Positions 1-43,446 of a DNA stretch of 43,446 nucleotides are shown here, in pieces. The translations under genes were made by a program, and so were the position numbers. The stretch is from a virus. Its lineage: Duplodnaviria > Caudoviricetes. The notes under the pieces are model-generated. The model did no database searches. It saw only the letters and a list, made by a program, of their open reading frames with translations, and was not told where the DNA came from. Position 1 is the first letter of the stretch; every line of letters begins with the position of its first letter. The stretch spans positions 1 to 43,446 of the IMG/VR virus record IMGVR_UViG_3300005764_000032. The stretch is one strand, 5' to 3'.

Positions 1-68
1 GTACCCGGGAAAGACAGAAACCGCTGGCGGTCGACTAACCGGTCAGATGCAGATCACAGGTTAGGCAC

Positions 69-97
69 AAAAAGGCCCTCCTGGCAACAGGAGGGCC
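69..97 (-). terminator. Intrinsic terminator-like hairpin (leftward)
   Basis: GGCCCTCCTG-GCAA-CAGGAGGGCC is a perfect 10-bp stem (74-97). It is preceded by A5 (69-73), which gives a U-tract on the minus strand. Confidence 0.6.
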
Positions 98-154
98 CCT
101 CTGTCGCCCCGAGCCCTTTATGTGGTCCGGTGCATTGTCCAGCGTACACCTGTC

Positions 155-212
155 CGTGAAACATGTTTCACGCCGGCTGATCTCAAAACCTCTGGCGTGA
201 AACGGTTTCACG
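155..212. promoter_or_regulatory. Two related palindromes upstream of terS (protein-binding or packaging sites)
   Basis: CGTGAAACATGTTTCACG (155-172) and CGTGAAACGGTTTCACG (196-212). Confidence 0.55.
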
Positions 213-230
213 GGCGTAAAGTGGCCGGCA

Positions 231-824
231 ATGGCGCAGCGCTGCTCGCTTTGCGCGCATGTCCGGCGGGCCGAGGCTGACGCCGCCCTGCGCAAGGCTC
301 ACAACGTCAGCGAGCTGTCGCGTGAGCTGGGCGTCAGTCGCCAGGCCATCTTGCGCCACCGCACCAGCCACCTCGCCCCTGATCACGCCAGGGTCGCGCC
401 GCAGGAACCGACGCCGCTGCGGCCGCGGCCCAAGACCGACCCGCAGACGGCGTTTCTGACCAGCTACGCGGCCAGCGGCGACCTGCGCCAGGCGCTCAAG
501 GACGGCGACATCGCCAGGGCCCAGCTCAGGAAGTGGCAGGAGCACGACGAGGCTTTCGCGCTGCGCTTCCACCAGGCCGAGGCCGAGGCGGTGGAGCACC
601 TCGAGGCCGAGGCCAGGATCCGCGCCGTGGCCGGTTCGAAGATGACCCGACGGGTGTACCGCCAGGGCCTGCTGTACGAGGAGATCCACGAGTGGCGGCC
701 CAGCGACGCCATGCTGGTCAAGCTGCTGCAGGCGCACAAGCCCGAGAAGTACAGCGATAAGTTGACAGTAACGCAGACGACGGTGGTCAAGGCGCTCGAC
801 AAAGAAGCCTGGGATCAGGTCTGA
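231..824 (+). CDS. terS: Terminase small subunit-like protein
   Basis: HTH-like segments and the 'LEAEARIRAVAG...SDAMLVKLLQAHKPEKY' motif typical of TerS. Coupled to terL by TGATG. Confidence 0.8.
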   Translation: MAQRCSLCAHVRRAEADAALRKAHNVSELSRELGVSRQAILRHRTSHLAPDHARVAPQEPTPLRPRPKTDPQTAFLTSYAASGDLRQALKDGDIARAQLRKWQEHDEAFALRFHQAEAEAVEHLEAEARIRAVAGSKMTRRVYRQGLLYEEIHEWRPSDAMLVKLLQAHKPEKYSDKLTVTQTTVVKALDKEAWDQV

Positions 825-2206
825 TGCCCGCGCTGGCGCCGCACACCGAGCGGCTCAACGCCGAGCTGGTGGTGGAGCGTCCCGTCAGCGCCCGCGGCCT
901 CGGCGACGACACCCGCCCGTACCGTCCGCACGGCGCCAACGCCGAGCTGTTCCGCGCCAGGGAGCACGAGGTGGTCATGGAGGGCCCGGCCGACTGCGGC
1001 AAGTCCAGGGCCTGCCTCGAGAAGCTGCACGCCGCGATGACCAAGTATCCGGGCGCGCGCGCCGCGATCGTCAGGAAGACCCGCAAGAGCCTCACCAGCA
1101 CGGCCATGGCCACCTTCGAGCGCCAGGTCGCTCCGGAAGGATCGTGTCGGCTGTGGCACGACGAGGAGTACCGCTACCCGAACGGCTCCAAGGTGTACCT
1201 GTTCGGGCTCGACGACCCTGAGCGGCTGAAGTCGTTCGAGGGCGACATGATCTACGTCCAGGAGATCAGCGAACTCGGCAAAGAGGAGTACGAGCTGCTC
1301 ACCACCCGCATCACCGGGCGCGGCGCGACCATGCCCTACCAGCAGCTCGTCGCCGACCTCAACCCGCGCGAGCCGAACTGGTGGCTGTACGAGCGCGAGC
1401 GGGCCGGCACGACCCGCTTCATCAAGGTCACTCATGCCGACAACCCGACCATCACGCCCGAGCGTCTGGCCCCGCTCGAGGCCCTGAGCGGCTACCTGCG
1501 CGATCGGCTGCTGCTCGGGCTGCGCGTCGCGGCCGAGGGCATGTACTTCACCGAGTTCGATCCGCGCCTGCACCTGATCGAGACGCGCGACCTGCCAGAG
1601 GACTGGATCCGCTGGGTGGCGGTGGACTGGGGCTTCGCCCACCCCTGGGTCGCGCTGTGGTTCGCCCGCGACAAGCCCGGCGGCCACATCTACGTCTATC
1701 GGGAGATCAGCGCTGCCCAGCTGCGCGACGAGCAGCAGGCCCAGCTGATCGTCGAGCGCAGCCAGGGCGAACGGATCCAGCTGGTGGTGCTCGACCCGTC
1801 GATGTTCAACGCCAGAACCGAGCAGATGCGCCCGAGTATCGCCCAGATCTACGCCGCGTACGGCGTCCAGGACATGGCCGCCGGCGGCATGGCGCCCGGC
1901 TTCAACAACCGGACCCAGGGCTGGGCGGTGGTGCGGCGAGCGCTGGCGCATGGTGAACAGGCCGCGGCCCAACGCAAGGTCGAGCTGCACGACCTGCCGC
2001 GGCTCAAGATCATGCACCAGCGCTGCCCGCAGCTGACCAGGAATCTGCCAGCCATGGTCATGGACCCGCTCGATCACGAGGACGTCGCTGACAAGCTCGG
2101 CAACACCCGCACGCCAGATGACGAGGTTGATGCGCTGCGCTACGGCCTGTGTGCCGAAGCCCAGCCAGGCCAGGAAGAGGCGACTGGGAGTCTGAAATGG
2201 TCCTGA
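824..2206 (+). CDS. terL: Terminase large subunit (PBSX/Terminase_3-like)
   Basis: Walker A EGPADCGKS, Walker B-like IYVQE, LNP coupling motif, and nuclease motifs VAVDWGFAHP and DDEVDALRY. Confidence 0.95.
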   Translation: MPALAPHTERLNAELVVERPVSARGLGDDTRPYRPHGANAELFRAREHEVVMEGPADCGKSRACLEKLHAAMTKYPGARAAIVRKTRKSLTSTAMATFERQVAPEGSCRLWHDEEYRYPNGSKVYLFGLDDPERLKSFEGDMIYVQEISELGKEEYELLTTRITGRGATMPYQQLVADLNPREPNWWLYERERAGTTRFIKVTHADNPTITPERLAPLEALSGYLRDRLLLGLRVAAEGMYFTEFDPRLHLIETRDLPEDWIRWVAVDWGFAHPWVALWFARDKPGGHIYVYREISAAQLRDEQQAQLIVERSQGERIQLVVLDPSMFNARTEQMRPSIAQIYAAYGVQDMAAGGMAPGFNNRTQGWAVVRRALAHGEQAAAQRKVELHDLPRLKIMHQRCPQLTRNLPAMVMDPLDHEDVADKLGNTRTPDDEVDALRYGLCAEAQPGQEEATGSLKWS

Positions 2207-2733
2207 GCGCGCAGCACTTCCGTGAGCTGACCAACGGTTACGAGAAGACCACCACCGGACTGTGGACGCACCGCGGCCGGCTCCAGGTCCTGGGCGGACC
2301 AGTGGATTTGCCGGCCGGCAGCATCGACACCGCCGAGATCGCCGCGGGTGCGGTTCAGTCGCTGGTTGGTTCGGTCTCGAGCGGGACCGCCTGGAACACC
2401 ACCACCTCCGGTAGCTGGGTCGAAACACCGTTCCAGTTCAGCGGATCCTGCAGCGGTGAACGGATCCGGGTCGAGGGCCAGATCTGCCTCAGCCACAGCG
2501 TAGCTGGAGCACAGCTCTACATCGGCTGGGGTCTCGACCACAGCGTGGCTCGAGCGTGTGCGTACTTCACGCTAGCGGCGGGCCAGACGATCAGCTACAC
2601 ACTGGTCGATTACGCCCAGCCGACCCCCGGAGCGCACACCTTTTCGATCTACGTCTACAACGGCACGGTCGGCACGCTGACGTTTGTCAACAACATCAAC
2701 GCCCAGTTGTTCGCCCACGAGCAGAAACGATGA
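2197..2733 (+). CDS. Fibre/spike-like virion protein (hypothetical)
   Basis: SD GGGAG before ATG 2197. Contains the AGSIDTAEIAAGAV fibre-stalk-like motif followed by a beta-rich C-terminal domain. Confidence 0.55.
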   Translation: MVLSAQHFRELTNGYEKTTTGLWTHRGRLQVLGGPVDLPAGSIDTAEIAAGAVQSLVGSVSSGTAWNTTTSGSWVETPFQFSGSCSGERIRVEGQICLSHSVAGAQLYIGWGLDHSVARACAYFTLAAGQTISYTLVDYAQPTPGAHTFSIYVYNGTVGTLTFVNNINAQLFAHEQKR

Positions 2734-4853
2734 GCATGATCAGTTCGCCCCCCAGCGGCTGGTTCAAGTCCAGCAACTCCGACCAGGATGCCATGGAGCG
2801 GGCCACGATCGAGCTGGCGGAGGAGATGCGCCTGCAGTTTCGCGACCGTGACGAGCTGTATCGTGACATCGACGCGGTCTTGTTCGGTGAGCTACCGGTT
2901 GAAATACCCGAGGCTTACCGCAAGACCGCGGTTGAGGTCCGCTCGCCGCTGGCACTGCACATCGCCAACACCGTTACCGCCGCGCTGTCGGTCAATCCGA
3001 TGAGTGTGGTGTTCAAACCGATCGGCTTCGGCGACATCTACCAGCAGAATTCGACACTGCGCGAGCACTTCTTCGAGTCCAGCTTCAAGCGTCAGGAGTC
3101 CGAGGCGCGGCGGCAGCTGCTGCGCCTGTTCATGTGGAGCCTGGCGGTCAAAGGCGAGGGCATCCTGAAGACGGTCGAGCGGTGCAAGACGGCCTGGGGT
3201 GACTACGACGAGAAGTCGCAGGAGCTGGAGAAGCAGCTCACGACGATGAAAGAGTACGACCAGGACGCTCGAGATCGCGTGTACCACCAGCAGACTGAGG
3301 ACTACAAGCTGGCGCTGCCGTACCCGATCGCCACCACCGACGTGCCGCCCGAGACCTTCTACTACTCCAAAAACGAAAACGGGCTCACCTCCGCCGTCGA
3401 GATCAAAGAGCTGCCCTACCTGGACTGCCTGGAGCGGTTTGGAGCTGGACTCAACTCGCACGGCGACGTGGTCGATCCACAGACCTGGAGTGGCTACGAC
3501 CAGCGCGCGGTCCAGCTCGCCCGCGCGGAGTGGCCGCGCATCATGAGTGGCAAGAACGAGCGCACCATCCGCTGCATCGAGGCCTGGGATTATCAGGTTC
3601 AGGTGATCCTGCTCCAGGGCCCCAACCAGCGTCACCGCAGCGGTTCGATGGGTGAAGGCACGCTGTGCCGGGTCATCCACCACAGCTACGGTGACCCGAT
3701 CCTGAAGACGCTCCGCGGTCCGTACTTCCACGCCCTGGGCACGACCACCGCCTCGAGGTTGCCGGAGCACGCTGGGCTGAGCATCCTGTTCGGCTTCTTG
3801 CGTCTGTTTCCGCTGCTGGATTCGCTGCTCACGATGCAGGGCCAGGCGGCGTACACGACGTTCTACCCGGCCTACAAGAAGACCACCCCGCCGGGCACGC
3901 TGCCCGGCCTGCCCGCGATGCCGTACGGCAACGATGGGCGCGAGACCAACGCCCAGACGGTTGAGCCCGGCAAGGTCTTCCCGTTCGATGTCAGCCCGAT
4001 CGACCAGCCCCACAGCGGCCTCGACGCCGACAAGCTGCTCGCCAACGTGCGCGAGATGATCGAGCTGGCGCTGCCGAGCGTGGTCCAGGGTGTGGTCGCC
4101 TCCGATCAGTCGGGCTACGCGCTGAACCAGGCCGCGTACCTGGCCCGCCTGGGCTGGGATCCGATCGTGTCCAACGCCGAAGTTGCGCTGGCCGAGCGGG
4201 TGGGCTTCGAGAGCTTCCTGATCGAGCACCGCATCGGCGAGCGGGTCTACGCCTGGGGCGAGCAGCAGGCCAAGAAGGGCCGCAAGACCATCAGTGGCCA
4301 GAGCAAGGCGGCCTGGCTAGGCGTCGGTCCGGACGACCTCAAGGGTGTGCACCGCTACGAAGTGAAGCTCGCACCCTCCACACCCTCGAACGAAATCATC
4401 GAGACGCGGGCGATCGGTGAGAAGATGCAGCTCAAGCTCATCACGTACGAGGACGCCGTCGAGCGCGCGGGATCGAATCCCGACGAGGTCGAAAAGAGCT
4501 GGCTGCTGCACGACCTCAAGAATAGCCAGGAGGTCCAGGCCGAGCTGAAGAACGTCATCTTCCAGAAGATCGCCACCATCCGCTCGCAGCGCATGCAGCA
4601 AGCTGGGCTGCCGAGCGCCGAAGAGCTGGCCGGCGTCGGCGCAACGGGTGTACCGGGTGGCACGCCGGGCACACCGCCGACCGGGGGGCCGGGTGGCATG
4701 CCGCCAAATCCTGTTCCGAGTCCCGGTGCAGGTCTTCCGATAGCCCCGCCTCCTCCTGCTGGTGTTGGATCTATGCCGCCAGGGGGTATTCCGGGGGCGC
4801 CCGTAGTGCCTGGTCCTCCGGCCAATGCGCTGCCGCTACCGGGAGGTGGCTGA
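2730..4853 (+). CDS. Portal protein (putative) with Pro/Gly-rich tail
   Basis: About 707 aa, lies after terL, has helical character and an ATGA overlap with the previous gene. The call rests mainly on position and size. Confidence 0.75.
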   Translation: MSMISSPPSGWFKSSNSDQDAMERATIELAEEMRLQFRDRDELYRDIDAVLFGELPVEIPEAYRKTAVEVRSPLALHIANTVTAALSVNPMSVVFKPIGFGDIYQQNSTLREHFFESSFKRQESEARRQLLRLFMWSLAVKGEGILKTVERCKTAWGDYDEKSQELEKQLTTMKEYDQDARDRVYHQQTEDYKLALPYPIATTDVPPETFYYSKNENGLTSAVEIKELPYLDCLERFGAGLNSHGDVVDPQTWSGYDQRAVQLARAEWPRIMSGKNERTIRCIEAWDYQVQVILLQGPNQRHRSGSMGEGTLCRVIHHSYGDPILKTLRGPYFHALGTTTASRLPEHAGLSILFGFLRLFPLLDSLLTMQGQAAYTTFYPAYKKTTPPGTLPGLPAMPYGNDGRETNAQTVEPGKVFPFDVSPIDQPHSGLDADKLLANVREMIELALPSVVQGVVASDQSGYALNQAAYLARLGWDPIVSNAEVALAERVGFESFLIEHRIGERVYAWGEQQAKKGRKTISGQSKAAWLGVGPDDLKGVHRYEVKLAPSTPSNEIIETRAIGEKMQLKLITYEDAVERAGSNPDEVEKSWLLHDLKNSQEVQAELKNVIFQKIATIRSQRMQQAGLPSAEELAGVGATGVPGGTPGTPPTGGPGGMPPNPVPSPGAGLPIAPPPPAGVGSMPPGGIPGAPVVPGPPANALPLPGGG

Positions 4854-5257
4854 TGACCATGATGGACGACATCGCCAACGACCTGAGCCTGTGGATCGAT
4901 CAGACCGCCGAGTCTGTCGCGGCCGCTTTCGCGCCGTCGCGTGCACCGTTTTCAGCGCACATCACCGAGGATCAGAAGCTCGACTTCTACCGGACCCGGT
5001 TGTTCAACCCGGACGGCTCACCCAACAGCCAGGGCCGCAACGAGGAGATCGCGCGCCTCGGCGCCGAAGGCTTCGGCCGCGTCTACCAGGCGGTGGTGCG
5101 GCGCTACCCGCAGCTGAAGCCGCCGGAGCCGGCGCCGATTACGGTGCCAGAACAGTGGCCAGGATCAGGCGGACCACCAGGATCAGGACCGCCCACAGGG
5201 CCAACGCCAGGACCAGGAGTAATGCCAGCGCTGCCGGGCGCACCGATGAGAGGGTAA
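4853..5257 (+). CDS. Hypothetical virion-associated protein, Pro-rich C-terminus
   Basis: TGATG coupling to the portal gene and high GC3 codon pattern. Confidence 0.7.
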   Translation: MTMMDDIANDLSLWIDQTAESVAAAFAPSRAPFSAHITEDQKLDFYRTRLFNPDGSPNSQGRNEEIARLGAEGFGRVYQAVVRRYPQLKPPEPAPITVPEQWPGSGGPPGSGPPTGPTPGPGVMPALPGAPMRG

Positions 5258-5260
5258 CCA

Positions 5261-6262
5261 ATGGCCTGGGATCCACAAGCCAGCACGGCCGCGCTGAACG
5301 CCGCGGGCTACGTCGATAACGCCGCGGGTCAGGCGGCTTTCCAGGCTGCCGGCGGTGGCGGCGGAACGCCGATGGCGACCTACGCCAACATCAACGCGTA
5401 CAACGCCCAGACCCAGCGCGCCAACCAGGCGGCGCAGGCGACGTATCAGCAGTCGATGGCGGCCAACGAGGGCGAGCGGATCGCGCTCGAGAAGGCCAAA
5501 TTCGCCTGGCAGCAGGAGATGGACAAGGCCGGCCTGACCGGCATGTACCAGGGCCAGTACACGATGCCTGTCCAGCAGTGGCAGGCGGAGCAGTTCGGCA
5601 CCTGGGGGGCTCCCAGCGCCGGTCAGCAGACGCTCGGTGCGCAGCAGCAGGCGTACCTCCAGGCCTACCAGAACGCTATGGCGTACGGTCAGTACTACGC
5701 CCCTGGTACGGCCCCGACACAGGGTCAGCAGACGCTGCTGGCGCAGAACCAGCAGTGGAACCAACAGCTCCAGGCGCTCCAGGAGGCGCGCGCGGCGCAG
5801 ACGGCACAGCAGCAGACCGCCCAGAGCTACCTGAATCTGCTCGGCCAGCTGCGCGGACCGGCCGACTGGGCCAAGTATCAGCAGGTCCTGGGCGCCACAC
5901 CGCAGGGCATGCGCGACCTGACTGCCGCGGCCATGGGCCAGTACATCCCTGGTGGTGGCGCGACCACCGGTCAGCAGCCGCAGGCGGCCAACCTGCAGAC
6001 GCTCCAGCAGCAGGTCGCGGGTAACGGCGGCGGAGCCGGCGCGCAGCCTGGCTCGCAGGACAATCCGCTCGGCCAACTGCCGCTGCCGAACCAGATCGCG
6101 GCCCAGAGCTGGAAGAACCTGGCGCCGTCGCAGCAGCAGATGCTACTCGGCGCGTACGAGTCCCAGGGCTGGGACAAGAACGACGTCCAGGCGCTGATGA
6201 ACCAGGGCCTGCCGCGCTACGCCAGCAACGCCGCGGGTGCGGGGACGTGGCGACTGCAGTAG
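5261..6262 (+). CDS. Gln/Ala-rich putative DNA ejection (pilot) protein
   Basis: Extremely Q/A/G-rich with internal GQQTL repeats. The composition resembles podovirus internal/ejection proteins. Confidence 0.55.
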   Translation: MAWDPQASTAALNAAGYVDNAAGQAAFQAAGGGGGTPMATYANINAYNAQTQRANQAAQATYQQSMAANEGERIALEKAKFAWQQEMDKAGLTGMYQGQYTMPVQQWQAEQFGTWGAPSAGQQTLGAQQQAYLQAYQNAMAYGQYYAPGTAPTQGQQTLLAQNQQWNQQLQALQEARAAQTAQQQTAQSYLNLLGQLRGPADWAKYQQVLGATPQGMRDLTAAAMGQYIPGGGATTGQQPQAANLQTLQQQVAGNGGGAGAQPGSQDNPLGQLPLPNQIAAQSWKNLAPSQQQMLLGAYESQGWDKNDVQALMNQGLPRYASNAAGAGTWRLQ

Positions 6263-6265
6263 CCC

Positions 6266-9200
6266 ATGACGATGCTCCCGGACGTCGACGAGCAGGCCTG
6301 GACCGATTACCAACGCGACCAGGCGCGGCGCGAGATGGAGCAGCACGTCGCCAGCTTCTCTGCGCGCCAGATGATGAGCGAGCAGATCGCGACGCTGCCC
6401 TCGAGCGATGCGCTGACCAATCCGCTCGGGGCAGCTCCACCGGCAGCTCCACTGCCTGAGCCAGCGCCAGAACCGGCCCCTCAGCCTGAGCCGTCACCGG
6501 AGCCCGTAGCAGCGCCGCAGCTGCCCTCGCCGTCAGCCCCTCCTCCGACCGACTTCGGATTGCCGAAGCCTGCTGCGGCCCCTGCTACGCAGCCGCAGGG
6601 CATCCAGGACTGGGTCGGCCAGAGCGCCGAAGCGGTGGGGCGCGCCGGGGGCGATGTCGGGGTCTACCTGAACAATCTGCGCATGGGCGGCGACGTGGTC
6701 GGCAGCGCGCTCAGCGCCGCGCTCCGGGCGGGGGCCAGTCCACAGGACTTCCTGTCCGGGTTGCCAGCGCCGCCCCAGGCCACTCCACCGCCACCGTCGG
6801 CTGCCGCCGGTGCAGCGGCGCAGCCCGGTGGCGACCTGCACGCTTACGCTCGCCAGGCGGCGCAGCAGCGCGGGCTGGACCCGGACATCTTCGAGCGTCA
6901 GATCCAGCAGGAGAGCGGCTTCAACCCTGCAGCCCGCTCTCCGGCTGGAGCCTCGGGCATCGCCCAGATCGTGCCCAAGTTCCACCCCACCGTCGATACC
7001 AGCGACCCGTACGCCAGTCTGGACTACGCCGCGGACCTGATGGCCACCAACCTGAAGCGCAACGGCGGCGACTACTCCCGAGCACTCGCTGCGTACAACG
7101 CCGGCCAGGGCGCGGTGGATCGCTACGACGGGATCCCGCCGTACGCCGAGACCCAGACCTACGTCAAGAAGATCATGGCCGGTGGTCAACCGGGGCCGCT
7201 GGGCAAGCTCGGCGAGCTGGCGGTGGATGCTGGTCGCGCGATCCGCTCGAAGGTCCAGGACATCAGCCAGTTCGGCAGTCCCGAGCTGACCGCCGACGAG
7301 GCCTACGCCGCGTGCGGACCGGCTGCCGCGGTGCGCTTCGCGAGCATGTACGGACGCAATCCGACCCTGCGCGAGGCAACCGATCTCGCGAAACAGGTGG
7401 GCTGGAACAGCGCTCAGGGCATGGCCGGCATCAGCTCGGAGCGGGCGCTGATGGACAAGCTGGGCGTGCCGACCAAGCTGGTGGCTGGCAACGACATCCA
7501 GTCCATGGCGCGCGAAGCCCAGAGCGGCAATCCGGTCACGATCTCGACCCAGGGCCACTACTTTTTCGCTGACGGCTACGACCCCACCAGCGGGGCCTTC
7601 CACGTCGGCCGCTCCGGGACCGACCTGCGGGGCGGTTCGGAGTGGATGACGCCGAACCAGATGGCCACGGTCATGGGTCCGATTCAGGGCGCGTTGCTGG
7701 CGGACAATCCGCAGGTGCCGGCGCCGAGCACCGCCGACGCTGACAGCAATCCACTGGGCTACCTGGGCCGCGTCAAAGACTCCATTACCAGCGGTCTGGG
7801 CGAGGCGACAACGGATCTGCTCGGGCGGATCCGGCCGGAGGTGTTGGGTACGAGTGGCCTGCCGGCTTCGGCACAGCCGATACCGTCAGATGTGCTCACG
7901 CAACCGGCTGGTCCGAGTCCGCTGCGCACGACCGAGCCGCCGATCAGCACCGCGCCGCTGCCGTCGCTCGAGGGCCCGGCGGTGCTGCCGTCGCTGGGTG
8001 AGGCCAAGGACGCGGTGCTGCGTGGTGATAGCCAGGGCGCGCTCGATGCGCTCGAGCGAGCCGGCTCGGCTGCGGCGACGAGCGCACCAGGCCAGGCCCT
8101 GGCGGAGAACCAGGCCAATCCACCGCTGGCGGGCGTACGCGAGCAGATCGCGAATGCTCCAGTCCTGGGCGGCGCGCTGGGCATGCTGCGCGGACCAGAG
8201 CTGCTGAGCGACGACGAGGTCCTGCACAGTCGTGACGCGCAGACCGCACGCACGATGCTGGAGAATGCGCGCCAGGCCAACCTGGACAGAGGCCGCGGTG
8301 ATACCAGCCCGATTACCGACCAGGAGGTGATTGACACCGCGCGCTCGTTCATGGTCGCGCAGGCGGTGGCGATGACTCACACCGGGGCTGGAGCACCGGA
8401 GCCGGGTGCAGCTGCGCCGCGTACGGCCCTGACCGGTGAACAGATCCTGCGCGACGCGATGACTGATCTGGATCGCTATCCACCCCAGATCGTGCAGGGT
8501 GTGCGCGAGTGGCTGGATCAGATGAATGCCAGTCCGTCGACGCTGGGCGGCACGCTCCAGCGGTGGATGGCGGAGAACCCGGTCGAGACTATTCCGCGCA
8601 TGGTGACCCCGTCAGAGGTTGAGTCCACCGTCAGAGATCTGACCAGCCGCGCTCGCGGCGGTGGTGGCGGAGCCGGCTACTTGCCTGGCGGGGCGCAGCA
8701 AGGCCAGCTTGGGCTCGGCCTGGGCGAAGACATCCCGCAACTGCCACATGGCGGTCCGGCTCCGCGCGGCTCAGAGTATCTGCCGGAGGGTCCACAGCCG
8801 GGGCAGACCGTGCTCGAGGGCTTCATTCCGCGCGACCTGGAGCTGCCGAAATTCATTCCAGACCGTGTTCAACAGATCTTGCAGCGATCGAACCAGGCGC
8901 TCGAGGATCGCGCTACTCCAGTTGACGGTGCTTTCATTCAGCAGTTGGCTGATAAGGCCGGGACAACTACTGACCGGCTGGAGCGGGTGTGGAAACCGGC
9001 CGAGTCGGCAGCCAATCACGACATCCTGCGCGCTATCAACCAGGCTCTGGATGATTCAGTTAGCGAGATGGGGCGGTTACAGGAAGCGGTCCGCAGCGAT
9101 CCCACCAGCAGCGATGCGGTGAGTGCGGTGGTCAGGCAGCTGACGCGTCACCAGGCGCTGCAGGAGGCGCTCGAGCGCCGGCCGCCAGAGGCTGGGCGGC

Positions 9201-11128
9201 GGCTCAACTCGATGACCAACACGCTCGTTGGCCAGCGCAACGCGCTCGATCAGCTGGAGAGTATGGCCAAACGTTTCGGTATGAGTCCTGAAGAGTTTGG
9301 TCAGGAGCTGAGCAGGCTCGACCTGACCGATCCGGAGGTGGTCAACAATCTGGCTCACGTCAGTCGCGACTTCACCTTCGGTGACCGGGTCGGTGCGCTG
9401 TGGTACTTCGCCATGCTCAGCTCACCCAAGACCCACATCCGCAATATCGTCGGCAACACGCTCACGGCCCTGGGCCGACCGGCTGAGAGCGCGGCCGCCG
9501 CGGGCTGGGACCCGATTGCGCGACGCCTGCTGGGGGAGGAAGGTCCGCGTCAGCGGTATCTGGGCGAGGCCGGCCATGAAGCGTTCGGCATGGCGGCTGC
9601 GCTACCCGAAGGGGTGCGTCAGGGCTGGCGCTCGCTGCATGAAGGCTGGGTGCCCGAGCGTGCGGGTGAATACGAGCAGTTCAGTCGTGAACCATTCCGC
9701 GGGACTGCTGGCGAAGTGGCTGGTTACCCAGGCCGGGCACTGCAAGCGGAAGATACGTTCTTTCGCGCGGTTAACGAGGGCGGCTCGCTCCACGCCCTGG
9801 CCTACCGCATGGCCAAACAGCAGGGACTCAGCGGCTCCGAGCTGGCTGACGAGATCGCGCGCTTGATCAAGACGCCGACCGAGGACATGCTCAAGTCGGT
9901 GCGCGACGAGGGCAGCTATCGCGTGTTCCAGAACGAGAGCAAGTTTGCGGCCTGGCTCAACCAGGGTCGTGAGCGGGTGCCGCTGCTGCGCTACCTGTTT
10001 CCGTTCACGCGGACGCCGATCAACATCGCCAAGTACGCCGGTGAGCGCTCGCCACTTGGCTTCGCCAAGGTGCTGTGGGATTTCCGTAACGAGGCTAGTC
10101 GCGCAGACCTGCGCAAGGCTGGCTCGGGTGCGCTGTCAGACCGGCTCGGGCGAGCTTCGATCGGCTCGGCGACCTGGGGCGGGCTGTTCATGTACGCCAT
10201 GCACGACAACCTGACCGGCGCGGCGCCGAGTGATCCAACCGAGCGCGACGCGTTCTATCGCCAGGGCAAACAGCCGTACTCGTTCCGCGTACCAGGGACC
10301 GACAACTGGATCAGCTACCAGGCTGCATCGCCGTTCTCGATGCTCTTTTCTACGGCTGCAGACACCGCCGCCGCGGTCCAGAAGGGCCAGCTCGAGGGCG
10401 CAGACGCGCAGGCGATCGGCGCCGCCATGGGCGTAGCGATCGCCCACGCCATGGTCGATCAGCAGTGGACGCAGGGCTTCTCCGATGCGCTCGATGTCTT
10501 CGGTGCGGGTGGGCCAGGCACAGCCGATCCGCAGCGTGTCGCGACCTGGATCGGCAAGCAGGCTGGTGGAGTTGTGCCGGCGGTGCTGCGCGACTCCGCG
10601 CGCATGGTCGATAACGTCGTGCGCGACCCCAGCAATCCGGTCGAGTCGGTCCTGGCCAACGTGCCGTTTGCTTCGCAGAACGTACCGGCCAAGCTGAGTG
10701 CCTTTGGCCAGGAGCGGACTCGCCCCGATAGCGGGCTGACGGCCATGCTGAATGTGTTCCCGATGTCGACCGAGACGAAGAACCCGGTCGAGCAGGAGCT
10801 ACAGCGGCTCCAGGACCGCGGCTACAGCGTCGAGCCAGGCCTGGTCGGCAAGAACGTTTCGGCGCTCGATCAGCCGATCGAGTTGACCGACGAGCAGCAG
10901 CATCAGTACCAGGCCCGCTCGGGTGCGCTGAGTTACGCCCTGCTGTCGACGATGATCGGCTCCGACGAGTGGAACGCCAAGAGCGATGAGGAAAAGGCGA
11001 AGTTCGTCAATGGCGTCGTCAACGACATGCGTTCGGCGGTGCGTGAATCGATGGCGCCGCAGCTGGTACATCAGGCTGCGGAGTCGTTCTATCGCACACA
11101 ACGCCGCCGCGCTGGTGGCGGAGGTTAG
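6266..11128 (+). CDS. Large internal virion protein with SLT lytic transglycosylase and C39-like peptidase domains
   Basis: SLT motifs QESGFNP..SPAGASGIAQ, AYNAG and ETQTYV (about 6840-7180). Papain-like Cys/His motifs AACGPAA and GHYFFADG (about 7260-7700). Long helical C-terminal region. Confidence 0.85.
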   Translation: MTMLPDVDEQAWTDYQRDQARREMEQHVASFSARQMMSEQIATLPSSDALTNPLGAAPPAAPLPEPAPEPAPQPEPSPEPVAAPQLPSPSAPPPTDFGLPKPAAAPATQPQGIQDWVGQSAEAVGRAGGDVGVYLNNLRMGGDVVGSALSAALRAGASPQDFLSGLPAPPQATPPPPSAAAGAAAQPGGDLHAYARQAAQQRGLDPDIFERQIQQESGFNPAARSPAGASGIAQIVPKFHPTVDTSDPYASLDYAADLMATNLKRNGGDYSRALAAYNAGQGAVDRYDGIPPYAETQTYVKKIMAGGQPGPLGKLGELAVDAGRAIRSKVQDISQFGSPELTADEAYAACGPAAAVRFASMYGRNPTLREATDLAKQVGWNSAQGMAGISSERALMDKLGVPTKLVAGNDIQSMAREAQSGNPVTISTQGHYFFADGYDPTSGAFHVGRSGTDLRGGSEWMTPNQMATVMGPIQGALLADNPQVPAPSTADADSNPLGYLGRVKDSITSGLGEATTDLLGRIRPEVLGTSGLPASAQPIPSDVLTQPAGPSPLRTTEPPISTAPLPSLEGPAVLPSLGEAKDAVLRGDSQGALDALERAGSAAATSAPGQALAENQANPPLAGVREQIANAPVLGGALGMLRGPELLSDDEVLHSRDAQTARTMLENARQANLDRGRGDTSPITDQEVIDTARSFMVAQAVAMTHTGAGAPEPGAAAPRTALTGEQILRDAMTDLDRYPPQIVQGVREWLDQMNASPSTLGGTLQRWMAENPVETIPRMVTPSEVESTVRDLTSRARGGGGGAGYLPGGAQQGQLGLGLGEDIPQLPHGGPAPRGSEYLPEGPQPGQTVLEGFIPRDLELPKFIPDRVQQILQRSNQALEDRATPVDGAFIQQLADKAGTTTDRLERVWKPAESAANHDILRAINQALDDSVSEMGRLQEAVRSDPTSSDAVSAVVRQLTRHQALQEALERRPPEAGRRLNSMTNTLVGQRNALDQLESMAKRFGMSPEEFGQELSRLDLTDPEVVNNLAHVSRDFTFGDRVGALWYFAMLSSPKTHIRNIVGNTLTALGRPAESAAAAGWDPIARRLLGEEGPRQRYLGEAGHEAFGMAAALPEGVRQGWRSLHEGWVPERAGEYEQFSREPFRGTAGEVAGYPGRALQAEDTFFRAVNEGGSLHALAYRMAKQQGLSGSELADEIARLIKTPTEDMLKSVRDEGSYRVFQNESKFAAWLNQGRERVPLLRYLFPFTRTPINIAKYAGERSPLGFAKVLWDFRNEASRADLRKAGSGALSDRLGRASIGSATWGGLFMYAMHDNLTGAAPSDPTERDAFYRQGKQPYSFRVPGTDNWISYQAASPFSMLFSTAADTAAAVQKGQLEGADAQAIGAAMGVAIAHAMVDQQWTQGFSDALDVFGAGGPGTADPQRVATWIGKQAGGVVPAVLRDSARMVDNVVRDPSNPVESVLANVPFASQNVPAKLSAFGQERTRPDSGLTAMLNVFPMSTETKNPVEQELQRLQDRGYSVEPGLVGKNVSALDQPIELTDEQQHQYQARSGALSYALLSTMIGSDEWNAKSDEEKAKFVNGVVNDMRSAVRESMAPQLVHQAAESFYRTQRRRAGGGG

Positions 11129-11409
11129 TGCGGTGCTTGCTTGCTCCAGGCCCAGGACTGTGCCCAGTACCAGCGCTCCAGGCGCCGCAGGATGCGGTAC
11201 AGCACGTAGCACACCAGCGGGTACAGCACGATCCACACGACGATCCACCAGCTCGGCAGGCGATTCTGGGCGATCTGGACGAATGGCCACAGCCAGAACA
11301 CGAGCGAGACGACGATGACCACCGCGCCCGAGAAGATGTTCCAGGGACCGTGGCGCTTGATACGAGCTGGTCGAGCCATCAGCTCTTCCAGGGTGGGGTG
11401 ACTCTCCAT
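11125..11409 (-). CDS. Small 2-TM membrane protein inserted antisense in the late operon (moron-like)
   Basis: Two hydrophobic stretches (GAVVIVVSLVFWLWPFV and WWIVVWIVLYPLVCYVLY). It exactly fills the gap between two + genes and its stop overlaps the upstream gene's stop. Confidence 0.7.
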   Translation of the reverse strand: MESHPTLEELMARPARIKRHGPWNIFSGAVVIVVSLVFWLWPFVQIAQNRLPSWWIVVWIVLYPLVCYVLYRILRRLERWYWAQSWAWSKQAPH

Positions 11410-11455
11410 GGCGCGGAGTACTAACACATGAGCTGCTCGAGCGGAGGAATTGGCT

Positions 11456-13132
11456 ATGGCTGACGGGACGCAGACGCAGGCTCCGGCTCTGTCGCCGGCA
11501 GACCAGGCGTTTCTGGATGCGTACAACGCCGGCAAAACCGGCGGAGGGAACAGCGTCGCTGCCCCCGCCTCGCAGCAGTGGCTGCTGATGCCGCTGGCGA
11601 AGGGGCAGCAGCCGATGCCAGCCCCGGCTGGTATGCAGACGCCAGCAGCTCCGACTGGTTGGCAGTGGGTCTACAACGCCGGTTACCAGCCCAAGGCTCC
11701 AACTGCGACCAAGGACCAGGTCTTTGGCAGCCAGGACACTGGCTACTACATGCAGACGCCGACGGCGGACAACCCGTACGCCGTCTCGCTGGTGGTACCG
11801 GCTGGGGCCAAGAATCCTGACGAGGAGATCTCGAAGGCGATCGATCGCCAGAACCGCGAGGCCGAGCGCACCGAGAAGGAGCGCAACCTGGCGCTGAGCG
11901 GCAGCTACGCCACCGACCAGGAGCTGGCTGACCGCAACGTCAAGGTTCGCCAGGTCGGGGTCAACGAAGGCGACCTCCGGCGCCAGTGGGCCGTGCTCGA
12001 CGAGAACCAGCGCCAGTTCGACATCAAGCAGAAGGCCCAGGACCTCAAGGACGCCCAGGACATCCTGCAGTCGAAAGCCCAGACCGGCTACATCGACGCC
12101 CAGACGTCGCAAATTCAGCAGAACCTCGATATCGCCGGTCAGAAGCTGCCGGGCGAGCTGGCTCAGCAGCAGGCGACCAGGGCCGGCACCGAAGCCTCCA
12201 CCGCGCTGACCAGGGCGCAGATCGACAAGTACAACCAGGACCTGCAGGCGGGCAAAGCGCCAGTGCTCCAGGGCGGGCTGACTAACCCGTACCTCACGCA
12301 GGTCAATCCACTGAGCGGAGCAGTTGACCAGAGCCAGATGAACCTGGCCTATCAGCCCAAGACCCAGGCTGAGATCGCCGCTCGAGTTGGTCAGATCAAC
12401 GCCGCCGCCCAGGCCAAGCAGAACGAGCTGCTGGCCAAAGTCGACGGTCAGAATTACACCAACGAGCACGCTGTTGCCGACTTCAAGCAGTGGTGGGGCC
12501 AGAACGTCCAGCCCCAGATGGGCGCGCTCGAGGCGGCTCAGCAGGAAGCCCAGTTCGCGCGCACCACCGCCGAGCAGACTGCGCGGCAGCAGAATTACCA
12601 GACCGCGATTCAGGCCGGCAACCTGGGCGTCAACGCGTTCACGGCGATGCAGGCCAACCGGGTCGGAGCCAACTGGGACCAGGCGTCTGCGGCGGCGAGC
12701 AAGGGCGACTTCGCGGCGCTGGGTGCGATTCCGGATTCGGTCACCTACCGTGCCCCAGACATCAGCCAGACCTACCAGCAGGGGGTCATGGAGGCGCTCA
12801 AGTACATCAGCCCTACCGCTGCGCAGGCGACCGGCGCGAGCATGCCCAACTACAGCGCGATCAATATTCCGCAGGCACTGAGCCCGAACCAGTACCAGCT
12901 GTGGGGCGGGGCACCGCAACCAGCGCCTGTGCCGGCCGCGGCCGCTGTTCCAGCTCCAGCTGCTCCTATCGTCGCGCCATACGAGACCTCGGCCCAGTCG
13001 ATTGCGCGGAATCAGGCGGCTCAGGCCTCGCTGCTGCCGCCAGGTTACGCCGGCATGCCTGAGCTGGATCCGCGGTTCGCTGGCCAGCTCAATCCGTACC
13101 TCAATTCCACTTACGTCTACGGAGGCGTATGA
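11456..13132 (+). CDS. Gln-rich coiled-coil putative ejection protein
   Basis: SD GGAGGA 7 nt before ATG. Q/A-rich heptad pattern. Confidence 0.6.
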   Translation: MADGTQTQAPALSPADQAFLDAYNAGKTGGGNSVAAPASQQWLLMPLAKGQQPMPAPAGMQTPAAPTGWQWVYNAGYQPKAPTATKDQVFGSQDTGYYMQTPTADNPYAVSLVVPAGAKNPDEEISKAIDRQNREAERTEKERNLALSGSYATDQELADRNVKVRQVGVNEGDLRRQWAVLDENQRQFDIKQKAQDLKDAQDILQSKAQTGYIDAQTSQIQQNLDIAGQKLPGELAQQQATRAGTEASTALTRAQIDKYNQDLQAGKAPVLQGGLTNPYLTQVNPLSGAVDQSQMNLAYQPKTQAEIAARVGQINAAAQAKQNELLAKVDGQNYTNEHAVADFKQWWGQNVQPQMGALEAAQQEAQFARTTAEQTARQQNYQTAIQAGNLGVNAFTAMQANRVGANWDQASAAASKGDFAALGAIPDSVTYRAPDISQTYQQGVMEALKYISPTAAQATGASMPNYSAINIPQALSPNQYQLWGGAPQPAPVPAAAAVPAPAAPIVAPYETSAQSIARNQAAQASLLPPGYAGMPELDPRFAGQLNPYLNSTYVYGGV

Positions 13133-13866
13133 TGCAGCCTGTACAACCAAACACCTCTTCTGTGGACGTGAGCACGTCCGATGCAGAAGCTCCCGCTGCT
13201 GATTCGCAGCCGTCGGAAGCGCAGCCTTCGAAGTCCTGGTGGGATCGCCTGTTCGGGCGCACCGACCAGCCGGAGTCCAGCGCCGAGGCCGCCGATCAGA
13301 CAACCGAGAGTACCGCGTCGCCGACGCTTACCCTGACCCAGGAGGAGTTAGACCGTCGGATCCAGGCTGAGACCGATCGTCGCGAAGCCAAGCGCGCATC
13401 CGATACCCGGCGCCAGCAGAAGCGTGAGCTGCGGGACAAAGACCCGTTCGCGTACGCCGAAGAGGACCGTCGCGAGGAACAGGCCCAGCTCGCCACCGGG
13501 CAGCTCGAGCAGTTCGTTACCAGTGTCGGCACCGAGCACGATCGCGTGAGCATCGACCCCGTGGTCGAGGTCCTGCCCAAAGAAGAGCGTGAGCGCATTC
13601 TGGCGCTCGAGGGCGCTGGTCGAGGACTGGACGGACGCAGGCTGGTTGTGACCGAGGCCTTGAAGGCCCTGGAGAAACACTGGCGAGCCGAGGGCGCAAA
13701 AGACGCCGAAACTCGATTGCGGCGCAACCCCGCGTTTCGCAAGCAGGTCTTGTCGGAGACGCGCGGTAGCACCGTCGAGCCGGAGCTACTGCCCGCGGCT
13801 GGAGCCTCCAATGGCGCAAGTAGCGTCTCGGCGCTGTTGCGCGAGAGATACGGAATCAGGGGCTAG
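13129..13866 (+). CDS. Capsid scaffolding protein (putative)
   Basis: Acidic N-terminus, 'LTQEELDRRIQAE' coiled-coil motif, immediately upstream of the major capsid gene. Confidence 0.7.
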   Translation: MMQPVQPNTSSVDVSTSDAEAPAADSQPSEAQPSKSWWDRLFGRTDQPESSAEAADQTTESTASPTLTLTQEELDRRIQAETDRREAKRASDTRRQQKRELRDKDPFAYAEEDRREEQAQLATGQLEQFVTSVGTEHDRVSIDPVVEVLPKEERERILALEGAGRGLDGRRLVVTEALKALEKHWRAEGAKDAETRLRRNPAFRKQVLSETRGSTVEPELLPAAGASNGASSVSALLRERYGIRG

Positions 13867-13918
13867 GCACCGCTGAGCTAATCGCGACCTCGCCCCCCAT
13901 CAAGAAGGGGATACGGGG

Positions 13919-14926
13919 TTGCCGTACAACAGTATTGCTACCCGCGCCACGCCTGGCTCGGGGCCGCTCATTCCAGAAGAAGTCCAGCGCGAGATCGTCC
14001 AGTCGATCGAAGAGAAGTCCGCTGCATTGCAACTGATGCCGCATGTGCGCATGAAGCGCGCGCAGCAGCGCATCCCGGTCATGTCTCAGCTGCCGATCGC
14101 GTACTGGGTCGCCGGCGCGTCGCTGGATGCCAGAGACATCGGCATGAAGCAGACCACCTCGCTGGCGTGGGACAACGTTTACCTGAACGCCGAAGAGATG
14201 GCGGTCATCGTCCCGATCGCCAAGAACCTGCTCGACGACATGGATTACGACTTCTGGGAGCAGGTCCGGCCCAAGGTCACCGAGGCGTTCGGGGTGGCGC
14301 TCGACGAGGCCATCTTCTTCGGCGTGAACGCCCCCAGTACGTTTCCGCCCAGCATCGTCTCAGGTGCCAACTCCGCGGGCAACCTGGTCCTGGCTGGCGC
14401 GTCCACCGTCGACTACCTGGACGACGTCAACAACGCCATGGCCACGGTTGAGGCCGACGGCTTCGATGTGACCGGCTTCTGGGCCAGGCGTCAGGTCAAG
14501 GCCAAGCTACGTGGCCTGCGCGACACGACCAAGGGACTGCTGTTCCTGCCTGACACTCCGCCCAGCGCGAGCATCAACACCGGCTCGCTGTACGGCGAGA
14601 AAGTGGTGTTCTCGAACGCTGGCTTGAGCGGCTTCGCCACTGGCGCGGCCAACTACTCCATGATCATGGGCCAGTGGGACCAGTCCATGCTGGCGGTGCG
14701 CGACGACATCAGCATGGAGATGTTCGACACCGGCGTCATCACCGACAACGGCTCACCTCCGGTCATCCAGTACAACCTGCTCCAACAGGACATGGTCGCC
14801 CTGCGGGTGACCGCGCGCTTCGCCTGGGCCATCCCCAATCCGGTCAACCGTCAACAGCCGACCAAAGCTAGCCGCTATCCGTTCGCGGTGGTTCAGCAGA
14901 AGGCCTCCACCGGCGGCGAGGGCTGA
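13919..14926 (+). CDS. Major capsid protein (HK97 fold)
   Basis: Phage-capsid motifs GPLIPEEV..EI, EEMAVIVPI..LLDD, ALDEAIFFG and NLLQQDMVALRV. TTG start after a purine-rich RBS. Confidence 0.92.
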   Translation: MPYNSIATRATPGSGPLIPEEVQREIVQSIEEKSAALQLMPHVRMKRAQQRIPVMSQLPIAYWVAGASLDARDIGMKQTTSLAWDNVYLNAEEMAVIVPIAKNLLDDMDYDFWEQVRPKVTEAFGVALDEAIFFGVNAPSTFPPSIVSGANSAGNLVLAGASTVDYLDDVNNAMATVEADGFDVTGFWARRQVKAKLRGLRDTTKGLLFLPDTPPSASINTGSLYGEKVVFSNAGLSGFATGAANYSMIMGQWDQSMLAVRDDISMEMFDTGVITDNGSPPVIQYNLLQQDMVALRVTARFAWAIPNPVNRQQPTKASRYPFAVVQQKASTGGEG

Positions 14927-14930
14927 GTCC

Positions 14931-15098
14931 ATGCCCGGCGGGCGTCCTTACAAGAAGCCGGTTTCGAAGGCACAGGCACGTTTCTTCGGCTACGCAGCCG
15001 GCGGCAACGTGCCTGGCTTCAGCGCCGACGAAGCCCGAAACAAGCTCAAGGGTGTCAAGGAATCAAAGCTGCCCGAACGCAAGAAGGGTAAGAAGTGA
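14931..15098 (+). CDS. Small basic protein (55 aa)
   Basis: Translated by hand: MPGGRPYKKPVSKAQARFFG...KLPERKKGKK. TGATG-coupled to the next gene. Not in the supplied ORF track. Confidence 0.75.
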   Translation: MPGGRPYKKPVSKAQARFFGYAAGGNVPGFSADEARNKLKGVKESKLPERKKGKK

Positions 15099-15343
15099 TG
15101 GTCAAGATCCGGACGCTCGTGCCGCTCCAGCATCCTGAGACCGGCGAGCAGTTCGCGGCGGGGGTGGAGGTCGACGTCGCCGACGAGGTGGCCAGCAGCT
15201 GGCGCGCCGACGGCAAGATCTCGCTCATTGCCGACGAGCAGGCCGCGGCCAGGGCTGCCTCGGAGGGCACGTTCACAGCGCGTACAGGCCGCGTCGAAGC
15301 CAGCGAATCCGAGGAGCCGCCTCCGAAGAAAGGCAAGTCCTGA
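15098..15343 (+). CDS. Small head-associated protein, paralog 1
   Basis: Shares a G-x-E-x-D...ADE...GK-x-x-L pattern with the next two genes. Confidence 0.7.
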   Translation: MVKIRTLVPLQHPETGEQFAAGVEVDVADEVASSWRADGKISLIADEQAAARAASEGTFTARTGRVEASESEEPPPKKGKS

Positions 15344-15537
15344 TGCCCCGCCTGCGCTTCCTGGCGGCCTCTGCCGATCCGCGGCCTGACCACCCGACCA
15401 CGACTTACGGTCCTGGTCACGAGACGGACTACGTCGAGGCCGACTACGAGTACATCAAGAGCCTGCTGCTCGAGGGCAAGGCCGAGCTGCTCGACGGACC
15501 ACCGCCACCCGAGCTATTCGCGGCGCCGGCGCCATGA
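15343..15537 (+). CDS. Small head-associated protein, paralog 2
   Basis: PTTTYGPGHETD...LLEGKAELL. Translationally coupled. Confidence 0.7.
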   Translation: MPRLRFLAASADPRPDHPTTTYGPGHETDYVEADYEYIKSLLLEGKAELLDGPPPPELFAAPAP

Positions 15538-15947
15538 GTCGGGTCGTGTTCAACGCGCCGTCTCAGGACTCGGTTACCCCGACGACCTATCACGGGCCCG
15601 GACACCAGGCTGACATCGCCGACGAGGCGTATGTCCAGGCGCTGATCGCCTCGGGCAAGGCCGCGCTGATGGGGGCAGCCATCCGTGCGGTCCGGGTCGC
15701 GCCCATCGCGGCCACCACCGCTAGCGTCAACTGGGTGGTGGACCAGCCATGCACGGCCATGAAGGTCGACTACGGCACGACCACCGCCTACGGCTCGAGC
15801 CAGGCGGCCACGCCAGCCTCGGGCTCGGGGGCGATCGCAGCCAACCTGACCGGGCTCACCACAGCCACGCTCTACCACTACCGCATCTCGGTCACCGTGG
15901 GCACGTACGTGACGATGACCGTGGATGGGACCTTCACCACGGCATGA
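15534..15947 (+). CDS. Head decoration-like protein, paralog 3 fused to a fibronectin type III-like domain
   Basis: N-terminal PTTYHGPGHQAD...ASGKAAL. C-terminal ASVNW...DYGTTTAYG...LTGLTTATLYHYRI is an Fn3 signature. Confidence 0.75.
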   Translation: MSRVVFNAPSQDSVTPTTYHGPGHQADIADEAYVQALIASGKAALMGAAIRAVRVAPIAATTASVNWVVDQPCTAMKVDYGTTTAYGSSQAATPASGSGAIAANLTGLTTATLYHYRISVTVGTYVTMTVDGTFTTA

Positions 15948-16828
15948 TCACGCTGGCCGCGCTCGAGCAGGAGGTCGCGCGCCGGACCGGGCCGTTCTTC
16001 CAGGCGGCCCAGGACTCGGGTACGCCGACGTCGTCGACCACGACCAGCGCGATCATGCCCACGCTCAAGTCCAACGCCATCCTGGGCGGGCCGGAGAACC
16101 TGTGGCTAGTGCGGCGGGGGGTGCTGCTGGACGGGACGCCCACGCCCGTCCTGGTCCAGGACGTCGATCGCGCCCGCCTGGTCCAGGCCTTTGACGCCGG
16201 GGCCGGTCGGGTGATCGTCGACCGCAACTGGCGCGATCCGATGCAGCCGAACGAGCTGGCCGACTTCACTCATCTTCACCCGACCCAGGAGCTGCGCACC
16301 GCGGTCCTGGCCGGGCTGCGGCGGTGCTTCTTCCCTCAACGATTCGGGGCCACGGTCACCAGCGGCTACGGTGACATGGACCTGACCTACCAGCAGCCGT
16401 GGGTGACCGACCCTGGTCAGGTCCGGCGGGTCCAGTACGGCTACTACAAACCGATCGGCGAGGCGCCGTTCGAGGCGATCGTGCAGGACGGTCACGTCAT
16501 GCTCAGCGGGGCATGGGGGAGCTACGCTCCCTCGAGCGTCTGGGTGACCGCCCTGCGCCCGCACTGGACGTGGGTGGATGGACTGGACTCGGACACCGGC
16601 CCGACCGACGACGACGACCAGCTGGCGGTCGATCTGGACTACGCCGCCGCGGCCGGACACATCGAGGCCTGGCACCTGTTTCCAGGACGGATGTTCGCGG
16701 CTGCCGCAGGCAACCTCCAGGCGACTCAGGAGATGGCGGCCAGGGAGTTCACGCGCCAGGCCATGATCTGGAATCCGGCCGACAACCGCCAGGTTGCATT
16801 CAACGAGGTGGTCAGCTTACCGCTATGA
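15944..16828 (+). CDS. Putative head-tail adaptor (tail tubular A-like)
   Basis: Starts MITLAALEQEV, lies after the head genes, about 294 aa. Function is inferred from position. Confidence 0.5.
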   Translation: MITLAALEQEVARRTGPFFQAAQDSGTPTSSTTTSAIMPTLKSNAILGGPENLWLVRRGVLLDGTPTPVLVQDVDRARLVQAFDAGAGRVIVDRNWRDPMQPNELADFTHLHPTQELRTAVLAGLRRCFFPQRFGATVTSGYGDMDLTYQQPWVTDPGQVRRVQYGYYKPIGEAPFEAIVQDGHVMLSGAWGSYAPSSVWVTALRPHWTWVDGLDSDTGPTDDDDQLAVDLDYAAAAGHIEAWHLFPGRMFAAAAGNLQATQEMAAREFTRQAMIWNPADNRQVAFNEVVSLPL

Positions 16829-17115
16829 CGACGAAACCGCCGGTCGTCGTCAACTGGAACCCGGTGAGCACCGAGCCGCTGCCGCCGACGTGGAGCCAGG
16901 GACCTCCTGGACCTCCTGGACCGCCTGGTGAGAGCATCGTTGGGCCACCTGGACCGCAAGGTGAACCGGGCGCTGACAGCACGGTACCTGGTCCTGCTGG
17001 AACACGAGGCTCGCTATGGTACGAGGGCGCCGGACCGCCCGGCACGATCAGTGGCGCACTGCCGCAGGATCAGTACCTCGACACGACGACCGGAGACGTC
17101 TATGTCTTCAGCTGA
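16825..17115 (+). CDS. Collagen-like fibre protein (N-terminal partner)
   Basis: GPP/GPQ triplets followed by RGSLWYEGAGPP...DQYLDTTTGDVYVFS. Confidence 0.8.
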   Translation: MTTKPPVVVNWNPVSTEPLPPTWSQGPPGPPGPPGESIVGPPGPQGEPGADSTVPGPAGTRGSLWYEGAGPPGTISGALPQDQYLDTTTGDVYVFS

Positions 17116-17323
17116 GTACGAGTGCCGAAGCGCGCAGCTTGCGCAACCGCTGCGCCTGCTCGGTGGTGACTGCCCAGCGACGGATCACACCGGTCTTGCT
17201 GCGGATGGTCAGGCGAGTCGGTCGAAACCCAGCTGCAGTCCAGATGCTCCAGCGTTCGACATGGTCGGCGTGAATGCCCAGCTCGTCAGCCAGGTCTCTC
17301 AACAACACCCACTCACTTGTCAC
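17108..17323 (-). CDS. Small HTH-like protein on a 223-bp antisense insertion
   Basis: Strong SD AGGAGG 7 nt before GTG 17323. LRDLADELGIHADHV is HTH-like. Confidence 0.65.
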   Translation of the reverse strand: MTSEWVLLRDLADELGIHADHVERWSIWTAAGFRPTRLTIRSKTGVIRRWAVTTEQAQRLRKLRASALVLS

Positions 17324-17337
17324 GGCGGAACCTCCTG

Positions 17338-18465
17338 ATGGCGTGGACGCTGGTTGGCAATATCAAGGGTACGCCAGGCGCTAATGGCGCTCAAGGTCCA
17401 CAGGGTATTCAGGGCAATCCCGGTAGTCCTGGCGCGACCGGGCCCGGTGTCGCGGCGGGTGGAGCCACCGGCAGCATCCTGACCAAGGCCAGCGCGACCG
17501 ACTACGCCACCCAGTGGACGGCGCAGCTAGCCACCGGCCAGATCGCCGACCGCGCGATCACCAACGTTAAGCTGGGCACCGACACGGCGCGGCTGAACCT
17601 GCTGGTCAATGGCGGCTTCGACATCAAGCAGCGCTCGGCGGCCTCGGTGACGGCCAACGACGGCTACCTGCTCGATGGCTGGCGGACCCAGTTCATCAGC
17701 GGGTCCAGCGCCACGATCACGCAGATCACCTCGACCATTGGCAGCAAAGGCCTGTCTGGCCAGGTGGCCTACACCCACGCCGCCGGCGGCTCCGTTCGGC
17801 AGACCAACCAGTCCTTGATTGAGCAGCTTGGCCAGCTCCGTGGTCGGACGCTGACGCTGGCGGTCTCGGTCAAGAGCACCGTCGCGGGCACAGTCCGCGT
17901 GGTGATCTACGACAGCGTCAGCGGCGCTGTCAACAGCGCGTTCAATGTCGGGACAACCGAAGAGCGACTGACGGTCACGGCGACGGTGGCGGCCGCTGCG
18001 GCGGCGCTGTACGCATGGGTCGAGGTCACCACGGCTTCCTGCACCGTGGAGGTCAACGACGCCATGTTGGTGGTCGGCAGCGTGCCAGCTGACTACGCGC
18101 CGCTGCATCCGGTTGACGAGCTGGCGCGCTGCCTCAGGTACTACGAGATCTCGCCAGGCGGCTCAGGCAGCGTGGGCATCATGATGGGCCAGGCGATCAG
18201 CACCACGCAGGCAGAGGGGCCGTACATCTATCGGGTCGAGAAGGCGGTCGCGCCTAGCGTGACGTTCACTGGCGCGGGCAACTACTACGCCTGCGCTGGC
18301 AACATGGCCCAGATTGCCGGGACCGCGATCGCGCTGGATGGCGCAGCGACTACCAGGTCGGCCATGGTGCGTGTCACGGTGGCGAGCGGTCTGACCACCG
18401 GGCAGGGGTCGGTGATCCAGGCGGTCAACAGCGGCGGCGTCTTTGTCGTTGAGGCCAACCCGTGA
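17338..18465 (+). CDS. Tail fibre / receptor-binding protein with collagen repeats and a CBM-like domain
   Basis: MAWTLVGNIKG followed by GXY repeats, NLLVNGGFDI (CBM-like start), and the ELARCLRYYE motif seen in phage fibres. Confidence 0.8.
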   Translation: MAWTLVGNIKGTPGANGAQGPQGIQGNPGSPGATGPGVAAGGATGSILTKASATDYATQWTAQLATGQIADRAITNVKLGTDTARLNLLVNGGFDIKQRSAASVTANDGYLLDGWRTQFISGSSATITQITSTIGSKGLSGQVAYTHAAGGSVRQTNQSLIEQLGQLRGRTLTLAVSVKSTVAGTVRVVIYDSVSGAVNSAFNVGTTEERLTVTATVAAAAAALYAWVEVTTASCTVEVNDAMLVVGSVPADYAPLHPVDELARCLRYYEISPGGSGSVGIMMGQAISTTQAEGPYIYRVEKAVAPSVTFTGAGNYYACAGNMAQIAGTAIALDGAATTRSAMVRVTVASGLTTGQGSVIQAVNSGGVFVVEANP

Positions 18466-18821
18466 GTGTTCGTCCGGTCGCGTTCAACGCTGCTGACGGC
18501 AGCATCGAGGTGGTCTTCGACGAGCTTGGCCACAGCGGCACGATCCCGGCTGCCGAGATCCGTTGGGCCAAAAAGACTGACGGCTCCGATGACCACAACG
18601 GCATCGTGCTGGAGTGCCCCGACGGCTGCGGAGCGTCATCGGTCCACCCGGTCGGCGGCGGGGCGGCTCCAGCTGCAGTCCAGCAGATGTTTGTGCACAA
18701 GACCGAACGTGACGGCTGCGCCTGCGGCAACGTCGCGGCCAGCAGCAACGCGATCCCTGAGGCGCATGTGCACCTCAACTGTGCGCGCATGGACGGCGAA
18801 GCGCGCTGGGTGGAGGCATAA
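18462..18821 (+). CDS. Cys/His-rich small protein, possible fibre assembly partner
   Basis: GTGA overlap with the fibre gene. Contains CPDGC and CAC motifs. Confidence 0.6.
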   Translation: MSVRPVAFNAADGSIEVVFDELGHSGTIPAAEIRWAKKTDGSDDHNGIVLECPDGCGASSVHPVGGGAAPAAVQQMFVHKTERDGCACGNVAASSNAIPEAHVHLNCARMDGEARWVEA

Positions 18822-18824
18822 GCC

Positions 18825-19019
18825 ATGGCTGAAGGACCGCCCCAGAAACCGATCGTCTACCGCCGCTCCGACCGCCTGGTGGTGGGCGTGCATCCCAAGG
18901 GTGGTGTCGGCAACCAGCACGGGGTCGAGGTGATTGCGATCGAGGAGTACGACAAGTTGTTGCGGACCGATCCGGCGTACGTCACGATTGACGGGCGCAT
19001 CCAGGACACACCGCCATGA
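18825..19019 (+). CDS. Hypothetical protein
   Basis: SD GGAGG upstream and ATGA overlap with the next gene. Confidence 0.65.
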   Translation: MAEGPPQKPIVYRRSDRLVVGVHPKGGVGNQHGVEVIAIEEYDKLLRTDPAYVTIDGRIQDTPP

Positions 19020-21061
19020 GCCTGCTCAGCTCGCGGCGCCGGCCGTATCCGTACCACATGCGCCTCGGCTCGATTCTCGGTTCGCCCAGCGACCGGCTCG
19101 GGTTGATGCTGCTGGCCAGGGATACCGGGCTGCTGATCGGGCGCAAGCAACAGATGCTCGACGGGGTGGTGCCCAGCGTCCAGGAGTACGGCTCCGCCCC
19201 GGTCTACCGCGAGCGGACCTGGACCGGCAAGCCCACCGGTGGCTACGGCGAGCGGGTCCAGTCCGCCTTCGGCGACCGTCGCTACTACTGGGGCATGGAC
19301 ATCCAGGTCTCCGGCGGCCTGTTCGGCAAAGGTCCGCTGCTGCACCCGATCGTCCCGAGCAGCGCCCCCGGTGGCGGCGTGAACAAATTCCTGGATGTGC
19401 CGACGGCGACTCCTGGTGTGTTCGACCAGGTCACGCTGGCCGGGACCAAGGTGTACCGCCGCACCGACGACACCTACACCGGCCAGACCGTGCTGCGTGA
19501 CCTGGCTTCGACCGTGACTGACGGCGTCGTCTTCCAGGGTGGCTTCGCCGGGGCGGCCGCCAGCCTGTACGTCGCCGACCTGAACGGCGAGCTGTGGGAG
19601 CGCACGCCAGCCAACGTGTGGACCCAGTGCACGCTGCCGGCTGGCTTCAACACCTACCGCCTGGAGGTGGTCGGCAGCGAGCTGTGGGCGGCTGACGTCG
19701 TGCGCTCGGTAGTGCGCAAGGTGACCTCCGATCCGAAGGTTGCGGGCAACTGGTCGGGGCCGTTTCTGATCGGCGATCCGTCGGTTCGGATCAGCGCCCT
19801 GCGCCAGACAGCCAACATCCTGGTCATCTTCAAAGAGGACGGCACGCTGTACACGCTCAACTCGGACGGCTCGGCCAACGACCTGTTTCCGGGCACCACC
19901 GTACCGGTCAATCCCGACAACGGTGCGCGCGCGGCGGCCTGGCTGAACGCGCTGTGGTTCCGCGCGGGACCCACGCTCTATCGCCTGGAGATGCCTGGCG
20001 CGGCGCTCGAGCCGATCGGACCGGGCAAGCTGCTCGACAACGCCTCGCCCGTCCGCGGCGAGTCGCGCGCGTTCTGCGGCTGGGGCGGCTACATGGCGTA
20101 CCTGATGATCTGGAACGCGCACGACAACATCAGCTACCTGCTCAGCTACGGCAACTGGGAGATGCGCCAGACCGAGGACGGCGGCGCCTCGGCTCAGTTC
20201 GATGACCAGTGGGATGGCGCGCTCGCGCACTGGACCGGACGTAAGGCCACCGCCATCGGCGTCTCGGGCGCGAGCGGCACCGACCGGCTGTACATCGGCT
20301 TCGCCGACGGCGGCTGGGACTGGATCAAGCTGGTGCCCAATCCACTGGCGGTGGATTCTGGCGCGGAGTTCAACCTGGGTCCAGCCGAGATCGTTTTTCC
20401 CCTCCACCACGCCATGTTCCAGGCCGACCTGAAGCACTGGCTGGGCTTCTCGCTGTTCGGGCCGGTCCTGCGCGTGGGCGACGAGGCGACGGTCTACTAC
20501 CGCATCATGGCTTCGGCTGGCGGACCAGGCACCGATCCGACCGGTGACTGGCTGCTGCTGGGCGAGTTCACGGCCAACGGCCAGCGCATCCCGGCCCCGT
20601 CCAACCTGGCCGGCAACGCCATCTCGCTCAAGATCGCGCTGTCCAATTCCGACTCGAGCAATACGCCGGTGCTCGAGACCCTGGCGGTGCACGAGCGGGT
20701 GGTGCCCGCCTTCAAGCGCGACATCAGCGGCACAGTCGACGGACGGGCCGTTATCAGCCGCCTGGACGGGGCGGCGTACCGACCCAACCCGGACCAGGTC
20801 CATCAGGCGATGATGGATGCGGCGGCCTTTCCGGGTAGCCTGGCGATCGAGCTGCCGGACGAGACGGTCAACGAGATCGCGATCTTCGACTACCGCGAGA
20901 CGCTGCTGCCGCTGGCCGCTGGTGGTGGTCACGCCTGGCAGATCGATTTCTCCGCCACCCAGTTCAGGATCCTGACGCTGTACGGGATCATCAAGCGCTT
21001 GCGGGGGACCAGGATCGGCGACCTGCGCGGGTACACGATCGGGAGCTTGCGTTACCTATGA
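19016..21061 (+). CDS. Putative tail nozzle / tail tubular B-like beta-propeller protein
   Basis: 681 aa, beta-rich, located in the tail module. Function is inferred from size and position. Confidence 0.55.
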   Translation: MSLLSSRRRPYPYHMRLGSILGSPSDRLGLMLLARDTGLLIGRKQQMLDGVVPSVQEYGSAPVYRERTWTGKPTGGYGERVQSAFGDRRYYWGMDIQVSGGLFGKGPLLHPIVPSSAPGGGVNKFLDVPTATPGVFDQVTLAGTKVYRRTDDTYTGQTVLRDLASTVTDGVVFQGGFAGAAASLYVADLNGELWERTPANVWTQCTLPAGFNTYRLEVVGSELWAADVVRSVVRKVTSDPKVAGNWSGPFLIGDPSVRISALRQTANILVIFKEDGTLYTLNSDGSANDLFPGTTVPVNPDNGARAAAWLNALWFRAGPTLYRLEMPGAALEPIGPGKLLDNASPVRGESRAFCGWGGYMAYLMIWNAHDNISYLLSYGNWEMRQTEDGGASAQFDDQWDGALAHWTGRKATAIGVSGASGTDRLYIGFADGGWDWIKLVPNPLAVDSGAEFNLGPAEIVFPLHHAMFQADLKHWLGFSLFGPVLRVGDEATVYYRIMASAGGPGTDPTGDWLLLGEFTANGQRIPAPSNLAGNAISLKIALSNSDSSNTPVLETLAVHERVVPAFKRDISGTVDGRAVISRLDGAAYRPNPDQVHQAMMDAAAFPGSLAIELPDETVNEIAIFDYRETLLPLAAGGGHAWQIDFSATQFRILTLYGIIKRLRGTRIGDLRGYTIGSLRYL

Positions 21062-21636
21062 GCACCCTTACTCCAGAACTTAACCTGGTCCAGGGCGAGG
21101 ACAACGACGACACCGCCGACTACCTGACCAGCGACCTGGCCGACTCGCTGGCGATCATCGACGGTCTGTTCAACAACAGCACCGGCCACACCCACAGCGG
21201 CGCGCACCAGGGCGGTCTGCTCGGAGCGGGTGCGTTTCCGGACAACACCATCCCCGGCGCCAAGCTGGTCGACCTGTCGGTCTACGGGGCCAAGATCGCA
21301 GCGGCCACGATCACCGCGGACAAGCTGGCTGCGGGCATCATCGAGGCACTCTTTAGCGGGACCTGGATCACCCGCAGCGCCGATTACGTCGTGGCCGCAC
21401 CGATCATGTTCGTCTTCTGCACCTCGGGCGTCACGGTCACGCTGCCCGCGGCCGGGAGCACCAATCGTCCGATCACCGTCGTCGCCGTCTCGGGCCAGAG
21501 CGCGATCACGGCTGCCAGCGGCAGCGTCATCGGCGGCTCGATCAACACCTCGAGTGGAGCGGTCATGAACGGTACGTGCAGCCAGGGCGATTCGCTGACC
21601 TACAAGTCCGACGGCACCAACTGGAGGGTGGTGTGA
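21058..21636 (+). CDS. Tail fibre/spike-like protein
   Basis: TPELNL N-terminus, GHTHSG, ITADKLAAG stalk repeats, and a TVTLP...SDGTNW knob-like C-terminus. Confidence 0.7.
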   Translation: MSTLTPELNLVQGEDNDDTADYLTSDLADSLAIIDGLFNNSTGHTHSGAHQGGLLGAGAFPDNTIPGAKLVDLSVYGAKIAAATITADKLAAGIIEALFSGTWITRSADYVVAAPIMFVFCTSGVTVTLPAAGSTNRPITVVAVSGQSAITAASGSVIGGSINTSSGAVMNGTCSQGDSLTYKSDGTNWRVV

Positions 21637-22250
21637 CCTACCTGGCCTCGTCCGCCGGGGCGCTGATCACGGATCGCAACACCTGGCACACCAGGGCCGA
21701 CCAGGCGTGGGGCGCCAGCCGGGTCTGGAACAGCGGCTCGAGCTTCGAGTCAGACTCGGCCACCTGGCACTCGCGCGCTGATCAGGCCTGGGGCGCCAGC
21801 CGCGCCTGGAACTCGGGCGAGAGCTGGGAGCAGGGCTACAACCGGGTCCTGCCGGCTGGTTCCGGGGTCACACCGGTGTCGGTCTCCAACAGCAGCGGCG
21901 GCGGGTCGTTCTCGGGTGGCTCGCTGAGCTTTCCGGGGGTCACGCTCAACCGCGTCGGGCGGTGGGTGGTGATCGCCCAGTTCATCATCAACTCCGGCTC
22001 GCACCCGACCAACGACGCGCAGCCGAACGCGGCGCTGCTGCTCAACGGCTCGACCACCGTCAACATCCCGAACATCGACATCGCCGGCAACGTCTCGCGG
22101 ACCACGACCTACCAGATCGCCGGCCTGGTCACGGCCAATGCGGTGACCGACACGATCGTGTTCAACATCTCGCCTGCGCCGGCGGACGGCAGCTATGCCT
22201 CGTCGGCGATCACGGCCTACTTCGTACCGACACCGACCTACCCCCACTAG
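21633..22250 (+). CDS. Virion protein with two 27-aa Trp-rich repeats and a beta-rich C-terminal domain
   Basis: GTGA overlap at 21633. 81-bp degenerate tandem repeat at 21681 and 21762. Confidence 0.7.
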   Translation: MTYLASSAGALITDRNTWHTRADQAWGASRVWNSGSSFESDSATWHSRADQAWGASRAWNSGESWEQGYNRVLPAGSGVTPVSVSNSSGGGSFSGGSLSFPGVTLNRVGRWVVIAQFIINSGSHPTNDAQPNAALLLNGSTTVNIPNIDIAGNVSRTTTYQIAGLVTANAVTDTIVFNISPAPADGSYASSAITAYFVPTPTYPH

Positions 22251-22259
22251 GAGGAGCTC

Positions 22260-22445
22260 ATGGACGTCGTCTACAACATCGGCCCCGGTGTCCAGCAGGC
22301 GATGACTGATGCCAATGATGAGCCGCGCTCGGACGAGCAGTTTGTCATCCTGGAGCCGGGCCACAAGATCTCGCAGACGTTCGGCCGCGATGCGGTCTAC
22401 TGGTACTACGAGGAGGACAACGCCACCCGGCGATTGCCCTTTTGA
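22260..22445 (+). CDS. Small protein, probable N-terminal half of a frameshifted endolysin
   Basis: SD AGGAGGAG before ATG. Ends CCC TTT TGA. Confidence 0.75.
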   Translation: MDVVYNIGPGVQQAMTDANDEPRSDEQFVILEPGHKISQTFGRDAVYWYYEEDNATRRLPF

Positions 22446-22929
22446 GGTCCCCCCACTGCCCGATGTGGCGACCGACTGGCAGCCGGCGCTGGCCATGGCG
22501 CCGCAGTTCTTCGACTGGACGTGCAGCTCGTGCGCGCTCGACTGGGTGCTGCGCGCGACGGCGATCAACTCGAGCAGCAACCGCTACCAGACGATCCACG
22601 ACATCGGCTACCCCGACAACATCAACCCCCAGTACGGGCTGATGGACGCCGAGGGCGGCGCCCTGCGCAGCGTCTACGAGGGCGTCTACGGCTACGACAC
22701 GGCCCAGGGCTGGCTTTCGTTCGACGAGGTCTACGCGCTCGCCCAGCGCACCACCGGGCAGATGTCCGGGGCGGCCTGGTACCACTGGGTTTCGATCAGG
22801 GGCGTCCAGGGCCCGGACCTGTGGATCGCCAATTCGGCGCCCGGTTACAAGGGCGTCTCCGACATCTTGAGCCGCGCGGACTTCGAGCGGCTGGGGCCGT
22901 TTTCGGTGGTCTATTTGCTGGAGGAGTAA
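22444..22929 (+). CDS. C39-like cysteine peptidase domain, putative endolysin (start uncertain, likely reached by +1 frameshift)
   Basis: QFFDWTCSSCAL...YHWVSIRG...IANSA gives a papain-like Q/C/H/N arrangement. Lies directly upstream of a holin-like gene. Confidence 0.7.
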   Translation, partial: EVPPLPDVATDWQPALAMAPQFFDWTCSSCALDWVLRATAINSSSNRYQTIHDIGYPDNINPQYGLMDAEGGALRSVYEGVYGYDTAQGWLSFDEVYALAQRTTGQMSGAAWYHWVSIRGVQGPDLWIANSAPGYKGVSDILSRADFERLGPFSVVYLLEE

Positions 22930-23091
22930 ATGCAGATCGCGACTGTTGGTACGTACGCGGTGACGGTAGGATGGCTGATCGCACTGGTGGTCCTGCTGCT
23001 GGCGATCCTGGGCCTGGTCGGGGTGTTGCCGACGACACCGACGATCCTGTTCGGCCTGCTGGGAGCGCTGGCGGTGGCGCGCCTGACGTAG
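22930..23091 (+). CDS. Holin-like 2-TM protein (53 aa)
   Basis: Translated by hand: MQIATVGTYAVTVGWLIALVVLLLAILGLVGVLPTTPTILFGLLGALAVARLT. SD GGAGGAG upstream. Confidence 0.7.
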   Translation: MQIATVGTYAVTVGWLIALVVLLLAILGLVGVLPTTPTILFGLLGALAVARLT

Positions 23092-23108
23092 CTCCGCGCG
23101 ACTCGGGC

Positions 23109-23282
23109 ATGCGCATCGACCTGACGCTGTCGATCGGCTATCAGCGCGTCCGGCCAGATACACACGATCGCTGGGAAACCAGGGTGGACTCGCTCGGGCT
23201 GCTGCTGATCGGCTCGGTGGTGACCGTGGTCATCCTGATCATCATTGTCCCGCGCATCCTGGCGGCATTGGGCATTGGGTGA
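23109..23282 (+). CDS. Single-TM membrane protein (lysis accessory?)
   Basis: C-terminal hydrophobic stretch LGLLLIGSVVTVVILIIIVP. Confidence 0.55.
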   Translation: MRIDLTLSIGYQRVRPDTHDRWETRVDSLGLLLIGSVVTVVILIIIVPRILAALGIG

Positions 23283-23497
23283 AGAACGTTGGCGCGCACG
23301 ACCACTGCGAGCATTGCGGGCTAACCGGCCTGGTGGCGCTGCGCGCGGAGCAGGACATGGGTCAGTACGCCCATCCGATCATCTACCGCCACTCGGTGTG
23401 CAAGCACATCATCATGTACCGCTCGGGCGGCAGTCGGCCACCGCGGGCGCACCAGCTGGTGCGCATCGGCGACAAGCTGGTCCAGGTACCGGAGTGA
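23279..23497 (+). CDS. Hypothetical Cys/His-containing protein
   Basis: CEHC motif and GTGA overlaps at both ends. Confidence 0.6.
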   Translation: MKNVGAHDHCEHCGLTGLVALRAEQDMGQYAHPIIYRHSVCKHIIMYRSGGSRPPRAHQLVRIGDKLVQVPE

Positions 23498-23721
23498 GCC
23501 GCCACAAATATGCCGTCGACATCGAGCGGGGCGACCGGGTGAAGGTCGGCAAGGGCCGCATCCAGACCGTGCTCGAGGTCATCCAGACCGAACGCGAGTA
23601 CATCGCAGCCAGCGGTCGTACCGGCATGCGCCCGGTGGTGGTGCTGGTGTTCGCTGTGGGCGATAAGCATGACCAGCGTGCGTATTCGCCGTACCGCGCG
23701 CTCGAGCTCGTGGAGGAGTGA
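23494..23721 (+). CDS. Hypothetical SH3-like small protein
   Basis: DIERGDRVKV...TVLEV pattern. Coupled start. Confidence 0.55.
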   Translation: MSRHKYAVDIERGDRVKVGKGRIQTVLEVIQTEREYIAASGRTGMRPVVVLVFAVGDKHDQRAYSPYRALELVEE

Positions 23722-23722
23722 G

Positions 23723-23950
23723 GTGCGCGCGACGGTGTGGCACGGCGATGCCACCTCGATCCTCGAGCTGGTCGGGGCGGTGGAGCACAACTGCACGTGC
23801 CTGCGCAGTCCGGCCGGCGTGGTGAACGGCTCGTGCCCGGCCCACCAGGCGCTGCTCGACCAGCGCGTGATGGACGGGCTGCTCTTCGCGCGCTTCTTGC
23901 TGGATCGGCTGCTGGCTCAGGAGTTCGGGTGGGATGATCTGCGGGCCTAA
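23723..23950 (+). CDS. Hypothetical protein (NCTC...CPAH)
   Basis: SD GGAGGAG before GTG 23723. Confidence 0.6.
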   Translation: MRATVWHGDATSILELVGAVEHNCTCLRSPAGVVNGSCPAHQALLDQRVMDGLLFARFLLDRLLAQEFGWDDLRA

Positions 23951-24590
23951 CGTCGATCCCTCGCACCCTGGCGGACGGGTCGATCCGGTGCGGCTAGGCC
24001 GCCTGGGTGCGGGCTGGGTCCGCTTCGTCTCGCGCGACCTGCCGGACCTGCACAACTACCGCGACCTGTGCCACGAGTACGGCATCCGCGTGCTGACGGT
24101 GGTGGCGCGCGAGTCCGAGGGCTACCTGCTGCCGGACTGCGACATGTACCAGATCGGCAACGAGCCCGACTCGAGCGGGCCGAGCTCGTGGACGCGCACA
24201 CCCGCGGAGTACATCGAGGACTGGCGGATCTATCGCGAGACGTATCCGGGCTTGCCGATGATCGCGGCGGGCTTCTGCTCGGGCGACGTCTCGTATTTCG
24301 CCGAGGTGGCCCCCCACCTCAACGGCGCCGCCGGCTATGGCGTGCATCCGTACAACAAGACCCCCAGCCAGGCTGGCGACCTGCTGCGCCAGTACCGCAT
24401 GACCAGACGTGACCTGGCGCTGTGGGCGACCGAGTGGAATCGGGACACTGACCAGCTCGTGCCGTTCGCCAGGATGCTGGCGGTCATCGCCGACGCGGCG
24501 TTCTGGTTCTGCGCGCTGGACACGATGGTCCCTGGCTTTGGGCTGCTGGGCACGCCGCGGGAACAGATGTGGGTGGCTTCAGCGCGCTAA
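23934..24590 (+). CDS. Clan GH-A-like glycoside hydrolase (truncated TIM barrel)
   Basis: YQIGNEPD (acid/base), GVHPY and LWATEWN (nucleophile) motifs in the expected order. Confidence 0.75.
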   Translation: MICGPNVDPSHPGGRVDPVRLGRLGAGWVRFVSRDLPDLHNYRDLCHEYGIRVLTVVARESEGYLLPDCDMYQIGNEPDSSGPSSWTRTPAEYIEDWRIYRETYPGLPMIAAGFCSGDVSYFAEVAPHLNGAAGYGVHPYNKTPSQAGDLLRQYRMTRRDLALWATEWNRDTDQLVPFARMLAVIADAAFWFCALDTMVPGFGLLGTPREQMWVASAR

Positions 24591-24610
24591 TAGTTCTTAG
24601 GTCTACCAAG

Positions 24611-24859
24611 TCACTCGGCCAGTCGCTCCTGCGCTTGGGCGAGCCACTCGTCAGGGTCCATGCCAACCTTGCCCTGAGCACGGGCCAGGGCCAGCTTGGC
24701 GAACATCCGCCTGGTCAGGTCACTGACTCCCGGGGGGCATACAAGGTCGATGCGTCCTGATCGTGAGAGCGGGTCTTCGATAATGCTGAACGCGCTCAGG
24801 CAGGTGGCTAGCCACTCGGCCTCTTCCTCCGTCAATTCGAGCGTGATTTTGCCGGTCAT
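24611..24859 (-). CDS. Hypothetical protein
   Basis: SD AAGGAG before ATG. Confidence 0.65.
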   Translation of the reverse strand: MTGKITLELTEEEAEWLATCLSAFSIIEDPLSRSGRIDLVCPPGVSDLTRRMFAKLALARAQGKVGMDPDEWLAQAQERLAE

Positions 24860-24867
24860 ATCACTCC

Positions 24868-25134
24868 TTAGGACTGATTCGTTTCTTCGGGCGTCGTTCC
24901 GTGCAGCGCAGCGTCAGCGATAGCCCAGGCGTTGTAGCTACTGGCGCAGGCACGGTGCTCGCAGAGTTCGTACTCATCGCAGACCCTGCCCTCGCGGTCC
25001 CTGACGCGCTGGAGTGCCGCCCGCAGCCGCTCGTTCTCGGCGCGCAGTTCGTCGCGTTCCCGCCGCGTTTCATCGAGTGCTCGCTGGCCCCAGGAGTACG
25101 CAGCGTCCACATCTGCGCGAGTTGCCCTAGTCAT
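24868..25134 (-). CDS. Hypothetical coiled-coil/Cys protein
   Basis: ERDELRAENERLRAAL heptads. Fills the operon gap. Confidence 0.6.
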   Translation of the reverse strand: MTRATRADVDAAYSWGQRALDETRRERDELRAENERLRAALQRVRDREGRVCDEYELCEHRACASSYNAWAIADAALHGTTPEETNQS

Positions 25135-25171
25135 GGTTGCTCACCATAGCGGCACTTAGGTCTGACAACGT

Positions 25172-25546
25172 TCACCGAAGGCCCCAGCGTTCGGGTGTCT
25201 GGATAAGGTGAAAAGCATGTTCGTGCAGGTTCACGTAGTCCTGCGCGGCGGGCAGCATCATCATCACGTCCACGTCATCAGGGAAGAATGCGGCTCGTAG
25301 TGCTTTGATCTCGGTCCACAGTGGATCGCGTCGGTGGTGGCTGATGCTGACGTGCAGCAACGGGCCGAAACGAGGGGTGTTGTCGATGGTGACTACTACT
25401 GCCAGGCCGTTGGGTCCGTCATAGGTAGCGTGCCCGCTGATATCCAAGTGTCGAACGATTCCTGGCGTGTCGCGGAGCTTCAGCCAGCCGCCCAGCGGCC
25501 ATTTCACGTCGCCTGGCGGAATGCTCAGTTTGAAAGCGCTAACCAC
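25172..25546 (-). CDS. Conserved phage hypothetical protein
   Basis: HVSIS...PLWTEI...FF...LP...YVNLHEHAFHL pattern is common among actinophage small proteins. Confidence 0.7.
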   Translation of the reverse strand: MVSAFKLSIPPGDVKWPLGGWLKLRDTPGIVRHLDISGHATYDGPNGLAVVVTIDNTPRFGPLLHVSISHHRRDPLWTEIKALRAAFFPDDVDVMMMLPAAQDYVNLHEHAFHLIQTPERWGLR

Positions 25547-25548
25547 AA

Positions 25549-25767
25549 TTAGATTCCGTTCTGGCCCGGTCTGCGTAGCTGTTCTTCGATCCGCTCCAGG
25601 CGCTTCTCGACGTCGTCCAGGCGTATGCCGATATCCGGCAGCAGGTTGTCGTGGATCGCTCTGACCAGGCCGAGCACGTCGAGCAGGATTGGCCGCGAGC
25701 CGAGTAGCTCGGCCTCCAGGCGCGCGACCCGCTGCTCCAGTGAGGCCAGACGTTCGGTGTCACTCAT
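25549..25767 (-). CDS. Coiled-coil hypothetical protein
   Basis: ERLASLEQRVARLE...RLDDVEKRLERIE heptads. Confidence 0.65.
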   Translation of the reverse strand: MSDTERLASLEQRVARLEAELLGSRPILLDVLGLVRAIHDNLLPDIGIRLDDVEKRLERIEEQLRRPGQNGI

Positions 25768-25909
25768 AGTAGGTTCGGACCAGGCCGTAGACGCTCCAGA
25801 AGGTGAACATTGCCCAGGCAATCGGGTCGTGTTGGCCAAAGTAGAGACCGATGGCGATGCCCAGGATCACCATCGGGGCCATCAGGATTCGATTGAGTTG
25901 TCGGCGCAT
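25760..25909 (-). CDS. Small 2-TM membrane protein (49 aa)
   Basis: Translated by hand: MRRQLNRILMAPMVILGIAIGLYFGQHDPIAWAMFTFWSVYGLVRTYYE. TGATG-coupled. Confidence 0.65.
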   Translation of the reverse strand: MRRQLNRILMAPMVILGIAIGLYFGQHDPIAWAMFTFWSVYGLVRTYYE

Positions 25910-26082
25910 CAGAGGCTCTCGGCGGCTTCAGCGGCCTGCTCGGCGCGCAGGGCTTCCAGCTTGTTGCGCGTACGGTCGAGGCGACGGCGGCAGTGGTCCA
26001 GCTTGATCTCGCGCTTGGCTAGCTTGCGCTGCAGGCGGGCGATGTCCAGGGCACGGTCGGTGAGCGTGGGGGTCAGGATCAC
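25909..26082 (-). CDS. Small coiled-coil protein (57 aa)
   Basis: SD AGGAG then GTG. ILTPTLTDRALDIARLQRKLAKREIKL... Confidence 0.6.
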   Translation of the reverse strand: MILTPTLTDRALDIARLQRKLAKREIKLDHCRRRLDRTRNKLEALRAEQAAEAAESL

Positions 26083-26108
26083 GGTAGCTTGCTCCTATCT
26101 TCCCGTCC

Positions 26109-26324
26109 TCAGTTGATTGATGAATCGGGGCCGAGTCGCTCGAATCGATGCGCGTCGTGCTCGGCCACGATCGCGCGCATGACGTCCACCACGCCATCTA
26201 GAAACGCCTCCTCAAAGGTGGCCTGATCGACCAGGCCCCGGCCGACCGCCAGGCCGCGCGTGAACAGGCGTACGTGATAGCCCTCGCCGCTGTCCCAGAT
26301 CTCAGCCAGTTTGTGGCGAGCCAT
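26109..26324 (-). CDS. Hypothetical protein
   Basis: TGATG coupling with the upstream gene. Confidence 0.6.
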   Translation of the reverse strand: MARHKLAEIWDSGEGYHVRLFTRGLAVGRGLVDQATFEEAFLDGVVDVMRAIVAEHDAHRFERLGPDSSIN

Positions 26325-26671
26325 CAGCCGAAGCCCATCCGCGCGCCCTTGCGCGAGCGACGGAAGGCGTGGAGCATCCGCCAGACCTGGTCCTCGACCT
26401 CTTGCCGCTCACTCCTGGTCAGGCGGGTCAGCCCGGCGTCAGCCATGGCTCTGGGCAGGTGCACATTGAGCATGCGCGTGCGCACCAGCTGCTCCCACTG
26501 GCTGCGCTCGATCAGGTCGGCGCACTCTTCGCACGCTGTCCAACCGCCGGCAGAGCCCCAGTTGTAGGGCTGCATCTCGAAGTCGTAGGCCGGGTAGACC
26601 CACTCGGGCTCGGGGTGCGAACAAAAGTCGCAGCGAGGCCCCTTAGAGACCGTTGACGTGCTGACTGCCAT
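26324..26671 (-). CDS. Zn-finger-like hypothetical protein
   Basis: CDFC...W-x-AC-x-x-C motif. Confidence 0.7.
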   Translation of the reverse strand: MAVSTSTVSKGPRCDFCSHPEPEWVYPAYDFEMQPYNWGSAGGWTACEECADLIERSQWEQLVRTRMLNVHLPRAMADAGLTRLTRSERQEVEDQVWRMLHAFRRSRKGARMGFG

Positions 26672-27104
26672 ACGCGCCTCCCTGGTGGTCGTCTTTTGGA
26701 GAACCCGTGTGTGGGCCCTGTGGTGGAGCCTGCTGGGCCCTCAAGCGTTCGAGCACCTCCTCCAGGGTTTCGGTCTGACTGGGCGGCCACATGATCGTCC
26801 AGCGATTCAGGTAGCGCAGTAGGGTGCGGCGGCTGATACCCAGCCGCTGGGCTACCTCGGCGCGTGAGCGATGGTTGGCCGGCAAGGCCTCGTAGGCCTG
26901 GAACAGGTCGGTCGCAAAGACGCGCTCGTCGTAGCGCGTCGAGCCGGTCGGTCGGCCGACCCCCGCGCCAGTGCGCGGCAGCGGGCGGATGACTTCGAGA
27001 GCGAGGACGCCATAGGCCTTGTGAATCAGCTTCCTGAGGCGGGCCACCTCGCTCTCCAGGCGGACAATCTCGATTTCCAGTTGTGCTTCTCGTTCGCTTA
27101 CCAC
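26643..27104 (-). CDS. HTH DNA-binding protein
   Basis: GRP motif followed by SRAEVAQRLGISRRTLLRYL (HTH). Confidence 0.8.
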   Translation of the reverse strand: MVSEREAQLEIEIVRLESEVARLRKLIHKAYGVLALEVIRPLPRTGAGVGRPTGSTRYDERVFATDLFQAYEALPANHRSRAEVAQRLGISRRTLLRYLNRWTIMWPPSQTETLEEVLERLRAQQAPPQGPHTGSPKDDHQGGAYGSQHVNGL

Positions 27105-27136
27105 GTTGCCTCCGGTTTCGGGCTGGCCGGTGGATG

Positions 27137-27622
27137 TCAGACATGAATGCAGCGGGCGGCGATACGGATGACTCCGTCAATACGCCCATCCGAAGCGAAG
27201 TCGAGCGTGCGCGGAATGGCCGGGACGAGCGCGAGCACAATCCCAAACAAGTCGCGTCGCCCGATCCGTCGATTCGGGCCAGCCGGGCTATCTCCCCCAT
27301 ACAGACGACGTACCAGTAGAAGGTGCGCATTCACTGCTGCCGCGCGCGATGCGTAGCGGTATTCGCGGATCGGTATCGGGTCCCCACCGTCCTTGGGAAA
27401 CAGCAGGATGGCGGTCGCCCACAGCTGCGGCGGGGTCTTGCGCTGCGGGTCGAAGCTGGAGAACCAGGTGAAGATCTGGACGCTGCCGTCGTCGATCTCC
27501 CAGGGGTCTGAGGCGACTTCGAGGCGGTTGTCGGCCGCCTCGAACCAGCGCGACCAAGCGCGTTGGTCGCGCTCGGGGACAGGCCGCCCCCGACGGTCCA
27601 GGATGTACGGGTCTTCGTCCAA
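27137..27622 (-). CDS. Hypothetical phage protein
   Basis: YILD..G.PVP...W..WF...YASRAAAV.AH pattern. TTG start. Confidence 0.6.
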   Translation of the reverse strand: MDEDPYILDRRGRPVPERDQRAWSRWFEAADNRLEVASDPWEIDDGSVQIFTWFSSFDPQRKTPPQLWATAILLFPKDGGDPIPIREYRYASRAAAVNAHLLLVRRLYGGDSPAGPNRRIGRRDLFGIVLALVPAIPRTLDFASDGRIDGVIRIAARCIHV

Positions 27623-27641
27623 GGAGTGACTCCAGCGGGCC

Positions 27642-28922
27642 TCATGCGCGCTCGATCTGCACGATCTCGACGTCCTGGCCGTGGGTCTCGCGGACCTGGC
27701 GCAGGGCCTCGTCGATGCTCGGGGCGGTGACCGCGACCTTGAGTGTCATCACCACCGTGGCCGTCCATTCGCGATGGGTGACTTGCATCGGCACGGCCAG
27801 GGCGATCGGGGCAGCGGGCGGTGCGGCAGCGGGGGCCTGGCCCAGGTGCAGCTGCTGCACGACATCGCCCGGTACCCAGGTCTGGTTTCCGTCGATCAGG
27901 CGGAAGTGGCCGCCCCGCTCGACGTTGACGCGTTCGAGCTTGGCCGCGCGGAGCGCGCGCTGTGTCCTGGTATCGATGCCGTGCCGCCGCAGGATGCGGT
28001 AGAGCGTGCCCGGACCAATCCCGTACGTCTCGTTGATCTCGGCTGTTGTGACGTTTGGGTCCAGGTACAGGTGGGCGATCTCGGCCTCGGCCTGCTCGCC
28101 CAGGAAGCCGTTGGGCCGCCGCCGCTTCTGTCTTGGCTTGCCCCTGGTGGTGTGCCCGAGCGGGGGCTCGCTCGGCGCAGCCACCGGCACTGGTTCGGGC
28201 TCGTCCGGTTTCTCGGGCTCAGGCTCAGGCTCATTCGCTTCTGGCCAGGCCGCGCGGACCTTGCCCGTGGTCAGGTCACGGAAGTAGGCTTGGCCATTGC
28301 GAATCAGCAGTTCCTCCTCGCCTTCCAGGATGTGCGCGCCGGGCTGCCAGCGCGGCATGTCTTCGCGGGCCGGCATGTCCCGCCGCCGTCGAACTGTCGT
28401 GACGTCACCGACGCTGACGTCAAGTGCGCGCGTGATCTGGTTCAACGGCACGTCGCTGTCGGCGTACAGGCGGGCAATCAGATCCTCCCGTGGGATCTCC
28501 TTGCGCGCACCCGTCTTGAACAGGCGCATGTAGCTGGCCCACTCGCGCGAGCCCATCGGCGGAAGACCCTCGGCGCGGATGCGCTCGATTGCGGCCTGCT
28601 TCTGATCAGGCGGTAGTTGTCCGGCGGCGATCGCTTGAAACAGATCGGCCAGGGTGCTCTGGGGCGAAGCCCCGTTCGGTTCGCTCATCACCAGTTCCAA
28701 GTGCCTCTCCTTTGGCCCCGCACGTTCGGCGCGATGGGCTTGCTGCTCAGCAACGTGCGCTTCGACGGCTCGGCGTAAGGCGCGCCGCTCCTTGATCTCG
28801 CGCCAGTGGCGACGGACGCTCGGCTTGACCTGTTCCCAGCAGCGTTGGCACAGGTTGAAGCGAGCGATCTTGTGGCGGCTCTGACCGCATTCACGGCAGC
28901 GAGCGTGTGAAGTGGCAACCAA
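27642..28922 (-). CDS. Multidomain protein: Zn finger plus two HTH repeats
   Basis: CRECG/CQRC, IARLYAD..LNQITRALDVS and IAHLYLD..TAEINETYGIGPGTLYRIL. SD GGAGG before TTG 28922. Confidence 0.7.
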   Translation of the reverse strand: MVATSHARCRECGQSRHKIARFNLCQRCWEQVKPSVRRHWREIKERRALRRAVEAHVAEQQAHRAERAGPKERHLELVMSEPNGASPQSTLADLFQAIAAGQLPPDQKQAAIERIRAEGLPPMGSREWASYMRLFKTGARKEIPREDLIARLYADSDVPLNQITRALDVSVGDVTTVRRRRDMPAREDMPRWQPGAHILEGEEELLIRNGQAYFRDLTTGKVRAAWPEANEPEPEPEKPDEPEPVPVAAPSEPPLGHTTRGKPRQKRRRPNGFLGEQAEAEIAHLYLDPNVTTAEINETYGIGPGTLYRILRRHGIDTRTQRALRAAKLERVNVERGGHFRLIDGNQTWVPGDVVQQLHLGQAPAAAPPAAPIALAVPMQVTHREWTATVVMTLKVAVTAPSIDEALRQVRETHGQDVEIVQIERA

Positions 28923-28935
28923 CTGGGCCTCCAAT

Positions 28936-29154
28936 CTAATTCAGACAAAGAAAAAGGCCGCAGGGTAGGAGAAATACGTCGCGGCCGAGCGTTGCTAGCT
29001 CGGCCGCGTCTGACTTCGACTTGTTCCACCGGTCACCTTCGCCGCCGATGCGCTTGACGACCACTCGGTCGCCGGCGGTGAGCTTGACCACTTCTACCTC
29101 TGCCCCTGAGTGGCGCCCTCTACGGGCGACCCAGCGGGATCCGGGCATCACCAT
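28936..29154 (-). CDS. Hypothetical SH3-like protein
   Basis: SD GAGGAGG before ATG. Confidence 0.6.
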   Translation of the reverse strand: MVMPGSRWVARRGRHSGAEVEVVKLTAGDRVVVKRIGGEGDRWNKSKSDAAELATLGRDVFLLPCGLFLCLN

Positions 29155-29189
29155 CCAAACCTCCTCACACGACTTGCTCCTCCTTTTAT

Positions 29190-29693
29190 TCAGACCTCAT
29201 TCCACTGGGGGAACCATTCGTGGGCCAGGCGTTTGAGCGTACGCGCTGGTCGTTCGTTGTCCTGACTGTAGCCGTACCGTTCGAAGTAGCTGGCCAGGCT
29301 GTTGCGCGACATGTCCAGCATCTTGTGGACCGTCTCGACGGTGAGCCGAGCATGGACCGTCTCGGGATTGGCCAGCTCTCCCACCGCGTCATGGAGCCGG
29401 GTGTCAAAGTCTTCGATCGACAGGTCGGGTGGCCGCCAGCGGTGAATCCGAACGGGCTGCTCCTGGTCGGCCTGTAGCTCGAACAGCTCTTCGCGCACCA
29501 CCTCACGGATGGCCCGTTTCTGGTGACGGGTCATGGTGGGCGGTGCAGTGCGTCGGAACATCTCGGCCACCAGGGGCATCGTCTTGCCAGTCCCAGGTTT
29601 GAAGGCACGGGCTGTAGCCCTCCTCTGCATGGACGCCGGTCCCCCTGTGTCCAGGAAGAGTCTCGAACCATCCTCAGCGTTCGGGTTCCCCAC
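29190..29693 (-). CDS. Putative transcriptional regulator with C-terminal HTH (start uncertain)
   Basis: LTVETVHKMLDMSRNSLASYF is HTH-like. Confidence 0.6.
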   Translation of the reverse strand: MGNPNAEDGSRLFLDTGGPASMQRRATARAFKPGTGKTMPLVAEMFRRTAPPTMTRHQKRAIREVVREELFELQADQEQPVRIHRWRPPDLSIEDFDTRLHDAVGELANPETVHARLTVETVHKMLDMSRNSLASYFERYGYSQDNERPARTLKRLAHEWFPQWNEV

Positions 29694-29827
29694 CGCCCGT
29701 CGAGTTGCTAGCTGTCAGGTCGAGCCAGTACAAACAGATGATGTCGCCTATCGACTACCTCCGGATCGTCAAAACTTTCAGTCTAAGGATCACAGACGGT
29801 TAAACTTTCGTTAACCCAGGCTTTACG

Positions 29828-30076
29828 TCACCAGTTCGGGTCGTCGTCGCCAGGCTGCTGTCCAGGCGAGTAGCTGAGCAGGTCGCCTGGCGTCACGTCG
29901 AGCACGGCGCAGAGACGGTTGAGCGTCTTGAGGTCGATGCGGCGAGCCTCGCCCTTGTACAGGCTGTTGATCGTGGCGTAGGTCAAGCCCGTGCTGGCGG
30001 CGACTTCGGCTACTTTCAGCCCTCGCTCCCCCATGAGACGGCCGAGCTGAACGTGAATTGTCACTACCATTAGCAT
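29828..30076 (-). CDS. XRE-family HTH repressor (CI-like)
   Basis: LMGERGLKVAEVAASTGLTYATINSL...IDLKTLNRLCAVLDVTPGDLL is a classic XRE signature. Divergent from the replication operon. Confidence 0.88.
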   Translation of the reverse strand: MLMVVTIHVQLGRLMGERGLKVAEVAASTGLTYATINSLYKGEARRIDLKTLNRLCAVLDVTPGDLLSYSPGQQPGDDDPNW

Positions 30077-30161
30077 ACGCACGCTATCTGCTAGAAGAAC
30101 CCGAGCATCGGAATCTTCGTCAGAATTACAGATCCTGCGCTCAGATGCAACTAGTGTAATG

Positions 30162-30219
30162 GGCTGAACCATTCAAAACTGTCGAAACGTTCAGCCTTAG
30201 CAACGCTGAACGTTTTGAA
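30162..30219. promoter_or_regulatory. Operator-like inverted repeats in the divergent switch region
   Basis: AAACGTTCAGC-N9-GCTGAACGTTT (30185-30215) and a further GCTGAAC at 30163. The spacer is AT-rich. Confidence 0.55.
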
Positions 30220-30256
30220 GTGGTGCTGCGCCCGCGGCCGTTCCAGACTGGCGGCC

Positions 30257-30439
30257 ATGCCCAGACTCACCTATGAGATTCCGCGCAGCCAGTGGGCCAG
30301 GCTGGTGGAGCGGGCCCGTCTGGAAGGCGTCAGTCCGCGCACGCTGGTGCTGTGGGAGCTGCGCGAGTCACTGGCCAGGCCCGAGGATGGGCCGTCTTCG
30401 GCGCCGCCCGAACCGACTGACGTCCAGGCCGCGGCTTAG
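30257..30439 (+). CDS. Ribbon-helix-helix (Arc/CopG-like) regulator in the Cro position
   Basis: RLTYEIPRSQWARLVERARLEGVSPRTLV fits the RHH pattern. Confidence 0.7.
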   Translation: MPRLTYEIPRSQWARLVERARLEGVSPRTLVLWELRESLARPEDGPSSAPPEPTDVQAAA

Positions 30440-30442
30440 CCC

Positions 30443-30703
30443 ATGGCGACCAGAGCCCCGGGCGGAGCCGTGCCCAAGATCGCCGAGCTGGCGCGCGCCA
30501 GCTGGTACAAGTTCAAGCACTTCAATCCAGGCAGCGCCAGCGACCAGCAGCTGAGCTACGTCGTCGGCTTCCAGACCGGCTGGCGGCACTGCCTGGCGCG
30601 CACCGCCGAGTTCAGCGGGCTGATGCAGCAGATCGCCCACCTGAACCAGCTGCTCGAGGACGCGGCGGTGGTGCAGGACGTGCTCGACGAGGTCGCCGAC
30701 TGA
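30443..30703 (+). CDS. Hypothetical protein
   Basis: High GC3 and TGATG coupling to the next gene. Confidence 0.65.
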   Translation: MATRAPGGAVPKIAELARASWYKFKHFNPGSASDQQLSYVVGFQTGWRHCLARTAEFSGLMQQIAHLNQLLEDAAVVQDVLDEVAD

Positions 30704-31185
30704 TGGCCAGGGCCATCGCCATCATCGGCACGACCGTGGTCTTGCTGAGGGCTGCCCCCATGGCCACAGCAGAGCCCGATCGTGAGCGCGTCCACACCGC
30801 CGCCGCTGTGGCTGGGGTCGACGAGATCGATCTGCTCGGGGCGCTGCTGACGGTCGGCCAGGACGATCCGCGCGAGTACCTGTATGGCACCGGTGAGCTG
30901 CAGCGCCCCCCACCGCCGCTGCAGGGCGCAGTCGCGCGCGCTGACTGCATCATCGGCAAGGAGAGCGGAGGCCTCGACGTGCCCAACCGCTCAGGCTCGG
31001 ACGCGCGGGGGCCGGGCCAGTACCTCGAAGCGACCTGGGCCCGCCACACCAGCCTGTACCGCCAGGCAACGGGGTATGCGGGCGCGCTCAGCTTGCACAG
31101 CCTGGCCGACGTCCGGCGGGTCATGAGCTTCATGCTCGCGGCCTACCCCGGTAGCCGCAGTGAGTGGACGGTAGGAGGGTGCTGA
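30703..31185 (+). CDS. Secreted Rpf/SceD-like lytic transglycosylase
   Basis: Hydrophobic N-terminal signal-like peptide. CIIGKESGG...ARGPGQYLEATW carries the catalytic Glu, and the protein ends in W-x-x-x-x-C. Confidence 0.7.
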   Translation: MARAIAIIGTTVVLLRAAPMATAEPDRERVHTAAAVAGVDEIDLLGALLTVGQDDPREYLYGTGELQRPPPPLQGAVARADCIIGKESGGLDVPNRSGSDARGPGQYLEATWARHTSLYRQATGYAGALSLHSLADVRRVMSFMLAAYPGSRSEWTVGGC

Positions 31186-31409
31186 TGGCCAGACGCCTGG
31201 CGTACGCGAGTCCCAACGAGAAGCTCGATGCACTGGCCATCGCCATGAGCGTGGTCCAGCAGCAGGTTGCCATTCTGGGCCTGCTCGAGCTGGACCGGCG
31301 CGGCCAGATGACGCACATGAACGACGCGCTGCGGCAGAAGCTGGTCGATCGCCTGGCCGACTTCGCGGGAAGATGCCCGATGTCACAAACGCGTATCAAA
31401 ATGAACTGA
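31185..31409 (+). CDS. Hypothetical protein
   Basis: SD AGGAGG and TGATG coupling. Confidence 0.65.
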   Translation: MARRLAYASPNEKLDALAIAMSVVQQQVAILGLLELDRRGQMTHMNDALRQKLVDRLADFAGRCPMSQTRIKMN

Positions 31410-31448
31410 AAACGACCAAAACAGGAGACTGGACAGCGGTGGTGAAGA

Positions 31449-31556
31449 TTGACCTGGAGCAGGCTCGTGGCTGAGCTTGGCCTGATCCTGCTCGGCTGGC
31501 TCATCGCCAGCCTGGTGGCGGCCCTGCTGTTCGGGCACTGGGTACGGCGTCGATGA
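31449..31556 (+). CDS. Tiny single-TM protein
   Basis: Translated by hand: MTWSRLVAELGLILLGWLIASLVAALLFGHWVRRR. Confidence 0.5.
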   Translation: MTWSRLVAELGLILLGWLIASLVAALLFGHWVRRR

Positions 31557-31687
31557 AGCCAGACAAGCTGCTCGAGCAGATCTGGCGCGAGCGCCAGCGC
31601 GGTCAGCACGACCCGGTGGCGCCGCTGCTGGTCGGCCTGGCCGTGGTGCTACCGCTCGGCCTGGTCTGGCTGCTGAGCTTCCGTTGA
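31553..31687 (+). CDS. Tiny single-TM protein
   Basis: Translated by hand: MKPDKLLEQIWRERQRGQHDPVAPLLVGLAVVLPLGLVWLLSFR. ATGA overlap. Confidence 0.55.
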   Translation: MKPDKLLEQIWRERQRGQHDPVAPLLVGLAVVLPLGLVWLLSFR

Positions 31688-31736
31688 TCAGCGGCCGTGC
31701 GGGGCCTGGTACCGCACGTAGACGGAGACGAGACAG

Positions 31737-32288
31737 ATGCCAAAGAGACCTACCGAGCGGAGCATTGTCGCCATTCCCGATGGCTTCGACGAGACCCTGT
31801 CGTACCCCGTGAAGCTGGTCGGGCTCGAGGAAAAGCCGAGCCAGTTCAAGGACGCCAAGAGCGGCCAGAACGCCCTGGTATGGCACCTCGCGGTGCGCGA
31901 CCAGGACGGGCAGTTCTTTATCGACCCGTCCACGGGCGATACATACGAGACCTGGCAGTGGACGTCGGACACGACTTACTCCAACCCCACCAGCGGCAAG
32001 AAGGCCAAGGCCCGCGAGTGGACCGAAGCGTTCATGGGCCGCGAGCTGTCCGACGACGACATCAACGAGATGATCGACGACGGTTTCGCCGAGGTGCTGG
32101 CCAACCGCGAGGCGCTGGCCAGCTTCGAGACGCGTTTCACCCAGGACGGCGGCGAGCGGCTGTCGGTGATCAAGATGCGCCCGCTCAAGCGCAAGAAGAA
32201 GGCACCCGAGCCCGAGCCGGTTGCGGCTGCGCCAGCGCCCCGCCAACCGCGCCAGAGCCGCCTGGACGACGACGAGGACGACGAGTAG
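31737..32288 (+). CDS. Putative ssDNA-binding protein
   Basis: Beta-rich core, acidic tail LDDDEDDE, located in the replication module. Function is inferred. Confidence 0.55.
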   Translation: MPKRPTERSIVAIPDGFDETLSYPVKLVGLEEKPSQFKDAKSGQNALVWHLAVRDQDGQFFIDPSTGDTYETWQWTSDTTYSNPTSGKKAKAREWTEAFMGRELSDDDINEMIDDGFAEVLANREALASFETRFTQDGGERLSVIKMRPLKRKKKAPEPEPVAAAPAPRQPRQSRLDDDEDDE

Positions 32289-32291
32289 CTG

Positions 32292-33362
32292 GTGGCCGAT
32301 CTGGTCATCAGCGAGATGGCGCTCGAGGATTTCGAGGCTGCCGAGGCGGTCATCCGTGGCGGCCTCGAGACGTTCGTCGACGTCGGCCAGGCGTTGCTTG
32401 CGATCCGCGACGGACGCGGGTACCGCCACCGCGGTTTCGCCTCGTTCGAGGCGTACTGCTTTCGTCAGTGGCAGTTCAGCCGACCACACGCTTATCGGCT
32501 GATGGACGCTGCCGAGGTGGCAGGCATTTTGTCTCCAATTGGAGACACGCCTGCTAACGAAGCTCAGGCGCGCGCGCTCGCGCCGCTACTCGAGCGACCA
32601 GCTGAGCTGGCCGAGGCCTGGCGCGAGGCGGTGGAGACCGCGCCTGACGGCCAGCTAACCGCCAGGCACGTCGCGGCGGTGGTGGAGCGCCATGCCAAGC
32701 CGTTGCCTGGACCGGACTCGCGGCCGATGCCCAGAGCTGCGCTGTTGCGCTTCAGCCAGGACCTGCCGACGCCGTCGATTGTGTCGCTGATTCTGCGCGT
32801 GCACTTTCCGGATGCTGAAACAGCGCTTGATCTGACGTACGGGTTGGGCGGCTTCTGGGATGGCTCGGCCCACGTTCAGGTGACAGCTCACGATCTGCGC
32901 GCAGATCGGTCGCCAGGAGCTGCGCTGGACCTGCGCAGCGTAACGCTGGCCTATGGGCCCAAGAGCTTCGACGTTGTGTTTGTTGACCCGCCGCAGGTAG
33001 CTGATGCTGGTGACGATTCGATCATGGGTCAGCGATTCGGCTCGGCTACCCAGGCCGAACTCAAGCAGTTGATCATCAAGGCGGCTAGCGTGGCCTGGCT
33101 GACAGCACGCGTGGGCATGGTGTTCAAGGTGTGCGACCACATCCACGCGCAGCAGTTCCAGATGGAAACAGACTGGGTACGCGAGGCGCTGGGCGGACGT
33201 GTGCCGTACGACGTAGTCCACCAGGTCCGCTCGGCTGCGCTTGTTGATCCGCGCTGGGAAGAACAGCTCAGTGCCCGTAACAACGGCGCCACCTTTCTGA
33301 TATTCCGACGCGGTGACCAGCGCCATGTTCGGCGCGAGCGACGAGAAAAGGCAGCGCCGTGA
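32292..33362 (+). CDS. Amino-DNA methyltransferase fused to a helical phage DNA-binding domain
   Basis: N-terminal VGQALLAIRD..YR...FEAYC...W domain. Motif I ALDLTYGLGGFW and motif IV-like FDVVFVDPPQ. Confidence 0.75.
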   Translation: MADLVISEMALEDFEAAEAVIRGGLETFVDVGQALLAIRDGRGYRHRGFASFEAYCFRQWQFSRPHAYRLMDAAEVAGILSPIGDTPANEAQARALAPLLERPAELAEAWREAVETAPDGQLTARHVAAVVERHAKPLPGPDSRPMPRAALLRFSQDLPTPSIVSLILRVHFPDAETALDLTYGLGGFWDGSAHVQVTAHDLRADRSPGAALDLRSVTLAYGPKSFDVVFVDPPQVADAGDDSIMGQRFGSATQAELKQLIIKAASVAWLTARVGMVFKVCDHIHAQQFQMETDWVREALGGRVPYDVVHQVRSAALVDPRWEEQLSARNNGATFLIFRRGDQRHVRRERREKAAP

Positions 33363-33562
33363 AATCGACAGCCAAAGACCCGCTACGCGGCATGCCGTCT
33401 GAGCTGCGCGCAGAGTTCGATCGGCTGCCGATCCGTATCCAGCACGCCTACGTCCGCTTTCGCACTGAGCGCGTTGAGCGCCGTGGTGCCCACCGCGACC
33501 AGCTCGAGGCCTTTGTGGCCGGTTACTACGCCCGTCCTGGGCGCATGTTGAGGTCTGCATGA
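33359..33562 (+). CDS. Hypothetical protein
   Basis: Overlapping start and stop at both ends. Confidence 0.55.
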   Translation: MKSTAKDPLRGMPSELRAEFDRLPIRIQHAYVRFRTERVERRGAHRDQLEAFVAGYYARPGRMLRSA

Positions 33563-33801
33563 GCGACAGCATCTACCACCGTTATCCGCCGACCGAGGCC
33601 GAGGTGCGCGAAAAGCCGGGTTACTTCTCGTCGCTGCACGAGCGCGACGCTGACGATCGCTCGAAGTGTGGCTGGTGCGGCGAGGCCTGGCCGTGCCCGG
33701 GCGCGCAGCACCAGATCAAGGAGACGGCCACGTACGCCCGCGAGTGGTGGTACTTGCCGTTCGACCGCAAGACCGGCATGCCGATCAGGCGGTCGGCGTG
33801 A
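33559..33801 (+). CDS. Hypothetical protein with a CxxC...WPC motif
   Basis: LH...CGWCGEAWPC motif, common in actinophage small proteins. Confidence 0.65.
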   Translation: MSDSIYHRYPPTEAEVREKPGYFSSLHERDADDRSKCGWCGEAWPCPGAQHQIKETATYAREWWYLPFDRKTGMPIRRSA

Positions 33802-33998
33802 CCGTCCCGCCGCTGCTCAACGAGCTGGAGCTGCGTCGTCTCCAGGCTGACGTCGATGACTGTCCGCACGGTCACGACGACTGCGCGCTGATCGGTCAGC
33901 TGCTCGAGCTGATCGCTGACCAGCGCCAGCACATCGCCGAGCTGCACGAGCAGCTGGTCGAGCAGCGTGCGGCTCACCACCACTGGTCGGCGCGCTAA
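33798..33998 (+). CDS. Hypothetical protein
   Basis: GTGA overlap. Confidence 0.55.
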   Translation: MTVPPLLNELELRRLQADVDDCPHGHDDCALIGQLLELIADQRQHIAELHEQLVEQRAAHHHWSAR

Positions 33999-34341
33999 GC
34001 CGGCCCTGGTCGGCGTCCTGTCCGAGGACGCCTTCGAGGTGCAGGTCATGCGCCTGGCCAGGCTGTGGGGCTGGTGCGGCTTCCATATCCGCTACTCAGT
34101 GGCGGCCACGCGTGGCATTCACTTGCTCAAGCGCGACGGGCACATGGACGGCTGGGGCTTCCCGGACTGGATCTTCCTCAAGGCGGGTCGCCCGCCCAAG
34201 TTCCGCGAGCTGAAGAGCGACGTCGGGCGCATGAGCATCCACCAGAACTTCTGGCAGAAGCTGCTGGCGGCGGCCGGCGCCGACGTCGGGGTGTGGCGGC
34301 CGGCCATGCTGCAGCAGATCGCCGAGGAGTTCGCGGCGTGA
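33967..34341 (+). CDS. VRR-NUC domain nuclease / Holliday junction resolvase-like
   Basis: GFPD...FRELK...G.MSIHQ..W...L...VWRP signature. Confidence 0.85.
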   Translation: MRLTTTGRRAKPALVGVLSEDAFEVQVMRLARLWGWCGFHIRYSVAATRGIHLLKRDGHMDGWGFPDWIFLKAGRPPKFRELKSDVGRMSIHQNFWQKLLAAAGADVGVWRPAMLQQIAEEFAA

Positions 34342-36275
34342 CCCAGGTTGGCGTCGACATGCTGCGCGACGCGCTCCACTACGCCGCGCTGGGCTGGGCG
34401 GTCTTGCCGCTCCACACGCCTGACGACAGCGGCGTCTGCGACTGCCCGCGGCGTCAGGACTGCACCGACAGCGGCAAGCACCCGCGCACGATGAAGGGTG
34501 TCGACGCCGCCTCGGCCGACGAGGCGACCATCCGCTGGTGGTGGAAGATGTGGCCCCAGGCCAACATCGGCATCGCCCTGGCGCCGTCGGGCCTGGTCGA
34601 CATCGCGCCCGATTCAGTGGAGTGGTGGGCCGAGTTCCAGGCCCGCGGCCTGCCGCCGACGCTGACGTTTGCGTCGGGTGCGGGCGAGGGCCACGTGCAC
34701 TACCTGTACGCGCGGCCCGAGGACTGCCCGATCTACCGCCAGACCGAGTCGGGTCTGTTCGACCTGATGTCGAACGGTTACTGCGTGGGGCCGCCGAGCC
34801 TGCACGCGAGCGGGCGACGTTACCGCTGGCTGCCCGATGATGAGCTGCCTGACGGCGGCGTGATCCAGGAGGCGCCGCAGTGGGCGGTGGAGCAGCTTGG
34901 CCAGCGTGCCCACAGGCGTGTCCAGGACGCGCAGCAGAGCATGCCGTTCGATCCCGAGGCCCCACCCGTCGTGCTGGGTGGCGAGGCGCTGGAGCGCTGG
35001 CACGGGCGCCTGTATGAGCGTCGGCCAGACGGCACACCCGACCGCAGCTACAGTCTGTGGCGCCTGTCGGTAGACCTGCTCGAGGCGGGCTTGCAGCCAG
35101 CGTTCGTCAAGCAGCTGCTGGCCGAGCGCGACCTGGCCTTCGGCTGGGAAAAGTTCAGTGGTCGGCGCGATGCGAACGAGCGTTACCACGTCATTGTCGA
35201 GCGAGCGCGCGCCAGCCAGGGACCGCAACGAGTACGGCTGAACGGCCAGGTACGCGCTGAGCCGAAGCGACCGAAGCCCAAGCTGGAGCCGCTGACCTGG
35301 GAGACAATCGACGAGTTCAACGCGAGCGTTGACGAAGAGGTTGCCTGGCTCGCCGTCGGGTTGGTGGGCGAGGGGCTGATCACTGAGCTGGACGGCAAGG
35401 CCAAGCGGGCGGGTAAGACCACGCTGCTGCTGTCGCTTTCGTGTGCCATCCTGCGTGGCCAGTCATTTCTCGGGCAGCCGACCCGGCACTCACCCGTGGT
35501 GTATCTGACCGAACAGTCAGGTCCCAGCTTCAAGCACAACCTGCGCAGCGCTGGGCTGGTCGATGGCGATGCGTTCCACATCTTGCGCTGGAACCTCAAC
35601 TCGGGCTGGGTCTGGAAAGACCTGGTGCCAGAGGTGTTGAAGAAGGTCGATGACGTCGGCGCGCGGCTGCTGATCATCGACACGTTGCCGCAGTTCAGCG
35701 GCGTGCGCGGCGACGAAGAGAACAGGGCGGGCGAAGCGCTCGAGGTGATGGAGCCGCTGATGGTGGCGACGCAGCGCAAGCTGGCAATCGTCATCAGTCG
35801 CCACGACCGCAAGTCGGGCGGCGAGGTGGGTGACAGTGCCCGCGGCAGCTCAGCTTACGCCGGGGCGGTCGACATCATCCTGCATCTGTTGCGGCCTGAG
35901 GCCAAGCCAGGCAATCAGCGTCAGCGGGTGCTCGAAGGTTCGGGTCGCTTTTCGGACCAGACGCCTGATGCATTGCTGATCACGCTGGGCGAGGGCGCGC
36001 CGCAGCAGTACTCGGTGGTGGGCAGCGTTGACGACGTCAAGACGCGTGACATGCGGGTCGACATCCTGGCTGCGGTGCCTGACAACGAGGAGCAGGCTAT
36101 CGACCAGGAGGAGATGCTCAGGCGCGTGCCTGGTCGTGCGCTCGAGGTCATGCGCTGCGTCAAAGAGCTAGTCGGCGAGAAGCGTCTGGCTGCTGTCAGG
36201 AAGCCTGGCCCGAAGGGTTACCCGCGCATGCACTACTACGAGCGGGGCGCTGGCGAGGACGACGATGACGACTGA
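34338..36275 (+). CDS. Bifunctional primase-polymerase fused to an AAA_25/RecA-like helicase
   Basis: ALHYAALGWAVLPL, GKHP, WW..WPQANIGI, H-x-H-YLY, Walker A GKAKRAGKTT, Walker B LLIIDT, and ARGSSA. Confidence 0.92.
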   Translation: MTQVGVDMLRDALHYAALGWAVLPLHTPDDSGVCDCPRRQDCTDSGKHPRTMKGVDAASADEATIRWWWKMWPQANIGIALAPSGLVDIAPDSVEWWAEFQARGLPPTLTFASGAGEGHVHYLYARPEDCPIYRQTESGLFDLMSNGYCVGPPSLHASGRRYRWLPDDELPDGGVIQEAPQWAVEQLGQRAHRRVQDAQQSMPFDPEAPPVVLGGEALERWHGRLYERRPDGTPDRSYSLWRLSVDLLEAGLQPAFVKQLLAERDLAFGWEKFSGRRDANERYHVIVERARASQGPQRVRLNGQVRAEPKRPKPKLEPLTWETIDEFNASVDEEVAWLAVGLVGEGLITELDGKAKRAGKTTLLLSLSCAILRGQSFLGQPTRHSPVVYLTEQSGPSFKHNLRSAGLVDGDAFHILRWNLNSGWVWKDLVPEVLKKVDDVGARLLIIDTLPQFSGVRGDEENRAGEALEVMEPLMVATQRKLAIVISRHDRKSGGEVGDSARGSSAYAGAVDIILHLLRPEAKPGNQRQRVLEGSGRFSDQTPDALLITLGEGAPQQYSVVGSVDDVKTRDMRVDILAAVPDNEEQAIDQEEMLRRVPGRALEVMRCVKELVGEKRLAAVRKPGPKGYPRMHYYERGAGEDDDDD

Positions 36276-36504
36276 CGATTTGAGTTCAAAACAAAACTCA
36301 TTCCCATTCCCACCTATATATGTCCGGAATGGGAATGAGTTTGGGAAAGAGGGCTTCTGGCCGCCCCGGATTGTGTGGTCGCGTGAGCTTGGTTGGCTGA
36401 ACATTCGTGACCCGTGGGGCAGCTGGCATTCGATTCCGGCCAAGGAGGCACCCTCTGGCTACGTGCACCTCGCTAACCAGGCTAAGTACGGAGGATCGCG
36501 GTAG
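36265..36504 (+). CDS. Hypothetical protein overlapping the ori-like palindrome
   Basis: The C-terminal half (GWLNIRDPWGSWHSIPAKEAP) is protein-like. The start is uncertain. Confidence 0.45.
   Translation: MTTDDLSSKQNSFPFPPIYVRNGNEFGKEGFWPPRIVWSRELGWLNIRDPWGSWHSIPAKEAPSGYVHLANQAKYGGSR
36294..36342. repeat. Perfect 17-bp inverted repeat with a TATATA loop, candidate replication origin
   Basis: AAACTCATTCCCATTCC-cacctatatatgtcc-GGAATGGGAATGAGTTT, directly after the prim-pol gene. Confidence 0.7.
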
Positions 36505-36507
36505 GCG

Positions 36508-37260
36508 ATGCCCAGGTTCGTCGGGCCGCACTGGTCGGCGTCCAGGTTCATGTGCTTCGACCAGTGTCCGGCCGAGTACCGCGACCGCTACGTAGACGGC
36601 CTCGCGCTCGAGTTGACCGAGGCGCTCGCGTTCGGCTCGGCCATGCACCTCGGGCTCGAGGCGCACTTCCAGGGTCATGACGCCGAGCTAGCGTTCCGCC
36701 GCGCCTGGAAGAGCTACCAGCCGGCGCTGGGCCCCACCACCCCAGGGCTGACCGGGACGGGCCTGGTGCTGCTCGAGAAGGTGGCCGAGCTAGGCCTGCA
36801 CGGTGTGCCCGAGCGCGGCTTCAGCCTCGACACCGAGGCCGACCTGGGCGCGCCGATCGTGGGCGCGCTCGACCTGTACGACGCCGAGGCGGGCGTGGTG
36901 TACGACTTCAAGACGACGCGCGGAGCGTGGTCGGAGGCGCGCGCCGAGACCGAGGTGTGGCAGCCCATGCTCTACACCCAGGCGATCTGGGAAGAGACTG
37001 GCCAGTTGCCCGAGTTCGAGTACATCGTGCTCAACCGTGTGACAGCCAAGCTGTCGCGTTTCCGGCGTAGCTGGACGCCCGAGACGTGGCTCGAGCAGAT
37101 GAACCGCGCCTGGGAGCGGATGCGCGAGGTGTCCGTGGCGGTGGCCAGCGGTCACCTCGAGTGTCACGGCGAGCACGGTTTCTGTGGCGAATGCGGCGGG
37201 CGCTGGGACCATGACCACAAGTGCGATCCCGAGATCAGCAGCAGGAGGATCCGCCTATGA
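36508..37260 (+). CDS. Cas4/RecB-like PD-(D/E)XK exonuclease
   Basis: SAS...CP, GSAMH, GALDL, DFKT, Q..LY and C-terminal Cys cluster. SD GGAGG. Confidence 0.88.
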   Translation: MPRFVGPHWSASRFMCFDQCPAEYRDRYVDGLALELTEALAFGSAMHLGLEAHFQGHDAELAFRRAWKSYQPALGPTTPGLTGTGLVLLEKVAELGLHGVPERGFSLDTEADLGAPIVGALDLYDAEAGVVYDFKTTRGAWSEARAETEVWQPMLYTQAIWEETGQLPEFEYIVLNRVTAKLSRFRRSWTPETWLEQMNRAWERMREVSVAVASGHLECHGEHGFCGECGGRWDHDHKCDPEISSRRIRL

Positions 37261-37488
37261 GAAAGAAGGGCGGCATCGTCGGTCTGGCCTCGTTCCGGGC
37301 CTGGTGCCGGGACTGATGAAGCGGTACTGCCCGATCCACGAGTACACGTACTGGTACTGCTCGCGGCGCTGCCTCAGACAGCGGCTGGCGCTGCGCTTAG
37401 TCAGCCATGCGTTGAATGTGTACTGGTACACGCGCCGCCACGGTGCTCGTCCCATGGATCTCGCCGAGTTTCGGGCGCGCTACGGACG

Positions 37489-37749
37489 ATGAGACGAGCC
37501 ACCACGCCGCGCTGTCGGCACGGCTGCCGCTTCATCCAGATCAGCGACACGCTGTGGCTGTGTCTGCACGCCAGCTGGGGCGCGACGTCGTACCTGCGCG
37601 GGGCGGTCGAGGAGGCGCGGCGGCTGCTCGAGCGGGTGGGTGGTTACGAGACGGTCCTGGCCGGCATCGTGGCGGCCGAGGAGGAGCGCAAAGAGGCGCG
37701 CAAAGAAGAGCGTGAACGTCAGGCCAAACGGGAGGTGCGTTATGGCTAG
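37489..37749 (+). CDS. Hypothetical protein
   Basis: CRHGC motif and overlap coupling. Confidence 0.55.
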   Translation: MRRATTPRCRHGCRFIQISDTLWLCLHASWGATSYLRGAVEEARRLLERVGGYETVLAGIVAAEEERKEARKEERERQAKREVRYG

Positions 37750-38017
37750 TCCGATGGATACCGAGCTGGCTGGGCAGTGGCAGGAAGAGTATGAGCGGCT
37801 GACCGGGCGGCGGCCTGTCGTGCTGATCACCTACGGCGTGGAGGCTCATGAGTTTGCGCTCGACGCGCTCGGCGGTCTGCCGCCCAGGACGGTGATCTGG
37901 TTCCTGAGCGAGGCGCTCGCCGAAACGCTCAGGATGGTGGGCGCCGAACGGGCCGCGTACGAAGCGTTGCTCGACCTGCTCGAGCGCATGGCCGACAGTG
38001 TCCCGAGCAGGAACTGA
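37742..38017 (+). CDS. Hypothetical protein
   Basis: SD GGAGG before ATG 37742. Confidence 0.65.
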   Translation: MASPMDTELAGQWQEEYERLTGRRPVVLITYGVEAHEFALDALGGLPPRTVIWFLSEALAETLRMVGAERAAYEALLDLLERMADSVPSRN

Positions 38018-38217
38018 TGAGTACCAGGTCGATGTTGCGGGCCAGGCGTATGGCCCGGCTGATGGTCCAGCTGGAGATCGCGGCGCGCCAGGCGCAGCTA
38101 CGCGAGGAACACGATGCCGCGGAGCGACTGTGGCTGCAGCGCGAGACGCTCCAATTCGACCGCTCGAAGTTGCTGCGCACCATGTGGGGGGCAAAAGAAA
38201 ACCCCCACCGGCCATGA
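38017..38217 (+). CDS. Hypothetical coiled-coil protein
   Basis: TGATG coupling. Confidence 0.6.
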   Translation: MSTRSMLRARRMARLMVQLEIAARQAQLREEHDAAERLWLQRETLQFDRSKLLRTMWGAKENPHRP

Positions 38218-38231
38218 CAACCGGTAGGGGT
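38193..38231 (-). terminator. Intrinsic terminator downstream of the integrase
   Basis: An 11-bp stem (38201-38211/38221-38231) whose single C/A mismatch becomes G-U on the minus strand, followed by UUUUCUUUU. Confidence 0.75.
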
Positions 38232-38368
38232 CGGCGCCCGCGCAGGGGAGAGTCACCAACGCCTGCGCGCGCTGCTGAGACGATAACAGATCGGTCACGT
38301 GAGGATCTGCTGGACGAGCTGGCCGCGTTGCTGATCGAGGGCGCCCAGATCTTGCTGCAAGAGCGGGC

Positions 38369-40096
38369 TCAGGCGGCCAGGGCGCCGGCCAAGGAGCCCA
38401 GTGATCCTAGGTAGCGATCATATGCGCGTGCGGATATGTCGGTTGCCAAGGTCGGACCGGTGATCTCGTCGAAGATCAGCACGTTGTGAGTCACGCCTTC
38501 GGGTAGCTTGGCGCGCGGGTTGGGCTTGCGTGCCCAGGGCGCATCGGTCGTCAGTCGTAGCTCGTCGCCGATGCGCGCCAGGTACTGTTGCAGGTGCCAT
38601 TGTCGCGACGCTGCGAAGCCCGCGACTCCGATCCGCACATTGGCGAAAAGGATGCAGTAGACCCGTGCTTGCCTGGCGACCGGCAGTCTGTCGAATGCAT
38701 CGAGGGGGCTATCGAGCAGGATCGCGCACGTCTTTTCCAGGGCGGCGTCGTCAAGCCGTGCATCTTCTTCTTCGGCGACCTGCTGTTGCAGAGCGCTGAT
38801 TTCAGCCTGGACCTTTTTGAGTTGTGGTACCAGGGCCAGCCCTAGCTCTTCGTCGTTGATGACCTGTTCGGCCAGGACGTCTCGTCGCTCTTCGAGGTAT
38901 GCCATGCGCTGGGCTGCTGCAGATGGCTCACGTGTGGTCAGGTGATTACGCGCCGCTTCGGCCAGACCCTGGACGTTGGCCATGGCTCGCGGGAGCTCCT
39001 GGCGCAGGATCTGTAGCGCCACGTTCTCGACGATGAGCTGTGGTTCGGCGCAGGCCAGTCCGCGGCGACCTCTGCCTGAGCCAACAGCCGGGCAGGCATA
39101 TGTGCCGGGACCGTGACCGATCATGCGCGCGCCACAGCTGACGCACTCGAGCACGCCGAGCAGCAGATGCTCAGAGGCGGTGCCCTTCATGATGCGGGCG
39201 TTAGCCGGTTTGGCGAACTTGCGCTGCCAGCGCCGCACGCGGGCTGGTTCCCAATAGGCCAGGTCGGGGCGGTGCTGAGCGAAGGTCTTTGGCTGCCGGG
39301 TGAGCGGATCGATCGCGAACTTGTCCCACACGGTGGAGCGCTGCGTGAGCTTGTCGCCGAAGCTGTAGGTGCCTACGTAGATGCCGTTGTTGAGGATGTA
39401 GCGCAGGCCGTAGACGTGCCAGCGCGTGCTGTCGCCGCCGCGGCCGCGGAAGGCTGGCCGTTGCGGCCCCTGGCTGTTCAGGATGCGCACGATCTGGGCA
39501 AGCGTGTCGTGCTCGTCAAATAGCTCAGCTAACCGCTCGATCACGTGAGCCTGGTCGGGGTCTTTGGCAACGTGCTTCTTGCCATCCTCGCCGGCGACGT
39601 TGTGGTAGCCGAGCGGCGTCTTCATATACAGCGGCTCTTTCTCCAGCTTCTTGAAGATTCCGCTCCAGAGCGTGTTGCGGATGTTGCGCCAGTCGATGCC
39701 AGCGATGAAGCACTGGAACTGAAACTGCAGCAAGTCATCCTCGAGCCGCAGGTTGTACTCGCGGTCCCAGGTGTGGAAGCGGCCGCCGGCTTCGACGATG
39801 CGGCGGGCGATGAGCGCGCCGTCGACGCCGAACTCGTCACGAGTCAGGCGCTTGACGTCGAGGGCACCGATGCCGTGGATGACACCGGTGCGTAGGTCCT
39901 CGAGCATGCCCAGTGCGATCTTGCGCTTGGACAGGTCGGCGCCCGAGGTGCCCTGCTCGTCATAGATCCGGACGGAGTAGCCGCGCTCCTGGATGCGTGC
40001 GGCCAGATCGCCCTGCACCTCCGAGCGGTAGTTACCGATCTGCCGAGCAGTGGAATTGCGGATGGTGAGACCGATGATGAGTTGGCCGGTGGTCAT
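38369..40096 (-). CDS. int: Large serine recombinase (integrase)
   Basis: IRNSTARQ (catalytic Ser), DEQGTSG, KRLTR, PLGY, ILNNGIYVG, zinc ribbon LLLGVLECVSCG..YAC, and a coiled coil. Confidence 0.93.
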   Translation of the reverse strand: MTTGQLIIGLTIRNSTARQIGNYRSEVQGDLAARIQERGYSVRIYDEQGTSGADLSKRKIALGMLEDLRTGVIHGIGALDVKRLTRDEFGVDGALIARRIVEAGGRFHTWDREYNLRLEDDLLQFQFQCFIAGIDWRNIRNTLWSGIFKKLEKEPLYMKTPLGYHNVAGEDGKKHVAKDPDQAHVIERLAELFDEHDTLAQIVRILNSQGPQRPAFRGRGGDSTRWHVYGLRYILNNGIYVGTYSFGDKLTQRSTVWDKFAIDPLTRQPKTFAQHRPDLAYWEPARVRRWQRKFAKPANARIMKGTASEHLLLGVLECVSCGARMIGHGPGTYACPAVGSGRGRRGLACAEPQLIVENVALQILRQELPRAMANVQGLAEAARNHLTTREPSAAAQRMAYLEERRDVLAEQVINDEELGLALVPQLKKVQAEISALQQQVAEEEDARLDDAALEKTCAILLDSPLDAFDRLPVARQARVYCILFANVRIGVAGFAASRQWHLQQYLARIGDELRLTTDAPWARKPNPRAKLPEGVTHNVLIFDEITGPTLATDISARAYDRYLGSLGSLAGALAA

Positions 40097-40353
40097 AGCT
40101 CGTTGTTGATAACGGCTGCTGCCATGGGGTCGGTCGAGGACAGTCCGCCTATCGCAGCGAGCGCGCGTCTGACGGCCCAGTTAGTAGCGGTCGCATGGTC
40201 GGCGGCTGTGGCGGCGCGCCCGGGTTTGTTCCGTTTAAGCGCAAGCTCCTCGGCGTTGTTCATAACCGACTGGCCGAGCCTGGCAGCTTCGATCAGGACT
40301 TCGAGCACCTGACGATCGATCTCTACGGTCGCGCGGGGCGTTGCAGTGTTCAT
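40093..40353 (-). CDS. Hypothetical protein coupled to the integrase
   Basis: Headed by AAGGAGAGTCACCCATG. ATGA overlap with int. Confidence 0.7.
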   Translation of the reverse strand: MNTATPRATVEIDRQVLEVLIEAARLGQSVMNNAEELALKRNKPGRAATAADHATATNWAVRRALAAIGGLSSTDPMAAAVINNEL

Positions 40354-40365
40354 GGGTGACTCTCC

Positions 40366-40533
40366 TTAGCGGGGTGCTTGATATTCGAGGCAGCGCCACA
40401 CGGGCGCCAGAGCAGGGCAGCCACACGCCGGCTGTCCGTTCTGATACGGGGTTCGATCGAAGCGACACACGGCGCGCTGAGCGTGGATGACGGCCGGGTG
40501 GATGCGGCACCAGCGCTGCTCAACGTCGCTCAT
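40366..40533 (-). CDS. Small Cys-rich protein
   Basis: MSDVEQRWCRIH...VCRF...CGCP. ATGA overlap with the upstream gene. Confidence 0.55.
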   Translation of the reverse strand: MSDVEQRWCRIHPAVIHAQRAVCRFDRTPYQNGQPACGCPALAPVWRCLEYQAPR

Positions 40534-40751
40534 GCCCGGCCCCGCACGACCAGGCGTGCGCCGCAGACGATGGCCAGGACGTCCAGGATCAGGCCGACGA
40601 AGACGATCCAGAGCATGACGAACATGTCCAGGCTGGGCCCGACAAGGCGCAGGAAGAAAGGCACGGCCGGGCCGGCAATGAGCGGGCCCAGGACGGCGCA
40701 CAGGAGCAAGCCGACCAGGGCCAGGGCCGCGCCGGCCAGGCGAATGGTCAT
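40530..40751 (-). CDS. 2-TM membrane protein
   Basis: Two long hydrophobic segments. Confidence 0.65.
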   Translation of the reverse strand: MTIRLAGAALALVGLLLCAVLGPLIAGPAVPFFLRLVGPSLDMFVMLWIVFVGLILDVLAIVCGARLVVRGRA

Positions 40752-40791
40752 GACAGCAGCCACATGACGACGAGGAGGACCATGCGCGGGC

Positions 40792-41058
40792 TCATGGCTG
40801 ACCGTCCTGGCCGCGGACGGCGCGCTCGAGCGTGTCGCGAACCTCGAGCAGTCCGGCGTCGGTCAGGTACAGCAGCGAGTACTCGACAGTGCGCGCGATC
40901 GCGCCCGTGCCAGACTCCCAGCGGTACACGCTCTGCGCGGTGACGTCGAGTAACTTGGCCAGGTCGGCCTGGGTCAGGCGGTGGGCGAGACGCCAGGCGC
41001 GCAAGCCCTGCGGCGTACGCAGGGCCAGCGTGGGGCGTTGTCGGGTGCGGGTGGTCAT
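40792..41058 (-). CDS. XRE-family HTH protein
   Basis: LRAWRLAHRLTQADLAKLLDVTAQSVYRWESG. The start is defined by the GGAGAGTCACCCATG motif. Confidence 0.85.
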   Translation of the reverse strand: MTTRTRQRPTLALRTPQGLRAWRLAHRLTQADLAKLLDVTAQSVYRWESGTGAIARTVEYSLLYLTDAGLLEVRDTLERAVRGQDGQP

Positions 41059-41083
41059 GGGTGACTCTCCTGTTGAGCGCACA

Positions 41084-41346
41084 TTATGTAGGATCGGGGC
41101 AGAACCAGTACGTCGTGCTGCGCACGGCGCTCTCGTCCCAGGTGCCCCACTTGTCTTCGGGGTTTTTCTTGACCCAGTCGCCGGGCGTTTCGATCTGCAC
41201 TTGAGGTCGCCGTAAATCGAGTGCATACCCTCGGGCATGAGCGGCGGGCGGGCGACTTTTGCGGCGGTGGTGCCAGAGCGGTACGCGCTCTTGGCGGCGC
41301 GGGCAACACGCTGCTCGAGCGCGTCGAGGCGTTCGTCCGGGGTCAC
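41084..41346 (-). pseudogene. Small gene with an apparent 1-nt frameshift near 41200
   Basis: The GC3-rich frame switches from MTPDERL...YGDLK to VQIETPGDWVKK...CPDPT*. Restoring one G (CTC AAG GTG) joins the two frames. Confidence 0.45.
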
Positions 41347-41858
41347 TGCTTTCGCCTCGGCACTGCGTGGTAGATCTCCCAGGTGTTCTGGTCATAGACT
41401 GCCATCAGCCCGCTATCGGCCATCAGGCGCATGCTGGCTAGCGCTAGCGCGGCGTCATCGTTCTCTTCAGCTAGTTCCTCCTCAACGCGCTCTACAAACT
41501 CGGGCTCCATGCCTAGCCAGAAAACGATGTCGCGCAGGACGAGGTCATGGACATGCCAGGATGGGCCCTCGGCACTGATGCGAGTAGCAAACTTGCCGCC
41601 GGTGCGGCCGCGGACGACCCACCGCTCACGACGTTGCCAGTCCGGGTCGTTCTTGACGCGCTCGATGAGCCGTGTCATGAGCGTGTCGAAGCGCTCGCTA
41701 AACGATGACGGCGACGGCGCGCCTGGTGAAGTTGCAGGTGCCTGCGTGCTTTGCTCGATACCGAGATAAGCGGCCTCATCAGCGGCAGTCAGCGGCGGGG
41801 CGCCGGTCCGTGCTCGCGCGGCGCGTACCTCTTCAATTGTGGGGCGACGGTAAATCAT
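41343..41858 (-). CDS. Hypothetical protein
   Basis: Variant motif AAGAGGGTCACCATG at the start and GTGA overlap downstream. Confidence 0.65.
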   Translation of the reverse strand: MIYRRPTIEEVRAARARTGAPPLTAADEAAYLGIEQSTQAPATSPGAPSPSSFSERFDTLMTRLIERVKNDPDWQRRERWVVRGRTGGKFATRISAEGPSWHVHDLVLRDIVFWLGMEPEFVERVEEELAEENDDAALALASMRLMADSGLMAVYDQNTWEIYHAVPRRKQ

Positions 41859-42092
41859 GGTGACCCTCTTCGTTGTCGTTGTAGGCCAGGCCGGCATCGG
41901 TCAGGTAGAGCAGTGAGTACTCGACCGTGCGCGGGATGGCGACGTTGCCAGACTCCCAGCGCCACACGCTTTGTGCGTGTGGATCTCAAGTAGCCGCGCG
42001 CGGATCAGAGCAGCGCGCTGCAGCGGTCGCAGTGTGGCAACGTCGCCGGCGTCGGCCGGATCGATCATGAGCATGAGCTTGACGGTTTCCAT
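41833..42092 (-). pseudogene. Frameshifted paralog of the 40792-41058 XRE HTH gene
   Basis: An alternative frame reads AQSVWRWESGNVAIPRTVEYSLLYLTDAGL, against AQSVYRWESGTGAIARTVEYSLLYLTDAGL in the intact gene. There is an extra AC at about 41977-41981. Confidence 0.7.
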
Positions 42093-42102
42093 GTGACTCT
42101 CC

Positions 42103-42351
42103 TCAGTGTGGGCCCATAACCCACGCGTAGTCGGCGAAATTCCGGTGGTGGCGCCAGAGTGCGTAGCGGACGGTCTGGCGGAGCAGCGCTGGCGTCCAGC
42201 GGGTATCAGTGTCCAGTCCTGGCGCGTGCTCTACGGCATAGATGATGTCGTTGTCAGGCGTGGCTACGTGCGTCCGGGCTAGCCAGCGGTCGATAGCGCG
42301 TGTCGGCACGAGCGGACTTGTGCGTGGCTTGCGCTCAGTTTTCATCGTCAA
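42103..42351 (-). CDS. Hypothetical protein
   Basis: Fills the operon. Its stop abuts the next start motif. Confidence 0.65.
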   Translation of the reverse strand: MTMKTERKPRTSPLVPTRAIDRWLARTHVATPDNDIIYAVEHAPGLDTDTRWTPALLRQTVRYALWRHHRNFADYAWVMGPH

Positions 42352-42529
42352 TGACCTCGACTGTGATCACGACGTTGCGCCGATTGAACCGGCGCAGCCA
42401 CTTCGCCACATCTTGTAGCGCTGGCGCGTGGTCGTCGCTCACGATGTACGCCGCGTACTCGTGAGTGTCGGCAGTCTCGCCGGCAATCACCTTGCCGGAG
42501 ATTCCGGCGCGCATGGTTCCGTGTTTCAT
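42335..42529 (-). CDS. Hypothetical protein directly downstream of the hammerhead ribozyme
   Basis: Starts with AAGGAGAGTCACCCATG. Confidence 0.7.
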   Translation of the reverse strand: MKHGTMRAGISGKVIAGETADTHEYAAYIVSDDHAPALQDVAKWLRRFNRRNVVITVEVIDDEN

Positions 42530-42542
42530 GGGTGACTCTCCT

Positions 42543-42613
42543 TGACCTGTCGTCTTCAGGGCCGGTAGGTCAGGTCCGGCCGACGTCGGACGTTAGGTGT
42601 CCGACGTTTCGAC
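42543..42613 (-). ncRNA. Type II hammerhead ribozyme with loop I pseudoknot
   Basis: Minus strand reads GUC GAAAC GUCGGAC accuaac GUCCGAC GUC^ GGCCGG accUGACCUa CCGGCC CUGAAGA c GAC AGGUCA. All core nucleotides, three stems and a 6-bp pseudoknot are present. Confidence 0.9.
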
Positions 42614-42795
42614 TAAAACGGCAGTTCGGCCTCCGGATCGATCGGCCGAGGCGCCTGGTGGGTGTGGTGCTCGAGCCACTCGGCGACGTCCGACCACTGC
42701 GAGCAGGCGCCTTCGTTGTGCTGCGCAATGGTGTGTTTGAAGCCTTCGGCGCACGTGGCAGCGAAGTACTCGGCGCCGCACTCATAGCAGTTCAC
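42613..42795 (-). CDS. Small Cys/His protein
   Basis: CYECG...C...C...HHTH. Its stop codon forms the 5' edge of the ribozyme. Confidence 0.65.
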   Translation of the reverse strand: MNCYECGAEYFAATCAEGFKHTIAQHNEGACSQWSDVAEWLEHHTHQAPRPIDPEAELPF

Positions 42796-42998
42796 GATGC
42801 GTGCTCTTCGACGCGAAAGCCTGGCAATGGGCGTTTCGAGAGCATCGCTTCGGGCCGGACGGTCAGGAATGGCTCGTCTGCACCGGGCGTGCGGTCAACG
42901 AGCACAAAGTGCTCGGCGATGAGCGTGCCGAGGTGCTCGGCACGCGCTGTCGCGGCAACGGGGTTACCGTCGGAATCGTAGATGACGTACATCAGCAT
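42792..42998 (-). CDS. Hypothetical protein (in-frame upstream start at 43064 also possible)
   Basis: GGAGAGTCACCCATG at 42996-43010 and a variant motif at 43062-43079. Confidence 0.65.
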   Translation of the reverse strand: MLMYVIYDSDGNPVAATARAEHLGTLIAEHFVLVDRTPGADEPFLTVRPEAMLSKRPLPGFRVEEHAS

Positions 42999-43120
42999 GG
43001 GTGACTCTCCAGACGCACGGCAGACAAAGACGTTGTATCCAACATTGCGGAAGTTGTGTTCCATTTGTGTGACTCTCTCTCGTGTCCCGTGTTCGGAGCC
43101 CGTTCGGCGCCGACAGACAC

Positions 43121-43149
43121 AAGATGCCCTACAAATTGTAGACGGTCAA
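43121..43149 (-). promoter_or_regulatory. Sigma70-like early promoter with a palindromic operator in the spacer
   Basis: TTGACC-17 nt-CATCTT on the minus strand. The CTACAA-T-TTGTAG palindrome (43129-43141) lies in the spacer and an AT-rich region lies upstream. Confidence 0.65.
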
Positions 43150-43251
43150 GCGCATAAGGTTGAGAATCTGTAAAAGAATTGTTAGGTCTGGCTGCACAGA
43201 TTTTGAGCCGGGGTGGTCAGCGCACCCCGTACCCTCCGGGGCCGCGCGCGC

Positions 43252-43365
43252 GAGCGAGCACAGCACCGGCCGCGTCGGCTAGCGCAGCGCAGCCTTACCG
43301 GGTCGCGCCGAGCGCAGCGTAGCCGGTGCAGCGCAGCACAGCGCGCAGCGCAGCGTAGCAGCGCA
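43252..43365. repeat. Degenerate AGCGC pentamer tandem array
   Basis: Runs such as AGCGCAGCGCAGC, AGCGCAGCGTAGC and CAGCGCAGCGTAGCAGCGCA in non-coding DNA. Confidence 0.75.
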
Positions 43366-43446
43366 CCCGGGCAGGCCCCGGCGACAAAGCGCCACCCCCC
43401 AGGTACCACGTCCCCTCTCAAGAAGTTGACCGCCGAGCGTGGGTGG

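Follow-up and report, generated by a model that had tools for sequence, protein, structure and literature searches.

Between two small early genes of a soil phage, the minus strand at 42613-42543 is, by the structural features tested, a type II hammerhead ribozyme with a loop-I pseudoknot, predicted to cut between 42582 and 42581. In related phages the hammerhead is conserved by paired base changes, and one additional C in its core probably makes this copy slower than its sisters.

A hammerhead fold in the early region

The analyzed DNA, called the window throughout, is one virus record of 43,446 bases with 66% G+C that is estimated to be complete. It encodes a terminase large subunit (824-2206; Pfam PF04466), for which the best matches among cultured-phage terminases lay at 27-38%. 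Other genes include a primase-polymerase, an exonuclease and a serine integrase (38369-40096), and from this gene content we regard the phage as temperate. On the minus strand, 38369..43064 forms a probable early operon of small genes without a named family, an HTH gene and the serine integrase, presumably co-transcribed. A terminator-like hairpin lies 3' of the integrase end of the run (38232-38200, minus strand), and a terminator scan of the minus strand from this hairpin to the genes upstream of the ribozyme revealed no other. Since the small genes run leftward without an intervening terminator, a single leftward early transcript from 43064 to 38369 is plausible.

A candidate early promoter region, read by eye, is located at 43129..43149 on the minus strand, where TTGACC (43149-43144) is followed by a perfect 6+6 palindrome (43141-43129); a sigma-70 promoter scan of the window returned 0 sites. 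The palindrome, CTACAA-N-TTGTAG, stands right after TTGACC and upstream of the first early gene, recurs with two mismatches at 42406-42418 and is a possible operator in the promoter spacer. Low-complexity GC-rich repeats (GCGCTGC-like) occupy 43210-43400, upstream of the early region near the record end. A GAGAGTCAC-type SD motif stands before seven early genes, at 43077, 43009, 42540, 42101, 41868 (variant), 41069 and 40364. Several relatives share GAGAGTCAC(CC)ATG. It is longer than the SD core, and a protein or an RNA might bind there, or recombination might take place at it. A 91-nt direct repeat (40849-40939 and 41887-41977, 85% identical) duplicates part of the HTH gene, apparently out of frame, at the end of gene 42092-41901, and this duplication may have left that gene shorter than its homologues.

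Upstream of the ribozyme lies a 60-aa gene without a named family (42613..42795, minus strand), whose TAG stop overlaps the first ribozyme G; downstream follows a 64-aa gene (42335..42529, minus strand) resembling unnamed viral protein clusters. Some of these ESM Atlas clusters have YonK members, a match below the naming bar that we treat as a weak lead. At the end of gene 42795, directly before the ribozyme, a hairpin and then GUUUUAGU (42655-42612, minus strand) give a weak terminator- or pause-like shape.

Read along the minus strand, the fold opens with the 5' strand of stem II (GUC, 42613-42611), G42613 being the last base of the upstream TAG, and continues with one canonical half of the core, G12-A13-A14-A15.1 (GAAA, 42610-42607). 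Stem III has 9 bp and a 7-nt loop (42607-42599/42591-42583), with A42607-U42583 as the A15.1-U16.1 pair, and leads into the cleavage triplet GUC (NUH; 42584-42582), in which C17 is 42582. Stem I, of 6 bp (42581-42576/42565-42560), closes a 10-nt loop that contains UGACCU (42572-42567). Next come the canonical catalytic core CUGAAGA (C3-A9, 42559-42553), the extra C (42552), which lies between A9 and G10.1 and can pair with G12, the 3' strand GAC of the 3-bp stem II (42551-42549), and a pseudoknot strand, AGGUCA (42548-42543), that forms 6 bp with UGACCU of loop I. The next SD and start, AGGAG-AGUCACCC-AUG (42527..42542, minus strand), place the SD from 42542 and the ATG at 42529.

Every hammerhead part listed in a preliminary description of this DNA is present where that description had placed it, and all 24 pairs (9+6+3+6) and every core base are intact. 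The window copy has the type II core, the NUH triplet, the three-way junction with stems I and III closed by loops and an open stem II containing G10.1-C11.1, and its duplex between loop I and the post-stem-II tail has 6 bp, compared with the at least 4 bp that define the pseudoknot. It departs from the consensus core, which has no insertion, by the one C between A9 and G10.1. The ribozyme had also been described as the whole intergenic gap; it ends 13 nt before the ATG, and only together with the SD spacer does it fill the 83 nt.

Model matches and compensatory changes among relatives

A loose type II descriptor matched the window once and none of 200 dinucleotide shuffles (both strands). The Rfam model RF02276 aligned over all of its positions (1-66/66) with 33.5 bits and an E value of 4.9e-5, as the preliminary description would lead one to expect, though 3.5 bits under the gathering score of 37 bits. 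A routine Rfam scan at the gathering threshold consequently gave 0 matches in the window; this score is a curation cut-off, not a structural feature, and also misses the small copies of the relative G001 described below. In control genomes, the same model had 0/14 matches at E≤0.001. The global folding z-score of the ribozyme region was only -2.37, with 4/200 shuffles equally good. Neither the descriptor nor model R1 detected a second hammerhead in the window, and blastn of the ribozyme against 50,697 GenBank phages found no match. Among the sequencing runs listed as carrying the locus, none was an RNA run. In contigs of four DNA runs, probably from the source sample, the listed pieces covered 42427-42590 and 42625-43121 without differing letters and none spanned 42591-42624; this set was not used as evidence.

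Homologues were sought with a metagenome scan for the core plus SD motif (120 loci, most of them not ribozymes) and its viral counterpart (35 loci). L549 has a hammerhead at the identical junction, where gene 42613-42795 has its counterpart directly upstream (a homologue with E 7e-12 at 39% identity). Both proteins end in ELPF-stop, and in both the G of the stop codon is the first ribozyme base. The L549 ribozyme has the same pseudoknot loop and strand as the window copy, lacks the extra base, carries a G-C to C-G change in stem I and has 3 more nt in its SD offset. The stem III sequence differs from that of the window in both L549 and L537, yet still pairs (fully in L549). The same ribozyme design occurs in L537 and L605, where homologues of the HTH gene and of window genes 43064 and 42092 adjoin it.

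Across eight family copies from six contigs, the window included, 91.2% of cells were paired, a value reached by 0/500 shuffles. Two-sided changes affected six pairs, three in stem I and three of the six in the pseudoknot; the set is small and related, with L587 linked only via L532. Compensatory changes of the kind the preliminary description had proposed to look for in related phages are present in both helices. Its identification of a pseudoknotted type II hammerhead is borne out by this covariation and by the RF02276 match below the gathering score.

A recurrent layout of stop codon, ribozyme and SD

The earlier description had implied that the arrangement is rare. A pattern with one extra base matched at least 133 viral loci, for an estimated 280 or so IMG/VR stretches, and the pattern without it at least 128 viral loci, for about 900 stretches; phages commonly have this architecture, with the adjacent SD as part of it. 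Requiring stems of at least 5 bp and applying no pseudoknot filter, we kept 130 distinct ribozymes with the extra base and 114 without, among the matches listed. An SD and start within 22 nt of stem II followed 81/130 of the former (8.6% at random positions) and 75/114 of the latter (9.5% at random), again among the matches listed, and their median cut-to-start distance was 55-56 nt. Upstream, an ORF of at least 45 codons ended -20..+3 nt from the ribozyme start in 101/149 of the matches listed, against 8.1% in the control. SD offsets in sister copies ranged from 0 to 15 nt.

The pseudoknot is likewise a shared trait. For the 130 extra-nucleotide ribozymes among the matches listed, the mean loop-tail duplex was 4.48 bp, compared with 3.04±0.08 when partners were swapped. 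Alignment A1, comprising 79/89 dereplicated copies (10 short-loop rows were left out), showed 94.3% pairing and two-sided changes in all four pseudoknot pairs counted, a covariation that is partly by construction, since stems and a pseudoknot had been conditions for including a row. In 20 hand-picked sister loci, 24/36 RF02276 matches passed the cut-off, which places the extra-base form within the Rfam family.

In several phage or prophage contigs (L026/L027, L040, L054-L056, L132 and L233), type II hammerheads form arrays of three to eight or more copies, every one of which precedes an SD. In L046 and L042, hammerheads are mixed with twisters.

The extra C after A9

An insertion between A9 and G10.1 is a known natural hammerhead variant (PMC3705267), and the preliminary description had regarded the additional nucleotide as harmless. 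The letter may matter, however. Among the matches listed, the extra nucleotide of the 130 phage ribozymes was U in 124 and A, C or G in two each. It is U in the homologues L537 and L605, absent in L549 and C in the window. According to the review PMC3705267, U at the insertion site raised the rate of the CChMVd hammerhead 3-4 fold, and C or G there gave "major detrimental effects". The strong U bias, taken with these CChMVd rates, fits selection for catalysis across phage copies, and the C of the window is both rare at this site and one of the letters predicted to be detrimental.

A nearest-neighbor model without pseudoknot or tertiary contacts offers a possible cause, namely pairing between the extra C and the catalytic G12. 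The probability of this pair was 0.59 in the window, and the median for pairing of G12 with the extra base was 0.48 in 10 C copies versus 0.11 in 130 U copies. The window copy is probably attenuated, or slower than its sisters, and processing may therefore be partial.

If the penalty were severe, the element could be a decaying copy: a real hammerhead descended from an active ancestor, largely inactivated by the extra C and retained as a carrier of stop codon and SD. The scarcity of C among sister copies (2/130, as opposed to 124/130 with U, among the matches listed), its detrimental effect in the CChMVd hammerhead (PMC3705267), the computed G12-C pairing and the existence of relatives with altered cores (CCGAUGA in three G008 copies and one G001 copy, CCGAUAA in one G001 copy) or without a ribozyme all point this way. 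We nevertheless consider decay unlikely. The window retains all of its pairs and core bases, and tertiary contacts can offset core variants (PMC3088659). Moreover, in nine other natural C-bearing copies from eight loci the stems are preserved, the loop-tail duplex measures 3-6 bp and an SD is present, and two of these copies exceed the Rfam cut-off (L058, 43.7 bits; L131, 44.8 bits). C-specific scans yielded 69 viral loci, mostly stemless, and 122 genome loci, of which 16 contained 23 high-scoring copies.

Gain, loss and replacement among relatives

We examined 14 early-region stretches from terminase relatives (19 loci) and integrase relatives (4 loci). G001 (L351; C1 995-2668) contains four miniature hammerhead-type copies before a window-type SD motif, GGAGAGTCAC; two have canonical cores, one CCGAUGA and one CCGAUAA. 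G008 (L332 1678-2504) has three CCGAUGA (U4C) copies, each directly before a GGAGAGTCAC SD. As it is 88-97% identical to G001 over common stretches, G008 does not count as independent of it. Copies in both are near-identical type II miniatures with a 5-bp stem III and a short loop I that RF02276 misses. An HDV-like-looking stretch in L332 near 3061 had no Rfam support and was rejected. In G011 (L341 6768-6714, minus strand), the homologue of gene 42342-42103 is immediately followed by a twister-P5 ribozyme instead, which scores above the cut-off at 38.5 bits. The slot following that homologue holds a hammerhead in L532, a twister in L341 and neither in the window.

No ribozyme was found in 11/14 early-region stretches, several of which are fragments, and we conclude that the element is dispensable in the phage family. 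RF02276 run over 15 relative records gave nothing near the cut-off and two weak matches at chance level, blanks that carry little weight because the model also missed the real copies of G001. A 12-bit R1 match in L362, an integrase relative, was taken as chance (E 0.74).

Across relatives, zero to four hammerheads, or a twister, occupy shifting slots in the early operon. Directly after the ribozyme and SD, L549 and L537 have the homologue of gene 42092; the window has two other genes in between, bounded by the SD-motif copies at 42540 and 42101. Judged from these sequences, the distribution suggests a phage family that favors self-cleavage, itself predicted, at early-gene boundaries without requiring it.

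Such rearrangements would also be expected if ribozyme-SD repeats persisted mainly as short homologies for swapping small early genes, with cleavage incidental, and the near-identical repeated cassettes of G001 and G008 would suit that role as well as the differing position of gene 42092 does. Recombination, however, requires sequence identity and needs neither catalytic bases nor covarying pairs, the window contains just one copy, and G011 has a twister at a comparable slot. We give this explanation, which is compatible with processing of the message, hardly any credence as the main reason for the persistence of these elements.

Predicted consequences for the early message

Hammerhead self-cleavage generates products with a 2',3'-cyclic phosphate and a 5'-OH. 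In the window, the ribozyme would cut the leftward early message at 42582/42581, 39 nt before the next SD and 52 nt before the ATG, in line with the roughly 40 nt to the RBS that had been estimated. The GAAA and stem III block (42583..42610, minus strand) would remain with the upstream product. The downstream product would begin at 42581 with a 5'-OH on the 6-bp hairpin of the stem I block (42560..42581, minus strand). The core remnant and then the pseudoknot strand would come next, with the SD at +39 and the ATG at +52. The working model published for elements of this kind is the processing of early polycistronic mRNA (PMC3088659), as also proposed in the preliminary description, and cleavage in the window is predicted.

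By analogy with characterized ribozymes, we hold it somewhat probable that cleavage processes a polycistronic mRNA here and insulates and stabilizes the downstream unit. RNA of the downstream genes would then be more stable and independent of upstream sequence, much as with RiboJ. We favor an insulating and stabilizing effect because RNase E handles 5'-OH RNA poorly, as reported for a 5'-hydroxylated substrate (PMC4191395), and because, with the synthetic RiboJ leader, mRNA rose about twofold and protein 2-10 fold (PMC6206723). Decay can, on the other hand, begin at a 5'-OH end, as the glmS case shows (PMC6765202), so that the sign of the effect would depend on the host.

The opposite outcome would be a destabilizing cut that leaves a cyclic phosphate on the released upstream cistrons, exposes the downstream RNA to a 5' exonuclease, or both, for a fast early shut-off resembling that of glmS but without a ligand. 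Decay does follow glmS cleavage (PMC6765202), and early genes are plausibly needed only briefly. We judge this quite improbable, given that the downstream product has a base-paired 5' end and a pseudoknot and that the narrow distance to the SD (median cut-to-start 55-56 nt among the matches listed) fits leader building better.

The preliminary description went further and proposed that folding or cleavage tunes the adjoining SD and everything downstream, including the integrase. In such a translational switch, the pseudoknot or the cut would gate the SD, maybe coupled to ribosomes at the overlapping TAG. The pseudoknot strand does abut the SD, the upstream stop overlaps stem II, and blocking the pseudoknot strands lowered the computed cost of SD opening by 0.4-2.0 kcal/mol. 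Cleavage, however, shifted the computed opening cost of the SD..ATG region by only -1.3 to +0.4 kcal/mol (12 comparisons). The SD begins after the pseudoknot strand and belongs to no ribozyme helix, a layout different from that of a ribozyme switch that sequesters its SD. Its variable offset (0-15 nt in sisters, 3 nt more in the L549 orthologue) also speaks against gating. The integrase lies 2.5 kb away, its start being 2,485 nt and 7 ORFs further along, and none of the four integrase relatives has a hammerhead in the fetched upstream DNA, so the proposed integrase link found no backing. A switch of this kind seems to us very improbable.

Processing into an insulated downstream unit thus being the reading we prefer, the ribozyme and SD would together act as a portable module at gene boundaries in a shuffled early operon and not as a regulator of a single gene.

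Discussion

Pseudoknotted type II hammerheads between prophage genes have been known in phages since 2011 (PMC3088659). In that work, Perreault et al. described type II hammerheads with a loop-I pseudoknot, their proximity to prophage integrases and clusters flanking single genes; the clustered prophage hammerheads cleaved in vitro and in E. coli (PMC3088659). The window ribozyme resembles this RF02276 prophage type II group in topology, core, short stem II, pseudoknot between loop I and tail and location among small phage genes near an integrase; it differs from the set described there in its extra C, its score 3.5 bits under the cut-off and its occurrence as a single copy rather than a cluster. 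The same report includes the HHphage hammerhead of haloviruses HF1/HF2, 13 nt before an early start codon (PMC3088659), and three type II hammerheads of D. vulgaris near phage-like genes cleave in cells (PMC8782182). Like the window copy, these stand a short way before a start codon in the early region of a phage, or beside phage-like genes. They have in vivo 5'-end or cleavage evidence, other core variants and other hosts, whereas the window copy is known from sequence.

Further systems share single traits with the window copy. The CChMVd (+) hammerhead (De la Pena and Flores 2001, via the review PMC3705267) has its insertion at the same site, but it is a viroid replication ribozyme with loop-loop contacts and an A at that site, as opposed to an intergenic type II element of a DNA phage with a C (PMC3705267). 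RiboJ offers a functional analogy, in that upstream RNA is removed and a hairpin is left before the RBS; it was engineered from the sTRSV hammerhead plus an added hairpin and has no family relationship to the window ribozyme (PMC6206723). The Pistol-like PK hammerhead (PDB 8YDC; PMC11300833) also combines a hammerhead core with a pseudoknot. We rejected it as a model for the window, which keeps a 3-bp helix II and a separate pseudoknot, whereas in the Pistol-like variant a pseudoknot supplied by an additional stem-loop replaces helix II (PMC11300833). The work in PMC13725137 concerns eukaryotic RNA viruses. We found no published quantification of the SD-adjacent layout or of the U bias in a mainly open-access literature, and the extra-U subfamily may already be in print.

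Taken one step beyond processing at a single junction, the early operons could consist of interchangeable RiboJ-like cassettes of ribozyme and SD that give each small gene its own protected leader and permit free shuffling, the extent of cutting at each junction being set by the presence and letter of an extra nucleotide behind A9 (none, U or C) or by a U4C change. No extra base, U and C after A9 and the U4C core are all states seen in the window's phage family. We offer this extension tentatively and regard it as doubtful in its full form.

The function of ribozymes near phage genes has been called open or largely elusive (PMC6155905, PMC6765202). The window locus is one of hundreds and leaves that role unanswered. 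Its value lies in a natural comparison set within one phage family, in which homologous early-gene boundaries have no extra base (L549), a U (L537 and L605), a C (the window), arrays of core variants (G001 and G008), a twister (G011) or nothing.
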